From the NCBI GenBank assembly GCA_016840405.1, contig JAEOSK010000019.1, positions 1-51,649 of the forward strand: 51,649 nucleotides of DNA, in the 5' to 3' direction. The notes below the pieces were generated by a model, which searched no databases, was not told the origin of the DNA, and saw only the letters and a list, made by a program, of their open reading frames with translations. Made by a program: the position numbers and the translations under genes. How positions within the stretch are numbered: position 1 is the stretch's first letter; every line of letters begins with the position of its first letter. This DNA is from Candidatus Hermodarchaeum yapensis (GTDB lineage: Archaea; Asgardarchaeota; Hermodarchaeia; Hermodarchaeales; Hermodarchaeaceae). Positions 1-51,649 of the stretch are shown here, piece by piece.

Positions 1-1564
1 TACATCGGAATATGAACGGTATCTTACTGGAACTCCACTACACGAATTGGACACCCTCTTTTTAATCAGTAATACATCCCAGTTTACCCTTGAAACTGAA
101 CTCACAATGGACTTGAATCACAAAATCCTCTTCATTAACAATAACTCGGTCCAAGTTACGTGGGTCTACTTCTATACTGCCATTCCATCAACGTTCCTTC
201 CATCACTCATTGTAGCCTTTACTGGAATATTTCTCATCCTTGGAATGCTCATCTTGAGGTTGACCACTCATCGTCGCTTTTTCTTCGTAGGGCTAGCTAT
301 TAACTTAGTTGCCTTCTTCATACGAATCTTTACCCTACTCCAACTGACCATCGGAATCCCTGACCTCATTCACCAATTTCTCGAACTCTACAATGATTAC
401 AACCTGTTCTACATTCCCTGGGTTCACCAGATATGGAGCGGTATATTCCCTTACTCAGTGGAATTTGGCAGCTACATCTACCCTCCCCTCTTCATCTATA
501 GCATTGCCATTTACGGAAGTAATCCCGCTTGGCTTGCTGGAATAGTCCTCTTTAACTTCAATATAGCAACAGGATATCTGGTCTATCTCATCTCATGGCA
601 TCTCACAGGAAACGAAAAGCGATCTACCGTAGCAATGCTCATCTACTTACTCAACCCAATAACCCTGATCTATGGTAGTTTCTTATGGTTGAATCCTGCC
701 CCCTATGTCTTCTTTGTAACTCTGGCCTTTTACTTTGCACTAACTAAACAGCGACTTTTCTCCGTACTTGTCTTGGCAATGGCAACCCTCTTCAAACAGG
801 TAGCCCTCATCTTCTTCCCACTCCTAATCATTGCTCTACTAAAAGGAGAACAGCCTAGCACCCGTCTCAAACTCCTCCAAGACCTCACAAAATACACATT
901 GATTTTCTGCGCAGTACTTCTCAGTGTTTCATTACCTTTTCTTCTGATAGACCCAGCGAGTTACATCCAACGGGTCATCCTTAGCGGTGGGCAAAGATCA
1001 ATAGAATACTTGATGACCGCAATTCTCCAACCGAGTTATCCCGTTCACTTCAACACCTTCTTCCTGGTAATTGGTGCACCACCGATAATGACTGTACCGA
1101 TTGCCTTTCTCCTCGGGAATTACCTCCTACTCGGTGTCACCAGTGTACTTGTCTTTGTCGCGTTTACCCGCTATTCACTTTTTTCTGGTCTTCAAAATAA
1201 AGCACGGATGCAAAAGATCATGACCGAAGCTCTGTTTTGGGGCATCATCCTTGTCCTACTTGTACAACTCTTCTTTCCTCGAGGATCATACAAGTTCTAT
1301 CTAATCGCCCTCATGCCATTCCTCGCCGTTCTCTTCGATTACACTGACTTGACTCTTACCAATGTAAGCCCATTCGAATTTAAAAAGCGACACTGGTTTA
1401 TCATTATCATAACCACAGCCATTTTCCTTTGCTTACGCTACCTCTATTTCTGGATACTCATCGCAATGATACTATTCTATCTCTATAATCGCGGCTACAT
1501 CACAACCATCGTTAATTCGGTGAAACGAATCATATCGCGACAACAATGCGAAGCTGCAGATTGA
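1..1564 (+). CDS. GT-C-fold membrane glycosyltransferase (GT87/PIG-M/DUF2029-like), 5'-truncated by the window edge
   Basis: Frame is open from position 2 through the TTG at 47. Multi-TM protein with luminal 'PY...YIYPPLF' motif, 'LLNP' and 'ATLFKQ' motifs typical of polyprenol-phosphate-sugar transferases. Confidence 0.7.
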   Translation, partial: TSEYERYLTGTPLHELDTLFLISNTSQFTLETELTMDLNHKILFINNNSVQVTWVYFYTAIPSTFLPSLIVAFTGIFLILGMLILRLTTHRRFFFVGLAINLVAFFIRIFTLLQLTIGIPDLIHQFLELYNDYNLFYIPWVHQIWSGIFPYSVEFGSYIYPPLFIYSIAIYGSNPAWLAGIVLFNFNIATGYLVYLISWHLTGNEKRSTVAMLIYLLNPITLIYGSFLWLNPAPYVFFVTLAFYFALTKQRLFSVLVLAMATLFKQVALIFFPLLIIALLKGEQPSTRLKLLQDLTKYTLIFCAVLLSVSLPFLLIDPASYIQRVILSGGQRSIEYLMTAILQPSYPVHFNTFFLVIGAPPIMTVPIAFLLGNYLLLGVTSVLVFVAFTRYSLFSGLQNKARMQKIMTEALFWGIILVLLVQLFFPRGSYKFYLIALMPFLAVLFDYTDLTLTNVSPFEFKKRHWFIIIITTAIFLCLRYLYFWILIAMILFYLYNRGYITTIVNSVKRIISRQQCEAAD

Positions 1565-1583
1565 ATCTTGGGCACTTGAAATA

Positions 1584-1596
1584 GAAAGCCTTAAGC
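1584..1596 (+). promoter_or_regulatory. BRE/TATA-like promoter of the dodecin gene
   Basis: GAAAGCCTTAAGC lies ~35 nt upstream of the start, with SD-like GGGTGAG at 1614-1620. Confidence 0.5.
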
Positions 1597-1625
1597 TGAC
1601 TTAGCAGCAAATAGGGTGAGAGGTT

Positions 1626-1844
1626 TTGTCAATGGGTGTAATCAAAGTTATTGAACTAGTTGGTAACTCGAAGAAAAGCTGGGAAGATGCAGCCAATCAA
1701 GCAGTGATGACCGCTGCGGCGACTCTTCGTGGTCTAACGGGTGCAGATGTCGTCGGCATGACCGCTGTTGTCAAGGACGGGAAAATCGTCGAGTACAGAG
1801 CCACCGTAAAGATCGCATTCAAGATTGAAGGGGTCAAAGAGTAA
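1626..1844 (+). CDS. Dodecin (flavin/CoA-binding protein); start may be ATG 1632
   Basis: KVIELVGNSKKSWEDAA...A..TLRGL...DGKIVEYRATVKIAF is the dodecin signature, ~70 aa. Confidence 0.93.
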   Translation: MSMGVIKVIELVGNSKKSWEDAANQAVMTAAATLRGLTGADVVGMTAVVKDGKIVEYRATVKIAFKIEGVKE

Positions 1845-1857
1845 CCATATCCAATGA

Positions 1858-1893
1858 GAGGGATGCATCGGTGTCCCTCGGCTTCTTCTTTTT
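1858..1893 (+). terminator. Hairpin plus pyrimidine/T tract after dodecin
   Basis: GAGGGATGC-ATCG-GTGTCCCTC stem followed by CTTCTTCTTTTT. Confidence 0.5.
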
Positions 1894-1985
1894 CGCCTAT
1901 CTGGCAGTGATTCAATTTCTTCTGAACGGAAACACAAATTAGGCTCATTCTAAGAATTATCTGTCTAATTGAATGAGGGTTTCAA

Positions 1986-3092
1986 ATGGTTGAAGAAGTT
2001 GATGTATATCGTGAATTACAACGGCATATGGATACATTCCCTATCCGATTTCCCGAAAGAGAGGGTGGAGTAGAGATTCGCCTCCTCAAACGGCTTTTCA
2101 CCCCACATGAGGCAAAAATCGCCACAAAGTTGAAGTGGTCTGTTTATCCATCGGAAACATTGGATGACATCTATCCACGGCTGAAAGCTACTGGAATCTC
2201 AAAAGAAGAATTAGAAAATTCACTGGATGAAATGGCCCAAAAGGGACTAATTCTGTATCTAAAAGAAGGGGACACTAAGTATTATGGCAATGCCCTGTGG
2301 GTTATCGGTATCTATGAGCTCCAAGTGGATAAATTAACAAAAGAACTCATCGAAGATATGGATCAATTCTATAACGCGCGGCCTCTTCAAGAAATTCAGA
2401 GAACAGGAATAGGGCAACTACGAACCATTCCTGTTGAACAGAGTATCAAACGAGAAGATAGTGTAGCCAACTATGACAACATTAGACAGCTTATCGACAA
2501 ATCAGATGGGCCTTTCATTCTAGTCAATTGCGTTTGCCGCCAAACCAAAGATATCAAGGGTGAGCCTTGCAAGGTAACTAATCGACGTAATCTCTGTATC
2601 GGCATTGGTGGTTTTACGAAACAGTATATTGACCTCGGATGGGGTCAAGAAGTTACCAAAGAAGAAATACTAGAGACGATTCGACAAAATGAGGAAGAAG
2701 GATTAGTCTTACAACCCAGTAATTCCCAAGATATCGATTTTCTCTGTAGTTGTTGTGGATGCTGTTGTGGGGGACTTGTGGGGGCGAAAGGCGCTCCTCG
2801 TCCCGTGGACTATTTTACTACCAATTATTTTACAGAAGTTGATGCAGATTTGTGCAGTAGTTGTGGCACCTGCGTTGAAGTATGTCAGATGGACGCAGCA
2901 ACTCTTATCGATGGAATCGTGACTATTAACTTGGATCGTTGTATCGGGTGTGGCGTATGTGTGGCGAATTGTCCTTCAGAAGCCATGAACTTGGTTAAAA
3001 AGGAGAAGGAACACGTCCCACCTGAAACGTTTGAAGACTTGTATGCTCAAATAGAACAAAGAAGAAAGGAATTAGATAAAGCAGCAAAATAG
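1986..3092 (+). CDS. 4Fe-4S dicluster protein with N-terminal winged helix
   Basis: CVCR...C...C and CSCCGCCC clusters, plus C-terminal 2x[4Fe-4S] motifs CSSCGTCVEVC and CIGCGVCVANCP. Confidence 0.85.
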   Translation: MVEEVDVYRELQRHMDTFPIRFPEREGGVEIRLLKRLFTPHEAKIATKLKWSVYPSETLDDIYPRLKATGISKEELENSLDEMAQKGLILYLKEGDTKYYGNALWVIGIYELQVDKLTKELIEDMDQFYNARPLQEIQRTGIGQLRTIPVEQSIKREDSVANYDNIRQLIDKSDGPFILVNCVCRQTKDIKGEPCKVTNRRNLCIGIGGFTKQYIDLGWGQEVTKEEILETIRQNEEEGLVLQPSNSQDIDFLCSCCGCCCGGLVGAKGAPRPVDYFTTNYFTEVDADLCSSCGTCVEVCQMDAATLIDGIVTINLDRCIGCGVCVANCPSEAMNLVKKEKEHVPPETFEDLYAQIEQRRKELDKAAK

Positions 3093-3130
3093 CTTTCTTA
3101 CTGCTAGATTGGTGCTCAGCTTCTCCTCGA

Positions 3131-3817
3131 TTAGCGGCGTCCGCCACTGAGTCGACCATCAGACATTGTGAAGTGACGGTCTGCATACTTGATGAGTTCT
3201 TGATCGTGAGTGACCACGACGAAGGTGATTTTTTCCTGTTGGTTGAGTTTGCGGAGGAGTTGCATGATAGTCGCGCCGGTTTTGGTGTCGAGATCACCCG
3301 TGGGTTCGTCAGCGAAGACCACTTTGGGTTTGTTGACCAGGGCACGGGCAATGGCGGTTCGTTGCTGTTCGCCTCCTGAGAGTTGACGGGGAATATGGTC
3401 TTTACGTTCCACCATATCCACAGCACGGATAACATCCATTGCTTTGTCTTCGATATCTTGGCGGCTAAGGTCAGTGGGCCAAAGGGGTGCCGCGACGTTC
3501 TCATAGACGGTCATAGTAGAAATGAGGTTGAAGAGTTGGAAAATGAAACCGATTTTTTCCTGACGGATTTTTGGGAGGATTCGTTCGTCGATGACGGTGA
3601 GATCCATTTGATCAAAAATGATTCGTCCGTCTGTGGGGCGATCGAGTCCAGATAGCACGTTGAGCAATGTGGTTTTACCACATCCACTTTTACCTTCGAT
3701 AACGAGGAATTCACCGGAACGTATCGTAAGGCTGATATCGCGTAAAGCGTGGATGATTTCACGACCACGTCGGTATTCCTTCTGGACTTTTTGTGCTACG
3801 ATAATATCTTCAGGCAT
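3131..3817 (-). CDS. ABC transporter ATP-binding protein, LolD/MacB family
   Basis: Walker A GKSGCGKT, signature LSGGEQQR, Walker [13 protein letters not shown]-loop VTHD. Confidence 0.95.
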
Positions 3818-3836
3818 CGTTTTTTCACATCCTCTC

Positions 3837-4451
3837 TCATTCAGGGCGAGTTAATGCCCGCATTGGACTAATTCGAAGTGTTCGCCAAATTAGAATTAGA
3901 ATCCCTGGGACTTGAACTAACATGACGGCTAGGAGGGCGATAGTAATGAAATCCGGTCGTATCAAAATGTAATTCAAGGCTGCTGGGACAATGACAGTGG
4001 GATTTCCCAGGGGATTTGGGCTGAGTACAACCATTGTTGCGAAGTAAAATCCCGAGATTAGGATACCTAGAATGGCAATGGAGAGTACTGCTGAAATTGT
4101 GATGAAAATGATTTCACCCAACACTAGTTGACGGATGTCATGATTCGACCAGCCCACGCACTTCAGCACTGCAATATCATCACGACGTCCATGAGCTAAC
4201 AACCAAGAAAAGACAATGCCCATAATTGTTCCTGCAACCAATGTCCAACCCATAATGACTAGATAAGATTGCATGAGGACTGCCTCTCCAGGATTGGTCG
4301 GTAAAAATAGTGGACCAAATTCTATGAAATACTGACGTACTATGAAAGCGATCCATGTTAAGAGAATGGCATAAGCTACTGTAAAAACTATGAACCTACG
4401 AGTTGTACGTAGACTAATTCGCCAAGCTTTGAAGAAAATTCTAAGTACCAT
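3837..4451 (-). CDS. Short FtsX-like ABC permease
   Basis: RRDDIAVLKCVGWS..DI..LVLGE FtsX motif, C-terminal 'RISPMRAL', ~4 TM; adjacent to a LolD-type ATPase. Confidence 0.85.
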   Translation of the reverse strand: MVLRIFFKAWRISLRTTRRFIVFTVAYAILLTWIAFIVRQYFIEFGPLFLPTNPGEAVLMQSYLVIMGWTLVAGTIMGIVFSWLLAHGRRDDIAVLKCVGWSNHDIRQLVLGEIIFITISAVLSIAILGILISGFYFATMVVLSPNPLGNPTVIVPAALNYILIRPDFITIALLAVMLVQVPGILILIWRTLRISPMRALTRPE

Positions 4452-4558
4452 TTTTTTTCCTCCGTGGTCTTTTCTCTGAACACGACTACAATGAACTGGG
4501 TTTGGCCCTAGTGTCTTTCGATAGGCGCCTTTTAACTTCTTTTACTACCTTTTAGACT

Positions 4559-5131
4559 CTACTCTTCTTCCGTGATACGCGCAACAATATCCTGGGCATA
4601 TCGACTTACCATACGAGAAGCCAGTTGAATCAGCAGCGTAACGACAATAACAGCTAAGCAAAGAACGATGATGTTCGGGTAAATGGAACTCGTAATTGAA
4701 TAGAGATATGGAAGGAAATATTTCCAGATGAGATAAATCGCGTATAGTCCCGCTAGGGAAAAGAAGACTACCGAGAAAGAGAAGAGGGTGAGAATTACCT
4801 GTCCATCACGGCTTCCTGTAGTGACTTTTCCTATGCCTTCGCCTAGCACGAACCCTTTGACCCTGCTGTGAAATCGAATGAAGAAACCAAAGAATGCGAT
4901 GAAGATGGCAAAGGCGATGGCTCCGCCAATTAATATCAGGAAAATCACAATATCGGTATTTCCGCTGATTAGATCCCATATTCCCGTAATTACAAGGAGA
5001 TAGCCTATGAACGCTGCAATCAACACGAGAAGTGTTAGTAGCTGGATGATGAAGGTTCCAGTGGTTGCACCAGCGAAAAGGCGGTCCATGTTGATTCTAC
5101 TTTTATGTTCAGATTCGGATTGATGTACCAA
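4559..5131 (-). CDS. Hypothetical 4-TM membrane protein
   Basis: 190-aa ORF with four hydrophobic segments in two hairpins. Confidence 0.7.
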   Translation of the reverse strand: MVHQSESEHKSRINMDRLFAGATTGTFIIQLLTLLVLIAAFIGYLLVITGIWDLISGNTDIVIFLILIGGAIAFAIFIAFFGFFIRFHSRVKGFVLGEGIGKVTTGSRDGQVILTLFSFSVVFFSLAGLYAIYLIWKYFLPYLYSITSSIYPNIIVLCLAVIVVTLLIQLASRMVSRYAQDIVARITEEE

Positions 5132-5270
5132 TTTCAGACTGCCCCAAAAGCAAGTTAATACCCCTCTCCTAGGTGCGAATACAAAAAACTTCCGTCAGAC
5201 CTAAAGATAGACAAGGCTTATAGGATGGAATATAACGGGATTCCTATCTCAAATAACTCATTAGAATACC

Positions 5271-6212
5271 ATGGATGGCAATTTGAACATGGACACGAAA
5301 ACACAGCTGCAACAAGAAATCCGCACCCTATCGGAAGAAAAAAACGCGATTATCTTAGCTCATAATTATCAACCATCCGAAATCCAAGAAATCGCCGATT
5401 ACATCGGCGACAGCTTCGGTCTTTGTCAAAAAGCCCAACAAATCGAAACCGACATCATTATCTTTTGTGGTGTGCGCTTCATGGCCGAAACAGCCTCAAT
5501 CCTGAATCCAGATAAACAGGTTCTCATTCCTGATCCCAGCGCACGATGTCCCATGGCAGCCCAACTACCCGCCTCCCTCATTCGTGAAGCCAAAGTTAAA
5601 CATCCGAGCGTGCCCGTTGTTTTATATGTCAACACCACCGCAGAAGCAAAGGCAGAAGCTGATGTGATCTGTACGTCCTCAAATCTCTGCAAAATACTTG
5701 AGGGTCTGGATACAAATCCTGTACTTTTCGGTCCAGATGGCAATATGGCTGAATATGCTAAAAATATCTGTGGATATGATGTCATTCCCATTCCCGATCA
5801 TGGCTTCTGTCATGTTCATGTTACCTTCAGTTTTGACCCCCAAATTCTAAAACTCCAACAAGAGCACCCTGGTGCAAAGCTTCTGGTTCATCCTGAATGT
5901 GATTGGTCTATTCAATCCAGGGCTGATCTCATTGGCTCGACCGGACAAATGCTTGAATATGCTCGGAACAGTCCTGCACAAACTTTCATTATTGCAACTG
6001 AGGTGGACTTGGTTACACGTTTACGAAAAGAAATGCCGAATAAAACTTTCTTACCTGCCCTGCAGTACGCTGTATGTAAATCTATGAAAAAAATTACACT
6101 CGAAAAAGTGAAGGCAAGTTTGTTGAAGAATCAATATCCCATCACTGTTGCGGCCCCTATCGCCAAACGTGCACGTAAAGCTATACAGCGAATGCTCGAC
6201 ATAACAACATAG
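5271..6212 (+). CDS. nadA: Quinolinate synthase (start may be ATG 5289)
   Basis: ILAHNYQ, FCGVRFMAE, CPMA, YVN, CHVH, HPEC and CKSMK motifs, including three Fe-S cysteines. Confidence 0.97.
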   Translation: MDGNLNMDTKTQLQQEIRTLSEEKNAIILAHNYQPSEIQEIADYIGDSFGLCQKAQQIETDIIIFCGVRFMAETASILNPDKQVLIPDPSARCPMAAQLPASLIREAKVKHPSVPVVLYVNTTAEAKAEADVICTSSNLCKILEGLDTNPVLFGPDGNMAEYAKNICGYDVIPIPDHGFCHVHVTFSFDPQILKLQQEHPGAKLLVHPECDWSIQSRADLIGSTGQMLEYARNSPAQTFIIATEVDLVTRLRKEMPNKTFLPALQYAVCKSMKKITLEKVKASLLKNQYPITVAAPIAKRARKAIQRMLDITT

Positions 6213-6290
6213 TTTGAATGAAAATTCAGGCGGATAGAAGCTTTTTAGGAGTTACACTCAATTGAACTAGATAAGAACAGGTGAGAAGAA

Positions 6291-7196
6291 ATGACACATT
6301 TCCCCTTGACTCCGAGAGGTATTCCTTATCAATTAATCCTCCAAAAATTTTACACTATGCTAGATGAAGATGTTGGATATGGGGATATCACTACATCTGC
6401 ATTAATATCTAAAGAAGAATATGCGAAGGCTAGACTCTTTACACGTAAAGCGGGTATAGCAGCAGGAATGGAGATAGCTTCGGTTATTTTGTCAGATTTT
6501 AATTGTTTTGTATCTGGAATACAAAAAGATGGTTCACCTGTAAAAGCAAATACAACTCTTCTAGAAATTCAAGGACTCGCAGCACCTTTGTTAACTATCG
6601 AAAGAACACTACTCAATCTACTCCAACGCATGTGTGGTATTGCCACAACCACTGCTAATCTAGTTAAGAAAGCAAGAAAATACAATCCACATATTCGGAT
6701 TACAGCAACCCGAAAAACCGCTCCTCTGCTTCGATATTTCGACAAACTCGCAGTAGTGATTGGAGGTGGTGATTCGCACCGATGGCGATTAGATGACGCT
6801 ATTCTCATCAAAGATAACCATCTTGTTTTTTACGGAGATATCACTGATGCCATCAACATCGCTCGTGAAAATGCTAGCTTCACCTGTCCAATTGAAATTG
6901 AAGTATCTAGTCCAGAAGCAGCAATTACAGCGGCAAACTCAAAGGTGGATGCTATTTTACTGGATAACATGACTCCAGAACAAGTATCCTCGGTTGTGAA
7001 AAGCATTCGTCAATTGAAACTAACTCCAACTCCTATTCTTGAGGTCTCAGGTAATATTTCACCTGAAAACATTATCAAATATGCTAAAACCGGTGTAGAT
7101 GTAATCTCAATGGGATGGTTGACTCACTCAGTACACGCTTTAGATTTGAGCATTGACATCACTCCAATCAATCGACAACAATCTTCACAGAGATGA
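6291..7196 (+). CDS. nadC: Nicotinate-nucleotide pyrophosphorylase (quinolinate phosphoribosyltransferase)
   Basis: ED.G.GDITT, ERTLLN, TRKT, HRWRLDD.ILIKDNH, EIEV, ILLDNM and EVSGNI motifs. Confidence 0.97.
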   Translation: MTHFPLTPRGIPYQLILQKFYTMLDEDVGYGDITTSALISKEEYAKARLFTRKAGIAAGMEIASVILSDFNCFVSGIQKDGSPVKANTTLLEIQGLAAPLLTIERTLLNLLQRMCGIATTTANLVKKARKYNPHIRITATRKTAPLLRYFDKLAVVIGGGDSHRWRLDDAILIKDNHLVFYGDITDAINIARENASFTCPIEIEVSSPEAAITAANSKVDAILLDNMTPEQVSSVVKSIRQLKLTPTPILEVSGNISPENIIKYAKTGVDVISMGWLTHSVHALDLSIDITPINRQQSSQR

Positions 7197-7948
7197 TTAG
7201 AAAGATGAACCCTACAATAAATTATCCAGAAATCGAAGAAAAAATAACCAAGTGGCTCAAGCAACAACTAAAGAAAAGCGGATGCACCGGTTATGTAATA
7301 GGCATCTCTGGAGGTATCGATTCCAGCGTAACATCAGTTCTATGCCGACGCGCCACAGATGCTACCCTCGGACTCATTCTCCCCTGTGGATACTCATCTG
7401 CAGAAGATATTGACGATGCAAAAGCACTAGCAAAACATTTCGATATTGAATTTCGTATCTATGACCTTACTCCCGTGTATGAAATATTTCTTACCAGCCT
7501 TAACCTTCAAACCAATACGCCGATTACCATTCCCCTCGCCAACATCAAAGCACGGTTGCGAATGGTAGCCTTGTACTATGAATCAAACCGCCTGAACCGT
7601 CTCGTCGCTGGAACTGGCAACCGAACTGAATTGACGCTAGGCTTCTTCACCAAATATGGAGATGGGGGAGTTGATCTTCAACCATTAGGTGGTCTCCTGA
7701 AGCGTGAAATCAAAGGACTTGCTGACTTTCTTGGCATCCCCGAGAAGATTATTTCCAAAACCCCAAGTCCTGGATTATGGCCGGGACAAACCGATGAAGG
7801 GGAATTGGGTGCCAGTTACGATCAACTAGATGCGCTCATATCTGGTGAAACACCGCAAGGTTTGTCTAAAGAAGAAATTAGAAAATTCCAAAAACGTATA
7901 GCGGATAATCAACACAAACGGCATCTTCCTCCGATTGGTCCTAGATAA
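7193..7948 (+). CDS. nadE: NH3-dependent NAD+ synthetase
   Basis: SGGIDS PP-loop, NIKARLRM, GTGN.TE..LGFFTKYGDG, PSPGLWPGQTDE; no glutaminase domain; overlaps the nadC stop. Confidence 0.97.
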   Translation: MIRKMNPTINYPEIEEKITKWLKQQLKKSGCTGYVIGISGGIDSSVTSVLCRRATDATLGLILPCGYSSAEDIDDAKALAKHFDIEFRIYDLTPVYEIFLTSLNLQTNTPITIPLANIKARLRMVALYYESNRLNRLVAGTGNRTELTLGFFTKYGDGGVDLQPLGGLLKREIKGLADFLGIPEKIISKTPSPGLWPGQTDEGELGASYDQLDALISGETPQGLSKEEIRKFQKRIADNQHKRHLPPIGPR

Positions 7949-7967
7949 TTAATCACTATCTGCTTCT

Positions 7968-8471
7968 ATGAGGTTAATGAGTGTGAATCCACTAAAACGT
8001 CTTTTGGGTTACATTCTCAGCTTTTTTTATCACAAACAGATTCACGCGTTCAAGGTTCAACTGAATGGTCGCACCTACTATGTGTGTGCGCGATGTTCTG
8101 GATTTTATCTTGGGATAATATTTGGCTTTCCCATTTCATTTGCCATGTTACTCTTCTTCCCAATCTTCTATAGTCTCGGTCCAATCGGTACAACCATCAT
8201 CGCGATTGGTCTAGCTCTTCCCGCCATGCTTGATTGGTCAACCCAACGACTTGCGCTACGAGAAAGTCGAAATGCTTTACGCTTTGGCACTGGTCTCCCT
8301 GCAGGATTCTCACTCGTCTGGTATTTAGTATCTCCAAACGGTTTCATCCTGAAGATTCCCGTCTTTATTGGAGTCCTTATCTTTCTCATCATATTCGGCA
8401 AGATTGACCGCCGTACTCCACCTGAAAGCGAGTTAGAAGAAAATTATGACACGGAATCGAAAGGGAGCTAA
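7968..8471 (+). CDS. DUF2085-like membrane protein
   Basis: VCARCSGFYLG and P..LDWSTQ....RES.N.LRF.TG motifs. Confidence 0.8.
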   Translation: MRLMSVNPLKRLLGYILSFFYHKQIHAFKVQLNGRTYYVCARCSGFYLGIIFGFPISFAMLLFFPIFYSLGPIGTTIIAIGLALPAMLDWSTQRLALRESRNALRFGTGLPAGFSLVWYLVSPNGFILKIPVFIGVLIFLIIFGKIDRRTPPESELEENYDTESKGS

Positions 8472-9256
8472 TCCTTGCTCGCTTTGATTCGTTTCATTGC
8501 AGTCCGAGCAGCATCTTGAACAGACTCATCCGGATCCTGAACAGCTTCTTCAATGTCTTTAACGGCTCCTTCTGGTAATGAGTCCATACCTGCTAATGTA
8601 TTTACGGCAATGGCTCTTTGTTCTGGACGATCCCCGCGCATTGCCTCTAAAAGCCCAGGTACTGCATCAGAACCGATTTGTTCAAGTGCGGTCTTGGCAG
8701 CATTGCGAACCTCCATGCTCTCTCCATCGTGGATGAATTCTTCCTCATCCGTAAGAAGATCAATCAACCGTGGAACGGCTTCTGGCACCTCATTCCCCAA
8801 GTTTCCAATAGCTAGCGCGGCTTCACCCCGCACCACTTCATCACTGTCAGACAGGGCATCAGTGAGTGCATCCTTTCCATCAATAGCAGCTGAACCCATT
8901 TGTGAAAAGACACGAGCCACGGCCCTTCGGACTTCATCATCATCATGTGTTAACAGGGATGATAGTGACTCAGAAGCTTCTGCAGCATCTGAACCCATAT
9001 AGTACATAGCCTCTGCAGCATACCGGCAAATATCATCTTCATCACTCGAAAGTCCCAGAATTAACATGGGTAATGCTTCGAGTAGTCGAGGATGGTCCCC
9101 TGCTTTGGATACAATTTCGAAAGCCGATCGTTGCATGTCCTCATCCGTGCCTTCGAGCAGCCCCAAGAGATCCTCCCAAGCATACTCATCTTCATTAACC
9201 AAGGCTAGGGCTTTCTGAGTTTCCCCATCTTCCAACAGCTTCTGGAGGTCTGACAC
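8468..9256 (-). CDS. Acidic HEAT/PBS-lyase repeat protein
   Basis: Repeated L...L.D.D..VR..AA.AL..IG units. Confidence 0.9.
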   Translation of the reverse strand: MSDLQKLLEDGETQKALALVNEDEYAWEDLLGLLEGTDEDMQRSAFEIVSKAGDHPRLLEALPMLILGLSSDEDDICRYAAEAMYYMGSDAAEASESLSSLLTHDDDEVRRAVARVFSQMGSAAIDGKDALTDALSDSDEVVRGEAALAIGNLGNEVPEAVPRLIDLLTDEEEFIHDGESMEVRNAAKTALEQIGSDAVPGLLEAMRGDRPEQRAIAVNTLAGMDSLPEGAVKDIEEAVQDPDESVQDAARTAMKRIKASKD

Positions 9257-9401
9257 ACAAGTCGCCTCAAGATGTTTTTTCCTGAGATAGTATGAGTTTA
9301 CATCAGTTCAAAAAGGTTGTCGCCAGTACTTGAATCATCGATTAGGAGTAAGAGGTTCACAACTTTCACGAAAATTCAACAATTTCTCACAAAGGAGACG
9401 G

Positions 9402-10616
9402 CTAAAGACGCATTGTCCAATCATATTTTCGAAGCCCTAATGCGATTGTGACAGTAAGAAGCTGAATACCTGACTTACCACGAATTTGCGAATCCAAAAA
9501 TGCGTTCAGGGCATCACGCATTGGAAAACTAACCAGCAGTATGAGATTCTGGCGCTCACCGGTTTCCATTACAAGCTTCACTTCTTCAACTGCCCGCATA
9601 GCCTCGGTGAACTTCGTTAGCTGATTGGCTTCAACCTCCAATTGGATTAGCCCGAAGACATCCATGCCCACTCGCTGAGGATCAATTATCGTGCTAAACC
9701 CCTTGATTGTGTTATTTTGCTCCAGTCGGGCAACTCGACTCCGAATCGTTGCGTCACTAACCTTTAACCGACGAGACACATTCCGAAATGATAACCGCGC
9801 GTCCTGTTGCAGCAGGTTCAGGATCCGTCGATCCATCTCATCGAGATCAGCCCGGTGCTTTCGGCGTGATGGTTTTTCTGCTTCTGGTGTAGGATGATAT
9901 CCCAGATAATGAATGATGTCCCCACGATGTGCCATATTCAACCGATAGACATACAATGCCCGCCCTTTCATCTCAGAAGCTGAGGAGATAGCTTTGCATT
10001 GAAAACACCGAAACATCAGCCGCGGTTGGGCACTAATTGTGTTACAATTAAGACAATTGAAACCTAATTCCACTTTGTAGTCCTGTTGTTCGCCCTCCAA
10101 CGACTGCCCACAGGAGGGACACACCAGTTTTTTCCCCTTAGATTCAAATTCGCTTCGTGGAGCAACATGACCACAGGAAAAGTGTTCAATCATCGAATGC
10201 TGAACTAGACGACCACCCGAACACTTCAGACATTGATATTGGGGATGTAAATCCGGGGACTCACATTGCCGACACGCAAAAATGGTTTCCACCAGTTCCC
10301 CCTCAAGGAGGCCTGCCCGGTGAAGCTGTTCCAGTTTATCCACAGTTCCTTGGGCATCAGCTTCCAAGGTGAGTTCTGCCTCAGGATAGCGAAATCCATA
10401 GGAGGTCGATGAATCCAAAACGGGCTGCAATTCGACCAGGCTTCCGTCAAGCAATTGCTTGATTAACAGCCAGGCTCCTCGGTCTTCCAGTACAGAGGGT
10501 TGAAACGTCACAAGTCCACCCGCTTCCGTTGCATGTCCCAACAATCCTCTCGTTCGGGTGTTGATATGCTTTACTCTTATCACGAAACACCCAATCTTCA
10601 CAACCGCTTTCCACAA
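9402..10616 (-). CDS. TackOD1-like Zn-ribbon domain fused to a C-terminal Lrp/AsnC regulator; real start probably GTG 10510
   Basis: GFRYPEAE...L..L...GLL followed by six CxxC/HxxC pairs. C-terminal LDEMDRRILNLLQQDARLSFRNVSRRLKVSDATIRSRVARL is an AsnC HTH, followed by a RAM domain. SD-like GGGTGG precedes GTG 10510. Confidence 0.85.
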   Translation of the reverse strand: MWKAVVKIGCFVIRVKHINTRTRGLLGHATEAGGLVTFQPSVLEDRGAWLLIKQLLDGSLVELQPVLDSSTSYGFRYPEAELTLEADAQGTVDKLEQLHRAGLLEGELVETIFACRQCESPDLHPQYQCLKCSGGRLVQHSMIEHFSCGHVAPRSEFESKGKKLVCPSCGQSLEGEQQDYKVELGFNCLNCNTISAQPRLMFRCFQCKAISSASEMKGRALYVYRLNMAHRGDIIHYLGYHPTPEAEKPSRRKHRADLDEMDRRILNLLQQDARLSFRNVSRRLKVSDATIRSRVARLEQNNTIKGFSTIIDPQRVGMDVFGLIQLEVEANQLTKFTEAMRAVEEVKLVMETGERQNLILLVSFPMRDALNAFLDSQIRGKSGIQLLTVTIALGLRKYDWTMRL

Positions 10617-10628
10617 AAAGTGGAAAGC
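10606..10628. promoter_or_regulatory. Perfect palindrome, candidate operator
   Basis: GCTTTCCAC-AAAAA-GTGGAAAGC (9-bp arms, A-rich centre) upstream of the Lrp-fusion gene. Confidence 0.5.
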
Positions 10629-10890
10629 TTAAAAGACGACACAGAACCGCGCATCCGCGCAGAAACTAATTACAAAATTCACGTTTTTCTCTCAAGTATC
10701 TTGATTTAACTATGCAATTGCGTAGTTTTTTACCGCGGAACTACGCACGCTCCGTCTCCAAAGAATAGTACTTAGAGACACAGATACCGGGAAGCAACCT
10801 GGACGAGAATCGGCGGTCTCCGATGGCTCAAAAACCCACCCGGGAAGCACTCCCAAATTCCTGTCCCTCCCAAACTCCTCCCATAAAAAT

Positions 10891-11168
10891 CCGTTGTCCG
10901 AACCTCAAAAAAGCTCCTTTTATGAGCCACGGAGACCCGATCCCCGTCCGATCGTATGTAAAACGCCCCCCCACGGGGATGGCAACTGGTGGTGTTTTTA
11001 TACCTTTTTATGGACAACACAGGTGTCGCCGTCAGTTGGACGGAGACCCTAAACGCCTGTCAAGAGCCAGGAGGTGACAGCCCCTTTAGCGGGGCAGTGC
11101 CTGGCGATGAAGCAGGAACCGAACACCATCAGGCGAAATGTCCTAGTTGGGTAAGTTTCGGGCAACGG
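10891..11168 (+). mobile_element. Non-autonomous IS607-family derivative (MITE-like) without tnpA/tnpB
   Basis: Ends in GTAAGTTTCGGGCAACGG, resembling IS607 right ends. 10891-10907 is a 14/17 inverted repeat of 11152-11168. The left boundary is uncertain. Confidence 0.5.
10995..11004 (+). promoter_or_regulatory. TATA box for the omegaRNA-like transcript
   Basis: TTTTTATACC lies ~25 nt upstream of the structured RNA start (~11021-11028). Confidence 0.55.
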
Positions 11169-11238
11169 TAAAAGGGGAATGACCACAGGAAGGCTACCCT
11201 CGCATTTTGTGGTTGGGCACCTCCTTACCATTTTTTTT
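11021..11238 (+). ncRNA. IS607-type TnpB omegaRNA-like scaffold (to 11168) plus 3' guide/tail ending in T8
   Basis: Motifs in order: CCGTCAGTTGGACGG hairpin, AAACGCCTGT, GCCAGG/CCTGGC stem, GATGAAGCAGGAACCGAACACC, terminal stem ending AACGG. This order matches what I recall for IS607 tnpB 3' ends. T8 tract at 11231-11238. Confidence 0.75.
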
Positions 11239-11305
11239 ATCGTGAAAAAATATAAGCGCCCGTGAACCTCATGTGAAGTCAACGGGCGAAGCATCATAAA
11301 TCTGC

Positions 11306-12019
11306 TTAGGAACTCACTATTACAAAGTAAATGCTTAGAATGATTAGAATCCCTGCGACGATGATTAGTCCGTAGGTAAAGAGTATGAAAGGCGCAGTAT
11401 ATTGAACAAGAGCCATTAGAATTAGCCCAATGAACCAGAGAGTTTGACCAATCATGGCAATCCAAGTCCACGTTTTTGCCATACCCTGTCGAGCTTGCGC
11501 AATGCGATAGAGGACAATGAGCGGTATCAAGAGTAAATAGAAGATGGCAAGGAAACCGCCATAAGCGACAAGTGTAAACGGCATCGCTAGAAAATTCATA
11601 ACTCCATCAGATACGATTGTGACAGTGGCCGGTGTAGGAAGAATCCATACGAGTGCAAGAAAGGTAAGCGTACCTATGATGGGAAGAAAAATCGCCCAAA
11701 TCCGTCTCTTGAAAAATGGAAGACCAAGCATATACATTACCAAGAAGAAACCATGTAACCCAATAAAGCTCCAAGCGCCAAGATACGTTGGTAAGAGTTG
11801 ATCAACCGTTGCAGCAGCTGGCAAAACGTACATTGAGATAGCTAAGACCATAAAAGTTAGAAAAGCAAAGAAAGCACCCAGAAACAAGTTGTATAATGTA
11901 CAACTAGGCTCCTCGCTTCTAAGAGCCAAAATCAAGGCTATTAGAGAACCAAGGAGTGTAAGAACGCAGATTATGATAACTAGTCCAAAATGTAATGGTG
12001 TTTCAGCAATGTAGAGCAT
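11306..12019 (-). CDS. Stand-alone 7-TM membrane protein (HisKA_7TM-like sensor without kinase domain)
   Basis: Seven hydrophobic helices, beta-hairpin-like loop between TM4 and TM5, no cytoplasmic output domain. Confidence 0.65.
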   Translation of the reverse strand: MLYIAETPLHFGLVIIICVLTLLGSLIALILALRSEEPSCTLYNLFLGAFFAFLTFMVLAISMYVLPAAATVDQLLPTYLGAWSFIGLHGFFLVMYMLGLPFFKRRIWAIFLPIIGTLTFLALVWILPTPATVTIVSDGVMNFLAMPFTLVAYGGFLAIFYLLLIPLIVLYRIAQARQGMAKTWTWIAMIGQTLWFIGLILMALVQYTAPFILFTYGLIIVAGILIILSIYFVIVSS

Positions 12020-12229
12020 TCCAAGGAACCCTCCAGCATGCCATCCTTTTGTTTTTGTTTATAAACACTTACTTTTGTGTGCGTTTTATTTGTCATATAT
12101 ATAGCCACTAGGCTCACTCTAAAAGACAACGCGTCCATATGGTTAGAGTATCCAGAAACTCCATGTCTCGCGGGCATAACTTTTTTCCGATTCTAATCTG
12201 TTTTCCGGAAAAAACTCCAGCACCTAAAG

Positions 12230-12244
12230 GAAAGCATTTTAAAT
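12230..12244 (+). promoter_or_regulatory. BRE/TATA promoter
   Basis: GAAAGCATTTTAAAT has the same GAAAG + T/A-box layout as the promoters at 1584 and 16385. Confidence 0.55.
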
Positions 12245-12265
12245 TCAGTACACCAATAACACCCT

Positions 12266-12533
12266 GGAATATAGGGAGTTCCCGAGGTGGAATAGAGCAC
12301 AACTCAACACCCCCTACCGTTGAGAAGGCAACCTATCTCCCCTCACCGCAAATCACCATATTTCACCATAGGACTCACAACGACGTGAAAACGAGGAACA
12401 CCATCGGCGACAGGAATCGGGGTATCCTTCCCTGTGTCTTTCATTCCCCTCTCCCCCTCTCCTCCTTTATGTCCTCGTTCTGGACGCCCCGTTCCCGCTA
12501 TAGGGTGACGCACCCTGCGTCACCCGTTTTTTT
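12266..12533 (+). ncRNA. Candidate structured small RNA (~265 nt), family unknown
   Basis: Flanked by a promoter and a terminator. Stems CTCAAC/GTTGAG, AACGAGGA/TCCTCGTT and TATAG/CTATA. C-rich repeats; no convincing ORF. Confidence 0.5.
12503..12533 (+). terminator. 10-bp perfect hairpin plus T7
   Basis: GGGTGACGCA-CCC-TGCGTCACCC-G-TTTTTTT. Confidence 0.7.
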
Positions 12534-12611
12534 GGCTTAATCCTTTAACGCAATATTTGTCATTGGAGTGGATTGTGAAACCTAGTTCTGATTCACAACC
12601 AGTTTGTGTTA

Positions 12612-14033
12612 TTACTTGGACGGTTCTTTCCATTGTTGTGCCGTTGCATTCCATAGAGTAACGGTTGAAAGTGCAGGTTCTTGGGGAATATCGCGTTTGA
12701 ATCGTAGAACCGAGACAGTTCGGATATCAGAGAAGTTCAGGAGTGTCCGGGTGAGTTGTTTCATTAGACTGGCCCCGCCACTAGAAATCCCGATGAAGAT
12801 TATGGCTCCTTTATTCGTAGGGTATAACCGACTCATTGTGTATTGGGAGATGAGTTGATGAAAAGTTGGCAGAATAACCTCATCACTTTGAGTAATGATA
12901 CAGATGATATCGTCAAAGGTAAGGCGACTGAAGGCTACAGACGGGAAAAGGGTTTTCATTTTCTTGAGTTGCCGTTCATGTTTCCAGACTGTTTTTTCTG
13001 CTAGTGGAAAACCGTATTTGGACAGCAGGTGTGTTCGTTCTTTTTTTGTTAGCAGAGCTTCACTGAGTGTTAAGGCGAGAAGCCAGTCTGCTGGGTTAAA
13101 TGTGATTGAATCTTGGCTGTAATCAAATCCTCGAAGAGGTGGGAATTGTTCTCCATGATGGTCTATGAACTGCGCAAGTCCTTCAGTTTGTACATCTGAT
13201 AAGATTCGCCATTGCTGTGAAACATGATTATAATAATCAAAGCTGATGTGTGAATAGTATCCTTTGATTTGATGGATATCAGAAGTGACGAAGAACTGTT
13301 CTCGAATATTTTCTAGTAAACGATGAATGGTCCTGATCCATGAACTCTGGTTGGGGGAGTAAAATAAGAGACAACCATCTTGATTATTAACATCCCATCC
13401 GCAACCTAACAGAAAGGGAAGCTGATTTTCCCTCAAAGCTTTAGTGCGAATCCAGGTATCAAAAGCTTGAGTGGCTTCGATAGACTTGGTTCGAAAAAGA
13501 ATACAATATTGTATGAGTCCAAACCGTTGTGGGTCCAATATTGATGCGTTTCGGATTCCGTATTGGGAAAACAATTGTTGCTTTTCGCGTTTCATTATTC
13601 GTGGACTAATTCCTAAGATGTTAGCTAGCGCTACTGAACCAATTTCAGGATTCAGTTGTTGGGTTGTGAGAAATTCGGTCTGTCGTCGATTCAGTTTTAG
13701 TGGAGATGGTGGAAGAAGCCCTGCGGTTAATAATTCTATAGCTCTATCTCCATCAGCTAGTCCAAAGCTAGCTAAGCGATGAAGTCGAAATTCCAATTCC
13801 GTTCCCAATTCATAAGACAATGGTTGATGTCTAATACCAACTAATGGATAATCACGAACGTCCGAATCCGCTATTTCTGATGCCCCGAGAAAAACTCGAT
13901 TTAGATATAGGATAATTTGAGCTAGCACTAGCTTGAGTTGAACTTTGTTCTGATCTTGAACGTTTTCTACAATATTTTCCGTAAGTCTCCGCCAAGACTC
14001 AAGTTGACTTGACATTCCGATTCCGTCGTTCAA
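12612..14033 (-). CDS. Putative transcription regulator with tandem (winged-helix + Lrp/RAM-like) modules; start may be ATG 14015
   Basis: wHTH 'LNRRQTEFL...NPEIGSVALANILGISPRIMKREKQQL', 'LDPQRFGL', 'FDYY....QW' and a second wHTH 'EKTVWKHERQLKK'. Paralog of 14727-16154. Confidence 0.65.
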   Translation of the reverse strand: MNDGIGMSSQLESWRRLTENIVENVQDQNKVQLKLVLAQIILYLNRVFLGASEIADSDVRDYPLVGIRHQPLSYELGTELEFRLHRLASFGLADGDRAIELLTAGLLPPSPLKLNRRQTEFLTTQQLNPEIGSVALANILGISPRIMKREKQQLFSQYGIRNASILDPQRFGLIQYCILFRTKSIEATQAFDTWIRTKALRENQLPFLLGCGWDVNNQDGCLLFYSPNQSSWIRTIHRLLENIREQFFVTSDIHQIKGYYSHISFDYYNHVSQQWRILSDVQTEGLAQFIDHHGEQFPPLRGFDYSQDSITFNPADWLLALTLSEALLTKKERTHLLSKYGFPLAEKTVWKHERQLKKMKTLFPSVAFSRLTFDDIICIITQSDEVILPTFHQLISQYTMSRLYPTNKGAIIFIGISSGGASLMKQLTRTLLNFSDIRTVSVLRFKRDIPQEPALSTVTLWNATAQQWKEPSK

Positions 14034-14365
14034 TACCCGCTCGTTACTCCCTTTAAATATAAGCTGGATGAGAAAAAATGGTACTAATCCCCCTCTTCTT
14101 TGACAAATTTCGTCAATCCTGCCTTCCTTCTTGACCTATTACGCCTTTATTTACCTTCAAAATTCCCGAACAACCAATTAAAAACGAGTTTTATCTAATC
14201 CACGCCCACACCTGACATTTCCACTAGAAAACATTTCTCAGACGCTCCCAATTCCTTCTTTATAAGGGTCGTTTATACATCTTCAGTTGGAGAGGAAAAA
14301 TACCACCCTGGTATGCTCCTCCATACCATAGCACATGAACTATCAAAATCGAATAGGGAATAACC

Positions 14366-14632
14366 GTGAAAACTGAATCAGCTCCCCCAAACCCGCTACG
14401 TAGCGCACCAAAAATTGCCCTCAAACTGAATGATCAGCTTTCCGAAGGAAAGGTCCGCTACTTGTACATTAACCGCTACTCAGAACAAGAAATTTCCCGC
14501 CAACTTGCAGCCATTTGTCAACTATTCCTCCTGGCACTATCACGGGACTTTGGTATCCATTCACCCAAGGATATCACCATTGAGCCATCCGATACCGGGG
14601 GAGTCAAACTAAGAATCATCGGGCGTGATTAG
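14366..14632 (+). CDS. Small hypothetical protein (88 aa), divergent from the regulator
   Basis: TATA-like CTTTATAAG at 14258-14266, AGGGA before GTG, globular alpha/beta-looking sequence, downstream hairpin. Confidence 0.65.
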   Translation: MKTESAPPNPLRSAPKIALKLNDQLSEGKVRYLYINRYSEQEISRQLAAICQLFLLALSRDFGIHSPKDITIEPSDTGGVKLRIIGRD

Positions 14633-14639
14633 GCACCTA

Positions 14640-14690
14640 ACACCCAGAACAAAGGGGCATTCATCCCACCTGAATGCCCCGCCTGGGTGT
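14640..14690. terminator. Extended hairpin between convergent genes
   Basis: GGGGCATTCA-TCCCACC-TGAATGCCCC with outer ACACCCAG/CTGGGTGT arms. Confidence 0.6.
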
Positions 14691-14726
14691 AACACCAGAC
14701 AATACTTCAACTAAAAAAAGCGTTGA

Positions 14727-16154
14727 TTAGATTTCCTCATCTGCAAATTCCCAATATTGACGTTTCTCATTCCATCGTTCGTATAAATTCTGCTGAAGCC
14801 CACTTCCCACATTCCGTTCTTGATGAATCACTAATAAATCTTCAATTTCGAAAATCTCTGGTATATCTCGGATCAATTTGTGAATAAACCCCCTCCACCC
14901 TGTTGGGCGTTTTAAAAAAATTGCTACACCTTGTATTGTGTCATACGTGAATGCCGCCGGAAAGAAAGATCCAAGCAATTGGAGTTGTTTTTTGACATCA
15001 GGTTTACAGTAGATGCTAAGACAGATGAATTCTTCAAATCCCGCACCGCTGAAATATAGCATGGGTGAAATAACGGCTTCCTTCTTCAACCGATTGAGAT
15101 GGACCCAAATTGCGTTCTTTGAAAAATGCCATCCATAACTTTCAAGAAACTCCTGTAAATCGGCGAGAGTATGTTGTGGACCAATCGCCATATTTGCTAA
15201 AAGATAATCACTTCGGCTGAATGAAACCGGGGATTGTAAGTCGACGTAATTACAATACGAGATGGTTGGAAATCTCTTTTCTTCAGGCTTGGGTATCTCA
15301 GAGAGATTTTCCAGTTCAGAAGGAATCCGCCACTGACCAACTGTGTGATCATACAGGTCAAACCGCATGTTCCAATACATTTCGAGAACTTGATGCAAAT
15401 GAACCTGATCCATATAGGTTCGATCAATCTGCTGGACTCGATCTTCAAACAGTCGATGAGCACGCTGTTGGGTTGGAATAGCGTATGTTATGAATCCATA
15501 ACGATAGGACACATCAAATACTAATGATGTCAGAAATGGTGGTTGCGTTTGCTGGACCCATGCTTCGAATTCTTGTGAGGCTTCAAAGGATTGTGTACGA
15601 AAAACGAGACTAAAGATTGTGAGTTTCAGTTTTCCACGATTTTCTGAATATAATCTCCGAAGGCCAATATCATTTTCCAGTCTTTTGATGGTGTTTGTAA
15701 CAACATATCGAGATTTTTTTACTCGGGTCGCAAGGCGAGAACTACTAATCAGTGGTTCTTCGGCAAGAATGTTAAGAATAGATATTTCGTCTTTAGTTAG
15801 CGATCTGTGAGAAGTTCTTTCTAAGCCATAAAGAAGTATTTCTTGAATACGTGACACTGAACGAATGCGGTATTCTTCGAGAATTCGGATACGATCCCGT
15901 AAGGATTCGGCAATTTCTGTGGAGATTGCGAGTTTCAAAAATTGGAGTTTTGGATGACTATTGTAGGTTTTTTCCTCTCGAGTCAGATCATCTGTTTCAA
16001 CGCGTTTGATGAAGAGGATTGCACTATAGAGTAGGCGACAAGTGTCGTCTTGTTCTGCTTTTGGTTTTACCCTCGAAACAATTCGATCTGCGATTTTTCG
16101 TAAAGGGTGGTCAATCACTCCCACCATATTGTTAACTCTGATGCTTCCACACAA
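14727..16154 (-). CDS. Putative transcription regulator with tandem (winged-helix + Lrp/RAM-like) modules; start probably ATG 16127
   Basis: wHTH 'LTKDEISILNILAEEPLISSSRLATRVKKSRYVVTNTIKRL', 'FDLYD....QW' and a second wHTH 'KNAIWVHLNRLKKE'. Same length and architecture as 12612-14033. Confidence 0.7.
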   Translation of the reverse strand: MCGSIRVNNMVGVIDHPLRKIADRIVSRVKPKAEQDDTCRLLYSAILFIKRVETDDLTREEKTYNSHPKLQFLKLAISTEIAESLRDRIRILEEYRIRSVSRIQEILLYGLERTSHRSLTKDEISILNILAEEPLISSSRLATRVKKSRYVVTNTIKRLENDIGLRRLYSENRGKLKLTIFSLVFRTQSFEASQEFEAWVQQTQPPFLTSLVFDVSYRYGFITYAIPTQQRAHRLFEDRVQQIDRTYMDQVHLHQVLEMYWNMRFDLYDHTVGQWRIPSELENLSEIPKPEEKRFPTISYCNYVDLQSPVSFSRSDYLLANMAIGPQHTLADLQEFLESYGWHFSKNAIWVHLNRLKKEAVISPMLYFSGAGFEEFICLSIYCKPDVKKQLQLLGSFFPAAFTYDTIQGVAIFLKRPTGWRGFIHKLIRDIPEIFEIEDLLVIHQERNVGSGLQQNLYERWNEKRQYWEFADEEI

Positions 16155-16384
16155 AAAGTTGATTCTTGTAGTGATTGCCGAGAGAAAATTGCTAAGAAGT
16201 GAAATATAATTTACAGTTTTCTCATGACTTCTTGGCTAAAATGATGAAAAAACGTCATTTACCGCTTGAATCCAAAAAAACGCCCCAAATCGCATTAGTT
16301 TGGGTACTTAGTAGAATGAAATCGTAGTAATACGCTCTTACTGTCTTTAACTCCCATTTTTCTTCGCTTTAAATCAAATCGATT

Positions 16385-16398
16385 GAAAGTTTTACAAA
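16385..16398 (+). promoter_or_regulatory. BRE/TATA promoter for a near-leaderless small ORF
   Basis: GAAAGTTTTACAAA lies ~25 nt before ATG 16417. Confidence 0.55.
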
Positions 16399-16416
16399 AC
16401 ACAATCGTGTGATTAT

Positions 16417-16575
16417 ATGGTAGATATCAAATCATTTGTAATTAGGCATCGTCCCGTCCTGATGGCTTCAATTATTCTCATCGCACTATTCACTCTTCAA
16501 CTGTTCCTCGTTCACATTGGTCTACTCCCAGGAATCCTGGCTGATCCTGGAAACAATCCACCACCATGGCATTAA
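16417..16575 (+). CDS. Unannotated 52-aa membrane/secreted peptide MVDIKSFVIRHRPVLMASIILIALFTLQLFLVHIGLLPGILADPGNNPPPWH
   Basis: ATG-to-TAA ORF below the 60-aa cutoff of the ORF track. Basic N-region, hydrophobic core, Pro-rich C-tail, promoter at canonical spacing. Confidence 0.7.
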   Translation: MVDIKSFVIRHRPVLMASIILIALFTLQLFLVHIGLLPGILADPGNNPPPWH

Positions 16576-16624
16576 TTCTCAGAAACATAGCATTTGACGA
16601 TCTCTTCACGATCAGCCCGATTGG

Positions 16625-17569
16625 TTGGGTCACAGGTTAAAATCGAAAGAAGGGAATACATTGCCAATGGGTGCGGTACTGCTCGAATTTGATGTGAAAA
16701 TGGGTCCGATCTTCAAATTTGCTGTCCCTAGCACACTTGAAGTTACACAAGATGAAACCATGGTCTTATTCGGAACCCGATCGGTAGTAGAGGAAGGATT
16801 CACAGGACTCACAGTCAAGGATCGCACTTGGGTAACCTATCTGAATCCCCCTTACCTTTATTGTATTCTGTTGAATCCCATGGAACATCAAGGTGAATTT
16901 GAAGAAGCCATGAAGTCCACGTTGAGTAAAGTTGAATATGATATAAACATTGACCAAGCAAAGCTTATGGAACTTTATCATGACATCCTTTCAAAGACTG
17001 AAGTTCAACTACAGGACCAATTAAGTTCACGACCTGATGTTCAAAAGTTATTAGAAGCGCTCAAAGAGAATCCCGATTCCTTTCGTCCAACTTGGTCTCT
17101 TAAAACTGGCTATCGATATCCTGCAGCTGAAAAAATAACTGGAAAATCAACCAAGGAAACGAATGGCCTTTTAGTTACAATGATGTCTGCAAATATTATT
17201 CAGGGACGAATTTGTGGGAATATTGTGGTTTGTCCTTCCTGTACTTCACACCGAGTTATTCTCCATGCCAGTTGTCCTCAATGTGGCCTTCCAACTCTAG
17301 AATCAGGGATCGCTCTTGAACACTTCGTTTGTAATTATACTGCCTTTATTGAAGCTTTTGCCACACCCTCAGGTCTTGTTTGTCCGCATTGCAAATCTTA
17401 CCTCTCACCAGGAACCTACCGCTCTCCAGGCAAAGTCTTCCACTGTATCACTTGTAATAGCTATCCCAAAACACCTGAATACACACTTGGATGCATCGAT
17501 TGCAAAGAGGCCTTTTCACCTGAAATTGCAAAATTTACTCCCATCTATTGCTATACTGCTCTCAAATAA
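16625..17569 (+). CDS. Longin/uDENN-like N-terminal domain fused to a TackOD1-like Zn-ribbon domain; start probably 16661 or 16667
   Basis: N-terminal 'AVLLEFDVKMGP' (F-D-x3-G-P longin/uDENN motif). C-terminal GYRYP plus six CxxC/HxxC pairs, homologous to 9402-10616. Confidence 0.75.
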   Translation: MGHRLKSKEGNTLPMGAVLLEFDVKMGPIFKFAVPSTLEVTQDETMVLFGTRSVVEEGFTGLTVKDRTWVTYLNPPYLYCILLNPMEHQGEFEEAMKSTLSKVEYDINIDQAKLMELYHDILSKTEVQLQDQLSSRPDVQKLLEALKENPDSFRPTWSLKTGYRYPAAEKITGKSTKETNGLLVTMMSANIIQGRICGNIVVCPSCTSHRVILHASCPQCGLPTLESGIALEHFVCNYTAFIEAFATPSGLVCPHCKSYLSPGTYRSPGKVFHCITCNSYPKTPEYTLGCIDCKEAFSPEIAKFTPIYCYTALK

Positions 17570-17657
17570 TTGATCCAGCGAAAAAAGTGGATTAAGGAAC
17601 TCTTCTGTCCAGTAGGCTGTTCGCAGATTGTCCTAACTTAAACCAGTAGCAGATTGG

Positions 17658-17849
17658 TTACTTAAGGACAATTGCTTCTTCAGCACAGTTTTCCACACAA
17701 CTTTCACAGTCGACGCAAGCGTCAGGATCTGTGACCTTAGAGAGATTATCTTCTAAGGTGAAACATTCACTGGGGCAAACATCAACGCAGGTTCCACAGC
17801 CAGTGCATTTTGATTCATCTACAACTGGTGGCATGATTTCTTTTTCCAT
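17658..17849 (-). CDS. 2x[4Fe-4S] ferredoxin (start may be ATG 17834)
   Basis: CTGCGTCVDVCP and CVDCESCVENCA motifs. Confidence 0.95.
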   Translation of the reverse strand: MEKEIMPPVVDESKCTGCGTCVDVCPSECFTLEDNLSKVTDPDACVDCESCVENCAEEAIVLK

Positions 17850-18006
17850 CCTTGATTTTCTGATCCTCGATCCCCGCTGAATCGGGGTTTAAGGATGCCG
17901 TTTTCAACATAGCTTCAGTATTTTAACTGTTACACTCGGTCAAAGTTTCCTGATACGTAAGCATAATAAGAACCGTGGGGACAACTCCCTACCTCGACTA
18001 TTTTGT

Positions 18007-18417
18007 ATGGAGATGATTATGATACCGTCAAAACCCGAACGGGTGTTTACCAAGGATGCTCCAAAACCAGTTGGTCCGTATAGTCAGGCTATTCGGGCCG
18101 GTGATTTTCTTTTCGTTGCAGGTCAGGTGCCCTTTAATCCAGCAACGAATGAAATGGTGACAGGATCAATTGCCGAGTCAGCGGAGCAGTGCATGAAAAA
18201 TATCAAAGCGATTCTCAATGCTGCGGGTGCCAGTCTTTTGGATATTGTGCGAACCACGATTTACTTGACCAAAATTGAAGATTTTGGCGATGTTAACGAA
18301 GCCTACAGTCATTTCTTTGATTTGAATCCGCCAGCTCGAACAACGATTGGTGTCGCGGCCCTTCCCGCAGGCGCTCCTATTGAGATCGATGTTATCGCAT
18401 ATTCTCCGAAGAAATGA
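18007..18417 (+). CDS. ridA: RidA/YjgF reactive intermediate deaminase
   Basis: AP.PVGPYSQA, VAGQ, VNEAY..FF, PPARTTIGV..LP....EID motifs. Confidence 0.92.
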   Translation: MEMIMIPSKPERVFTKDAPKPVGPYSQAIRAGDFLFVAGQVPFNPATNEMVTGSIAESAEQCMKNIKAILNAAGASLLDIVRTTIYLTKIEDFGDVNEAYSHFFDLNPPARTTIGVAALPAGAPIEIDVIAYSPKK

Positions 18418-18476
18418 ATTCTACATTCTGGGAATAACGTCTAGACTTATATCACAACAGGTTTGCATGCTATAGC

Positions 18477-19568
18477 ATGACGCGTCTACACACGGAACTC
18501 TGCGACCTCCTCGAGATACCGACACCGATAATTCAAGGTGGAATGGGACCCTACAAGACAGAAGATCTGGCCATTGCTGCTACCAATGCTGGTGCGCTAG
18601 GTATGATTAGCAGTATAGGGATGGCTGCAACCCTTCTCCCTGAAGCCGCACCTCTGGATGCAAAGCGAATCTTTGGTGATGATCCACCTGCAATAATATT
18701 ACAGAAGTCCATTGAGACCGTGGCTAAACGTACCCAATCCACTGGGGGCATCTTTGGTGTGAATGTTCCCGTTTCAGCAGAGTTCCTTCCCGCCTCTGAA
18801 CTGTTCGTCAAGCAAGTCATTGAAGCACGAAATGCTGATTCTAATATTGAAAAACGATTACGGGTGCTCATCACTTCCGCTGGCAATCCCACTCCTTGGG
18901 GTGATGTGAAGAAACATGGGCTGATATGGATGCACGTTGTTCCATCAGTCTACCATGCTAAGAAGGCAGAACGAGCTGGATGTGACGTGATCATTGCATC
19001 CGGGCATGAAGGAGGCGCCCACGTCTCATGGGAACCTGTACATTCCATGGTCCTCGTCCCTGCAGTAGTTCGTGCCGTGCAAACACCCGTGGTTGCTGCC
19101 GGTGGTTTTTGTGATGGACAAACCCTGGCGGCCGCATTATGCCTAGGCGCAATTGGAATCCAAATGGGCACCCGTTTCATCGCCACCAAAGAAAGCGATT
19201 TTGAACCCATATGGAAGCAGGCGATACTTGACCGAGAAGAACGCCAAACCCTGGTAGGCCGAGGATTATTCGGTCCCATGCGATTCCTCCGAAATAGGCG
19301 GGCAGAGATGCTAGTGGAACAAACACTCGAAGACGTGCCAAATTTCTACCTTGGTTCTCCTGTGGAATCCAATGAAACCATCCTTGATTTAGAAAGAGCA
19401 GGTTTTCTGGACCTCCTCGATCAGAAAATGGACAAAGCACTGATGTTCGCAGGCGAAGTGACCGGTCGAATCCAAGACCTTCCGACAGTCTCCGAGCTTA
19501 TCACCTCCGTCATATCAGAGGCTGAATCCGTTCTAAACGAATTATCAACAAAATTCCTAAAATCCTAA
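18477..19568 (+). CDS. Nitronate monooxygenase / FabK-like FMN enoyl reductase
   Basis: PIIQGGM, GHEGGAH, VVAAGG..DG and GIQMGTRFIAT.E motifs. Confidence 0.9.
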   Translation: MTRLHTELCDLLEIPTPIIQGGMGPYKTEDLAIAATNAGALGMISSIGMAATLLPEAAPLDAKRIFGDDPPAIILQKSIETVAKRTQSTGGIFGVNVPVSAEFLPASELFVKQVIEARNADSNIEKRLRVLITSAGNPTPWGDVKKHGLIWMHVVPSVYHAKKAERAGCDVIIASGHEGGAHVSWEPVHSMVLVPAVVRAVQTPVVAAGGFCDGQTLAAALCLGAIGIQMGTRFIATKESDFEPIWKQAILDREERQTLVGRGLFGPMRFLRNRRAEMLVEQTLEDVPNFYLGSPVESNETILDLERAGFLDLLDQKMDKALMFAGEVTGRIQDLPTVSELITSVISEAESVLNELSTKFLKS

Positions 19569-19580
19569 CAACATCAGATG

Positions 19581-20999
19581 TTAAAGTCCTGACCCTTTAA
19601 ATTGCTGGGTCCGGTGCCAACGTAAATGCGCCTCGAGTTTATCCTTCGGCACAAAGCGCTGACAAAGCCGGCATTTCACAAATCCCTTCGACACCATTTC
19701 AAGAGCATATCTCCTACGTCGAAGGTCAGCCACTCGACCAATGTAATCGGCTAGCGCAAAGATAAGAAACGTAGCTGGTAAAAACAGAAATGCTGGGAGC
19801 AATACTGTTGAACTCGCTCGCATTGTCCGATCCCCCTCATTCGGAATTGATAACACCACTGTAGTTGGGTCGTTGACGAGGATAATCTCTGTCCCAACAC
19901 GGTTGAAATCAAAATTCGATACTACAATTTCAGTCGGCGGTTCAATGGGATTCCACACAATCCACGGCTGTCGGATTGCACTAGTGTAAGAAAATCCCAC
20001 TAAAATAGGTCGATAGGTTTCGAACACGAATCCGCTCCCGAGAATCTCCAGCCCAGGGATAAACGGGTCGATATCCCCTATCTCCACCGCGTCCATTCCT
20101 GAACCCATAAGGTTACTATCCCATAGTAATTCGGACCTCCAGCGTCCCCCCTCATAGTAGAGCGTTACTATCTCATGGTCCATCACGAAAGCGATTTCTG
20201 AGCTTCTCGTAGAAGGAATGACATTTCCCACAGCTATTGATCGAATGAGATATCCATAGGGATAGAGTTCTTCCGATTCCCAAAGACCTCCACTGTAAGT
20301 AAGAGAAAATACTCCGGTGACGAATCCTGCGGTCACAATTTCATCGCCTGGCTCAGTTATGTTCACATCACCAGTATCCACACAATACAATGGATTTGAA
20401 ACCACCGCAACTTGGTTAATCTGCCAGGTCACATTATTCAAGCGGTCAACAACATAGACCCGCCCAGTGGCTGTACTAGTCGTCGAATTGAAAAGCTCAC
20501 CAACGATAGCCACCTCAAAGGAGGTTGAATTGGCAATAATCTGCCCTGATGCCATATCATTGGTTGTCCACACAGGAGCTGTCCACGGTAAATACCCTAT
20601 CACTTCTGAAGTCCAACCACCCCCGTTCTCGGCAATCAAAATGAGCATTCCACTTTCTGATACAACAATGAGTTCGTCACCTTTCTGGTCTCCATCAAAG
20701 TCACCAATACTCATGGTCACCAATGGATCGTTTTCCCAATTTGACTTCGAATATACGGTCTCATCCCACGAAAGGGTTGTCAGACCACCAATCACATTAA
20801 CATGAGACGGAGTAAGAAAAGCCATTTCAAGACCTGGCTCAACTACATCTAACTCGCCTACCACAACTTGGCCTGCTTCCATCGTTGAGTACCCAGTCAT
20901 GACGTATCGGTCTCGAAGTCCAATCCAGTTTGTAGTAAACAGTATGATAATCAGGACCAGCCAAATGACAAACAGGTAGGTCTTGCGGAAGCGAACCAC
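19581..20999 (-). CDS. Membrane protein: N-terminal signal anchor, 7 FG-GAP-like repeats, TM helix and C-terminal C2H2 Zn finger
   Basis: Repeats such as IGDFDGDQKGDELIV, TGDVNITEPGDEIVT and IGDIDPFIPGLEILG; TM 'VLLPAFLFLPATFLIFALA'; CRLC...HLRWH. Confidence 0.75.
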   Translation of the reverse strand: MVRFRKTYLFVIWLVLIIILFTTNWIGLRDRYVMTGYSTMEAGQVVVGELDVVEPGLEMAFLTPSHVNVIGGLTTLSWDETVYSKSNWENDPLVTMSIGDFDGDQKGDELIVVSESGMLILIAENGGGWTSEVIGYLPWTAPVWTTNDMASGQIIANSTSFEVAIVGELFNSTTSTATGRVYVVDRLNNVTWQINQVAVVSNPLYCVDTGDVNITEPGDEIVTAGFVTGVFSLTYSGGLWESEELYPYGYLIRSIAVGNVIPSTRSSEIAFVMDHEIVTLYYEGGRWRSELLWDSNLMGSGMDAVEIGDIDPFIPGLEILGSGFVFETYRPILVGFSYTSAIRQPWIVWNPIEPPTEIVVSNFDFNRVGTEIILVNDPTTVVLSIPNEGDRTMRASSTVLLPAFLFLPATFLIFALADYIGRVADLRRRRYALEMVSKGFVKCRLCQRFVPKDKLEAHLRWHRTQQFKGSGL

Positions 21000-21099
21000 T
21001 CAGCGTCACCCTCACACCGTTAGTTATTACAACAAAGTTCAGCCTTAAATACTCTCATCTTGGGGATTTAAAATGAAGTAAGATGAACTCATCCTAGCT

Positions 21100-21990
21100 T
21101 CACTTCTTGAGTGCTTTTTCAAAGAATCCTTTCGATGGATGGTTAATCTCATCAATTTGACTTGTATCATGGTAGACATAAGCGCAAAATGGATCTCCTT
21201 TAGCAATTGTTTCCCTTAGAGTTAGTTCAAAATTCTTGTTCCACATTCTCGCTAATGGGATATGACAGTAACAGGATATGGCGAATAACAAATCTCCATC
21301 AAGTTCTTGTAAGTCATCTAAGGTCTGTACTTTTTCACAATTTTTGCAAATCTTAATCCATCGTCCCTCCTCTACTTCACTCATTACTCGAACTCTGCCA
21401 AAAGGGCCATTCTGTGTGAAACGAATAAACCTCTCTCGCATATCTTCAAGATCTTTGAAGATATTGATCTGTTGTGAATCATAAGTCGCCACATAATTAT
21501 CGACGATTTCTTCGAAGACGTTTATGGCATTCTCTTTTCCAGTTATGTCAACTAGCGTCATCAAGTAGAGGTAATCAAGATCTGTTGCAGGTTGGAAAAA
21601 ATTACCGGCAGGAATGGTGATTTCCTTTTTCGTTCTATAATCTGCAGCGGAAATGTTTAGTGTATTAACAAATATATTTAGATGTTTAATAACTAAATCT
21701 TGATTTTCTGAAAGAAATTCACATTGAGCTATTCTTTCTATTATTTCTTCAGATTTATTTGTGTAATGCTCTTTGTGTGGCTTTCCTTTAATTTTACTAG
21801 TTATTTTTTGAATCAATTCGCTATAAAGACTTGAATAGTTCTCCTTGAGGTAACCATAAAAATTGCTTAATTCTCTGAAGAAATTACTTTCAATGAATTC
21901 AAATGGGATGAAAGTCATTTCAAGATTTGGAACTTCCTTTCCAAATTCTTCAAATTTCATATGCAAAACCTCGCAGTTGGATAATTTCAT
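21100..21990 (-). CDS. L-2-amino-thiazoline-4-carboxylate hydrolase-like (V4R-related) protein; start probably ATG 21963
   Basis: C-terminal C...C..H.....WN..FELTLRETIAKGDPFCAY motif; visibly AT-rich gene. Confidence 0.7.
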   Translation of the reverse strand: MKLSNCEVLHMKFEEFGKEVPNLEMTFIPFEFIESNFFRELSNFYGYLKENYSSLYSELIQKITSKIKGKPHKEHYTNKSEEIIERIAQCEFLSENQDLVIKHLNIFVNTLNISAADYRTKKEITIPAGNFFQPATDLDYLYLMTLVDITGKENAINVFEEIVDNYVATYDSQQINIFKDLEDMRERFIRFTQNGPFGRVRVMSEVEEGRWIKICKNCEKVQTLDDLQELDGDLLFAISCYCHIPLARMWNKNFELTLRETIAKGDPFCAYVYHDTSQIDEINHPSKGFFEKALKK

Positions 21991-22172
21991 TCAAAATACG
22001 GTATTCTTTCAAAGATGGTGTTTACGGGTGAAATGCTATTCCTTAAATACTCTCCACAATGGGCATTCAACTCAAAGGGCATCTCTCGTCGTTAAGTCCA
22101 TTCCTAGAAACAATGATAAATCACCCCCCTCTATCCCTGACCCAGTTTTGGATGGCATAGTGGTGATACAAT

Positions 22173-22748
22173 TTGATCAAAGGTAAACAGGTGACACTTC
22201 GTGGTTTCGAACTCAAAGATGCTGAAACGATACTTGCCCACTTCAACGACCTTGAACTCCGACAATTCCTTGGGCATCCACTTCCCGTGTCAAAGCAAGA
22301 AGAAGAAGAGTGGATTCGAAGAACGTGGGAAGCCCGACAAAAGGGAACAGAATACACCTTCGGCATTGAAGAGAACAACAAGGGATTACTCGTCGGTTCA
22401 TGTAGTTTGTTTGATGTTCATTCTATCAATCGCAATGCTGAATTGGGTATCGCCATTTGGAACAAATCATTATGGGACAAGGGAATTGGTTCTGAAGCCA
22501 TTCAACTGATATGCAGCTATGGCTTTTACCTTATCAACTTGCACAGCATCTTTCTCCGGGTTCATGATTTTAACAAACGAGCCATCCGCGTTTATGAAAA
22601 ACTTGGATTCCAACATGTGGCCCGAAAACGTGAAGCGGTTTTTATTGATGGAAAATACCACGATGTTCATGTAATGGATATTCTCGAGGATGAATTCCGT
22701 AAACTTCACCCTCCAGCACCTCCATTCATTGCGGCCACGGGTGAGTAA
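22173..22748 (+). CDS. GNAT N-acetyltransferase, RimJ/RimL family
   Basis: AELGIAI...WDKGIGSEA and V..FNKRAIRVYEKLGF motifs. Confidence 0.92.
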   Translation: MIKGKQVTLRGFELKDAETILAHFNDLELRQFLGHPLPVSKQEEEEWIRRTWEARQKGTEYTFGIEENNKGLLVGSCSLFDVHSINRNAELGIAIWNKSLWDKGIGSEAIQLICSYGFYLINLHSIFLRVHDFNKRAIRVYEKLGFQHVARKREAVFIDGKYHDVHVMDILEDEFRKLHPPAPPFIAATGE

Positions 22749-22749
22749 T

Positions 22750-23283
22750 GTGCTTGAAGGGAAATCAGTCTGCCTCCGCGGATTCGAACTTGCAGACGCT
22801 TCGAAAATATTGGAACACTTCAATGATATTGAAATCCGACGCTTCATGGATATGCCTGCTCCGCATTCCCAAGAACAAGAAGAACAGTGGATTCGCAATA
22901 CATGGGACGCCCGTAAAATCGGTCGATGTCATTACTATGCCATTGAACATAAACAATCTACACAACTCATCGGAGGCTGTGGACTCTTCAGCATTGAAAA
23001 AATCAATAGACGCGGAGAACTCATGATCATCCTCTACAACAAAGAATATTGGGGACAAGGATTTGGCACCGAAGCCCTCCAACTGCTCCTCCAATTCGGT
23101 TTCAAACACATTAATCTCAAAACCATCTACCTTTACACTCATGACACGAATAAACGCGCTCAACGAGTTTATGAAAAACTGGGGTTCAAACCCGGCGGGC
23201 GACGCCGCCAGGCTTCGTACTTCGAAGGAACCTACCATGACCTGCTCTACTACGATTTACTAGCTTCTGAATTTTTGGATTAG
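22750..23283 (+). CDS. GNAT N-acetyltransferase, RimJ/RimL family (tandem paralog)
   Basis: GTG 22750 follows SD GGTGA and aligns with the start of the upstream paralog (LEGKSVCLRGFEL vs IKGKQVTLRGFEL); YWGQGFGTEA and NKRAQRVYEKLGF motifs. Confidence 0.9.
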   Translation: MLEGKSVCLRGFELADASKILEHFNDIEIRRFMDMPAPHSQEQEEQWIRNTWDARKIGRCHYYAIEHKQSTQLIGGCGLFSIEKINRRGELMIILYNKEYWGQGFGTEALQLLLQFGFKHINLKTIYLYTHDTNKRAQRVYEKLGFKPGGRRRQASYFEGTYHDLLYYDLLASEFLD

Positions 23284-23284
23284 A

Positions 23285-24070
23285 CTAGGCCTCTGCTCGT
23301 GCAAAGAGAACGGTTCCAACGGCAATCATCGCGAGTGTAAAACCTACAATGACGCCAAGGGCAATGAAGAGTCCAAAGGGTCCCAGAATTGGTGTAATGG
23401 TTCCCACTAGACAGAATCGCAACAATTCCACTCCATAAAAGAGTGGATCACCGAGCATCACAATCTGAAGCGGTAATGGTGCAGTCTCAATCGGGAAGAA
23501 AACCCCTGATAACATGAATAGGGGCCACATCACGAAGGTAGTAATCAATTGGAAGGCATGGAAATCCGTGAGGGCTGAGCCAATTGCTACACCCAATCCA
23601 ACGAACCCCGCAGTAATCAAGAGCATGACACCAACTGCACCAAACACACCTAAGGCGAATCGAAAATCAATCACGTATGCGCCAAGAAGTGTTGAAATCA
23701 CTAATATCAGAAAACCCTGAATCGATGCCGTCAATGCCCCACCAAAGATCTTACCACTAATGATACTGGTTCGACTCACAGGAGCCACAAGCATCTCTTT
23801 GAAGAATCCAAATTGCCGATCGAAAATAACTGAAACTCCTGAAAACACAGACGCAAACAGAAGGCTCATCGCAATAATTCCGGGGGCAATATAGGTGAGG
23901 TAACTACCTCCAAGGGCTCCCCCGAATAAACCTCCAATTCCAAAGCCGAGTATAAGCAGGAAGAAAAAGCTCTGGGCAATGGAGGCGATGAGTCTAGGTT
24001 TCGCCCTCCAGAAACGTTTCAATTCACGAAGTAACACAACATAGATTGCTTGACCTGAAATTGGTTCCAT
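23285..24070 (-). CDS. ABC-2 type permease (DrrB-like)
   Basis: DRQFGFFKEMLVAPVSR..I..GK and LSGVFFP motifs, 6 TM. Confidence 0.93.
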   Translation of the reverse strand: MEPISGQAIYVVLLRELKRFWRAKPRLIASIAQSFFFLLILGFGIGGLFGGALGGSYLTYIAPGIIAMSLLFASVFSGVSVIFDRQFGFFKEMLVAPVSRTSIISGKIFGGALTASIQGFLILVISTLLGAYVIDFRFALGVFGAVGVMLLITAGFVGLGVAIGSALTDFHAFQLITTFVMWPLFMLSGVFFPIETAPLPLQIVMLGDPLFYGVELLRFCLVGTITPILGPFGLFIALGVIVGFTLAMIAVGTVLFARAEA

Positions 24071-24087
24071 CTTTCATATCACCTCTA

Positions 24088-25308
24088 TTAACGGGGAGTT
24101 CTACCTCCACGGGCTTGTCGCATAGTCCGAAATCGTCGAAACATACTCATCATGCTCCCCTGTTCATCACGGATTCTGCGTCCTGTAACTGAGAGAAAGA
24201 CATCATCCAAGGACGGTTTGTTCATCGTAACAGACGCAAGCTCGATGCCCACCTTATCAACTCTCTTAATGATTTCAGGTAAACGTTTACTCGCATCATC
24301 TACTAGCAGGTGAATATTTCGAAAACTCCGCATGAGTCCTCCATGCTCAGCCATCATTTTCATAGCCTCGGTTATCTTCTCTGGATCCTTCGGCATCGAC
24401 GGATGACCTCCGCCACCACCTCCGCCCATGGCAGGCATCATCTCGCCTCCACCTCCACCCATACTTCGCATCATTTGTATCATGCTAGACATTCCAGCTT
24501 GACTGTTCTCACCAGACACTGGAATTGCACTATTAACCCAATCGATTTCATTGAGGATTGGAAGCATTTTTTGTGCTTCCGCTGTTTCCTTGAAAGTAAG
24601 TCCGACGATATCGCCTTCAAGTGTAGCTTTCAGATTATCAGGAGTGTCAAGCGCGACGATTTTCCCAAAATCAATAATCTGAATCCTATCACAGAGATGG
24701 TCGGCTTCTTCAGTATAATGGGTAGTGAGAATGATTGTAACGTTATGTTCTTGGTTGAGTTTCTGGATGTAGTCCCAGATGGCCCGACGGGTTTGGGGGT
24801 CAAGCCCTAGAGTTGGTTCGTCCAAGAACAGCACTTTGGGATAATGTAGGAGACCCCGGGCGATTTCAAGTCGACGTTTCATGCCACCACTATATGTTTT
24901 CACATACGCATCAGCACGATCCGTCAATTGGACAACTTCAAGAATTTCGGCAATTCGTTCTTCACGTTCCTTCTTACTCAGTCCATACAATCGTCCATGA
25001 AAATCAAGGTTCTCACGACCAGTTAATTCAATATCAAGAGTTGGATCCTGAAATACAAATCCAATGCTTCGTCGAACCGAATCCGGGTCTTCATGAATAT
25101 CAAATCCGTTGACTGAAGCTGTTCCATTTGTGGGTCGTAATATTGTCGCGAGCATATTGAGGGTCGTTGTTTTCCCTGCACCATTTGGTCCTAGAAATCC
25201 AAAGATTTCACCCTCTTCCACTGTGAACGAAATATTGTCCACAGCTGTCACCTCGCCGTTAAAAACTCTGGTGAGTTCTTTCACTTCTATAATGCTAATC
25301 TTCTTCAC
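24088..25308 (-). CDS. ABC ATPase, DrrA family, with Met/Gly-rich insertion
   Basis: GPNGAGKTT, YSGGMKRRLE, LFLDEPTLGLD and PSLDDVFL..TG motifs. Confidence 0.93.
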   Translation of the reverse strand: MKKISIIEVKELTRVFNGEVTAVDNISFTVEEGEIFGFLGPNGAGKTTTLNMLATILRPTNGTASVNGFDIHEDPDSVRRSIGFVFQDPTLDIELTGRENLDFHGRLYGLSKKEREERIAEILEVVQLTDRADAYVKTYSGGMKRRLEIARGLLHYPKVLFLDEPTLGLDPQTRRAIWDYIQKLNQEHNVTIILTTHYTEEADHLCDRIQIIDFGKIVALDTPDNLKATLEGDIVGLTFKETAEAQKMLPILNEIDWVNSAIPVSGENSQAGMSSMIQMMRSMGGGGGEMMPAMGGGGGGGHPSMPKDPEKITEAMKMMAEHGGLMRSFRNIHLLVDDASKRLPEIIKRVDKVGIELASVTMNKPSLDDVFLSVTGRRIRDEQGSMMSMFRRFRTMRQARGGRTPR

Positions 25309-25313
25309 TTCTC

Positions 25314-25940
25314 CTATTCCTTGGTTAATTCACGGGATTCCTTCTTTAGATGCTGAATCTCTTTCTTCACGAGACGAATCGCCTGATTAATCATCTTTTC
25401 ATGGTTTTCAAGAAGCTGTAGGCGGTTCTGGAGCAACGCGATGCCCTTTTGGGAATCTGACGCCGCTGCATCTGGAAGAAATGTCACTTCATTAAAAAAC
25501 AATTTCGTGTGTTCTAACTTGGCCAATGCCTTATCCACATTGAGTGCGGGTGGATGTGGAAAATGGGGCCCGCCATGTTCACCAAGAATATTCCTCATGA
25601 TAACGACAAAACGAGCATGCTGTAACGCTGTGTTCTCCAAATCTACTCGCCCTTTTGAGCGGAGCTTGTAAATGATTCGACGCCGTCCTTCCTTGTCATC
25701 CTCCTTCTTGGTGATTAACCCATGCTCATACAGGTCATGGAGGATGGGATAAATCGTACCCGGGGAGGGTCGCCAACCATCACTCGCCTCTGACATGGCG
25801 TGAAGAATCTCATAGCCGTACCTCGGTCTATCAGCTAGCAGGGCGAGAATAATGCCACGCATATATCCCTTGCCTAGCTTCTTCACCGAGTGTCGTTGGA
25901 CGGATGGTTGTTCGCTTTTTCTTTGACTCAAAGAAGACAC
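25314..25940 (-). CDS. PadR-family transcriptional regulator
   Basis: ILALL...PRYGYEI......WRPSPGTIYPIL..L...GLI motif. Confidence 0.92.
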   Translation of the reverse strand: MSSLSQRKSEQPSVQRHSVKKLGKGYMRGIILALLADRPRYGYEILHAMSEASDGWRPSPGTIYPILHDLYEHGLITKKEDDKEGRRRIIYKLRSKGRVDLENTALQHARFVVIMRNILGEHGGPHFPHPPALNVDKALAKLEHTKLFFNEVTFLPDAAASDSQKGIALLQNRLQLLENHEKMINQAIRLVKKEIQHLKKESRELTKE

Positions 25941-26037
25941 CTTGATTTTATGTCGTTAATAGAAATATCGGAAAGCGATAGTATCGGATTCCGATATAAA
26001 CTTTGCGGACATCCTAATTTGCTAGGAAATGAAATTT

Positions 26038-27021
26038 TCACTTCAGAGGGCAGTCAAAAGGACCTGTTTCATTTAATAACCGTTCTACGTTATTCTGCTG
26101 TGCCGAATCTGAGAGGAATGTTCGTAGTCGGTTTGTGACTTCTTCTGATGATGGAAAGTTCGTAGGCCCTGGGGTTTCTACATTAAATGATGCGCTCGAT
26201 GAGGCGAAAAAGGCTGACCATAATGGACGCATTGTGCGTTGAAATTCAATACTGAAACTGATGGCAAAAACATCTCCACTGCCAGTATGATCTACAACAA
26301 TATCTGGCGGGAGGGCTGGAATCTCATATAACCGGTCATTGGAGTAGAGGAAGGAACCTTCTTGACCACGCGTAATGAGTACGAGGTCACAGCCCATTTC
26401 ATGAGCTACTTGTGCTCCTTTTTCAAAAGTCATTTGTTGGGTAAGATGGCATATTTCATCAAGATCGGCTTTAAGAACATCAATGTCCTTTGCCACGTCG
26501 GGAAATGATGGCCAATGAGTGGGTGAAATGCGGTGATCTTGATCTGATGTTCGCTTTCGCACATAGCCCTGGACATCGACCGAAACGTACGCTCCTGTTT
26601 GCTTCGCTTTGGTAATAATCGAGGACTCCACTTCCTGTAAAATGGGGCTGATGTGCATCCATTGGGAATCCCAAAAACGGGTTGGAACATCAGAAATTGT
26701 GATGTCATGGCCTACGGTCGGGACTTCTTGAGTGCGAGTTCCATCTTTGTTGTATTTATTCACAAATTGGGTTGTGTACTTTTGCTGGGTTACACCACTA
26801 ATATCGAGACCGGCATCGGTTAATTGTGACAAAAAACTCTTTGGAAAATCACTACCAACATTGGAGACAATTCCAACCTTCTCCGCCCCTAGCGCTGGAG
26901 CCACCATTGCGTAAGCAGGTGGTCCACCCATTTCCTGTCGTTGTTCTTCATCGAACACGATCTGGTCAATCGTGAGGTTTCCCACCACTACTAAATTGAA
27001 CTGTTTAGTCATTGTAATCAA
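26038..27021 (-). CDS. PfkB-family carbohydrate kinase
   Basis: VVVGNLTID, MGGP, ITRGQEGS and VDHTGSGDVF motifs. Confidence 0.92.
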   Translation of the reverse strand: MITMTKQFNLVVVGNLTIDQIVFDEEQRQEMGGPPAYAMVAPALGAEKVGIVSNVGSDFPKSFLSQLTDAGLDISGVTQQKYTTQFVNKYNKDGTRTQEVPTVGHDITISDVPTRFWDSQWMHISPILQEVESSIITKAKQTGAYVSVDVQGYVRKRTSDQDHRISPTHWPSFPDVAKDIDVLKADLDEICHLTQQMTFEKGAQVAHEMGCDLVLITRGQEGSFLYSNDRLYEIPALPPDIVVDHTGSGDVFAISFSIEFQRTMRPLWSAFFASSSASFNVETPGPTNFPSSEEVTNRLRTFLSDSAQQNNVERLLNETGPFDCPLK

Positions 27022-27195
27022 AATCCTGTCATCGAACCCTTGTGTTGTTATAAATTTTCCATTTTACGAAAAAATGGTATTTGATTCCATCAAACATGCA
27101 TTTCACAAAATGTATTTAAATTTCCTTACGAAGCCTTGAGTATGGCTGCACAGCGGGGAGTGAAACGATCTACTCCGCATTAGCTGGTGTTGTAA

Positions 27196-30100
27196 ATGGG
27201 GAACTCGAAAAAGACATTAATTTCGCTTGCTTTTATCCTTGGTATTCTGCTCGTAGTCCCTCACTCGCAGAATTTAGTGCCTGCGGTACGCAGCGGAGCG
27301 CCACCTAATTCACCCTATACCGGCAGTGGAGGCTCCCTTGATGTTTTTGAGTTTGCCCGAAATGAAAGCAATGTGTTCACAGATGGCATTAACACTACAT
27401 CATTTCAATACGATGCCAGTTGGTTCCCATCAGACTATCGTGGCTATCAACTTGTCACCAGTGTTACTAATCTTGTTAGAACTGAGGATCCAATACTCAA
27501 CGGGGATTTTGACAAATACGATGAAGCCTTCAATATTGATGGGAGTCAATTAGATGTCGAAGTACACAACTGGACACTTACTCAAAATGATGGAAAATCT
27601 GGTGACGACAGTAAAAGGATTATCGCGAGTATTCACAACAATACAGGAGGTAATCCAGGAGATTGTATGGACATTGAGCTACGTTATGGAAAAACTGACT
27701 TAACGGAAGCCAATGCTACTCTTGAAAGTGAATTTAGTTATGTCTCTGCCTTATCACCAACTAACCTTACCTTCTCTTTTGATATCAAATTTTCAAGTGA
27801 TATTACTCAAGAAAATTGGCTTTTTGTGATTGTGAGTTTAGAATATCAAGCCGAAGTCATTGCTAGTTGGCAGCAAACCACAGATTCCTATCATCCAACA
27901 AGTTGGGATCACCACGCAATTACTACAAGTCCAATCAATGGAACCGTTACTCTTCGCTTAACGGTAATGAAACAAGGTGGAAATAAAAGAGCTCCAGTGA
28001 ATGGACATATTTACTTTGATAACTTTCGATACACCATTGAGACCCCAAGTAAACCCAGCGAAGTAGCTCTTACACTAAATAGTGAAGTTGTCACGGATGC
28101 GGGGGACCAAACAGGATTAGCCACCATTTATGCAGATCCTACAAATCGACACGAAGCCCCTCTTTCTAACTGCTGGACAACCACTCAAAATTATCAATTT
28201 GATTCATCCTACAACATCAGCTTTCACTATTCCTACGCGATGTATGTTAAGCATCTTCAATCTACCCAGGCAACCGCTTCCTTTTCCGCACCAGTTGATG
28301 AGAATCCAACATGGGAAGTAAACTATTCTATTCCCATGGATCAACCCCCCGCAGAGCACGTGGGGTATTCTTATGGATTATACCTCAAGCCGCTTTGGAG
28401 CTTTACTGAAGTAAAGAATGAAACCGGACACACCCTTTCTACTTATAGCTATAATGCATCAAGTCAGTTCTTCAAACTCGACAATGGCGTAGCTTCACCC
28501 GGACAGATTTATTCCATATATGCTAGCAGCCTAAACTATGTGCTCCAAGTGTATCTGCAAAAAAGTGCAACTGGATTGGGAGATTGGGAAAATCTTTCTA
28601 ATGGGGATTATTATGTAGCTAATGACTGGCTTCGAGTGAAGGCTACGTTACGACCAATTGGACCTAGTGGTAACAGTGCTAATGTTTCAATTTTTTATCC
28701 AAACCAAACATTATGGCAAAGTGAAACTTCTGTCACATTTCATGACGATAATAATACCCTAACAAGTTCGGCTTGGCAGATTCCGAACATCGAAGAAGCC
28801 GATGCAGGAAGTGATTGGGTAGCAACTTTGGCCTATAATAACGAAACCCAATGTGGATTAAAACAACAATCGTTTACTGTTGTGATTCCAACTCAAGGTA
28901 ATGAAATCTCCCCTGCGGACCAGAATCGAGTCATTCTCGGCGAAACGGTTCTAGTAAACGTTACTTGGGCAAATGATGTTACATCCCAATTCATTGTCGA
29001 TGCATCTGCTCAAATTCGTTATATCGACCGTAACCTGCAAGTTCAATATGAACCAATGACTCCAAATGGGTTGGGTGCCTATTCTGCCAACTTTGATACT
29101 GGTTCAATGAGTCCTGATCAAAATGCAGAATTTTATGTTGAGCTCTTTCGATACGGATACGTTAACGCTACCTATGCTGATGGAACCTATCTCACATTCA
29201 CGATCAACTTGGTCAATAATCTTGAATATTCTATGATAAAGCCAACGCAAGAAACTGGGCCTAATGAGTACACAGCTCAAACAACACGAGATGCAGGATA
29301 TACCAGTCAGGTTCGATTCTATGATTCCTATCTTGACGCCTATGTTCGAAATGATTCAGGAATCTGGATGAATAATGTCCGAGTTAATTTCACCTATTAT
29401 GTAGACCCAACAGGTCTCCCTGGCTGGACGCCCATCAGTACAGGTAGTTTCGTACCAGATAGCTTTGATGCCACCATCTTCCTTCGATATGATGCATCGT
29501 ATGGTGATTTTGAAGCCGTCAAATATGAAGTAAGTATGTGGGTGGATGGTTCATTTGGTTGGGAGTATGAGCAGCAGAATTTCACAATTATCATCGAGAT
29601 CGTGTCATTTGCCACTAATCTTGATGCAATTCGCACACATATTACCAATCCACCCGCAGGTTCAGGTGATGGATGGACACAATACGAAAATGACACAGAT
29701 GTTTACACAGCAAATCTCTATTGGAATGAATTATTCAACATCACCGTTTTCTACGAGAATGAAACCACTTCAACAGGAATCCCTGGGGCAACAGTTCAAC
29801 TACTCATTGGTATGAGTCTATATCCCCTAACTGACAATACTGGAGGTTACTATTACTACATACTCAATACGACCACCCTGGGCTTGGGGCAGACGGATCT
29901 CTACGTGAATGCTTCGTTGGCTGCTCATGCTGAGCAAACAATCAGAATACGGGTAATCGTTGAATCCCGAGCCACGCAATTGACAAAGGATTATCCCCGC
30001 TCTTCAGTAGAAATTCCATATAATGATGACTTCATGGTAGTGTTTAATTTCACAGATATTGTGCCATCAAGTCCAATATACATCACCAGTGCAACGGTGT

Positions 30101-33100
30101 TAGTAGAAGGCTACGAATCAGGTAAATACACCATAAGCAACCATCTGAACGGGAGCTACTCTATCCTCTTCTGGGGTAACATCAGTGAAACCATCTATGA
30201 TGTAACCGTGTATTTCAGCCTGGCAAATTACACAACTCAACACCAGTATTTGGAAATCACCATTCGCTACATCGAAACCTATGCTTCAGGATCCGCACTT
30301 TCTGGCTCAGTTCCTTGGGGTGACAACGTCACCATCACTTTATCATTCAACGATACTGATCATGGATACATAGGCATAGATGGCGCCTCTCTCACTTTCA
30401 CCTGGTTTGATAATATCGAAAATGTCGATTTCTGGATTATCCTTCTCGGTGATGGAACATATTCAATAATTCTCAATACTACCAAAGTTTCATTAGGGAC
30501 ACAGGGTTTCACTCTTACTTTCGTGTTGAATAGGACACATTATGAATCCGCTCAAGTTGCCGTCTCCTTCCAGGTTCGTGACATATTAACCGCTTTGTAT
30601 ATCGTATCTATCTCACCAGGCTCATCTGTTCCCTGGGGCGATACTCTCACTCTCACCCTAACATTCAATGACACAGATCATGACCATATTCCAATTCCAT
30701 ATGCCACGATTACCTGTGATTGGGATGAATTCTATTGGAGTTTCGCATATACCCCTGCCACAGGGGCATACACCTTAACAATTCGAACCGAAAGCCGGCT
30801 AGAGGGAAGCTACACGATTCACATCTACGCAGGCAAATCCCATTATCAAACTTTCATGGCCCTTCAAAACTTTATGACACGAAATATCCAAACGAATTAT
30901 CAAGCAGATCCATTGTACATACCTTCGCAACCTTGGGGCGATAACGTCACAATTCGTCTCTACTACCTAGATCTCGATCATGGTGGATATATCCCATTTG
31001 CTGAAATCGATACTGATTGGAATGATACTTTTTACACAATCTATCTATTCGGTAATGGAACCTACATCATCGAATTCAATACTACTTGTCGTGAAGTCGG
31101 GAGTTATACCATCTTAATCACTCTGAGCCGTACACACTATATAACACAAAATGTCGAAATCGACTTAACTCTAAGAAACATCCAAACAGATGTTACGGCT
31201 GACCCTAGCTACATATGGTCACATCCATGGGGCGACAACACGACTATAACCATTAACTATTTGGATCAAGATCATACGGCATATGTGCTAAGCGCAATTA
31301 TCAGTTTAGATTGGAATGCTAGCTACTATACTATCTATGACTTAGGAAATGGCACCTACCTCATTGAACTCAATACAACCTGTCGTAATATTGGCAGTCA
31401 TAATATTGAGATTACATTAAGTCGCCTTCATTACGTCACTCAAATCATAGAAATTGATCTTACCATCCGAGAAATTCAAACTGGCTACTCAGTTGATCCT
31501 GCATATATTCCTTCAAACCCCTGGGGAGATAATATCACAATCCAAATAGACTATATTGACCTTGACCACGGAGGCTATATCCCCGGTGCACTCATCGGTG
31601 TTGATTGGAATACAAGCTATTTCACGATATATGATTTAGGTAATGGAACATATTTGATTGAACTAAATACGTCCTGTCGTGAAGTTGGCAGCCATTCAAT
31701 TACAATTGATGTCACTCTATTCCATTATGGAAGTCAGATTATACAGGTTGACCTTACACTAAGAGACATTCAAACCGATTTTGAGGTTGATGCCTCTGTG
31801 TTCCCCTCCCACCCATGGGGTGACAATGTTACCGTTCGAATCAACTTCTTAGATGTTGATCATAGTGACTATGTGACTAGTGCTTTAGTCACTACTGACT
31901 GGAATGCAAGCTTTTACAAAATTTACTCGCTTGGTAATGGAACCTATGTTATTGAATTCAATACAACTTGTCGGGCCAATGGTCTCCACATATCACTCGT
32001 GTCTCTTAGCAGAATTCATTATGCTGGTCAAATTTTCCAAGTTAGAATTACTCTGCGTGATATTCAAACCGATACGGATGCCGATCCCTTGTACATTACT
32101 TCACATCCCTGGGGTGTTAACCTCACCATTCAAGTCGATTACATTGACCTTGAACACAGTGGATTTGTACTTGGAGCTTCGGTAGGCACTGACTGGGATC
32201 TAGGGTACTATACGATTTATGATCTGTTTAATGGAACCTATCTTATTGAACTCAATACGACGAGTCGAGATGTTGGTAGTTTTGCGGTTCAGATTACATT
32301 GAACCAACTGCACTACGAATCACAGATTGTTAACGTTCAATTTACTTTGCATGGTCGAAATACTCAGGTTTCCTATTCCTCACCTGAGCCTGTACCTTTC
32401 ACCGAGGATCTCACATTTACGATTTTCTACAATGATAGCGCTACAACCGACCCAATCCATAATGTAACTGGTAATGTCTACATCACAGTTGGGTGTTCTT
32501 CACATCCAACACTTACGTTGAACTATACCATTCTAATGCTAAACAACGGGTATGATGGCTATTTCGTTACAATTCGAACCCATAACTTCCTCGAAGTGAA
32601 TGTGTGGTACTCCTTCGTTGTCAATATCACTTGGCCTAACATCACGCCCTATTATCAAAATCAATCACTCCCCGTCAGTGGTTATGTGCGTTCAATACAC
32701 ACTTCTATGGAACTAAGCTTTGATAGTATTGTATTCTGGGGTGACTTACTCTATCTGAATGCAACATACCATGACATCGATCATGATGTCGTCTTATCCA
32801 ATGGAACTGTCACGCTCTGGTTGAGTTGGCCGTCATGGTCCCTTGTCCAAATCTATCCAGATGGGACCTACCTCATTCAAATCGATAGTTCCGCCGAAGA
32901 TATTGGACTTGCCAACTTTACAATTCGTTTCTCAAAACCATTCTACGAAACTAGTGAACAGCAAGTACAATTTACGGTTAATCCATTACCACTCTATGTT
33001 GAGGTTCTCTCCACTTCTCCGTGGGTCGCCGAATATCAGACTCTTGTGAATATTTCCGTTAGAGTCACCGATGAATATGGTCGTCTTATGAATGACACGA

Positions 33101-35259
33101 TGACCACCTATTATTGGGCTGGATTATCCCCGGTGAATATGACGTTTGTTGGAAACGGAATTTACAACATTATATTCTTCGCCAATCAAACTGTTGGTAC
33201 ATATCTTGTAACTATCGAAGCCAGCAATCTTCCCAATTACCAGACAAGCATTGGAATCGTCATGCTCAATATTATCCCCATTGATTCAGTGTTAGCCGTA
33301 AGTGGTCCCGCATCTCCAGTCATTGCAGGTGACACATTCCAAATCAACGCCAACTTTAGCACAATCTATGGTTCAGCCTTACCTAACGCAACAGTATATT
33401 TCAACTGGGCTGGAGGCAACGGAACCCTCTCCTATATCAGTGGGTGGACATTCGAAAGCATTCTCAACTCTTCAGGTTTAGATGCTGGCCAATATACAAT
33501 TTACATCACAGCTAGTCACCAGAATGTCATTGAACAGCTCCGAACGGTTTCCATTTCTCTAATCGTTATGCCTGCATACCTAGAATGTGATACGCCTGTA
33601 ATCAATGTTGATTGGGGTCACAACTTCACCGTACGTGCCCACTTCTACGACAATAACCTACTCAACATTACAGGTGCCAACATTCAATACATATGGGGAA
33701 CCCTCAATGGAACCTTGCAACCCACCGGAACTCCGGGCTGGTATAACATCTCCCTCCCAAGCGATATCTTTGCGGTTGGTGTTTATGAGTTAACCCTCAC
33801 TTGTGACCATGAGGGTTACCAATATGTCATGATTACAATCGGGTTAAATATCCAACCACGCCAAACGAACCTTGACATTATTGAAATTCAAGCTGAACTT
33901 GATGAACAAAGCATACTCATTCCATTGAATGGAACATCTTGGGAAGTCCCGCGTGGCGATATTCTATGGATTTATCTGAATTTCACTGATGGTGATGGAA
34001 TTACGGTTACGAGCGCTACTGGCGTTTATACTTGGGAGTTTGGAAGTGGTGTGCTGCAATTTTCGAATGGATTGTATTTTGCCAGTATTAACCTCACTGA
34101 TGTGACACCAGGAATTTATGGTGTTTCAATAACGCTAACTCGACACAATTTCGAAACAGCGAATGCCCCGCTATTCCAATTGACTGTTATTCCAGTACCC
34201 ACAGAGATCATCGGGCTCGATGATACCCTCAGTATCACCACTGGAGAATCATTTAGCCTTCAAGTGACATTCTACGATACTTACCATGACATTGTCATTA
34301 CTGATGCAACTCTATTCGTATCTCTCCCAGCGATTGGCATACACCAAAGACCGATGTTCAATAATGGAGATGGCACCTACACTCTCCCTGGATTATCTGT
34401 CTTAACAGAGGGAACATATTCCGTTACTATCGAATCAGTAGCGGCTCCGAAATATGCTCAAGCTCAGGATTCTATGACCTTAGTAGTAAGCCTAAGTCCC
34501 CTATTCCGGGCTGCCATTCAAGCGGGAGCAGCACTAGGCGTCATTTTGATTATTGTCCTCCTCGCTTGGCTTGCATATGCAAGAATCTACTCAATTCCTT
34601 GGATCGTTCGAAGAATGCGAAAGATGACCAAGGCAATTGACCGAGGTAAAGTTCCTTCCCTTTCTAAAAGTGATATAACTCGGATTTCAGATCGCGATAA
34701 CCAAATCGTATCAATGATTACCCCCTCGTATTCGACCCTAGATGTTCCGATTCAACCGGTGGTCATCCCAACGACAACAATACCTGCTGAGCGCCGTTCA
34801 GAAGATGAGGATGTGCTGGTGGAGCTTGAACAGCTTGAAGGATTAGGCGCAAAAGAAAAAGAGGAATTGTTCAAGCAGATGAAGAAAATTCCCGCCAAGG
34901 ACCGAGTTTGGTTCATGGAAGATATGAAACGTCAGATGGCTGAAGGGCGATTTGATTACCTACGAACTGGTGATGCCGAAGTCGAGGGCGAAGCTGAAGA
35001 AGTTGAAGCCCCAGCAACACCTGGACTAAGTCCATCTGAACAAGCGACTTTAGTTGCGGTCCTCCGTGAGGGTTTAGATCAGTTTACAATGATTAGCGAT
35101 GATGACAAGGAAGCCTTAGTACAACAACTCATCATCATGACACCTGAGGAACGCGAATCCACGATAAAGAAACTAATGGCTCGGATGAAAGGTCTTCAAC
35201 TTGAAGAACCAGACCCTGCACCAAAAATGAAGAAGCGAAAGAAAAAAGCTGATTCCTAA
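27196..35259 (+). CDS. Giant (2687 aa) single-pass cell-surface glycoprotein with Ig-like repeats and an acidic helical cytoplasmic tail
   Basis: Signal peptide, many N-x-S/T sequons, ~100-aa beta-rich repeats (PWGD...D.DH...GNGTY), TM 'GAALGVILIIVLLAWLAY', ~220-aa cytoplasmic tail. Confidence 0.85.
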   Translation: MGNSKKTLISLAFILGILLVVPHSQNLVPAVRSGAPPNSPYTGSGGSLDVFEFARNESNVFTDGINTTSFQYDASWFPSDYRGYQLVTSVTNLVRTEDPILNGDFDKYDEAFNIDGSQLDVEVHNWTLTQNDGKSGDDSKRIIASIHNNTGGNPGDCMDIELRYGKTDLTEANATLESEFSYVSALSPTNLTFSFDIKFSSDITQENWLFVIVSLEYQAEVIASWQQTTDSYHPTSWDHHAITTSPINGTVTLRLTVMKQGGNKRAPVNGHIYFDNFRYTIETPSKPSEVALTLNSEVVTDAGDQTGLATIYADPTNRHEAPLSNCWTTTQNYQFDSSYNISFHYSYAMYVKHLQSTQATASFSAPVDENPTWEVNYSIPMDQPPAEHVGYSYGLYLKPLWSFTEVKNETGHTLSTYSYNASSQFFKLDNGVASPGQIYSIYASSLNYVLQVYLQKSATGLGDWENLSNGDYYVANDWLRVKATLRPIGPSGNSANVSIFYPNQTLWQSETSVTFHDDNNTLTSSAWQIPNIEEADAGSDWVATLAYNNETQCGLKQQSFTVVIPTQGNEISPADQNRVILGETVLVNVTWANDVTSQFIVDASAQIRYIDRNLQVQYEPMTPNGLGAYSANFDTGSMSPDQNAEFYVELFRYGYVNATYADGTYLTFTINLVNNLEYSMIKPTQETGPNEYTAQTTRDAGYTSQVRFYDSYLDAYVRNDSGIWMNNVRVNFTYYVDPTGLPGWTPISTGSFVPDSFDATIFLRYDASYGDFEAVKYEVSMWVDGSFGWEYEQQNFTIIIEIVSFATNLDAIRTHITNPPAGSGDGWTQYENDTDVYTANLYWNELFNITVFYENETTSTGIPGATVQLLIGMSLYPLTDNTGGYYYYILNTTTLGLGQTDLYVNASLAAHAEQTIRIRVIVESRATQLTKDYPRSSVEIPYNDDFMVVFNFTDIVPSSPIYITSATVLVEGYESGKYTISNHLNGSYSILFWGNISETIYDVTVYFSLANYTTQHQYLEITIRYIETYASGSALSGSVPWGDNVTITLSFNDTDHGYIGIDGASLTFTWFDNIENVDFWIILLGDGTYSIILNTTKVSLGTQGFTLTFVLNRTHYESAQVAVSFQVRDILTALYIVSISPGSSVPWGDTLTLTLTFNDTDHDHIPIPYATITCDWDEFYWSFAYTPATGAYTLTIRTESRLEGSYTIHIYAGKSHYQTFMALQNFMTRNIQTNYQADPLYIPSQPWGDNVTIRLYYLDLDHGGYIPFAEIDTDWNDTFYTIYLFGNGTYIIEFNTTCREVGSYTILITLSRTHYITQNVEIDLTLRNIQTDVTADPSYIWSHPWGDNTTITINYLDQDHTAYVLSAIISLDWNASYYTIYDLGNGTYLIELNTTCRNIGSHNIEITLSRLHYVTQIIEIDLTIREIQTGYSVDPAYIPSNPWGDNITIQIDYIDLDHGGYIPGALIGVDWNTSYFTIYDLGNGTYLIELNTSCREVGSHSITIDVTLFHYGSQIIQVDLTLRDIQTDFEVDASVFPSHPWGDNVTVRINFLDVDHSDYVTSALVTTDWNASFYKIYSLGNGTYVIEFNTTCRANGLHISLVSLSRIHYAGQIFQVRITLRDIQTDTDADPLYITSHPWGVNLTIQVDYIDLEHSGFVLGASVGTDWDLGYYTIYDLFNGTYLIELNTTSRDVGSFAVQITLNQLHYESQIVNVQFTLHGRNTQVSYSSPEPVPFTEDLTFTIFYNDSATTDPIHNVTGNVYITVGCSSHPTLTLNYTILMLNNGYDGYFVTIRTHNFLEVNVWYSFVVNITWPNITPYYQNQSLPVSGYVRSIHTSMELSFDSIVFWGDLLYLNATYHDIDHDVVLSNGTVTLWLSWPSWSLVQIYPDGTYLIQIDSSAEDIGLANFTIRFSKPFYETSEQQVQFTVNPLPLYVEVLSTSPWVAEYQTLVNISVRVTDEYGRLMNDTMTTYYWAGLSPVNMTFVGNGIYNIIFFANQTVGTYLVTIEASNLPNYQTSIGIVMLNIIPIDSVLAVSGPASPVIAGDTFQINANFSTIYGSALPNATVYFNWAGGNGTLSYISGWTFESILNSSGLDAGQYTIYITASHQNVIEQLRTVSISLIVMPAYLECDTPVINVDWGHNFTVRAHFYDNNLLNITGANIQYIWGTLNGTLQPTGTPGWYNISLPSDIFAVGVYELTLTCDHEGYQYVMITIGLNIQPRQTNLDIIEIQAELDEQSILIPLNGTSWEVPRGDILWIYLNFTDGDGITVTSATGVYTWEFGSGVLQFSNGLYFASINLTDVTPGIYGVSITLTRHNFETANAPLFQLTVIPVPTEIIGLDDTLSITTGESFSLQVTFYDTYHDIVITDATLFVSLPAIGIHQRPMFNNGDGTYTLPGLSVLTEGTYSVTIESVAAPKYAQAQDSMTLVVSLSPLFRAAIQAGAALGVILIIVLLAWLAYARIYSIPWIVRRMRKMTKAIDRGKVPSLSKSDITRISDRDNQIVSMITPSYSTLDVPIQPVVIPTTTIPAERRSEDEDVLVELEQLEGLGAKEKEELFKQMKKIPAKDRVWFMEDMKRQMAEGRFDYLRTGDAEVEGEAEEVEAPATPGLSPSEQATLVAVLREGLDQFTMISDDDKEALVQQLIIMTPEERESTIKKLMARMKGLQLEEPDPAPKMKKRKKKADS
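30886..32355 (+). repeat. Five tandem 294-bp (98-aa) intragenic repeats
   Basis: 'IQT' codons begin at 30886, 31180, 31474, 31768 and 32062, an exact 294-nt period. Confidence 0.9.
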
Positions 35260-35344
35260 AAATATCAGGGTCGGCGTTTTCTTTCTTCTTCGTTGATTTT
35301 AATAAGTCTTTTAAGGGCAGACTATGGGCATTAGAAGGCATTAG

Positions 35345-35734
35345 GTGGCAAATTCAATGAAGCAAATTGGTGAAGGACTCATTAGCCTGAACAAGAGCGC
35401 AGAAGGAATTCTCCGAGTGATTACATCAATACAAGATGTCTTGACACTTTTGAAGGAATTTAAAGCAGAAGAGGAACAGGCGACGACTGACCCGAAAATT
35501 GTGCTGGTGGAAGATGCCGGAACTACAACCCTCGCTCCGGTTCTTTCTCGGTTACAAGGCGTTGTTTGCACCTCCGGAGCATTAGGTTCACACTTGGCGA
35601 TTGTCACCCGTGAATTTGGTATCCCTGCTTTAATGGGAACTAAAATCAACTATGAAGATGAATTGGCAAATCAGCGGGTTCGAATTGAACCCAGTGAAGG
35701 TAATTCTGGGGTTCTCCTCCTTTTAGACGAATAA
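35345..35734 (+). CDS. Stand-alone PEP-utilising enzyme mobile (phospho-His swivel) domain
   Basis: GVVCTSGALGSHLAIVTREFGIPALMG motif with the phospho-acceptor His. Confidence 0.9.
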   Translation: MANSMKQIGEGLISLNKSAEGILRVITSIQDVLTLLKEFKAEEEQATTDPKIVLVEDAGTTTLAPVLSRLQGVVCTSGALGSHLAIVTREFGIPALMGTKINYEDELANQRVRIEPSEGNSGVLLLLDE

Positions 35735-35746
35735 TCACACCTAACT

Positions 35747-36763
35747 TTGAGGAAGTTGAATATGGCACCCAGACAACAGGGCCCACAACCACAAAATCGA
35801 TTCCAAGTCACCTTCCTCCACCAACTAACTCCTGAACAAATTGAAACGTGTGGAGGTAAAGCCACCAATCTAGCCCGACTTAATCAACTGGGATTTACCA
35901 TTCCGAATGGCTTTGCGATTCCAACGGAATGTTTCAAAACCTTCGTGGCAACCTGTCAACAACTTGAAGCCTTTGACAACCTCCATCAAAACACAGATGA
36001 TATCGAAACGCTCATTCACTCTGCCACAGATTTCCAGACTGCTGCTTCTGAATACGAAATCCCAACAGAAATCGCTAACGAAATCATAGCGGGGTTCAAA
36101 CAACTCGTAACTCAACAAGATCCTGGTCCAACAGGATATGCGGTGCGTTCCTCAGCAACAGCAGAGGATACCAAAAAATTCTCCTTTGCAGGACAAGCTG
36201 ATTCATTCCTTTGCGTCCGCGACCAAACTCATGTTCTTGATGCAGTAAAAAGAACTTGGCTCTCTCTTTACTCTCCTCGAGCCCTCCTCTATCTGCAAAG
36301 CAAGGACATTAACATCAACCAAGTACAAATGGGAGTAATCGTCCAAGAAATGATCCTTGGTGAAGTATCTGGTGTCATGTTCACAACTAATGTTGTCACA
36401 AATGACCCAGAACAACTCATTATTGATTCCTCTTGGGGATTAGGTGAAAGTATTGTCGCTGGTAAAGTGAATCCTGATTCCTTCATTATTCAAAAACAAC
36501 CAATTGAAATCATAGAACGGCGAATGGGAGATAAAGCAGTTTACAGTGCTCCACATCCACAAGATAGGCCAGAATGTACACTTCTTAAGGAGACGCCTCC
36601 CGAAAAGCGTGAGATGTTCTCTTTAGACGATGAGCAGCTTGTTAAGTTGACAAACCTGGGTATCGAAATTGAACAAAAAATCGGTTATCCCCAAGACATT
36701 GAATGGACCTATAAAGACGGAGAGTTTATCGTTCTTCAAACCCGTCCCATTACGACTTCATAG
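35747..36763 (+). CDS. Stand-alone PEP/pyruvate-binding (ATP-grasp) domain of the PEP synthase family; start may be ATG 35762
   Basis: GGKATNL, AVRSSATAED...FSFAGQ, GLGESIVAG.V.PD, PQDIEW and LQTRPIT motifs; the protein ends there. Confidence 0.93.
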   Translation: MRKLNMAPRQQGPQPQNRFQVTFLHQLTPEQIETCGGKATNLARLNQLGFTIPNGFAIPTECFKTFVATCQQLEAFDNLHQNTDDIETLIHSATDFQTAASEYEIPTEIANEIIAGFKQLVTQQDPGPTGYAVRSSATAEDTKKFSFAGQADSFLCVRDQTHVLDAVKRTWLSLYSPRALLYLQSKDININQVQMGVIVQEMILGEVSGVMFTTNVVTNDPEQLIIDSSWGLGESIVAGKVNPDSFIIQKQPIEIIERRMGDKAVYSAPHPQDRPECTLLKETPPEKREMFSLDDEQLVKLTNLGIEIEQKIGYPQDIEWTYKDGEFIVLQTRPITTS

Positions 36764-36949
36764 GCTCTTACAGGTTCGGTTTTAACAATTGAGCCGACCT
36801 AAATTTACTCTATTTAGGCATTCTTTTCATCGAAACAGATATGTGGCATCTTCGAAAGAGTAACAGATAGATCGGTGTAGCTTGGGGAACGAAGGTGTGC
36901 ACAGAATCAAGTTCATAATCCCCACCGAATCCCTCACAGGTGAATATGA

Positions 36950-39900
36950 ATGTCTAAATCTAAGAAGTTACCCCCTCTTGATCCCGACTTAGAGGAAGAA
37001 ATGTTCAAATCTATCGCTGAGAAGGCTCCACAAGGGATAGTAGTCTTACAAGGTGAAAGCATTCTCTATGCAAACGATATGCTGGGAGAACTAATGGGTA
37101 TCCCCCTTGAAGAGATCCATCAACTTAATGCCTTTGAGTTCATGAATTATATTGCTGACCCCGATCAAGCTGATGTCACTCGAAGATTGAAATCAGCGGT
37201 TCAAGGCGAGGTAAAAACTAAACTCTATGAGTTTCGTGTAAAGGATAGCAAGGGGGAGTTAAGGTGGCTTCAGGTTCTTCCACGCCTAATCACAATACAA
37301 GAGAAACCTGCAATACTAGCCATGATAACCGAAGTCACTGAACAAAAGCGTACAGAACAAGCCTACCGTGAACTGGTCGATCATTCCTTACAAGGAATCA
37401 TCATCATTCAAGATATGCAGGTCGTATTTTCCAATGAAGCCTTCGCAGAAATGAGTGGTTATACCCTTGATGAACTTCTAGCACTCACTCCAAAACAAGT
37501 GCAGGATAGTGTCCATCCTGATTACCAAACCCGTGTATGGGGTCGGATGCGAGAACGCCTCGAAGGCAAACCCGTTCCCTCACATTATTCCTTTAAAGCT
37601 ATTGGAAAAGATGGCAGTGAACGCTGGCTAGAAATGTATGTCATCGTCACCGAATATAATGGTAAACCTGCTATCCAAGCCACTTTCATTGATATCACAG
37701 AACGCCAAGAGGCAGACATCAAACTCCAAGAATCCGAGGCCCGCTACCGTGGATTATTCGACGACCTTCCTGTCGGTTTGTATCGAACCAGCAAAGATGG
37801 ACAAATCATCGATGCCAATCCGGCACTCATTAAATTACTTGGAGCCAAGGATATAGAAGAGCTTCTCGCTTTGAATGCCTCTGACTTCTATGTCGATCGT
37901 GATGAAAGAGAGCATTACGAAGAAATTCTCGGTCAAGAGGGCATCGTAACCGGTCATGATGTGCAATTCAAACGATTAGATGGCGAAGTTATTTGGGTTC
38001 ATGATACTTTCCGAGCCATTCGAGATGAGGCTGGGGCAGTCCATTATTATGAGGGATCGTTGGAGGATATCACCGATCAGAAACGAGCAGCGCTAGCTCT
38101 CAAAGAAAGTGAAGAGAAATACCGAACGCTGGTCGAAACATCACCCGACGCTATTACGGTTACAGACTTGGAAGGCAAAGTAATAATGTGCAACCAACAG
38201 GCATTACAATTGTATGGGATTGAGGATGAAAAGGATTTGTTAGGGGTCAGTGCATTCGAGCTTATTGATCCAGAAGATGTACCAATAGCGATGGAGAATT
38301 TACAAACAACCCTTCAAACAGGACGTTCTGGAACTTTAGAATATACATTACTTCGTCGTGACGGCACTCCTTATCCAGCTGAATTAAATGCTGCACTTCT
38401 CAAAGATGCTAAAGGAAACCCTACTGCATTCATCGGAGTTATACGTGATATCAGTAAGCGCAAGGAAGCTGAAGCAAAATACCAAAGCCTCTTCGATAGC
38501 GTTCCAATCGGACTCTACCGTACAATGCCAGATGGAACTATTCTCGATGGCAATCCTGCGCTAGTAGAAATTCTTGGGTTCAATACAAAAGCCCAACTTC
38601 TTGAACGAAATGCTTCCAGCTTCTATGCCGATCCAAATGCTCGAAAACAATGGGAAGTTATCATCGCGCGAGAAGATGTTGTTACGGGATTTCAAACTGA
38701 ATTCAAGCGTGACGATGGAAAGACTATCTGGGTGGAACTTTCAGTCCGTGCTGTTCGAGATGGGGAAGGAAATATTGAATGCTATGAAGGAAACCTGGAA
38801 GATATCACTGATCGGAAGCGCAGTGAAGAAGCTGTTCGGGAATCTGAAGCCAAGTACCGTGCACTAGTCGATCAATCTCTACAAGGGATTGTCATTTTTC
38901 AAGATAGTCGTATTGTTTTTGCGAATCCTCAATTGATGGATCAACTCCAAAAAACACCAGAGGATATCGTAGGTGCACCGCCAGAAACGTTTTGGAATTT
39001 GATTCATCCGGAAGACATTGAGATCCTTCAACAACGGATGCAAGACCGTGTTGCAGGTGAACCAGTTCCGGATCGATATGAAGTTCGGCTTCTCCGACCA
39101 GATGGCGGACCTATGTGGGTCGAATCCTATGTCAAACAAATCGACTATCAGGGGAAACCAGCCCTACAAGTCACCAGCATTGATGTCACTGAACGAAAAT
39201 TAGCTGAACAGGCGTTACAAGAATCAGAAGGGAAATACCGGAATCTCGTTGAACAATCCCTCTATGGCATCGTTATTTCCCAGGGTGACCCCCCACGAAT
39301 CTTTTTCGCAAATGAAGCCTTTTCCAAAATGATTGGATTTAGTGTTGAAGAAATCCTCGCCATGTCACCGAAGAAAGTCCAGAATCTGATTCATCCTTCT
39401 GATCAAGAACTGGTCTTAACCCGCGTAACACGCAGGCTAGAAGGAAAATCAGCACCTCCCCAATATGAATACCGATTGGTTCGAAAAGACGGAAGTGTTC
39501 GCTGGGTGGAAATCTTTGCCAACGTCATTGAGTACGAAGGGGAACCTGCCATCCAGGCGGCATATTCCGATATCACCGAACGCAAAAAGGCTGAAGCTGC
39601 GCTTCTTGAATCAGAAGAAAAATTCCGCGCCTTAGTCGAAGATTTATCCGATTGGGTCTGGGAACTCGATCTCAAAGGGACAATCACCTACAGCAACAGC
39701 GCCGTAGAAGATATTCTAGGCTTCTCCGCCGGTCAAGTCCTAGGACAGACACCGTGTGACTTTCTCCGACCCGAAGACGTCGAAAGAGCACAACAAACCT
39801 TCGCTGAACTCATCGAGAAACAACGACCCATTCGAACACTCGTCATCCAGTTTGTCCACCGCGATCACTCCGATGTCACTCTTGAAGCACGCGGAAGCCC

Positions 39901-40009
39901 TATATTTGATGAAAACGGAGCACTTCTTGGCTTCCGTGGTATCTTCCGAGATATCACTGATCGACTAAAAATGCTTGAACAACTTCGCGCACTCGATGAG
40001 CGATTGTGA
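36950..40009 (+). CDS. Multi-PAS (8x PAS-PAC) sensor protein without output domain
   Basis: Eight repeats of 'E.KYR.LVE.S..GI...N...IHP.D...DG...W...DITERK'; no HisKA, HATPase, GGDEF or REC domain; SD GGTGA. Confidence 0.9.
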   Translation: MSKSKKLPPLDPDLEEEMFKSIAEKAPQGIVVLQGESILYANDMLGELMGIPLEEIHQLNAFEFMNYIADPDQADVTRRLKSAVQGEVKTKLYEFRVKDSKGELRWLQVLPRLITIQEKPAILAMITEVTEQKRTEQAYRELVDHSLQGIIIIQDMQVVFSNEAFAEMSGYTLDELLALTPKQVQDSVHPDYQTRVWGRMRERLEGKPVPSHYSFKAIGKDGSERWLEMYVIVTEYNGKPAIQATFIDITERQEADIKLQESEARYRGLFDDLPVGLYRTSKDGQIIDANPALIKLLGAKDIEELLALNASDFYVDRDEREHYEEILGQEGIVTGHDVQFKRLDGEVIWVHDTFRAIRDEAGAVHYYEGSLEDITDQKRAALALKESEEKYRTLVETSPDAITVTDLEGKVIMCNQQALQLYGIEDEKDLLGVSAFELIDPEDVPIAMENLQTTLQTGRSGTLEYTLLRRDGTPYPAELNAALLKDAKGNPTAFIGVIRDISKRKEAEAKYQSLFDSVPIGLYRTMPDGTILDGNPALVEILGFNTKAQLLERNASSFYADPNARKQWEVIIAREDVVTGFQTEFKRDDGKTIWVELSVRAVRDGEGNIECYEGNLEDITDRKRSEEAVRESEAKYRALVDQSLQGIVIFQDSRIVFANPQLMDQLQKTPEDIVGAPPETFWNLIHPEDIEILQQRMQDRVAGEPVPDRYEVRLLRPDGGPMWVESYVKQIDYQGKPALQVTSIDVTERKLAEQALQESEGKYRNLVEQSLYGIVISQGDPPRIFFANEAFSKMIGFSVEEILAMSPKKVQNLIHPSDQELVLTRVTRRLEGKSAPPQYEYRLVRKDGSVRWVEIFANVIEYEGEPAIQAAYSDITERKKAEAALLESEEKFRALVEDLSDWVWELDLKGTITYSNSAVEDILGFSAGQVLGQTPCDFLRPEDVERAQQTFAELIEKQRPIRTLVIQFVHRDHSDVTLEARGSPIFDENGALLGFRGIFRDITDRLKMLEQLRALDERL

Positions 40010-40100
40010 ACTACACCCGCCTGAAGGAGGGGGTTTCTTGCTTCATGCCATCGACTCATGCCGACTAGTCTATAGGCTTTCCTCGCCGTTCCGACGATGT
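40006..40100 (-). mobile_element. Degenerate IS200/IS605 right end / TnpB omegaRNA remnant (no tnpB)
   Basis: Minus strand reads CGTCGGAACGGCG..AAAGCCTATAG...GAAGCAAGAAACCCCCTCCTTCAGGCGGGTGTAGTTCAC: subterminal hairpin plus TTCAC end. Confidence 0.7.
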
Positions 40101-40305
40101 TGCCTTGTTAAATGAGCCTTGGTTTCCGATCATCAACCGGGACCTTAACCCCTTATCTGGATAAACTCCGTGAATTATCTTCAATTTGAGTTATTGAATT
40201 TTTCTCACGACTTTTGAAAATCAGTTATTGTCTCAAACAAGAATTTGTATGTGATATAGTTTTTAATGGATAGCTAATCATTTATGCTCCACGAGCTGAA
40301 TATCT

Positions 40306-41472
40306 ATGATTGGAGATATAAGTACTAAGAAAGCTAATACATTACTTCGTCGAGCTAGTGCCGCCAGCACCTACCTTCTCTCTCAACGAACGGCCCTCGA
40401 ATCCAAACTGTTTCCTGTTACAGCCTACAACAGTGTTGCTTGCGCTCAAATCTACCGAGGCTACCAATATAACCTCTTTAAACAACTAGCAGAACACATT
40501 TCACCAGAAGAAATCGGGCAACGATCTCGAACGCTGGCTGCTTATCCCAATGTACTGGGAGTTTGGGCTTTCATCGGATTATGGGGACTAGGGCGGATGC
40601 AAGACCTTTTCGATGCAGGCGGTGCTGAAAACGAAACCCCTGAACGCCGTAAAGAAGCCAAATTCATGATTGATTTCTGGTATCGCATGGCCAACAACTA
40701 CTATGATAGCGACACGCCTTTAGCTGCTGAAAATAATGATACTGCCCAAGTTCTTCCTGACAAGATATTAGATATGGTCAAGCAAGAATTACAGCCAATC
40801 AATAAAGATCAGGTCAACAAGCTCAAACGTACGATGGCCCAACTCTACCTTGCTGAATTTCTCTCCTATTGCGAATGTCGAGCAAGCATTCATGAAATGG
40901 GTCCATATCCCATCAGTGATAATGAAGTCCTCATCTTCAGAGAATTCTCACCCCTCTATGATGGTTCTCGACTAATCTGGGACTGGCATGACACCGAAGC
41001 AAAATCCCCTGTCCCCAATCTCTCCGTTGCTCTCGTCCTGAAAGATATGGAAGAGCTAGTTTTCACGGATTTTGCAACCCTCTTTCCTAAACCTGAAGAT
41101 TACACCGACCATATCACACAATTCGCCCTTTTCACACGCTACGGTGATAAAATCGAAACCACGCCTTTCAATGTCCTCACCGACCTAGAGAAATTCGCTA
41201 CTGATGTCCAAACTGAACTATACCTTGAATTCGCTGAATGGGACGACGTCACACGTCTGAAAGCTGGATCCTCCGTCTTCTTGAAATGGTTCTACATTTT
41301 CACTGACATGGGTAATATCACCGACAAAGTCACCATGGGATTAGACGAAAACCTCGTGGGCGATTACATCGAGTTGATGCTCAATTCAATGGGGCACCCC
41401 GCTTGGGCACGACTCTTTCGCAGCAAAGAAGAATGTGATAAAGATCCTTCCTTTTACGAGCTCCTCGATTAA
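40306..41472 (+). CDS. Hypothetical protein, candidate substrate-binding subunit of the split PEP-utilising phosphotransferase
   Basis: 'RT.LES.LFPV.AY', 'E.R...H..GPY' and 'D..TL...P.DY' resemble proteins I recall next to stand-alone PEP-utiliser mobile domains in bacteria; not verified. Confidence 0.55.
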   Translation: MIGDISTKKANTLLRRASAASTYLLSQRTALESKLFPVTAYNSVACAQIYRGYQYNLFKQLAEHISPEEIGQRSRTLAAYPNVLGVWAFIGLWGLGRMQDLFDAGGAENETPERRKEAKFMIDFWYRMANNYYDSDTPLAAENNDTAQVLPDKILDMVKQELQPINKDQVNKLKRTMAQLYLAEFLSYCECRASIHEMGPYPISDNEVLIFREFSPLYDGSRLIWDWHDTEAKSPVPNLSVALVLKDMEELVFTDFATLFPKPEDYTDHITQFALFTRYGDKIETTPFNVLTDLEKFATDVQTELYLEFAEWDDVTRLKAGSSVFLKWFYIFTDMGNITDKVTMGLDENLVGDYIELMLNSMGHPAWARLFRSKEECDKDPSFYELLD

Positions 41473-41487
41473 CAGACGTGACACATC

Positions 41488-42390
41488 ATGTCCAGTGAAG
41501 TTCCACCATCAGATGAAGGGTTCCACAATCCAAAGACAATACCTGACTGGAAGGAATCCTACTACTTCCAGTTTTATGATCCCGAAGTCAAACTCTGTGC
41601 CTTCTTCTATATCTCCGCATATCCCAATGTTCCCAAACGGGACTATCTCGTTGCTTTTCTCACCGAAGGCGAAACCGACATCTACCTAAACTCCCTGCCC
41701 ACACCAGGCAAACTCGACTCTCTTGATGATGGGAAACTGCGATTCGAACTAGTTGAACCCAATGAACTGTGGAGAATTCACTTTGATGACGGTAAACGGT
41801 TTGCTAGCCTCGATTTTGCTGGACGCTTTGATCCCTTCGCCTACGACTCTACACAATCCTATCGAAAAGGCGTACTCGAACAAGAACACTACGAACAAGG
41901 CTGTTTCGTCGATGGCACGATTCGCCTTGCCAACGGTACAGAACACAAAATCGAATGTTTTGGTCACCGTGATCATTCATGGGGACTCCGCGACTACGCT
42001 GCAATTGATGAATGGAACTGGATTGCGGCCCAATTCTCATGGTGTACCATTAACATCATCAAGCTCCACATGGGCGACAAACTCGAAACGGCTGGATTCT
42101 TGTCAAGTCTAGTTGGAAACCAACGACTCACCGACATTTCAATCAAAATCCACTTCGAATACGATGATGTAACTCCCCAAGGTTATACTATCCATTTCAC
42201 CGACGAGCAAAAGAAAAAATGGCAACTCGATTCAATGAAACTCCAAACCATGATCTATCCTCCACGCCAATCCAAACCTGGACGAGAAACCAACATATAC
42301 GAAATCGTCTCCCAATTCACCCTCAAAGGTGATCCCAGTTTCGGTTATGGGATTGCGGAATTCCTCATCAGCCGAAAAACGCTCACTTAA
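41488..42390 (+). CDS. AttH/tocopherol-cyclase-like beta-barrel protein
   Basis: W.ESYYF.F.D, EHYEQ...V.G.I and GHRDHSWG.RD.....W.W motifs. Confidence 0.75.
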   Translation: MSSEVPPSDEGFHNPKTIPDWKESYYFQFYDPEVKLCAFFYISAYPNVPKRDYLVAFLTEGETDIYLNSLPTPGKLDSLDDGKLRFELVEPNELWRIHFDDGKRFASLDFAGRFDPFAYDSTQSYRKGVLEQEHYEQGCFVDGTIRLANGTEHKIECFGHRDHSWGLRDYAAIDEWNWIAAQFSWCTINIIKLHMGDKLETAGFLSSLVGNQRLTDISIKIHFEYDDVTPQGYTIHFTDEQKKKWQLDSMKLQTMIYPPRQSKPGRETNIYEIVSQFTLKGDPSFGYGIAEFLISRKTLT

Positions 42391-42404
42391 ACGGAAGGCT
42401 ATTC

Positions 42405-42851
42405 ATGCTTAATTTCAGTTATTTAATTCCTGGTGTTCTTGCGGGTTCAAGCATGCCTCGAGGAAGACAAGACCTGGAACGACTCGTAGATGAAGGCATC
42501 GAAGTTCTTGTTACGGCCATGGAAGAATCCCTTAACGAAGACCTCGTCAAAGATGTTGGACTCGAATACCACTACTATCCTGTGCCTCCCTATGGAACTC
42601 CAACTCTTCAGCAAATCAACGGCTTTGTCGAACTCGTAAACACAAATCGTGTTATGAACAGACCCGTCGCCATCCATTGCTTCATGGGTTGGGGACGCAC
42701 CGGTACATTACTAGCCGCATATCTCATTAGTGAAGGAATGAATGCTGATGAAGCTATTAATGAGGTGCGAGAGAAACGTTCAGGGTCTATCGAGACGCGC
42801 GGTCAGGAACAAATCCTTTACAGATATGCGCAAGATCTGGCAACACGCTGA
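42405..42851 (+). CDS. Dual-specificity (Cys-based) protein phosphatase
   Basis: HCFMGWGRT (CX5R) and AI..VR..R.GSIET..Q motifs. Confidence 0.92.
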   Translation: MLNFSYLIPGVLAGSSMPRGRQDLERLVDEGIEVLVTAMEESLNEDLVKDVGLEYHYYPVPPYGTPTLQQINGFVELVNTNRVMNRPVAIHCFMGWGRTGTLLAAYLISEGMNADEAINEVREKRSGSIETRGQEQILYRYAQDLATR

Positions 42852-42859
42852 TAGATTTG

Positions 42860-44272
42860 CTACTCTTTTTTCCAGAGTTCATCTCCGATATACGGGCCAA
42901 TTCCACTGGAATCTTTTGGACCCACTTTAACTGTCCACTTTGATGCTTCTTCGGTTTCTCCACTGAGACGCGCAGCCATGCCTGGACTAATGAGAATGCG
43001 ATGATTGACCTTCTTTTCTACGCCAGATTCTTTGATGGCCTCAGCAATCACATCAGCAGTAAGTTTTCTACCTGCAACTGCAGACTGAATGCTCAGCCCT
43101 TCCGTGTCAATTACGACCAGATAGGCGTCAATCCCAGCCTGTTTGATATCACTTTCAACCGTGAAATAGGTGAGAGCAAAATTCGAAGTATACATCACCG
43201 GTGAATCATTTGTCGGATGTCCGAATTCACGAAGCCCAGGTTCAACTGCAACCGGTTTCACTGGATCCGTAAAGAGATTCGTCCTAAGAAATGTTAGTGG
43301 CAGCTGAACCCACATATCTAGGCTATGCAACACGATGATATCCGCATACCGGATAATCATCGAAGCTCCAGCCAGCACTTCTTGCCATTTCGCCAGCTCT
43401 TCTGCTTCTCCCTCCTTATGATCTCCCCACACAGAAATCGGAGATGCTAGGAGCGGAAAACCAACACCTTCATCACCCTCCCGAGTCGCTGCACGCCGCA
43501 ACATAGTGAAATCATCAATCGTCGATCCTAAGGCTGCACTAAACTCATTGCCTGGATCGAGTACCACATCAAGTCCCATCTGATTAAAAGTAGAAGCTAG
43601 GGACTTTAATGCATTCAAGTCACCGGGTGCATAAACAACAACAGGAAGTTGATATTTCATAGCAATTTCTGACACTTCTTGCCAGCTGTCAGTCGTTGCG
43701 GCATAGAGAAGGGGACGCTTGGATTGTAACGCTTGTGCACCTGCCGCAAGTACCTTTGGATTCAACGAACACAACATAATTGGCCAATTGGTTAATTCAC
43801 CCAATCGTTTGGCTGCTTCAGCAAATTTCTTCGGATCTCCCGATACTGAACGTAATGCAATGCCGTCTAGGCGCAAATCCATGCCAATATACACATACGT
43901 CCAGTTCTCAATTTCTCCCACACGCTTCTTCATTTCTTCAGGTGCAGCTGAATCAGCCACATCCACAAAGAACGCTGTAGGATGCAAATACCGCAAGTCG
44001 TGCCGGTAGAGAACCAGTTCACCGCCAATCGAAACCTTGTGTTCACCACTCCCAATAACCACTTCTCGGACGGGTGGCCGCATCAGCTCTTCTAATTTAT
44101 CTCGCTTGTCAGCGTATTCTCTTTCACGATACAAGGGCGTACACGCTTTAATCCCAAGCGTGTATTCAGCTGCCTTTGTCGCAAATGCCATGCAATTTGC
44201 CTCCCCACACTCACCACAATTTGTCTGGGGAAGTAGCGGGTAAATGTCCATTGGACCAGCACGTTTAGCCAT
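42860..44272 (-). CDS. cdhE: Corrinoid/Fe-S protein large subunit (ACDS gamma)
   Basis: IYPLLPQTNCGECGEANCMAFA 4Fe-4S motif, GGELVLYRH, NLFTDP.KP, TSNFALTYFTVESD and VKVGPKDSS motifs. Confidence 0.96.
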   Translation of the reverse strand: MAKRAGPMDIYPLLPQTNCGECGEANCMAFATKAAEYTLGIKACTPLYREREYADKRDKLEELMRPPVREVVIGSGEHKVSIGGELVLYRHDLRYLHPTAFFVDVADSAAPEEMKKRVGEIENWTYVYIGMDLRLDGIALRSVSGDPKKFAEAAKRLGELTNWPIMLCSLNPKVLAAGAQALQSKRPLLYAATTDSWQEVSEIAMKYQLPVVVYAPGDLNALKSLASTFNQMGLDVVLDPGNEFSAALGSTIDDFTMLRRAATREGDEGVGFPLLASPISVWGDHKEGEAEELAKWQEVLAGASMIIRYADIIVLHSLDMWVQLPLTFLRTNLFTDPVKPVAVEPGLREFGHPTNDSPVMYTSNFALTYFTVESDIKQAGIDAYLVVIDTEGLSIQSAVAGRKLTADVIAEAIKESGVEKKVNHRILISPGMAARLSGETEEASKWTVKVGPKDSSGIGPYIGDELWKKE

Positions 44273-44486
44273 GAGAACGCCTCAAATGCTCTGAGTAGGC
44301 ATCTGGTATGCTGAGTTTAGATAATTAGCTTTTGTGCTTATGATAATATCATTGTAGAATTTGCTGAATCAGTAACCCAGAAGTTGCCTTTGAAATAACA
44401 ATACTTGCATTTTTAACATATGTTGCGAACGTCTTTGTGTTAAGAACGCAAAAGAAATCCTAGCAGTAGGTTTCGGGGTTATTCTG

Positions 44487-45587
44487 ATGTTGCAACCTTT
44501 GATAAAACGATATGGGGAAAGTGGTGACACCAATGAATTTGCTACAGAACTTGTTATAGCAAAAACTCGAGAGAACCAACTTCTAACTTCCATCCGGACA
44601 AAAGAGGGAAGACTGAAATTGATAAGCTGGCAAGTGCAGCGAGATGGATCGATTCTGCCGCTAAGTGATAGTGGTGATGACGGACCGGCGGTCACCACTA
44701 TTGACCTTGCTCGGAGGAAGAAAATTATCACCGCATATAGTACCGCTTCGAATAATCTACAATTGGCTAGTTGGACCGTACAGAAAGATGGAGAGATTGA
44801 ACATGTTGCTGACAGTGGTCCACAACCGGACGTGGTCAACGAAATTAGAATAGCAATGGCTTCAAACACGATTTTTGTGACCGTATGTCGAACCAATGAA
44901 GACAATTTGAAACTCATAAGTTGGCGTTTGAAAAAAGACGGAACGTTCCAGCGATTAGATGAAGCAAGCATTCCATCCCAAAAAATCTCTGAAATCTCTG
45001 TCCAAGTAATCACTAATCGTAAGCAGCTAGTTACCTCCGTAGGAACTGACATGAACCTACTCAAGCTCTATGTTTGGAACGTTTCGTCTAAAGGAAAAAT
45101 CAAGGTTCTAGGTGATAGTGGTTTCCAAGCAGGAAAAGCAACCATGATCCGTTCTGACTATCTTGACCCACATATTATTACCTCGGGGCGAGCTGGGAAT
45201 GGACGTCTCAAATTAATTGCATGGCAAATCAGTGATGATGGAAAAACGATTACACGGCTTAGCGATAGTGGCGATCAGGCTGGCATCATTAATGATAATG
45301 CCTTGATAAGTCTATCAGGAAAGTTAGTCTCAGCAGTTCGAACCAGTTCAGATAACCTGAAACTCATTACCTGGCATCTGGGCTCAAAAGGAGCATTTAC
45401 TCGAATTGGGGACTCTGGGTCACCAACTGATGAAGTATCCCAAGTTACGCTCTCCAAAGAAACAATTACTCGTCGAAACCTCATAGCAACAGCAGTACAA
45501 TATCCAGTTCCTCCAAGAAAAGAGCCCTCACTCGAAGACACAATGCCCCAAGCAGGGAACATGGGAATTGTTTTATGGGTTTTCTAG
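44487..45587 (+). CDS. Cytoplasmic beta-propeller repeat protein
   Basis: ~49-aa repeats 'L.T..RT....LKLISW.V..DG.I..L.DSG' (six clear, seventh split); no signal peptide. Confidence 0.75.
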   Translation: MLQPLIKRYGESGDTNEFATELVIAKTRENQLLTSIRTKEGRLKLISWQVQRDGSILPLSDSGDDGPAVTTIDLARRKKIITAYSTASNNLQLASWTVQKDGEIEHVADSGPQPDVVNEIRIAMASNTIFVTVCRTNEDNLKLISWRLKKDGTFQRLDEASIPSQKISEISVQVITNRKQLVTSVGTDMNLLKLYVWNVSSKGKIKVLGDSGFQAGKATMIRSDYLDPHIITSGRAGNGRLKLIAWQISDDGKTITRLSDSGDQAGIINDNALISLSGKLVSAVRTSSDNLKLITWHLGSKGAFTRIGDSGSPTDEVSQVTLSKETITRRNLIATAVQYPVPPRKEPSLEDTMPQAGNMGIVLWVF

Positions 45588-45680
45588 TTCGCATTTTATA
45601 ATACTAAATAGTTTAAATTATAGATACAATTATAAATAAACGCGTACTTCGAAAACAAACCCAAACACTAACAACTCTCT

Positions 45681-46235
45681 GTGGTTCACATGGCACTAGA
45701 TCGCAAAAACCTTGAACGACTAACTGAAGGTTATACAATCATCATAGGAATTGGAGTAATCATCACCATAGCAGGCCTTATCGCCTTCTCCATTTTATTA
45801 CTCTTGACTATCCCTTGGTTCTCCATTTCTCTTATCTTCGTATTCCTAGGGATGTGGATTGCAGCTAGTCAATGGAACGAATTGGGTAAAGGTCGAATTG
45901 TCGCTGGTTTTGTTGCCTCCATTACACGCCCAACCCGTATAACAACCGCTGCGAATTTACTCAATATGAAAAGATATGATTTCATTCATAGCTTATCAAA
46001 AATAATTACACGCGCGGTCGTTGAAGTCGAAATTTACCCTGAAGTAGATGCATTTGGACCAAAAGGTGTAAAACGACCCAAATCCGCTCCCAAAGACTAT
46101 CAACCTTCTCCTGTCACAACACTCAATCCCTATCAACGCTTAACTACAATCCTTCAATGGATTGGTCTTGTTGGAACAATAATTGCCATCATCTACCATA
46201 TTCTCGGTCTACTCAGATATCTTGGTGTTTTCTAA
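45681..46235 (+). CDS. Hypothetical membrane protein (start may be ATG 45690)
   Basis: Two N-terminal TM helices, soluble middle region, C-terminal TM helix. Confidence 0.65.
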   Translation: MVHMALDRKNLERLTEGYTIIIGIGVIITIAGLIAFSILLLLTIPWFSISLIFVFLGMWIAASQWNELGKGRIVAGFVASITRPTRITTAANLLNMKRYDFIHSLSKIITRAVVEVEIYPEVDAFGPKGVKRPKSAPKDYQPSPVTTLNPYQRLTTILQWIGLVGTIIAIIYHILGLLRYLGVF

Positions 46236-46369
46236 AAATCGCAAATTCACTGAAAACCGTTACTCCCCCAGAATGCTATTCCATGTTGATTACGCTGAGA
46301 TACATATAACACAAAACCTTTGAACTCAAAGAATTACCTCATCCCCACATCATCCACGGGGTTCCTGTC

Positions 46370-47524
46370 ATGACTGAAGAAATCTCCCAAGAACAGGTCA
46401 ACCTTTTTCGAATGGATCGTCAATTTCTCACCAATCGGGCTTCACGAACTCAACTTGTATCAGTCGTGGAACAAGTCTGTGGTATACAGGCACAAATGCC
46501 TGCAGCAGCCCAGCTTCAGCTCTGGGCACGGGTCGATGGATTGAAGCCAAACGATGTCAACAAAGCCCTCTGGGACTCGAAAAGCCTTCTCCGAACATGG
46601 TGTATGCGAGGTACAGCCCATTATATCTTGACACGCAAGTTTCCCGCCTATCTCGAAGCCATCATCAAACCTCGGATTCCACGGCAAAAGGAATGGTTGG
46701 AGAAGCGGGGCATGCGGGAATTCGGTGAAATTTCCAAAATAGATCCTGCTCAACATGATTTTGAAGCCATTAATCAGACAGTAGTAAAAGCGCTTTCAAA
46801 AGGACCCGTGACTCGGGATGAAATGGCGGATATTGTAGAAAAGGAACTAGGTCCAGAAGTACGTCCATGGGTTGATACAGGTTATTATATCGTCACAAAA
46901 CTTCTTGCCTATGAAGGGAAAGTCTGCTTTGGTCCGGATTTGAATGGAAAATCTACTTTGGTTCGAACCGACCAATGGCTTCCAAAACAACCTAGTGTCA
47001 CTCAGGAGACGGCAGAAAACACGATTCTGACCAACTACCTCCGTTGTTATGGTCCCGCAACGCCCCAAGACTTCAGTGCCTGGTCAGGACTCAAAATGAA
47101 CACCGTCAAACCTATCTGGGAACGCATCTCACAACAACTAATAGAAATCACCATCAACGAAAAACCAGCCTGGATTCTCGCAAACGATCTTGACCTTCTT
47201 CGGAAAATTAAGATTAGCTCTCAACCCGTTCGGTTACTCCCACATTTTGATATCTTTCTGCTGGGGCACAAAGACAAAACCCACATCGTCGATGAGACCC
47301 ATTATAAACAGGTGTTTAAGAAAGCAGCATGGATTGCTCCGATCATACTCTTTGATGGACGGGCTATTGGGACGTGGAAGCAGAAACGCACTGCCAAGAA
47401 AGTTATTGTGATCGCAGAGCCCTTTGTTTCCCTTACAAAATCTAAAATTGATGATATTGAAGCTGAAACGCAACGCCTTGCCGACTATTTTGAACTAATG
47501 CCTGAAGTGAAGGTGATGTCTTGA
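46370..47524 (+). CDS. HTH_42 family DNA glycosylase (AlkZ/YcaQ-like)
   Basis: Catalytic QAQ (QxQ) motif, RTWCMRGTAH, YL..YGPAT..DF..WSGL and LLP.FD..LLG motifs. Confidence 0.88.
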   Translation: MTEEISQEQVNLFRMDRQFLTNRASRTQLVSVVEQVCGIQAQMPAAAQLQLWARVDGLKPNDVNKALWDSKSLLRTWCMRGTAHYILTRKFPAYLEAIIKPRIPRQKEWLEKRGMREFGEISKIDPAQHDFEAINQTVVKALSKGPVTRDEMADIVEKELGPEVRPWVDTGYYIVTKLLAYEGKVCFGPDLNGKSTLVRTDQWLPKQPSVTQETAENTILTNYLRCYGPATPQDFSAWSGLKMNTVKPIWERISQQLIEITINEKPAWILANDLDLLRKIKISSQPVRLLPHFDIFLLGHKDKTHIVDETHYKQVFKKAAWIAPIILFDGRAIGTWKQKRTAKKVIVIAEPFVSLTKSKIDDIEAETQRLADYFELMPEVKVMS

Positions 47525-48579
47525 AACCTTACGATGACCTCAGCTATCGGGGTCTCTTACGGAGATTGCGGACACAAGCTCAAGCAGCGCTTGAAGCCTA
47601 CGGGCTTTCCAAAGCGAAAGTCAAATTCCTCAACTACTCAGGTAATACAGCCTACCAGATTGACACAAGAAACATTGCCCTACGAGAGCCTGAAGATGGA
47701 CGATACTGGGAAAACCACTACCTCCTCCGTCTCCATCAATGGCGCTATCAAACCTTCGAGGCCATCCGATCCGAAATGCAATGGTTAGGCGCACTCTGTC
47801 ATGATACTGAATTGATTGTTCCTGAACCAATACCCGCTCAAGACGGCACCTTCGTGACCATTACAGAAGTACCAGGAATCCCCAAACCCCAATACGCCAC
47901 CCTCCTTCGCTGGGTGAAAGGACGCGAATTAACAAAAAATATCCGACCCCGACAATTCCACGCACTAGGTCGAGTGATTGCCAAGCTTCACAACCATACT
48001 AGCCAATGGCAGCCACCCAAGGGATTCTATCGGCAGCACCATGACTGGGATGGACTCTTTTGGGATGGTGGTTTGTTCAGGTTCCCAGCAAGAGAACTTT
48101 GGGCAAATATACCTAAGAAATATCGGGACCCCTTCAATAAAATCACCACCCGGGTTCGAGAGGTTATGGAGATATTGGGTAAAGGTCCTGATGTATTTGG
48201 GCTCATTCATGCTGATTTATACGTTGAAGGGAATGTTCTGTGGTATCACGGTGAAATCCGCCCCGTTGATTTCGATGACACCGCCTTTGGCTACTGGATT
48301 GACGATCTTGCTGTACCCTTATCCTCATGGCAAGACAATAAAGCGAAAGGCCAATTCAAAGTGGCTTTACTCGAAGGATATCAGGAAATGCGATCAATCT
48401 CTGATTTAGAACTAGACCATCTCGACCTCTTTATTGGTGCCCGTTACGCCGTCGAAATGTTGTATGCGGTGAATGCCATGTTGGCAGTTCCTAAATGGGC
48501 GGAGTATGGCAGACGTTGGCTGAATGAGGCTACAGGCAATCTGATAAAATTCCTAGCCAATAATCAGGTGATTCCATGA
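47521..48579 (+). CDS. APH/choline-kinase-fold phosphotransferase
   Basis: YLLRLH, E..WL, LIHADL..GNV and VDFDD motifs; overlaps the upstream stop. Confidence 0.88.
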   Translation: MKPYDDLSYRGLLRRLRTQAQAALEAYGLSKAKVKFLNYSGNTAYQIDTRNIALREPEDGRYWENHYLLRLHQWRYQTFEAIRSEMQWLGALCHDTELIVPEPIPAQDGTFVTITEVPGIPKPQYATLLRWVKGRELTKNIRPRQFHALGRVIAKLHNHTSQWQPPKGFYRQHHDWDGLFWDGGLFRFPARELWANIPKKYRDPFNKITTRVREVMEILGKGPDVFGLIHADLYVEGNVLWYHGEIRPVDFDDTAFGYWIDDLAVPLSSWQDNKAKGQFKVALLEGYQEMRSISDLELDHLDLFIGARYAVEMLYAVNAMLAVPKWAEYGRRWLNEATGNLIKFLANNQVIP

Positions 48580-49502
48580 TATTAGATGAAATCGAGATTA
48601 CTAAATTCTATAACCAGGTTGAAAAACAGTTTGCCAAATGGGCTAAAACTCAGAATCATATCCGCCTTGCAATCGTAGTTGGGTCTCGTGCGCGGACTGA
48701 TGCACCGGCTGATAAATGGTCTGACCTCGATATTGTAATCTATTCAACTGAACCTCAGAAGCTTATTGAGTCAGCTGAATGGGTCAGCAAGTTTGGAAAT
48801 CCAGTTATAACCTTTGTTGAACCAACAGCTGGAGGTTCTGGTGAGACCTATGAGCGCCGGGTATTGTATAATAATGGATTAGATGTTGATTTTGCCGTAG
48901 ATCCCTTCGACGGTGTTCGTGAAGTCCAAAAACATGGCGTGACACCTGAACTCGTCAACGAAACTCGTGATGTCTTAGGTCGGGGAATTCGCGTATTGAT
49001 TGACAAAGAAAATATGATGGATGACTTTCTCAAAGAATATCACGCCATCAAACCACCACCCCCGCACTTCCCCTCCGAACACGAATTTCTTGAACGAGTG
49101 AATGACTTCTGGTATCACGCAGTATGGACTGCAAAGAAACTACGACGCGGCGAATTATGGGAAGGCAAAGCATGCCTTGACTCCTTTATGAAAGGTCGAT
49201 GCCTACTACCACTAATTGAATGGCACGCTCGAGTAACCCAAGACAAGGATTATGACACGTGGTTCAGAGGCCGATTCATGGAACGATGGGCAGACCCCCG
49301 AATTATTGCCGAACTACGCAGTGCCTTTGCACACTACGATGAAGACGATGTCTGGCAAGCACTAGCCAATACTATGCAGCTTTTTCGATGGATAGCTAGA
49401 GAGGTTGCCGAGAAACTCGATTATACCTATCCGAAAGACGCCGATCAATTTGCGAGTCGATGGGTCGATGCCGCCTATTGGGATCGGGGTCCTAACGACT
49501 AA
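48576..49502 (+). CDS. Aminoglycoside 6-adenylyltransferase (AadK/ANT(6))-like nucleotidyltransferase
   Basis: GSRAR....D.WSDLD, NDFW......AK.L.RGE and W..GR..E.W motifs. Confidence 0.88.
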   Translation: MILDEIEITKFYNQVEKQFAKWAKTQNHIRLAIVVGSRARTDAPADKWSDLDIVIYSTEPQKLIESAEWVSKFGNPVITFVEPTAGGSGETYERRVLYNNGLDVDFAVDPFDGVREVQKHGVTPELVNETRDVLGRGIRVLIDKENMMDDFLKEYHAIKPPPPHFPSEHEFLERVNDFWYHAVWTAKKLRRGELWEGKACLDSFMKGRCLLPLIEWHARVTQDKDYDTWFRGRFMERWADPRIIAELRSAFAHYDEDDVWQALANTMQLFRWIAREVAEKLDYTYPKDADQFASRWVDAAYWDRGPND

Positions 49503-49586
49503 GTCAGAGATTCATTCAAGGTTCTATCCCCCCTCCCCCTGTGTGACCCCCACCCCCCTATGGAGTTGGGTCTGTGTTCCTGGTTT

Positions 49587-51629
49587 TTAGGAGGGGGTTT
49601 TTTTGGTGCGTCGGATGGTGATGGATATTGTGATGATTAGAATGATTATGGTGAATAGTATGCCTGTGATGAAGATTGTGCTGTTTAGTGGCTCGAGGAA
49701 GAGGAAGTGGTGCATTATATCTTCGCGGTTCTCTGGGCTCATGAGGGGGTAGGGATCGAAATATGTGGTAACTTCGTTGGAGAAGATGAGGTGGGGCTGG
49801 TCGCCGATTCCATCGTTATTGGCGTCATATCCGGTGTAGTTGGACCAATAGTTAAAGGAGGTCACAGTATCCAGTCCATAGAGGGCGGCATTGATTCTAT
49901 TCCCGTCGAAGATATTGAGTTGGATTCGGGTACCCTGACTACTATTTTGTAATAGTAATCCCTGATAGGCATTCAGGGAAATATTGTTGTTGACAATCGT
50001 GTTATTCTGTCCGTGTACATTGATGCCAATATCTTGATTCTGGGAACAGTTGCAGGATGCTATAGTTATGTTATTACTTTGGTAAAGAGAAATTCCTGAA
50101 TAGCCATTTCGCATACACTGGCTGTTCAAGATTTGTGTGTATTCTACCCCTGACAAATAAATCCCCGCCATCGCATTATCATTACATTGGCAATCCTGAA
50201 TTGAATAAAAGAACGGTAAATCCCAATTTGGAGAGGTTCCTATTGGCCATCCAAAATGGATGCGTATGCCATAGACATTATTATTACACTGGTTAGCTAA
50301 CACTAGAACTGCTCCATCACCGCTAAAGATCGTAATACCTCTACCACACAAGGTGCAAATGTTATCACTTATCAGAATGTTATCACTTTGGTCAACTTGA
50401 ATTCCTGCTTCTGTACAATTATAACAATAATTATTCAAAATTGAGCAATTATGCAAATAGTATCCCCAGATTCCCCAGTCTTTATTAACAAAGGTGTTTC
50501 CACGAATTGTATGATTCTCTCCACGCCATACAGAGATTCCCCCGTGGGGTCCTAAACACCGTTCTCCAATAATTGTGAAGGAATGTCCCCCAGAAATTGT
50601 CATATCACGGAATCGTGATAGCCAGGTATTATTGAAGAAAGCGAGATTTGCACCATTAAAAGTGCGGATGAATCCTTCGCAATTTTCGATTCGGATATTA
50701 GTGCAATTGAGAAGAATGAATTGTCCTTTTTCGTTTGAAATTTGAATACCTTGGTCTCCAAACTTATAATGGAGGTCTTCACCATCGACTGTATTATTTT
50801 CTACTAGGACCTGTGGAGAGTCAATATAATATTCAGACTTTTGTATTACATTCCCAGTTATAGTATTCATGTTGGACTCGTCAAATTTCATACCATAAAA
50901 CGCACCCAAATTGCTTCTTGCATATGTGTTATTAGCTACGAGATTGCCGGATGAATTGTATAGGTCAATTGCAGTTGCCCTAGTATTTTGACAAGTGTTA
51001 TTGACAACTTGGTTATGGTGGCTCATCCGTAATTTTACTGAATAATTATTATCGCTGAAAATATTGTTAGCAATTGAGGACTGATTTACACCAGTAAGAC
51101 GAATACCATCATGTATATTCGAAGAAAAAGTGTTATTTTCAACCAATCCATTGATAAGATAACTCAGAGAAATTCCGTTTCGACAATTAAGAATAGAACA
51201 ATTACGTATCACAAAAAATACGCTTGTATTGTGAATATTAATACCAAAATAATACAAGGTTGAGACGGAGCCATTGATTATTAGATTTTCAATGCGATAA
51301 GGGTCATTTTGAGTGCCAGAACCTGGCCACCCTTGCTGTCCAAAATCAGTATCATTACTAATAACAATTGAATCGTGTGACGGTGGATCAAGTGAATAGG
51401 TTACCTCATCATTATCGAAAGGATAAGTTGATTCGGAAAAAGGGAGATGTTTCGACTCATAGAATATCCGGTTCGCCACAATTTGTTTAGGTCCGAAACC
51501 GTAGGGTTTTCGTGCTTCGCTGCCAATTATAAATCGTTGACTAGACGGGTGAGTCAATAACCCAACCGGGTAAGGGAGGAGAATACACACAAGAATTACT
51601 ATACTACTTTTGATTACTTTCCTAAGCAT
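49587..51629 (-). CDS. NosD/CASH right-handed beta-helix surface protein with C-terminal TM anchor
   Basis: GSGTQNDPYRIENL, many 'GI.L..S.NN.I.NN....N' repeats, NYWSNY.G.D.N.DGIGD.P, C-terminal TM followed by basic residues. Confidence 0.88.
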   Translation of the reverse strand: MLRKVIKSSIVILVCILLPYPVGLLTHPSSQRFIIGSEARKPYGFGPKQIVANRIFYESKHLPFSESTYPFDNDEVTYSLDPPSHDSIVISNDTDFGQQGWPGSGTQNDPYRIENLIINGSVSTLYYFGINIHNTSVFFVIRNCSILNCRNGISLSYLINGLVENNTFSSNIHDGIRLTGVNQSSIANNIFSDNNYSVKLRMSHHNQVVNNTCQNTRATAIDLYNSSGNLVANNTYARSNLGAFYGMKFDESNMNTITGNVIQKSEYYIDSPQVLVENNTVDGEDLHYKFGDQGIQISNEKGQFILLNCTNIRIENCEGFIRTFNGANLAFFNNTWLSRFRDMTISGGHSFTIIGERCLGPHGGISVWRGENHTIRGNTFVNKDWGIWGYYLHNCSILNNYCYNCTEAGIQVDQSDNILISDNICTLCGRGITIFSGDGAVLVLANQCNNNVYGIRIHFGWPIGTSPNWDLPFFYSIQDCQCNDNAMAGIYLSGVEYTQILNSQCMRNGYSGISLYQSNNITIASCNCSQNQDIGINVHGQNNTIVNNNISLNAYQGLLLQNSSQGTRIQLNIFDGNRINAALYGLDTVTSFNYWSNYTGYDANNDGIGDQPHLIFSNEVTTYFDPYPLMSPENREDIMHHFLFLEPLNSTIFITGILFTIIILIITISITIRRTKKTPS

Positions 51630-51649
51630 TCCCTTAAACCCATATGAGC

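Follow-up and report, generated by a model that had tools for sequence, protein, structure and literature searches.

With moderate confidence, we regard the region between positions 9402 and 17569 of a contig from Candidatus Hermodarchaeum yapensis as a mosaic in evolutionary terms, in which at least four regulatory modules that can be separated are assembled around two conserved non-coding RNA candidates, designated RNA-A and RNA-B, and do not make up one circuit. The pair of RNA candidates is the most interesting part of the locus. The window analysed here is the whole stretch of 51,649 nt (GCA_016840405.1, JAEOSK010000019.1:1-51649), which was compared with 18 genomes of the same family, comprising 14 from the genus and four from a sister genus. 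Their assemblies are fragmented, with a completeness of 72-91 %, and gaps may account for some apparent absences. The features of the region and its edges were as follows.

8468..9256, - strand: HEAT-repeat protein (Pfam HEAT_2, 88 bits), downstream of TackOD1-Lrp on the same strand
9402..10616, - strand: TackOD1-Lrp/AsnC transcription regulator (Pfam TackOD1, HTH_AsnC)
10628-10635: AT-rich TATA-like box of RNA-A
10655..11238, + strand: RNA-A, structured RNA candidate, ~385 nt in relatives and split here by an insertion of ~198 nt
10713-10728: operator-like palindrome in RNA-A
10974..11172, + strand: solo remnant within RNA-A, consisting of a TnpB 3' end and omegaRNA scaffold (IS200/605-type right end)
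11172-11200: 3' tail of RNA-A
11231-11238: hairpin and T8 end of RNA-A
11306..12019, - strand: stand-alone 7-TM protein of 237 aa with seven hydrophobic segments, HisKA_7TM-like fold and no output domain
~12230-12244: BRE/TATA of RNA-B
~12265..12541, + strand: RNA-B (the '265-nt RNA'), candidate unit of ~277 nt from promoter to terminator, conserved in relatives
12612..14015/14033, - strand: Reg1, tandem Lrp/AsnC-like regulator; helical N-terminal domain, then two wHTH-RAM units
14366..14632, + strand: orf88, small protein with no assigned family, between Reg1 and Reg2
14727..16127/16154, - strand: Reg2, tandem Lrp/AsnC-like regulator
16417..16575, + strand: 52-aa ORF with no support as a gene
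16625/16664..17569, + strand: longin-wHTH-zinc-ribbon (TackOD1) protein, C-terminal Pfam TackOD1 88 bits
17658..17849, - strand: 2x[4Fe-4S] ferredoxin of 63 aa with codon-periodic conservation (Pfam Fer4), at the far edge of a variable slot

The initial annotation had described this region as an island with unusually long intergenic regions, and these were evident, with lengths of 704, 592, 350, 94, 536 and 88 nt (median 443 nt); the corresponding median for the remaining window is 68.5 nt. The protein-coding regulators that it listed proved to be real, namely TackOD1-Lrp, the 7-TM protein, two paralogous tandem Lrp/AsnC regulators and longin-TackOD1. It had also proposed four pairs of a regulator and a short transcript; the 265-nt RNA and the 88-aa ORF are conserved, but the other two partners are an IS remnant and an unconserved 52-aa ORF. 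Gene neighbourhood conservation, the test it had set, gave a divided result. Sub-blocks recur in the genus, with TackOD1-Lrp, RNA-A, 7-TM and RNA-B found together in at least seven genomes and the Reg1-orf88-Reg2 block in ten, but the whole island does not recur. The relatives that carry these blocks all come from a single family, whose phylogeny is star-like, and the shared order is therefore largely inherited; it neither proves nor disproves functional coupling.

The RNA-A/RNA-B pair

The 265-nt RNA predicted initially was confirmed as a conserved promoter-to-terminator RNA candidate. In alignments, RNA-B has a conserved 5' arm and a pyrimidine-rich core on either side of a variable middle, and ends in a terminator hairpin with a T-run; at least 48 nt of the core were 100 % invariant across 12 genomes. 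BLASTN identified RNA-B in 10 of the 14 genus genomes and three of the four sister-genus genomes, with one strong match per genome, and returned a single marginal match (E 9.9e-4) from 282 other Asgard genomes. A covariance model of RNA-B (R2) recovered the same 13 genomes and none of 132 others. By these sequence searches, RNA-B is restricted to the family. RNA-A, aligned from seven genomes, carried compensatory changes at 7/84 predicted pairs. It was assigned to the + strand on the basis of many C-G to U-G changes, which would be C-A mismatches on the opposite strand. A C-rich block is also part of RNA-A. Neither RNA matched Rfam at the gathering threshold in the window, with two chance-level rows (E ~1) falling within 9000-18000, and a literature search by protein family found no paper describing either.

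Both RNA candidates are conserved across the family. In the sister genus they are directly tandem, each with its own TATA box, and RNA-A is present there with no divergent gene upstream. At family level, the oldest layer of the locus is probably this tandem of non-coding RNA candidates, each with a promoter and a terminator of its own; we infer that both are transcribed.

The 3' tail of RNA-A is complementary to the invariant core of RNA-B over 10 + 9 bp with a 2-3-nt loop between. This complementarity amounted to -25 to -40 kcal/mol in each of nine genomes, compared with a median of ~-8 and with -13 to -21 kcal/mol for the next-best non-overlapping window. The tail differs between genera and the core is identical; the match in this genome is weaker than in relatives. 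The 5' arm of RNA-B is complementary to the same core segment as the RNA-A tail. The invariant parts give no covariation, so the RNA-A/RNA-B duplex, like the long-range helix within RNA-B, is predicted from complementarity. We propose that the two form a riboregulatory pair in which RNA-A would compete with the internal helix of RNA-B, and such competition would therefore provide control over exposure of the CCUCC-rich tract of RNA-B. A wider model, which we put forward tentatively as possible rather than probable, is that RNA-A and RNA-B constitute an undescribed trans-interacting regulatory RNA pair of one Asgard family, whereby the pyrimidine/CCUCC-rich core of RNA-B would be shut by its own 5' arm and opened or sequestered by the RNA-A tail in vivo; that the genus has recruited the 7-TM sensor, TackOD1-Lrp and the tandem-Lrp regulators to a growing hub; and that, separately, an operon of a GTPase and a longin-wHTH/zinc-ribbon protein would represent a direct small-GTPase-to-DNA output pathway in Asgard.

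The same conservation could arise if RNA-A and RNA-B were cis-regulatory DNA, that is, operator- or enhancer-like platforms bound by the neighbouring Lrp-type regulators, with the complementarity reflecting an inverted repeat at the DNA level. The 5' part of RNA-A contains a perfect 16-bp palindrome plus an additional half-site, Lrp/AsnC proteins bind extended, repeated sites, and invariance that yields no covariation fits DNA of this kind. We nonetheless regard this reading as unlikely, since the BRE/TATA at fixed distance and the terminal hairpin with its T-run are retained despite different neighbours in the sister genus, and the helices of RNA-A tolerate C-to-U changes on the + strand only. 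RNA-B also persists in genomes that lack Reg1/Reg2 (G014, G001 and G005) and in G011, where TackOD1-Lrp is reduced to a 36-aa remnant.

The insertion that splits RNA-A in this genome corresponds to what the initial annotation had reported as an omegaRNA. A covariance model (R1) matched 11021-11179 with 148 bits over all 151 model positions. Nine other copies of the repeat were present in the genome at 72-81 % identity; five lie immediately 3' of a TnpB TNB domain and four are solo copies elsewhere. The sequence and structure family is accordingly that of TnpB-associated omegaRNAs (IS200/605), and to this extent the claim stands. Unlike such omegaRNAs, however, this copy lies inside another conserved element, is itself not conserved at that position and has no TnpB ORF: no cognate tnpB was found directly upstream on the same strand, and tblastn recovered only a frameshifted remnant of the last ~35 codons (residues ~279-314), in two frames, at 11025-11133. 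None of the relatives' loci scanned with the covariance model has the insertion at this position; in G009 an independent copy lies at another point of the spacer. The omegaRNA is IS200/605-type debris, inserted into the older RNA-A in this lineage specifically. A functional copy, served by TnpB in trans and using the RNA-A tail as a guide to bring a nuclease or repressor to the RNA-B locus, would be consistent with the intact scaffold, the TnpB-domain matches at ~30 places in the genome and the complementarity of the sequence past the scaffold to the RNA-B core. We consider this highly improbable, because that complementarity is older than the insertion, being present in all relatives that lack it, and is split, and weaker in this genome, and because the copy has no adjacent TnpB gene, is unique to this lineage and is accompanied by the other solo copies.

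TackOD1-Lrp, the 7-TM protein and the Reg cassette

The regulator at the left edge of the region, whose true start is probably the GTG at 10601, passed the Pfam cut-offs for TackOD1 (113.5 bits; cut-off 32) and HTH_AsnC (54.6 bits; cut-off 27), with AsnC_trans_reg (RAM) at 23.2 bits, just below its 25-bit cut-off. The NCBIfam Lrp, LysM and AsnC models aligned to residues 255-394. An HTH_AsnC-type wHTH followed by a RAM domain is the canonical arrangement of Lrp/AsnC (feast/famine) regulators, and TackOD1-Lrp is probably a ligand-responsive transcription factor. Within the genus its orthologs are 65-90 % identical; for the sister genus the figure is ~51 %. In both genera the ortholog is adjoined by the HEAT-repeat gene, which was not listed initially; in the sister genus these two genes occupy a different locus from the RNAs, beside an M28 peptidase gene. 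TackOD1-Lrp and HEAT probably form a second family-level unit that came to adjoin RNA-A in this genus only.

TackOD1 is known as an output domain of archaeal response regulators, in the described architectures TackOD1 alone, REC-TackOD1 and REC-wHTH-TackOD1 (Galperin et al. 2018, PMC5847659). Both TackOD1 proteins of the region passed the cut-off for PF18551 (113.5 and 88 bits vs 32) and shared the multi-CxxC zinc-ribbon pattern of this domain, with invariant Cys/His columns in the alignment. Judging by the structural model, an ArsR-like winged helix appears to make up the N-terminal part of the domain. In contrast to TackOD1 response regulators, neither protein has a REC domain nor a histidine kinase nearby, and no match to REC, HisKA or HATPase_c was found in any protein scanned between 7193 and 20999. 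An N-terminal TackOD1 on an Lrp protein is absent from the architectures listed in the 2018 census (PMC5847659).

The 7-TM protein was upheld by its seven hydrophobic segments and by its Atlas model, which over ~220 residues is structurally similar (TM 0.72-0.80) to clusters with PF16927 in 44-100 % of their members. Histidine kinases, among other signalling proteins, use HisKA_7TM (PF16927) as a sensor module. Unlike such proteins, this one has no kinase, GGDEF, HD or other output domain attached, and a Pfam search yielded no family at E <= 0.1, PF16927 included. One to three tandem copies lie between RNA-A and RNA-B in relatives within this genus only, and no homolog was found in the four sister-genus genomes at E <= 1e-8. 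We suggest that an output-less, HisKA_7TM-like protein was placed between the RNAs in this genus.

Reg1 and Reg2, the two double-wHTH regulators of the initial annotation, are paralogs of 466-468 aa (24 % identical, E 4e-38) with the tandem Lrp/AsnC fold, namely two wHTH and alpha/beta RAM units per chain. The Reg2 model (AlphaFold2, pLDDT 88) contained two helix + beta-alpha-beta-beta-alpha-beta units, and Pfam HTH_24 matched at 25 bits. Its best Foldseek match was the siroheme decarboxylase NirDL (E 1.5e-6, probability 1.00, 342 columns), followed by many single Lrp/AsnC regulators. Like the fused NirDL/AhbAB proteins, Reg1 and Reg2 carry both units in one chain, but they differ in an extra N-terminal helical domain of ~100 aa and in belonging to a multigene family that is confined to Asgard archaea and numbers five copies in this genome. 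An identity as AhbA/AhbB was rejected, with no NCBIfam match at E <= 0.1 and 11-12 % identity to NirDL. Reg1 orthologs (37-47 % identity) occurred in nine relatives, always with orf88 and Reg2. The 88-aa ORF is itself conserved as a protein in nine relatives (43-64 % tblastn identity), with ~60 aa conserved at the C-terminal end, and had no Pfam match.

Across the relatives this cassette maps to a slot of variable content, which has RNA-B on one side and a ferredoxin gene on the other; the ferredoxin gene is conserved beside RidA in both genera and was likewise not listed initially. The cassette lies directly beside RNA-B in six of the eight genomes in which both could be placed. In the closest relative, G005, 536 nt with a small membrane ORF replace window positions 12534-17580, which hold Reg1-orf88-Reg2 and longin-TackOD1. 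G014 and G001 have no cassette at the slot, G014 having ~770 nt from RNA-B to the ferredoxin gene. G012 and G009 carry the cassette in an unrelated setting, with nitroreductase, GNAT and BPL_N-like genes around it in both and TldD/PmbA beside it in G012. The cassette is present, absent or at another site among close relatives, and therefore works as its own unit. This pairing of pseudo-dimeric Lrp/AsnC paralogs with an 88-aa protein is most likely a small-molecule-responsive transcription module.

The longin-TackOD1 gene and the single-unit proposal

The 52-aa peptide proposed upstream of longin-TackOD1 did not hold up. No homolog was found by tblastn in nine loci from relatives (L001-L009), and its spacer did not align with those of G012 and G009, both of which have the Reg2/longin-TackOD1 arrangement. 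Longin-TackOD1 itself was substantiated by its TackOD1 match and by structure comparison. The N-terminal domain follows the order beta-beta-alpha-beta-beta-beta-alpha (AlphaFold2, DSSP), and residues 1-111 aligned to GATOR1 entry 8fw5_B with a VIA-align Z of 10.3 (rmsd 2.6, 110 aligned), followed by the SEA complex entry 8adl_S (9.2), the VAMP7 longin (9.0) and a Lokiarchaeota longin domain (8.9). From residue ~112, similarity was to ArsR-type wHTH (Z ~9). Foldseek gave weak rows only (E >= 3e-3), and there was no Pfam longin match.

Longin and roadblock proteins act as partners of small GTPases, such as MglB with MglA, and GATOR1 NPRL2 and FLCN with Rag GTPases; Asgard archaea have longin and roadblock proteins as well (PMC10933270). 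Consistent with this, orthologs of longin-TackOD1 lie 1-32 nt downstream of an Arf/Rag-like small GTPase gene. G007, G006 and G004 share the order SnoaL, GTPase, longin-TackOD1, 278-aa gene, AA-kinase. On two metagenome contigs longin-TackOD1 likewise comes after the GTPase; contig C49 of this genome carries the GTPase and AA-kinase without longin-TackOD1. In strain MK-D1, GTPase genes reportedly do not, as a rule, share operons with longin or roadblock genes (PMC10933270). The present protein differs from known partners in the fusion of its longin domain to a wHTH and zinc-ribbon (TackOD1) module, and its gene is no longer in a GTPase operon in this genome. We infer that longin-TackOD1 originally stood second in a small-GTPase operon and that, in one sublineage, it was transferred to a position beside Reg2; the protein is most likely a GTPase partner with a DNA-binding-type output. 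Bracketing of the region by two TackOD1 genes, described initially as a property of the island, occurs only in genomes with the relocated gene.

The initial annotation had combined these parts into one signalling unit, in which the peptide or 7-TM sensor would act through the longin adaptor and TackOD1-TackOD1 contacts on the Lrp-type regulators and RNAs. All the parts are indeed of regulatory or sensory kinds, RNA-B has the Reg cassette next to it in the six genomes noted above, longin-TackOD1 accompanies Reg2 in two different genomic contexts, and a distant genome, G053, holds TackOD1-Lrp-like and longin-TackOD1-like genes with several small GTPase genes within ~13 kb. A single unit of this kind nevertheless appears quite unlikely to us, as the modules are found apart from one another both in close relatives and in the sister genus, longin-TackOD1 had a GTPase as its ancestral partner, the peptide ORF lacks conservation and the omegaRNA is an insertion. 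Distant Reg homologs, moreover, have none of the other components nearby and never adjoin TackOD1, 7-TM or orf88 homologs. Within the mosaic that we favour, the persistence of longin-TackOD1 beside Reg2 could reflect selection for linkage.

Gene order among relatives and composition of the island

The genome analysed (G000; 2.7 Mb, 77 contigs, 86 % complete) was compared with 14 genomes of its own genus (g1), four of the sister genus in the same family (g2) and 130-280 other Asgard genomes, a set whose informative relatives all come from a single family and whose assemblies are incomplete. Public names of close homologs (Hermodarchaeota, Thorarchaeota and Promethearchaeota MAGs) assign the window to an Asgard archaeon. 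Among prokaryotes, Asgard archaea are the nearest kin of eukaryotes, and how they regulate their genes is poorly understood. The initial annotation had described a modular regulatory island here, in which four regulator or receptor genes were each paired with a short transcript. Its principal features are as follows.

9402-10616, minus strand: TackOD1-Lrp gene (TackLrp), encoding a TackOD1, HTH_AsnC and RAM protein (domain search; NCBIfam Lrp-type models)
10628-10635: AT-rich box of RNA-A, a candidate non-coding RNA
10713-10728: perfect 16-bp palindrome CTACGCAATTGCGTAG at the 5' end of RNA-A
10740-10747: extra half-site ACTACGCA downstream of the palindrome
11021-11179: omegaRNA covariance model hit inside RNA-A; repeat family with nine other genomic copies
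11306-12019, minus strand: 237-aa protein with seven hydrophobic segments (7-TM)
~12265-12541, plus strand: RNA-B, the 265-nt candidate RNA, with BRE/TATA, conserved 5' block, variable middle, pyrimidine-rich core and terminator hairpin with T-run
12612-14033, minus strand: Reg1, paralog of Reg2
14366-14632, plus strand: orf88, an 88-aa ORF with a conserved C-terminal stretch of ~60 aa
14727-16154, minus strand: Reg2, paralog of Reg1
16664-17569, plus strand: longin-TackOD1 gene, TackOD1 domain C-terminal
17658-17849, minus strand: ferredoxin gene (63 aa, 2x[4Fe-4S])

The common order in g1 was NAD synthase, DUF2085, a HEAT-repeat gene (HEAT), TackLrp, RNA-A, one to three copies of the 7-TM gene, RNA-B, a variable slot, ferredoxin, RidA and NMO. 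The slot was filled by Reg1-orf88-Reg2 in six genomes (G000, G011, G003, G007, G006 and G004). The closest relative, G005 (flanking proteins 89-95 % identical), had 536 nt in place of 12534-17580; G014 had ~770 nt, and G001 had 6.4 kb with no Reg homolog. The G005 slot (L042:294-829) held no Reg cassette but an ORF of ~125 aa encoding a small multi-pass membrane protein. G012 and G009 carried longin-TackOD1-Reg2-orf88-Reg1 on a different contig in a shared nitroreductase, GNAT and BPL_N-like context, with TldD/PmbA genes on the cassette's other side in G012. In g2, RNA-A and RNA-B stood directly in tandem, both having a TATA of their own, and adjoined the ferredoxin and RidA genes. The ferredoxin gene, missing from the initial annotation, displayed codon-periodic conservation, was divergent from RidA and was kept in both genera, marking the slot edge.

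Recurring synteny thus held for sub-blocks within g1 and not for the island as a whole. From these gene orders the island appears to be a mosaic built in layers. These would comprise an RNA pair shared at family level; a TackLrp-HEAT pair, likewise at family level, brought alongside the RNAs in g1; 7-TM genes placed between RNA-A and RNA-B in g1; a movable Reg1-orf88-Reg2 cassette occupying the variable slot; a relocated gene for a putative GTPase partner (longin-TackOD1); and an IS remnant (omegaRNA). Reg1-orf88-Reg2 and TackLrp-HEAT were the only multi-gene units staying together wherever present. A single circuit integrating all parts is conceivable, each being of regulatory type, and the one observation favouring a link is that longin-TackOD1 stays beside Reg2 in two contexts, but the comparison did not support such a circuit: modules separate among close relatives, and two of the four proposed regulator and transcript pairs fail (the omegaRNA is an IS remnant and the 52-aa ORF is unconserved). 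A dense cluster of regulators is not in itself evidence for a circuit; comparison with close relatives took this one apart. The long spacers noted for the island were real (median 443 nt versus 68.5 nt in the remainder of the window). A tRNA/tmRNA scan returned none.

Two candidate RNAs with conserved complementarity

Of all elements of the locus, the RNA pair ranks as the most novel and lends itself best to testing; its two members are strong candidates for non-coding RNAs specific to the family, and their mutual complementarity is conserved. RNA-B stands as a candidate RNA unit on its promoter and terminator layout and its conservation in 13 g1 and g2 genomes. BLASTN found it in 10 of 14 g1 and three of four g2 genomes, with a single strong match in each, and gave one marginal match (E 9.9e-4) among 282 other Asgard genomes; a covariance model of its 141-position 3' part recovered the same 13 genomes and none of 132 others. 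In 12 genomes across the two genera, 48 nt or more of the core were identical; adjoining proteins in these genomes were 40-78 % identical. Covariation cannot show in such invariant segments; the alignment placed a covarying hairpin in the variable middle. A 133-aa ORF overlapping RNA-B was disrupted by indels among relatives. Rfam searches returned nothing for either RNA (gathering threshold over the whole window; E <= 1 over 9000-18000).

RNA-A, the second conserved element (~385 nt in relatives), lies in the spacer beside TackOD1-Lrp. The CTACGCAATTGCGTAG palindrome and ACTACGCA half-site were kept in seven genomes, with a variant form in the sister genus, and together constitute a candidate operator at the RNA-A 5' end. 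Further parts were a C-rich block, a number of helices and, at the end, a hairpin with a T-run. Compensatory changes were found at seven predicted pairs. Many C-G to U-G changes preserved pairing on the plus strand, where the minus-strand equivalents would be C-A mismatches, which favours reading RNA-A as a plus-strand RNA. RNA-A was always accompanied by RNA-B; RNA-B occurred alone in G011, where the locus gave no RNA-A match and TackLrp was mostly lost, with a 36-aa C-terminal remnant kept.

Sequence 3' of the omegaRNA scaffold had been noted to match the second RNA; the match held, and that sequence proved to be the ancestral 3' tail of RNA-A. Pairing was scored by sliding windows, as unrestricted RNAduplex gave meaningless full-length duplexes. 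Within RNA-A, the best partner of the invariant RNA-B core was by far the tail in each of the nine genomes tested, with duplex energies between -25 and -35 kcal/mol for g1 and between -38 and -40 for g2, against a median window of about -8 and a next-best non-overlapping window of -13 to -21. The tail sequence varied between g1 and g2 while the core was unchanged. According to the predicted fold, the 5' arm of RNA-B pairs with the core segment that the tail also complements. Elsewhere in the genome no extended target of the core was found, only chance-level 11-14-mers.

Transposon debris and the TackOD1-Lrp and 7-TM genes

The omegaRNA, proposed as the partner of TackOD1-Lrp, is transposon debris instead. 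It forms a ~198-nt insertion within RNA-A, retains only the last ~35 codons of TnpB and, by alignment and covariance model, was absent from the same site in relatives' loci carrying RNA-A. Five of the nine other family copies lay directly 3' of a TnpB TNB domain. At least four solo copies without a TnpB gene were present in G000 (C30, C18, C77 and C45), and ~30 places in this 2.7-Mb genome matched TnpB TNB or OrfB_IS605 domains, several with in-frame stops. An independent omegaRNA remnant was found in the TackLrp/7-TM spacer of G009 (L036:5929-6085), at a different site and in opposite orientation; this spacer seems prone to IS200/605 insertions. A 12-nt stretch of RNA-A, CCGTTGTCCGAA, matches the omegaRNA scaffold 3' end in reverse complement. 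The idea that RNA-A is itself omegaRNA-like was dropped because at E <= 10 the omegaRNA covariance model (CM R1) hit nothing beyond the two insertions.

The domain content annotated for TackOD1-Lrp was recovered. The call of a 7-TM sensor likewise agreed with the hydrophobic segments and with an Atlas model resembling HisKA_7TM-carrying clusters (TM 0.72-0.80), although Pfam gave no match; unlike HisKA_7TM proteins, it is a sensor-type membrane module with no output domain attached. In g2 the TackLrp-HEAT pair lay at another locus, divergent from an M28 peptidase gene, and none of the four genomes yielded a 7-TM homolog at E <= 1e-8.

The Reg cassette and the longin-TackOD1 gene

Reg1 and Reg2 (24 % identical, E 4e-38) are, as modelled, tandem Lrp/AsnC proteins, and their earlier description as double-wHTH regulators was right: the Reg2 AlphaFold2 model (pLDDT 88) displayed a helical N-terminal domain followed by two wHTH and RAM units. 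Its top Foldseek match was NirDL, a fused double-Lrp enzyme (E 1.5e-6), with dozens of Lrp/AsnC regulators ranking next; NCBIfam gave no AhbA/B sequence match for either protein. Translated similarity of 43-64 % to nine relatives identified orf88 as a real gene. These fused double Lrp regulators make up a lineage-specific family whose small partner protein is conserved. Three further Reg paralogs of G000 had F420-related genes and a gelsolin gene around them. There (L010, G000:C42:46000-65999), two were in tandem and the third ~5 kb off, with F420-0:gamma-glutamyl ligase, RimK-like ligase, MobA-like transferase, a TnpB fragment and a gelsolin-repeat protein as neighbours and no orf88-like gene. 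More distant Reg homologs were arranged as tandem paralogs, with no TackOD1, 7-TM or orf88 homologs nearby. By Pfam, the flanks of the G012 cassette and of the C42 cluster held unrelated metabolic genes and no integrase.

The longin-TackOD1 call was borne out by a C-terminal TackOD1 domain and a longin-like N-terminal model. The model opens with a beta-beta-alpha-beta-beta-beta-alpha domain matching GATOR1 entry 8fw5_B (Z 10.3), VAMP7 (9.0) and a Lokiarchaeota longin domain (8.9), and structure comparison placed an ArsR-like winged helix from residue ~112. Foldseek alone gave weak longin rows only, and an Atlas feature search of the longin part pointed only weakly (0.80) to a cluster in which 19 % of members carry NPR2. 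Orthologs 50-58 % identical followed an Arf/Ras/Rag-like small GTPase gene at a distance of 1-32 nt in G007, G006, G004 and two metagenome contigs; in the three genomes the order was SnoaL, GTPase, longin-TackOD1, 278-aa gene and AA-kinase. The GTPase/longin-TackOD1/278-aa operon was located at L026:9435-11841, L028:9385-12413 (followed by a second TackOD1 gene) and L029-L031. In the G000 counterpart (contig C49, L032), SnoaL, GTPase and AA-kinase were present and longin-TackOD1 and the 278-aa gene were missing; the latter sits on C39 (70063-70869). Because relatives hold the gene after the GTPase and C49 lacks it, longin-TackOD1 must have moved beside Reg2 in the lineage of G000, G012 and G009, and the bracketing of the island by two TackOD1 genes is derived.

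This ortholog operon places an NPRL2-like longin fused to a DNA-binding-type module after a Rag/Arf-like GTPase gene, and hints at a pre-eukaryote route from GTPase signalling to transcription. It is noteworthy because in the cultured Lokiarchaeon (strain MK-D1) GTPase genes are generally outside operons with longin or roadblock genes (PMC10933270). The 52-aa peptide claimed upstream of longin-TackOD1 did not survive comparison: no homolog was found in loci L001-L009, and the spacer was unalignable with relatives sharing the arrangement. A small GTPase remnant was considered as the source of this ORF, and none was found.

In the literature searched, TackOD1 is mentioned only by a 2018 census (PMC5847659), which reported the architectures TackOD1 alone, REC-TackOD1 and REC-wHTH-TackOD1 only and called the function of the domain obscure. 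A distant Asgard locus (L054, G053:C1:3322000-3341000) suggests a wider TackOD1-GTPase association. It contained three tandem small GTPase genes with a TackLrp-like gene (34-35 % identity) and another GTPase gene that has a longin-TackOD1-like gene ~1.8 kb downstream of it, the whole group within ~13 kb.

Follow-up and report, generated by a model that had tools for sequence, protein, structure and literature searches.

A recently inserted, gene-less tnpB derivative with a TATA-like promoter and an omegaRNA scaffold, probably of IS607 type, in the Asgard archaeon Candidatus Hermodarchaeum yapensis

Introduction

Stand-alone, mobilized omegaRNAs that work in trans have been described (Altae-Tran 2021, as summarized in PMC10691335), as have PATEs that encode omegaRNAs (Meers 2023, PMC10055086), and IS605-derived PATEs that keep 3′ segments of tnpB were catalogued in haloarchaea in 2011. 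Among the parental transposon families, IS607 elements insert at a GG target with a preference for (G)GG, make no target duplication and carry subterminal direct repeats, and the IS607 TnpB uses a TGGG TAM together with a scaffold that ends in UCGG (bioRxiv 10.1101/2023.11.20.567912; PMC6188088). The reRNA of ISDra2 is ~150 nt long and carries a ~16-nt guide derived from the flank (PMC8612924).

Here, we analyze a 51,649-nt stretch of DNA (the whole of contig JAEOSK010000019.1, hereafter the window) from a 2.7-Mb, 86%-complete genome of Candidatus Hermodarchaeum yapensis; the assignment to Hermodarchaeota/Promethearchaeota bears out the probable Asgard origin suggested by a first-pass annotation of the letters. 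We propose, with a probability of about 0.8, that positions 10979-11168 constitute a gene-less, non-autonomous IS607-type derivative of a tnpB element, that is, a MITE- or PATE-like stand-alone omegaRNA in which a left end and a TATA promoter are combined with the scaffold, which inserted recently at a GG(GG) target and which may be used in trans or for homing. Like the stand-alone omegaRNAs and PATEs already described, it is devoid of genes and retains its ends and a complete scaffold; copies with an effector occur alongside it in the genome, its guide comes from the flanking DNA, and its use in trans is presumed. Unlike them, it resides in an Asgard host and has IS607-type ends, and its family stands apart in the fusion of a TATA box 20-26 nt from the scaffold start in nearly all gene-less copies, in the several origins of the gene-less form and in the scarcity of transposase (serine TnpA in 0/18 and Y1 TnpA in 1/18 related genomes). 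Stand-alone mobilized omegaRNAs being already known, the element extends them to the Asgard archaea and does not create a new category. It provides a well-bounded Asgard example of an effector-less guide-RNA unit with an archaeal promoter of its own. The coordinates of the element and of its surroundings are collected in Table 1.

Table 1. Features of the element, its scaffold and the adjoining genes, in window coordinates.
Feature	Position	Strand	Basis or remark
HEAT-repeat protein	8468-9256	-	adjoins TackOD1-AsnC gene
404-aa fusion of TackOD1 output domain, AsnC/Lrp HTH and ligand-binding domain	9402-10616	-	left neighbor
Native left flank (target side), ends ...CACGGGG	10958-10978	+	G005 empty-site comparison
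C7-ACG-G4 hairpin	within 10958-10978	+	native, predates element
Candidate GG crossover and TAM-like motif, GGGG	10975-10978	+	last bases of native left flank
Left end of mini-element, 46 nt, begins ATGGCAAC	10979-11024	+	boundary by empty-site alignment
G[GA]CAAC direct motifs	10981-10986, 11013-11018 (left end); 11161-11166 (right end)	+	motif positions
Archaeal TATA-like box TTTTTATA	10995-11002	+	22 nt before first scaffold base
omegaRNA scaffold (right end of element), 144 nt, five conserved helices, ends ...TTTCGGGCAACGG	11025-11168	+	covariance model and covariation
Stem GTC/GAC with CCGTC/GACGG	11025-11047	+	
Stem CCTG/CAGG	11056-11059 with 11113-11116	+	
Stem GCCAGG/CCTGGC	11066-11071 with 11100-11105	+	
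Stem GCCCC/GGGGC	11080-11084 with 11091-11095	+	
Stem CCGAA/TTCGG	11119-11123 with 11157-11161	+	
Would-be guide TAAAAGGGGAATGACCACAG, 16-20 nt	11169-11188	+	native DNA directly 3′ of right end
Native tail with hairpin and T8	11189-11240 (T8 11233-11240)	+	outside element; T7 in G005
237-aa ORF, convergent	11306-12019		no Pfam match; stop codon at 11306

Results and discussion

Identity of the scaffold

The TATA box at 10995, the stems that follow it and the AACGG that closes the scaffold at 11168 are all present as the first-pass annotation had described them. Folding of the single sequence is unexceptional in comparison with shuffled sequences (z = −1.28 for the plus strand and −2.02 for the minus strand), so the stems alone are unconvincing and the case rests on comparison. 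A covariance model (CM R1) was trained on 23 tnpB-linked scaffolds only, the window and all gene-less copies having been left out. CM R1 matches 11025-11168 over its full length (model positions 1-141 of 141) with 145.6 bits and E = 4.5e-36; this is its sole match in the window and the top score among the 11 in the genome. The same model also matches the 3′ ends of tnpB genes in Odin, in Heimdall and in IS607-type bacterial loci. RNAalifold returns exactly the stems listed in Table 1, with 9-12 covarying pairs, and compensatory changes support each of the named stems. When the 33 pairs are followed through the 23 gene-less copies, 95.5% of the cells pair and 12 of the 33 pairs show double changes, compared with 33-47% pairing when the partners are slid and with 0 of 500 shuffles that attain the observed value, although this family-wide covariation could largely be an inheritance from tnpB-linked ancestors. 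Taken together, the full-length match, the homologues at tnpB 3′ ends and the covariation argue on comparative grounds that 11025-11168 is a bona fide TnpB omegaRNA scaffold, as had been proposed from its motif order.

Searches against general RNA models add little to this assignment. Rfam 15, whether with the gathering score as cutoff or with E relaxed to 10, yielded no relevant match, and no curated Rfam model appears to cover this type of scaffold. Two chance matches were set aside: one to a snoRNA (E = 1.4) and one to CRISPR-DR37 at 10955-10986 on the minus strand (23.9 bits, E = 0.07), the latter a spurious alignment that straddles the native C7/G4 hairpin and the start of the left end and is not accompanied by an array. 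A tRNA/tmRNA scan returned none.

Boundaries and age of the insertion

The core at 11025-11168 is one member of a repeat family, of which the same genome has 10 more copies (67-81% identity) and related genomes have dozens. In every copy, the aligned similarity opens at GTCGCC and ends exactly after ACAACGG, and the 3′ flanks all differ, so that the search for other scaffold copies with different guides, which the first-pass annotation had recommended, was productive. The full extent of the insertion in the window is defined by the closest relative (G005), which is ~85% identical to the window's intergenic region on both sides of the element and from which the element is precisely absent. In G005, ...CAGCGGGG abuts TAGAAGGGGAATGACC; to the right of the joint G005 reads TAGAAGGGGAATGACCACAGG, and the window reads ...CACGGGG, followed by 190 nt and then by TAAAAGGGGAATGACCACAGG. 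At the level of the junctions, the window's ...CACGGGG[element ...AACGG]TAAAAGG corresponds to ...GCGGGG joined to TAGAAGG in G005. By this alignment the insertion occupies 190 nt (10979-11168), made up of a 46-nt left end and the 144-nt scaffold, and is not accompanied by a target duplication. It does not contain a coding gene, there is no remnant of tnpB upstream of the scaffold, and its site is the spacer between the gene for the TackOD1-AsnC regulator and a gene for a small membrane-protein-like product.

The comparison with G005 also determines what lies outside the element. The would-be guide agrees with its homologue in the empty site in 19 of its 20 positions, and the guide, the tail hairpin, the GGCACCT motif and the T-run all occur in the element-free G005 and are therefore native flank. 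Several earlier suggestions need to be revised in this light. The tail and its T8 are real (64 nt at 11169-11232, followed by T8 at 11233-11240), but they predate the insertion, and a consistent T-run was not found after the other gene-less copies; the T8 would nevertheless probably end a transcript begun in the element, even though it lies outside it. Similarly, AGGTGTC at the 5′ end is complementary to GGCACCT in the tail, but the 3′ partner is native DNA that G005 also contains, hence the pairing is coincidental. The candidate guide, finally, proves to be nothing other than the native right flank, and a search of the genome over 20 nt that allowed up to 4 mismatches gave no second target for it. 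A shorter match on contig C10 (16 nt, 2 mismatches) was rejected, as it is preceded by CGTTCACA and lacks a G-rich motif before it.

These results bear directly on the idea, favored in the first-pass annotation, that the RNA is a domesticated, trans-acting guide within a regulatory locus, kept by the host to steer a TnpB or TldR-like protein to a host target. Its appeal stems from an intact scaffold that has a promoter-like box on one side and a usable terminator on the other, and from a conserved block bearing the terminal 12-mer of the scaffold that sits 75 nt off. However, the terminator is older than the insertion, the guide is native flank and is not matched elsewhere within the mismatch limit given above, the contig is devoid of tnpB, and the syntenic locus lacks a scaffold in 8/8 relatives from the genus (G005, with its precise empty site, and seven more, searched with the CM with filters off). 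Absence from the syntenic site in close relatives had been named beforehand as the observation that would speak against this idea, and it is what we find; domestication is accordingly very improbable in our judgment, and one further point in its favor, a TnpB that has lost a catalytic residue, is taken up below. The empty site indicates instead that the insertion entered the locus recently, after this lineage and the closest relative sampled had diverged. The copy in the window looks young and intact, which speaks for recent mobility and not for a need on the part of the host.

Origin of the promoter

Archaeal TATA boxes center near −26 from the start of transcription. The 22-nt spacing of the TATA-like box from the scaffold thus predicts a start at ~11023-11027, at about the first scaffold base, and the arrangement recurs throughout the family: a TATA-like box ends 20-26 nt before the scaffold in 21 of the 23 gene-less copies. 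An A/T-rich 8-mer at −36 to −19 is present in the same proportion of gene-less copies (21/23), compared with 6/23 of the tnpB-linked ones and with a background of 22.6% at random positions in the genome, a contrast for which the binomial figure overstates independence because the sampled copies are related.

Three types of left end were distinguished, and full-length elements have the promoter motif of each type upstream of their tnpB as well (for example GGGTAATAC..GGAGTTAAAATA in genus g2 and GG(T/C)(T/C)TTTTATAC in genus g1). The sharing of these motifs with full-length elements argues that the TATA box belongs to the promoter that the transposon itself carries in its left end and that the loss of tnpB joined to the scaffold. 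The earlier statement that a promoter replaces the tnpB ORF is thus borne out for the position of the box, and the promoter is one that the transposon already had. Comparison at the level of motifs was needed to reach this result, as nothing alignable to the conserved left end was found upstream of the four tnpB copies of the same genome at their divergence. One gene-less copy, C30, has a longer left end that contains the ATGGCAAC motif internally. The sequence TTCAC, with which one type of left end seemed to open, was considered as a TAM and discarded, since the empty site of C30 puts the left end 77 nt further, beside GGGG.

A promoter in a mobile unit might also act outward, such that the main effect of the insertion would be to alter the neighboring genes, for example by antisense transcription into the convergent gene at 11306-12019, toward the 3′ end of which the TATA box is directed. 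Yet the T8 run precedes the stop codon of that gene and would end the transcript, and the flanks differ in all copies of the family, which thus show no specificity for a neighboring gene; we see only the slimmest of chances for such a role as a portable promoter.

Recurrent origin and apparent decay of gene-less copies

The 49 family copies that were sampled comprise 23 that are tnpB-linked, 23 that are gene-less and 3 partial remnants. Four copies in the same genome as the window (on contigs C6, C76, C17 and C10) and ~20 in relatives overlap the 3′ end of an ORF, and the ORFs concerned carry HTH_OrfB_IS605, OrfB_IS605 and Cas12f1-like TNB domains, which identify their products as TnpB. The 23 gene-less copies all start from one and the same scaffold base. 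The scaffold tree intermixes gene-less copies with tnpB-linked ones, and its branches with strong support require at least four switches between the two states; the gene-less form has therefore arisen repeatedly with the same 5′ cut, which argues that only derivatives combining the promoter with the complete scaffold spread.

The ages of the individual copies vary. Apart from the one in the window, the gene-less copies of this genome number four (C30, C45, C18 and C77). Empty sites are known for three copies of the window's genome, namely the one in the window, C30 and C45, the latter two being gene-less copies whose sites are likewise empty in G005. The gene-less copies C18 and C77 are common to G005 and absent from more distant relatives. 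Between these two and their G005 orthologues, scaffold identity is 84-86% and flank identity 85-96%, so that the scaffolds diverge as fast as the flanks or faster and show no excess conservation of the kind expected from purifying selection; some base pairs are broken and one copy has lost its terminal GG. Individual gene-less copies thus appear to decay. A near-identical donor for the window copy was not found, the best match being 81-83% identical.

The decay of C18 and C77 is what would be expected if the element in the window were an inert relic as well, a dead product of deletion in a tnpB transposon, one that yields no useful RNA and looks intact only by reason of its youth. Such a reading is also in keeping with the broken state of the subfamily-matched tnpB genes in the genome, with the scarcity of TnpA in the family and with a single-sequence fold of z = −1.28. 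It does not readily accommodate the scaffold start shared by 23/23 gene-less copies despite their several origins, the TATA-like box at promoter distance in 21/23 of them (vs 26% of tnpB-linked copies and 23% of the background), the CM score of the window copy, highest in the genome, or the recent insertion, which means that the element was mobilized as a unit. We therefore regard an inert relic as unlikely. The share of about half that gene-less copies make up, their recurrent origin, the fixed scaffold start with its TATA box and the scarce transposase all bear on how archaeal omegaRNAs are expressed and on how tnpB-only elements persist.

Probable assignment to the IS607 type

Evidence for the transposon family comes from autonomous relatives and from the junctions. 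In G029, a complete genome from another family of the phylum, a 199-aa Resolvase-domain protein with an N-terminal HTH overlaps the homologous tnpB from the upstream side, which is the IS607 arrangement, and a serine TnpA is encoded directly upstream of tnpB at L082, L083, L086 and L112. Among bacterial relatives of the TnpB, the closest ones (45-47% identity) have the serine TnpA immediately upstream, and the more distant cyanobacterial ones are accompanied by a Y1 TnpA. A GG-type junction without duplication is seen at two clean junctions, those of the window copy and of C30 (...AAGGGG[element ...AACGG], with GGGG in the left flank as in the window); that of C45 is ambiguous. The G[GA]CAAC motif also recurs in the left end of C30 and in the left flank region of G029. 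Serine TnpA in the autonomous relatives, the GG target, the ...CGG end and the lack of a duplication together support the IS607-type label that the element had been given.

Compared with described IS607 systems (CboIStron TnpA_S-TnpB, IS607/IS1535), the element is alike in its GG target, the absence of a duplication, its right-terminal GG, its direct subterminal motifs, a scaffold that ends in ...CGG and a G-rich TAM beside the left end, for which GGGG is the candidate here, drawn from two junctions. It differs from them in having no tnpA, tnpB or group I intron, and in residing in a genome in which a serine recombinase was not found. ISDra2, as an IS200/IS605 element, has a Y1 TnpA and a TTGAT TAM, and the autonomous relatives of the present family have a serine recombinase and a GG target.

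Searches of the window's genome found neither a serine nor a Y1 TnpA, and the 18 genomes of family f1 (G001-G018, 72-91% complete) contain a serine recombinase in 0/18 and a Y1 TnpA in 1/18. Despite this scarcity, tnpB elements and gene-less modules are plentiful in the family and polymorphic between species.

Candidate effectors and proposed mode of action

As the first-pass annotation had noted, there is no nuclease gene nearby: neither tnpB nor another nuclease gene was found on the 51.6-kb contig. The search for tnpB and RuvC-dead genes that it advised gave four relevant loci elsewhere in the genome. The clade-A TnpB of contig C6 is intact, with its D-E-D triad, and aligns with E = 1e-59 to the TnpB of ISDra2 (PMC8612924; PDB 8H1J/8EXA), the closest solved TnpB to the nuclease of this family. 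The scaffold start maps to codons just after RuvC-III, and, as in ISDra2, the scaffold covers the last ~35 codons of tnpB. The scaffold of the window belongs to a long-inner-stem subfamily whose tnpB genes in the same genome are both broken, C17 by an in-frame stop and C10 by a frameshift; intact C6 carries the other scaffold subtype, and its compatibility with the window scaffold is therefore uncertain.

The fourth gene, C76 (L009:410-1636, plus strand; clade A), has an intact 409-aa ORF in which the RuvC-III motif DRD has become DRG, with loss of the catalytic aspartate. Recent inactivation would account for this change, as would an early stage on the way to a nuclease-dead form. The right flank of C76 matches that of L030 in genome G012, which points to a shared insertion site, and the L030 copy retains DRD; the loss in C76 accordingly looks recent. 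TldRs are nuclease-dead, TnpB-derived, RNA-guided repressors. An omegaRNA-type scaffold and a genomic TnpB without the RuvC aspartate are points of similarity to them, and the latter is the further point in favor of a domesticated guide announced above, but the G012 orthologue weakens it, and, unlike TldR systems, the element stands without an effector beside it, does not keep a syntenic position in relatives and has a guide for which a host target was not found within the mismatch limit given above. Separately, at least a dozen other tnpB homologues (21-34% identity to clade A), with other types of scaffold, were noted on contigs C14, C67, C59, C40, C36, C73, C9 and C39.

Returning to the preferred reading, a non-autonomous mobile omegaRNA unit, we propose the following scheme, in which expression, the TnpB partner, the TAM and cleavage are all reasoned by analogy with described systems. 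Transcription would start ~23 nt past the TATA box, at the first scaffold base, and the transcript would run through the scaffold into the flank and halt at the pre-existing T8. A compatible TnpB encoded elsewhere in the genome, for which the clade-A protein of contig C6 is the candidate, would bind the scaffold and trim the 3′ end to a guide of 16-20 nt. The resulting complex could cut the element-free allele, which presents both the GGGG TAM-like motif and the matching target, and would leave uncut the occupied allele, in which the target follows ACGG. Repair of the cut from the occupied copy would keep or spread the insertion, a form of homing analogous to that demonstrated for bacterial TnpB elements. 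That a second genomic match to the guide was not found at up to 4 mismatches is in keeping with homing and speaks against a target in the host; the element belongs to the biology of selfish elements rather than to host regulation. In practical terms, the empty allele of the sister genome makes a ready target for it, and a G-rich TAM and a partner nuclease are at hand as candidates.

A broader interpretation, which we put forward tentatively and consider doubtful, is that Asgard archaea of the Hermodarchaeota type keep a pool of independently transcribed, gene-less omegaRNA modules. These modules, with a promoter fused exactly at the first scaffold base, would have evolved repeatedly and would move or persist without a resident TnpA, a few TnpBs taking up a dozen or more different guides in trans; the conserved 12-mer block upstream of the regulator gene could then be an older, recruited fragment. 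Were this so, it would constitute a natural multi-guide arrangement in which effector and guide are split, resembling an intermediate on the way from TnpB to CRISPR-Cas12.

Conserved upstream block and a neighboring full-length element

Upstream of the TackOD1-AsnC gene, a block of ~200 nt (10706-10911) is 68-86% conserved in eight relatives from the genus. It contains a palindrome, ACTACGCAATTGCGTAGT, with an extra GAACTACGC half-site, an operator-like combination, as well as a C-rich stretch and an invariant CCCGTTGTCCGAACCTC whose reverse complement bears TTCGGACAACGG, the terminal 12-mer of the scaffold. This is the sole occurrence of TTCGGACAACGG in the genome outside scaffolds (5 hits, with 0.24 expected). 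The possibility that the block is itself an older, oppositely oriented scaffold was explored with the CM with filters off and is unsupported, the best score being 10 bits.

A further observation concerns the site of C30. In genome G007 (contig C15), a full-length tnpB element (L064:300-1700) lies ~7 nt from the position at which the gene-less C30 is inserted, and it is bounded on both sides by an identical 13-nt sequence, TAGCAGAATCCTT, which is unexpected in that IS607 and IS605 elements make no target duplications.

What the first reader, a model, noticed from the sequence alone, without database searches (positions are those of the whole stretch)
11169..12450. The omegaRNA 'guide' tail is complementary to a second candidate RNA 1.2 kb downstream
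Seen: the reverse complement of 11173-11202 is CGAGGGTAGCCTTCCTGTGGTCATTCCCCT. Positions 12418-12450 read CGGGGTATCCTTCCCTGTGTCTTTCATTCCCCT. Shared blocks are GGGTA, CCTTCC, TGTG and a perfect TCATTCCCCT. The two elements also share a direct motif, GAACACCATC(A)GGCGA (11121-11136 vs 12396-12410). On the minus strand the matched site is preceded by AGAGGG, a GG-ending TAM-like context. However, 3 of the first 4 guide positions mismatch, which argues against canonical DNA cleavage. Inference: an RNA-RNA regulatory pair, a non-cleaving RNA-guided interaction with the region upstream of the 7-TM gene, or a guide decoy. Degenerate inverted repeats flanking the 7-TM gene are an alternative explanation.
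Basis: partly seen in the sequence, partly recalled or inferred. Interest (0 to 1): 0.8.

Follow-up and report, generated by a model that had tools for sequence, protein, structure and literature searches.

The report
Mini-transposon guide is borrowed host sequence
The "guide" of this orphan TnpB guide RNA is host DNA next to which a 189-bp mini-transposon inserted in this genome only, and its match to a site 1.2 kb away is older than the insertion: it links two conserved non-coding elements of Hermodarchaeota (Asgard archaea).

Summary
The letters and coordinates are correct. rc(11173-11202) aligns with 12418-12450 at 27 of 30 positions with two gaps. Window 11025-11169 is a genuine TnpB omegaRNA scaffold.

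The guide-target reading fails. All 11 syntenic relatives, in two genera, carry a precise empty site. So 10980-11168 is a TnpB-less, promoter-bearing mini-IS (PATE-like) private to this genome, and the "guide" is pre-existing flank. Read without gaps, as TnpB reads a target, site B has 9 of 20 mismatches, worse than many other genome sites.

The flank belongs to a conserved non-coding element, A (about 10620-11240). Site B lies in a conserved plus-strand ncRNA candidate, B (about 12268-12533). B has covarying closing helices and an invariant C/U-rich loop of about 60 nt. It was found in 13 of 18 family genomes and in none of 132 genomes of other families of the phylum.

The A:B complementarity exists in all 12 genomes that have both elements. 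In the sister genus A and B lie about 190 nt apart. Support against shuffles is uneven (p from below 0.001 to 0.19). B never varies, so compensatory change cannot be tested. No expression data were obtainable.

Verdict: an ordinary mini-IS insertion. The complementarity is ancestral and its function is unproven. Other first-stage notes of this scan had already flagged B-like units in related genomes.

The parts
10980..11168 (+). 189-bp TnpB-less mini-IS (PATE-like): a short left end plus the omegaRNA scaffold. It is private to this genome. Boundaries are uncertain by 1-2 nt because of a GG shared at both junctions. There is no target-site duplication.
   Evidence: Empty site in the closest relative: window 10620-10978 abuts 11167 onward. 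The same holds in 10 further relatives. Other orphan copies end at the same right-end boundary and are followed by unrelated sequence.
10995..11002 (+). TATA-like box in the left end, about 23-30 nt upstream of the scaffold's first base. It is conserved in other orphan copies.
   Evidence: Sequence. The same box sits at the same distance in orphan copies of this genome and of relatives. Promoter function is inferred.
11025..11169 (+). omegaRNA scaffold. It belongs to a family of about 10 copies in this genome, 5 of which directly follow a tnpB 3' end.
   Evidence: a 421-aa TnpB with OrfB_IS605 and TNB domains lies beside one copy. The alignment shows 31 pairs, 8 with compensatory changes. Covariance model hit of 146.7 bits.
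11169..11202 (+). The 'guide' tail. This is the native purine-rich motif of host element A. Block 1 is 11173-11182 and block 2 is 11184-11193.
   Evidence: The same sequence is present in the closest relative without the insertion. The motif is conserved in 12 genomes of two genera.
10620..11238 (+). Host element A, about 430 nt without the insertion. It is a conserved non-coding element with a BRE/TATA-like start at 10622-10635, C/U-rich blocks, several hairpins, and a terminal hairpin plus T8 at 11231-11238. The strand is inferred, not shown.
   Evidence: Alignment of 12 genomes. Structural support is weak: the covariation term is not favourable and the G.U against A.C counts do not decide the strand. 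In the sister genus it keeps its linkage to B although the flanking protein genes differ.
11306..12019 (-). 237-aa multi-pass membrane protein gene lying between A and B. It has no Pfam or NCBIfam family.
   Evidence: The gene content between A and B varies among relatives, from about 190 nt to several kb.
12229..12244 (+). BRE/TATA-like promoter of candidate RNA B, conserved in the genus.
   Evidence: alignment. Promoter function is inferred.
12268..12533 (+). Candidate ncRNA B, about 265 nt. Closing helices 12406-12423 with 12486-12499 enclose a loop of about 60 nt (12424-12485) that is invariant in every copy found. The loop contains a small hairpin, 12471-12474 with 12482-12485. A terminator hairpin at 12503-12525 is followed by T7 at 12527-12533.
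   Evidence: Closing helices are 100% paired in 13 sequences, and 3 of their pairs carry double compensatory changes. Two helix-end G.U pairs are kept in 12 of 13 sequences. There are 44 G.U against 3 A.C cells, which indicates the plus strand. The model finds one copy per genome in 13 of 18 family genomes and none in 132 genomes of other families.
12418..12450 (+). Site B of the finding. It comprises the 5' strand of B's inner closing helix (12418-12423) plus the first 27 nt of the invariant loop.

Best explanation
Window 10980-11168 is a non-autonomous, TnpB-less mini-IS of the IS200/IS605-IS607 superfamily (PATE-like). It consists of a short left end with its own TATA box and an omegaRNA scaffold.

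It inserted, in this genome only, into a conserved host non-coding element (A), a few bases 5' of A's purine-rich motif. That motif therefore now occupies the guide position. As in every such element, the guide is simply the DNA flanking the right end. Its only perfect match is its own flank, which fits the usual role of re-cutting the empty donor site.

The match to 12418-12450 is an older property of element A against the invariant C/U-rich loop of a neighbouring conserved ncRNA candidate (B). It predates the insertion and is not a TnpB guide-target relation.

Shown: the insertion polymorphism, scaffold family membership, conservation of A and B, B's helices and strand, and the antiquity of the complementarity.

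Inferred: transcription of the omegaRNA, of A and of B, and loading of the omegaRNA by a TnpB encoded elsewhere.

Open: whether the A:B complementarity is functional. My estimates are about 0.3 for a functional pairing, about 0.15 for a relic of an inverted duplication, and the remainder for a low-complexity match retained because both elements are conserved for other reasons.
For: 1. Empty site. The closest relative joins window 10978 to 11167. Ten further syntenic relatives in two genera do the same.
2. The scaffold family has about 10 copies. Five directly follow tnpB. It has a covarying structure and a covariance model hit of 146.7 bits.
3. Orphan copies elsewhere end at the same boundary, carry unrelated 3' flanks, and share the left-end TATA.
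4. The closest relative, which lacks the insertion, has the same tail and the same extended match to B.
5. Read without gaps, site B has 9 of 20 mismatches to the guide, including 3 of the first 5. Many other sites have only 5.
6. B is a conserved structured plus-strand unit whose loop is invariant in 13 genomes and 6 metagenome contigs.
7. A paralogue of B with a similar C/U-rich core has no A-like neighbour within 4 kb. B's loop conservation therefore does not depend on A.
8. PATE-like elements that carry omegaRNAs and depend on TnpB in trans are described in the literature (PMC10055086).
Against: - No TnpA, of either the Y1 or the serine type, was found in this 86%-complete genome. How the element moved is therefore unexplained.
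- The nearest copies are only about 81% identical, so recent activity cannot be shown.
- The tail is the top-ranked gapped match of B's loop genome-wide and lies 1.2 kb away. A and B stay linked across two genera despite different flanking genes. So the complementarity may be more than a passive leftover.
Confidence: 0.8

Rival explanations
1. Host elements A and B are two plus-strand RNAs that pair in trans. A's purine-rich motif binds B's invariant C/U-rich loop, acting as a sponge, an antagonist or a co-regulator. After the insertion, the same motif is also carried on the omegaRNA 3' tail, so the chimeric RNA could still pair with B.
For: - Complementarity is present in all 12 genomes that have both elements. 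Duplex energies run from -35 to -52 kcal/mol, with z-scores of -1.8 to -6.1.
- The A/G variation in block 1 always faces a U, so a pair is kept on plus-strand RNAs only.
- Block 2 shifts register in the sister genus yet stays complementary over 9-10 nt.
- A and B stay linked across two genera with different neighbouring genes. In the sister genus they are about 190 nt apart and the complementarity is strongest there (p about 0.001-0.007).
- The target lies in a loop predicted to be single-stranded.
Against: - In five relatives, 7-19% of composition-preserving shuffles do as well.
- One genome has lost block 2, and two others carry a mismatch or a deletion in it.
- B never varies, so no compensatory change can be seen.
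- The purine-against-C/U composition makes such duplexes cheap. A's motif also has intramolecular partners.
- A's strand and transcription are not shown.
- B's paralogue keeps a similar loop without any A-like neighbour.
- The extra pairing specific to this genome and its closest relative would have to open B's own closing helix.
Confidence: 0.3
2. The omegaRNA guides a TnpB, or a nuclease-dead relative, to the DNA at 12418-12450 without cutting. This would regulate B or the 7-TM gene promoter, in the manner of TldR-type RNA-guided repressors.
For: - The orphan omegaRNA has its own TATA box.
- The genome encodes about 28 TnpB copies.
- On the minus strand, the G-rich bases 5' of the matched site resemble those on the TAM side of the insertion.
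Against: - The guide pre-exists as host flank in all relatives, and the insertion is private.
- There are 9 of 20 ungapped mismatches, 3 of them in the first 5 TAM-proximal positions. A 3-nt bulge is needed to continue the match.
- No TnpB-like gene lies beside this copy.
- Other orphan copies have unrelated guides.
Confidence: 0.03
3. This is a DNA-level inverted repeat with no RNA role. Either it is a relic of an ancient inverted duplication between A and B, or it is a pair of protein or recombination sites bracketing a variable gene slot.
For: - The reverse complement of A's motif resembles B over about 30-40 nt.
- The gene content between A and B varies from about 190 nt to several kb among relatives.
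- Similarity is highest where A and B are adjacent.
Against: - B's covariance model does not detect A on either strand.
- The conserved A/G difference is a plain mismatch at the DNA level but a G.U pair at the RNA level.
- No recombinase is linked, and no inverted orientation of the intervening segment was seen among the 11 relatives.
Confidence: 0.15

Closest known systems
PATE-like non-autonomous IS200/IS605 elements carrying omegaRNAs (Meers et al. 2023, PMC10055086)
   Same: No protein-coding gene. Keeps the transposon ends and an omegaRNA scaffold homologous to tnpB-linked copies. The guide is the right-end flank. Depends on a TnpB encoded elsewhere. Multiple copies per genome. Precise empty site with no target duplication.
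   Different: Archaeal (Hermodarchaeota). The short left end carries a conserved TATA box placed to start transcription at the scaffold's first base. No TnpA of either type was detected in the genome. A GG is shared at both junctions; from my own knowledge this is reminiscent of IS607-type crossover, but it was not tested.
TldR-type TnpB-derived RNA-guided transcription regulators (own knowledge, not checked in the library)
   Same: An omegaRNA-like guide with a conserved target near a promoter.
   Different: Here there is no adjacent TnpB-like gene. The guide is not conserved as a guide because the insertion is private. The match to the supposed target is gapped and its seed is mismatched.
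Trans-acting small RNAs with exposed C/U-rich, anti-Shine-Dalgarno-like loops, and their sponge RNAs (own knowledge)
   Same: B has a promoter, a terminator, a closing helix and an invariant pyrimidine-rich loop. A carries a purine-rich stretch complementary to about 20 nt of that loop.
   Different: No Rfam family matches either element. There is no evidence of expression or of targets. The family is confined to one Asgard family in the genomes searched.

Membership tests
TnpB omegaRNA | Scaffold homologous to RNAs encoded at the 3' end of tnpB genes | tested here: met
   Five of about 10 genome copies abut the TNB domain of tnpB. A 421-aa TnpB with OrfB_IS605, TNB and HTH domains overlaps one copy.
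TnpB omegaRNA | Conserved secondary structure with covariation | tested here: met
   31 pairs, 8 with compensatory changes. The window copy scores 146.7 bits.
TnpB omegaRNA | Fixed scaffold 3' boundary followed by a copy-specific guide | tested here: met
   All copies end at the same boundary, and the 3' flanks are unrelated.
TnpB omegaRNA | Adjacent tnpB gene | tested here: not met
   There is no TnpB ORF or remnant upstream. The neighbouring genes are a TackOD1-Lrp regulator and a 7-TM protein. This makes it an orphan, PATE-like copy.
TnpB omegaRNA | Transcribed and bound by TnpB | not testable with these tools
Non-autonomous IS200/IS605-type mini element (PATE/MITE-like) | Presence/absence polymorphism with a precise empty site and no target duplication | tested here: met
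Non-autonomous IS200/IS605-type mini element (PATE/MITE-like) | Multiple copies sharing both ends | tested here: met
   The right end is shared by all copies. The left-end TATA region is shared by orphan copies in this genome and in relatives. The exact left boundary is defined only for the window copy.
Non-autonomous IS200/IS605-type mini element (PATE/MITE-like) | Cognate transposase (TnpA) encoded in the genome | tested here: not met
   No Y1_Tnp or Resolvase match was found in the 86%-complete assembly. Absence is not proven.
TnpB guide-target pair | Contiguous TAM-proximal match of at least about 12 nt between guide and target | tested here: not met
   9 of 20 mismatches, 3 of them in the first 5 positions. 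The match continues only across a 3-nt bulge.
TnpB guide-target pair | Correct TAM 5' of the target | tested here: inconclusive
   The TAM-side flank of the window copy is G-rich, and so is the sequence 5' of site B on the minus strand. The family's TAM was not determined.
Trans-acting sRNA with partner RNA (A:B) | Complementarity conserved in orthologous loci | tested here: met
   Both blocks are present in most of the 12 genomes. Block 1 is present in all.
Trans-acting sRNA with partner RNA (A:B) | Compensatory changes across the intermolecular helix | tested here: inconclusive
   B's loop is invariant in 13 genomes and 6 metagenome contigs. Only A-side changes are seen: an A/G facing a U, and a register shift.
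Trans-acting sRNA with partner RNA (A:B) | Complementarity exceeds composition-preserving shuffles | tested here: inconclusive
   p ranges from below 0.001 to 0.19 across genomes.
Trans-acting sRNA with partner RNA (A:B) | Both RNAs expressed on the pairing strands | not testable with these tools
   B's plus strand is supported by G.U counts. A's strand rests only on promoter-like and T-run signals.

The most novel reading that the evidence does not exclude
A and B are a conserved pair of Hermodarchaeota (Asgard) regulatory RNAs. A's purine-rich 3' motif titrates or is controlled by B's invariant C/U-rich loop. In this genome a mobile omegaRNA has landed exactly 5' of that motif, creating a chimeric RNA that puts a host regulatory seed in the guide position of a TnpB guide RNA. 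This would be a natural first step toward domesticating an RNA-guided system, or toward cross-talk between a transposon RNA and a host sRNA network.
Probability: 0.2. Interest if true: 0.6.

Novelty: new member of a known kind. Interest (0 to 1): 0.33.

Why it matters
For the finding itself, the result is a warning. An omegaRNA tail is whatever DNA the element landed beside, so a match between a tail and a nearby site needs an empty-site check before it is read as targeting.

The by-products are of moderate interest:
- a promoter-bearing orphan omegaRNA family in Asgard archaea;
- a lineage-specific ncRNA candidate (B, plus a paralogue) with a 60-nt invariant pyrimidine loop and clear covariation;
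- a linked conserved element (A) that is complementary to that loop.

If A and B do pair, they would be one of the first regulatory RNA pairs proposed for Asgard archaea.

Tried and rejected
- Rfam: no match at gathering thresholds over the whole window, and only noise at E up to 10 over 10560-12640.
- Element A's minus strand as an old omegaRNA. This was prompted by a 12-nt match of 10891-10902 to the reverse complement of the scaffold's end. The covariance model gives only 11.6 bits, E 0.47, and that hit partly uses the insertion itself. Rejected.
- RNAduplex on full-length A against B produced meaningless end-to-end duplexes. I replaced it with a local complementary alignment that allows G.U pairs.
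- Protein-coding readings of B. The 133-aa plus-strand ORF and the 56-aa minus-strand ORF are both broken by 1- and 2-nt indels among relatives. Rejected.
- A small hydrophobic ORF starting inside A's motif, as in a type I toxin. The frame is not conserved. Rejected.
- A's strand from G.U against A.C counts: undecided.
- Variants of B's loop that would allow a compensatory-change test: none found. The loop is identical in all copies from the genome and metagenome scans.
- An A-like partner beside the B paralogue: none within 4 kb.
- The family's TAM was not determined. The left boundary is secure only for the window copy.

Full report
**Observation.** The reverse complement of 11173-11202 aligns with 12418-12450 at 27 of 30 positions, with a 1-nt gap and a 3-nt gap. 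The perfect 10-nt block is 11173-11182 against 12441-12450. The direct 15-of-16 motif, 11121-11136 against 12396-12410, is also there.

**What 11025-11169 is.** A search of the window's own genome with 10760-11270 finds about 10 copies of the segment 11024-11171, at 72-81% identity. Five of them directly follow the zinc-finger/TNB domain of a tnpB gene. One such gene is a 421-aa protein with HTH_OrfB_IS605, OrfB_IS605 and Cas12f1-like TNB domains. The eight aligned copies fold into a common structure of 31 pairs, 8 of them with compensatory changes. A covariance model built from them scores the window copy at 146.7 bits. All copies end at the same boundary and continue with unrelated sequence. 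The window copy has no tnpB upstream. Its neighbours are a TackOD1-Lrp/AsnC regulator gene (9402-10616, minus strand) and a 237-aa membrane protein gene (11306-12019, minus strand).

**The decisive result: an empty site.** I searched 40 relatives with 10620-12620. In the closest relative, window 10620-10978 (85% identity) is joined directly to window 11167-12270 (82% identity). Pairwise and multiple alignments confirm this. Ten more syntenic relatives, in two genera, all lack the scaffold at this position.
- The inserted unit is 10980-11168, 189 bp, with a 1-2 nt ambiguity from a shared GG and no target duplication.
- It comprises a 45-nt left end and the scaffold.
- The left end carries a TATA-like box at 10995-11002, placed 23-30 nt before the scaffold's first base. 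Orphan copies in this genome and in relatives share this box.
- The element is therefore a gene-less, promoter-bearing mini-IS. The closest described kind is the PATE-like elements that carry omegaRNAs and rely on TnpB in trans (PMC10055086).
- No TnpA, Y1 or serine type, was found in the 86%-complete genome, while about 28 tnpB matches exist.

**Consequence for the "guide".** The tail 11169-11202 is host sequence that was there before the insertion. The closest relative lacks the omegaRNA but has nearly the same tail and the same extended match to site B. Read without gaps from the scaffold boundary, as a TnpB guide, the tail has 9 of 20 mismatches to site B on the minus strand, 3 of them in the first 5 positions. 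Many other genome sites have only 5 mismatches, and the only perfect match is the tail's own flank. A guide-target relation, whether cleaving or not, is not supported.

**What the tail belongs to.** The non-coding stretch 10620-11240, minus the insertion, is conserved across 12 genomes of two genera. I call it element A.
- It starts with a BRE/TATA-like signal at 10622-10635.
- It contains invariant C/U-rich blocks and several hairpins.
- It ends with the purine-rich motif (the "guide"), a hairpin and a T-run at 11231-11238.
- Structural support is modest. The covariation term is not favourable, and G.U against A.C counts do not decide the strand. Its status as a plus-strand RNA is an inference from promoter orientation and the T-run.

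**What site B belongs to.** Window 12181-12533 is conserved in the genus, and a block of about 60 nt (12419-12479) is identical in all genomes. On the plus strand there is a BRE/TATA-like signal at 12229-12244.
- Two closing helices, 12406-12423 with 12486-12499, are paired in 100% of 13 sequences.
- Three of their pairs show double compensatory changes. The G.U pairs at both ends of the closing stem are kept in 12 of 13 sequences.
- Counts of 44 G.U against 3 A.C cells indicate the plus strand.
- A small hairpin sits inside the loop, and a covarying terminator hairpin with T7 follows.
- Indels among relatives exclude the overlapping ORFs, and Rfam has no match.
- A covariance model of this domain finds one copy per genome in 13 of 18 genomes of the family and none in 132 genomes of other families of the phylum.
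- Record titles identify the group as Hermodarchaeota / Promethearchaeota MAGs.
- Six metagenome contigs carry the same invariant loop.
- A paralogue with the same architecture, covarying closing helices and a related C/U-rich core exists in some relatives. It was not detected in this genome, and it has no A-like element within 4 kb.
- Site B is thus the 5' strand of B's inner closing helix plus the first 27 nt of the invariant loop.

**Is the A:B complementarity meaningful?** Evidence for:
- It is present in every genome that has both elements. Block 1 is always present, and its A/G variation always faces a U.
- Block 2 is a perfect 9-mer in most genus-1 genomes. In the sister genus it shifts by two positions but remains 9-10 nt long.
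- In the sister genus A and B are adjacent on the same strand, about 190 nt apart, with different flanking protein genes (a ferredoxin and a RidA-like protein). So A and B travel as a unit.
- In the window's genome the tail is the top gapped match of B's loop and lies only 1.2 kb away.

Evidence against:
- The genome-wide scores are near-ties: 30 against 28-29.
- When full A is shuffled with composition preserved and aligned to full B, p ranges from below 0.001 to 0.19 depending on the genome.
- One genome has lost block 2, and two others carry defects in it.
- Purine-rich against C/U-rich sequences pair cheaply, and A's motif also has partners within A.
- B never varies, so compensatory change cannot be tested.
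- The paralogue keeps a related loop core without an A-like neighbour.

I put a functional RNA-RNA pairing at about 0.3, a relic of an inverted duplication at about 0.15, and the remainder on a retained low-complexity match.

**The direct motif.** Its left half lies in the private insertion, partly in a variable loop of the scaffold. Its right half lies in a linker of B that is not conserved even in the closest relative. Only the last 5 nt of that half, which form the start of B's outer helix, are conserved. Shuffles reach the score 17 times in 2000. I treat it as chance.

**Mechanism proposed.**
1. The omegaRNA is transcribed from the left-end TATA and runs through the scaffold into the host flank, up to A's own T-run (inferred).
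2. It is bound in trans by one of the genome's TnpB proteins (inferred).
3. Its guide matches only the empty-site allele. This is the usual selfish function of re-cutting the donor joint (established for the family, PMC10055086; not tested here).
4. The insertion splits element A between an upstream hairpin and its purine-rich motif. If A is a functional RNA, this genome carries an interrupted or chimeric version. Whether that matters is unknown.

**Verdict.** The omegaRNA-centred interpretation is not supported. The complementarity is ancestral, links two conserved host elements, and has no proven function. The mini-IS is a new member of a known kind. B, with A, is an undescribed lineage-specific ncRNA candidate of moderate interest.

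Noticed in passing
window 12229-12533; related loci L026-L037, L082-L087: Candidate ncRNA B. It has a promoter, covarying closing helices, a pyrimidine-rich loop of about 60 nt that is identical in 13 genomes and 6 metagenome contigs, and a terminator. It was found only in one Hermodarchaeota family (13 of 18 genomes; 0 of 132 genomes of other families). No Rfam family matches.
   Followed up: yes
L073:198-330(+), L074:186-319(+), L075:171-306(+), L076:174-307(-): A paralogue of B in some relatives. It has the same architecture and closing helices that covary with B's, but a shorter and different C/U-rich loop sharing a core with B. It was not detected in the window's genome, and no A-like element lies within 4 kb.
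   Followed up: partly
L037:100-860 and L036 (reverse strand): In the sister genus, elements A and B lie head-to-tail on one strand about 190 nt apart. They are flanked by a ferredoxin gene and a RidA-like gene instead of the TackOD1-Lrp and 7-TM genes. In the window's genus, 1.2 to about 6 kb of variable genes separate A and B.
   Followed up: partly
window 10704-10750: A conserved near-perfect palindrome followed about 20 nt later by a third copy of its half-site, just upstream of the TackOD1-Lrp gene. Wobble evidence conflicts between strands across relatives, which suggests a DNA operator (possibly for autoregulation) rather than an RNA hairpin.
   Followed up: partly
window 10891-10907: A 17-nt stretch resembling the reverse complement of the omegaRNA right end, which another first-stage note read as the left end of a 278-bp MITE. 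It is invariant in all relatives that lack the insertion, so it is host sequence. The true left boundary is 10980.
   Followed up: yes
whole genome (G000): About 28 tnpB matches over the Pfam cut-off, several of them interrupted by stop codons or truncated. No Y1 or serine TnpA was detected in the 86%-complete assembly. At least 5 orphan omegaRNA copies exist (contigs C54, C30, C18, C77, C45).
   Followed up: partly
L034:4034-4176 (+): One relative has an independent omegaRNA copy (119 bits) a few hundred bases from its own element A. The A region may be a repeated landing site for these elements.
   Followed up: no

Follow-up and report, generated by a model that had tools for sequence, protein, structure and literature searches.

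The window analysed here, a 51,649-nt stretch of DNA from a member of the Hermodarchaeota (as indicated by the names carried by near relatives of its regulator 1), contains a 52-codon ORF whose product ends in DPGNNPPPWH. The question raised by this locus is whether these ten residues are released as a secreted peptide signal, as originally predicted, and, if so, which protein would receive it. The layout put forward in that prediction is indeed what the sequence reads: a basic N-terminal region (K5 and R10-H11-R12, net charge +2), a hydrophobic core (mean Kyte-Doolittle value of 2.67 for the 19-mer starting at residue 14), the residues I-L-A, the tail DPGNNPPPWH and a TAA stop codon. Both expected neighbours were also confirmed, the gene being divergent from a 466-aa regulator with a winged helix-turn-helix (wHTH), hereafter designated as regulator 1, at a distance of about 290 bp, and followed after 85-91 nt by a gene with a TackOD1 domain (Table 1). 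The description of the gene as unannotated held in part, with the 52-aa form called as a hypothetical protein in other assemblies and the leaderless forms described below missed by gene callers. Pfam searches returned no match for the 52-aa peptide, regulator 2 or the 237-aa membrane protein, and a pattern search of the same genome revealed no other export-tagged DP-peptide.

Table 1. Features of the micropeptide locus and of its immediate surroundings in the window.
Feature	Position	Strand	Remarks
237-aa multi-pass membrane protein ("7-TM")	11306..12019	-	neighbour; not a core part
Regulator 2, about 470 aa	12612..14033	-	24% identical to its paralogue, regulator 1; next after it in all loci of sufficient length
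88-aa conserved small protein	14366..14632	+	between the two regulators; same ten genomes as regulator 1
Regulator 1, 466 aa	14727..16127	-	ATG at 16127; helical N-domain (1-105) and two wHTH-RAM (Lrp/AsnC) modules; gene the peptide always faces
Motif AGAnAAAATTG, non-coding	16180..16192	.	conserved near the regulator 1 start; candidate operator or promoter element
TATA-like box TTTAAA	16368..16373	+	conserved in the 12-locus alignment; preceded by a conserved T-tract, not a purine-rich BRE; putative function
Shine-Dalgarno-like GTGAT	16409..16413	+	conserved ahead of both export-tagged and leaderless forms
Pro-peptide gene, 52 aa	16417..16575	+	n-region aa 1-13, core aa 14 to about 37, c-region P38-G-I-L-A42
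Predicted mature decapeptide DPGNNPPPWH	16543..16572	+	after Ala42 (codon 16540-16542); cleavage predicted by the -3/-1 rule
TackOD1-domain gene	16661..17569	+	PF18551, E 7.7e-25; directly 3' of the peptide gene

The 52-codon ORF is a real gene. It is kept in place in seven other assemblies, with homologues sharing 86-92% identity in the protein collection and 55% in one genome of the same genus; further homologues were taken from contigs bearing the regulator, and all those that could be placed sit in an identical gene order. Pairwise dN/dS ratios ranged from 0.20 to 0.34, with the fewest changes at codon position 2 (small counts), indicating an ORF that is conserved and under selection at the protein level, a point that had been set beforehand as the refuting test. 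Changes in the tail are too few to give it a dN/dS ratio of its own, and its conservation was assessed by position: among eight export-tagged Hermodarchaeota sequences, invariant residues number 7 of 10 over Ala42-Trp51 and 12 of 40 over residues 2-41, the tail being, as predicted, better conserved than the membrane segment.

The proposed promoter did not hold at the position first assigned to it. The BRE/TATA pair placed at 16385-16397 reads GAAAG-TTTTACAA, and in an alignment of the intergenic regions of 12 loci the GAA(A)G part is kept, while TTTTACAA (16390) is lost in most relatives; a TATA box at 16390 was rejected on these grounds. The conserved TATA-like box is the upstream TTTAAA, a region in which T at 16360, 16369 and 16370 and A at 16373 are invariant among the 12 loci. 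A simple scan of positions 16100-16750 found no terminator-like hairpin.

Protein searches detected the 52-mer in only 1 of the 14 genomes of the same genus, with a regulator 1 orthologue present in nine. The 52-mer was missed in most of them because the corresponding slot is occupied by a leaderless ORF that consists of the tail only: in eight genomes of the genus, the syntenic position holds an ORF of 11-17 codons with a Shine-Dalgarno (SD) sequence, at 279-298 nt from the regulator start. The encoded peptides, such as MYNPTEDPYPW, MTNHPPDTGQDPYPW and MEVYPPGDPSPDPWSL, are like the 52-mer tail in length and composition. These leaderless forms were found only by means of synteny, direct protein searches missing them and yielding chance matches to membrane segments. 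Since export-tagged and leaderless versions share one orthologous position within a single genus, the boundary of the mature peptide is fixed, and the predicted decapeptide would be the counterpart of an entire leaderless micro-gene product.

Micro-genes are not restricted to regulator 1. Those facing a second paralogous clade of regulators lie at 294-297 nt (for example MVPGTNPFPF), and paralogous regulators of one genome face different peptides (in G003, ...DPYPW versus ...NPFPF), as expected of cognate pairs; overall, peptide sequence tracks regulator clade. In the genome under study, a third paralogous regulator (L020:12783, minus strand; contig C42 of G000, about 60780) faces a leaderless 14-codon micro-gene, MDFPQQPSNPMPVT, and scanning found no micro-gene in front of a regulator pair located close to it (C42:53346-56207). 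Two other small ORFs were observed in this survey. One, of 26-30 codons and rich in proline (end PWPWPIPPPPL), is convergent on a stand-alone regulator paralogue (L048:1355-1445, plus strand; contig C21 of G010). The other is an intergenic, SD-led ORF of 13 codons, MNPGQDGPCGPVF, facing a 525-aa gene (L188 about 3743, minus strand; contig C33:8743 of G000); it satisfies the micro-gene rule given below, yet has no tandem-Lrp gene nearby, and may be a chance occurrence or belong to another system.

Beyond the genus, a regulator profile matched 117 of 400 Asgard genomes, comprising 18 of 18 in the family of the studied genome, three further families dominated by f6 (84 of 89), which probably corresponds to the Thorarchaeia, and several small families; no match was obtained in the 135 genomes of family f9, where four candidates were scored per genome and distant forms may be missed. 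Viral contigs contained no relative of regulator 1 with the query used. In f6 loci, a regulator pair faces a small operon, and the micro-genes were recognised by a rule combining an SD sequence, an ATG, either 8-18 codons or a hydrophobic leader, two Pro together with D/E/N in the last 13 residues, and a P-aromatic end. This rule applied to 42 of the 44 f6 loci with enough DNA and to 2 of 946 control regions, taken upstream of other large genes of the studied genome, a very large contrast even though the f6 peptides were already known when the rule was drawn up and the counts, coming from kindred genomes, are not independent. Together with the same slot in the eight genomes of the genus, this makes the link to the divergent regulator far stronger than originally supposed, and the contrast and the dN/dS ratios rule out a chance ORF. 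Asgard micropeptide genes facing this regulator family are thus Pro-rich, acidic and aromatic-ended, and each faces its own regulator.

Several features of the f6 loci were recorded alongside. Some loci carry two micro-gene copies that differ at synonymous sites only; at L101:5679-5910, L103, L115 and L131, micro-genes occur as tandem duplicates spaced by about 185 nt; every copy has an SD of its own, and the proteins are identical or nearly so. Proline codons of f6 micro-genes (L099-L158) are CCA in 66% of cases (119/179) versus 38% in the regulator genes of these loci, a bias absent from the Hermodarchaeota micro-genes. A conserved 85-aa small protein is encoded after the micro-gene (L101:5954-6211 and 41 other f6 loci); its match to the 88-aa protein of our locus is weak (hhalign, E 0.048), and the 88-aa protein has no Atlas match and no likeness to regulator 1. 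Finally, at L101:5347-5538 and in most f6 loci (L104-L158), the space between regulator and micro-gene contains a conserved ORF of some 50-60 aa with PPCEDPxPF at its end, which possibly mimics the micropeptide as a fusion or antagonises it.

Most members of the family have no signal peptide. Export-tagged forms nevertheless occur outside the Hermodarchaeota, in families f14 and f5, with the junctions VLA|DPQDPW and IIA|DPPNGD, and comparison of the three export-tagged lineages revealed the series ILA|DP, VLA|DP and IIA|DP, with VLG|TP (Gly at -1) in one variant. By pattern, n-, h- and c-regions and a small residue at -1 are found in all export-tagged forms. In the regulator tree (midpoint-rooted, from 39 selected rows, with two long branches), the Hermodarchaeota export-tagged forms constitute one clade (96/93) that nests amid leaderless relatives, which suggests that the tag was added to a leaderless ancestor. 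The f5 tag, from G022, bears a weak likeness to the Hermodarchaeota tag (hhalign probability 59%), which would also fit a single older origin of the export tag or its transfer.

The nature of the partner was approached through its predicted structure. A single-sequence fold of regulator 1 reached a pLDDT of 34, and an AlphaFold2 model based on a 61-row alignment (pLDDT 91.6, pTM 0.86) was used instead. From residue 157 onwards, this model is alpha/beta throughout, and the best structural match of residues 112-466 was NirDL (PDB 4czc; Z 14.6, rmsd 4.8, 281 aligned positions, 12-13% identity), further matches being LrpC, PH0061 and AsnC (Foldseek, VIA-align), with two wHTH and RAM modules. An HTH_24 DNA-binding domain scored above the Pfam cut-off, and TPR families were absent among the fold-search matches listed. 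Judged by the fold that its model does show, regulator 1 is a tandem Lrp/AsnC protein and no RRNPP/TPR receptor. The RAM domains (conservation 0.66-0.67, versus 0.55-0.57 for the wHTH domains) and a Trp-rich C-terminus are its most conserved parts. Regulator 2 and the 88-aa gene make up the rest of the cassette. A complex predicted for regulator 1 (alignment A1) and residues 23-52 of the peptide scored 0.01, which speaks neither way.

NirDL and AhbAB are enzymes with an Lrp fold. The tandem-Lrp protein might thus be a modifying enzyme with the micropeptide as its RiPP-like substrate, a reading to which the match with a siroheme decarboxylase and the better conservation of RAM over wHTH domains would lend themselves. 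The identity to NirDL is, however, only 12-13% and may just mirror two fused Lrp units, while the HTH_24 domain, the divergent layout and the conserved promoter motifs suit a transcription factor, and neither a leader nor a protease or tailoring gene was conserved in the loci read. We give this reading very little credence.

As for the function of the cassette, we favour a pheromone-like circuit in which a cut at Ala42 would free the decapeptide to act on the neighbouring regulator or regulators, and put its probability at somewhat under one half (about 0.45). By the rules for signal-peptide n-, h- and c-regions, the 52-aa product would insert into the membrane with its N-terminus in and its C-terminus out, and signal peptidase I, whose sites obey the -3/-1 rule, would cleave after Ala42. 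By analogy with known systems, the freed decapeptide would be re-imported, probably through an Opp/Dpp-type importer, and bind the RAM-domain part of regulator 1, which could be on its own or joined by regulator 2 and the 88-aa protein. Binding could then alter transcription driven by the 290-bp divergent promoter that the two genes share, that of the peptide gene itself and of the TackOD1 gene included, the circuit acting like Rgg/SHP or RopB/LCP with an unrelated Lrp-type receptor. The genome encodes a signal peptidase I (TIGR02228) and many family-5 peptide-binding proteins (SBP_bac_5), genes that show a capacity for export and re-import only. RAM domains of Lrp proteins are ligand-binding modules, and NirDL holds a large ligand with the same tandem fold; to our knowledge, the effectors of Lrp proteins known so far are single amino acids and none is a peptide. 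A signal peptide of 42 residues is long for signal peptidase I, and the 52-mer could be an uncleaved membrane anchor.

The predominance of leaderless forms bears directly on this circuit, implying that export is optional or takes some other route, and makes a role inside the producing cell its main rival. The micropeptide would then be a cofactor or antagonist of its own regulator in the same cell, with no cell-to-cell signal, and the export tag would serve to remove the peptide from the cytoplasm, to delay it as an export-reimport timer, or to tether it. The great majority of the peptides being made in the cytoplasm beside the regulator fits such a role, as do the longer cytoplasmic f6 protein with its similar PPCEDPxPF ending and the lack of any exporter gene conserved across the loci read. 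Harder to accommodate are the export tags with a kept cleavage-type junction in three lineages. The signal peptide of the 52-mer marks where the mature part starts and argues for a product passing outside the cell; its tail is expected outside because the n-region is positive (positive-inside rule), and a tethered tail in that location could not reach a cytoplasmic regulator. Moreover, leaderless peptides may still be secreted signals, as proven in Firmicutes for those encoded divergently from RopB (PMC10518010). A purely cell-autonomous partner is, on balance, rather unlikely.

The pheromone-like circuit was originally linked to two further neighbours. The TackOD1 gene follows the peptide gene in all export-tagged Hermodarchaeota loci read and in the leaderless G009 and G012, and it sits elsewhere in G004, G006 and G007. 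Across loci the gene 3' of the peptide varies while the link to the regulator persists, and the TackOD1 gene is an accessory, probably a target of the circuit. The longin domain assigned to the N-terminus of its product amounts to a weak lead (Atlas score 0.83, with NPR2 in 19% of one cluster). Where the TackOD1 gene is missing, several relatives have the micro-gene faced convergently by a small ferredoxin gene, present in the window at 17658-17849 (minus strand). A second TackOD1 protein (window 9402-10616, minus strand), fused to an Lrp/AsnC module, adjoins the 7-TM gene across the genus. Elsewhere in the window are a 2687-aa ORF (27196-35259, plus strand) with no Pfam match at E 0.001 and a 1019-aa protein (36950-40009, plus strand) in which Pfam recognises six to seven PAS domains only.

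The second neighbour, the 7-TM protein proposed as a sensor, is encoded no more than about 5 kb from regulator 2 in the studied genome and in five others (G003, G004, G006, G007 and G011). That much of the link stands; outside one genus the gene has no tie to the cassette, and in G009 and G012 it is carried on different contigs. There are several paralogues of it, and it occurs also in genomes in which the regulator 1 orthologue was not found. A search of the four genomes of the sister genus g2 did not find it, three of the four having a micropeptide beside their regulator. The 7-TM link is a matter of genus-level synteny only, and the protein was rejected as a dedicated receptor. These data also weigh on the possibility that the regulators merely control the peptide gene, the peptide being an output that acts elsewhere, for example on the 7-TM protein or on another cell. 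A divergent layout is typical of a regulator and its target, such control would predict the linkage just as well, and the proximity of the 7-TM gene in six genomes would provide a receptor, were it not for its dispersal, its multiple copies and the failure to find it in g2. The fact that the peptide follows the regulator clade is most simply explained if the two are partners, though shared descent also yields that pattern. An output acting elsewhere thus appears improbable.

A Pro-rich ORF could also act during its own translation, through ribosome stalling, as a CreT-like toxin, an aIF5A sensor or an arrest peptide of the SecM/MifM type. The peptides contain 27% proline and have strong SD sites, the copy studied carries PPP, and CCA codons are in excess outside the Hermodarchaeota (the 119 of 179, mostly f6). 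PPP, however, varies to PRP, PGP and PEP even among close relatives, 59 of 66 micro-ORFs are without PP, Hermodarchaeota copies use all four Pro codons, the terminal aromatic and acidic residues are kept, and several genomes have no co-oriented gene close behind. CreT resembles the 52-aa ORF in its strong SD and Pro codons near the stop, and needs two consecutive Pro codons right before the stop (10.64898/2026.06.02.729485); the 52-aa ORF ends in P-W-H, and consecutive prolines are not conserved. CreT systems further feature a GC-rich protective hairpin behind the mini-ORF and control by CRISPR-Cas/CreA; no cas genes were found among those window proteins that were scanned. Arrest peptides (SecM, MifM, VemP, ApdA/P) share the N-terminal export signal and the conserved Pro-rich C-terminus; those monitoring Sec/YidC have a spacer of more than 30 aa and lie upstream of secA, secDF or yidC (PMC10987492). 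Here, the hydrophobic core extends to about residue 33-37 of 52, leaving fewer than 20 aa to the C-terminus, and the gene located 3' is TackOD1, or variable elsewhere. Polyproline stalling was accordingly rejected as the main role, and any translation-acting function is considered highly improbable.

Extended to the whole family, the favoured reading becomes an Asgard peptide-pheromone system in which Pro-rich 9-17-mers, leaderless or tagged, would be sensed by tandem Lrp/AsnC proteins with a private code for each paralogue, a proposal we regard as tentative. Literature searches, conducted mostly without subscription journals, found neither a description of the cassette nor any work on peptide signalling in the Asgard archaea, which are the closest relatives of eukaryotes. 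Little is known of how archaea signal from cell to cell, and for haloarchaea the field has been called largely unexplored (PMC10223598). If true, this would be the first peptide-based cell-to-cell signalling circuit in archaea, with a receptor class unrelated to RRNPP and an amino-acid-sensing Lrp fold turned peptide receptor. Even if cell-autonomous, a peptide-controlled Lrp protein would be new. In either case, a widespread class of 9-17-codon genes has been overlooked by annotation, and the cassette offers more than 60 natural peptide-regulator pairs that are testable in vitro without culture.

Among known systems, the RRNPP family (Rap-Phr, PlcR-PapR, NprR-NprX, AimR-AimP, Rgg-SHP) includes the Phr and PapR pro-peptides to which the original prediction referred, and combines a signal peptide and a short C-terminal peptide encoded beside a regulator with paralogous pairs that have differing peptides. 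The analogy with Phr and PapR stands for the gene logic and fails for the parts: the Asgard regulator is a tandem Lrp/AsnC protein and has no C-terminal TPR receptor domain, the export tag is optional and missing from most members, and the predicted mature part is 9-17 aa versus 5-8 (PMC10518010). Closer in architecture are RopB/SIP and the LCP family (PMC10518010), in which an ultra-short peptide gene with its own SD is divergent from a cytoplasmic regulator, longer precursor forms occur too, and discovery relied on a similar neighbourhood search. A small peptide gene with its own ribosome-binding site beside the regulator is common to all of these. LCPs are, however, hydrophobic 8-9-mers of Firmicutes with receptors ending in a C-terminal TPR, whereas the Asgard peptides are Pro-rich, acidic and terminally aromatic, and the cassette falls outside RRNPP/LCP because the fold of its putative receptor is tandem Lrp, not TPR. 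With the Lrp/AsnC proteins, regulator 1 shares the wHTH-RAM module, present twice per chain as in NirDL, and it differs by an extra 105-aa helical N-domain, a conserved W-rich C-terminus, the low identity noted above and the paired peptide gene; known Lrp/AsnC effectors are amino acids (sirohaem, as a substrate, in NirDL). The logic of the cassette is thus known and its parts are unrelated, and it is categorically new if binding is shown.
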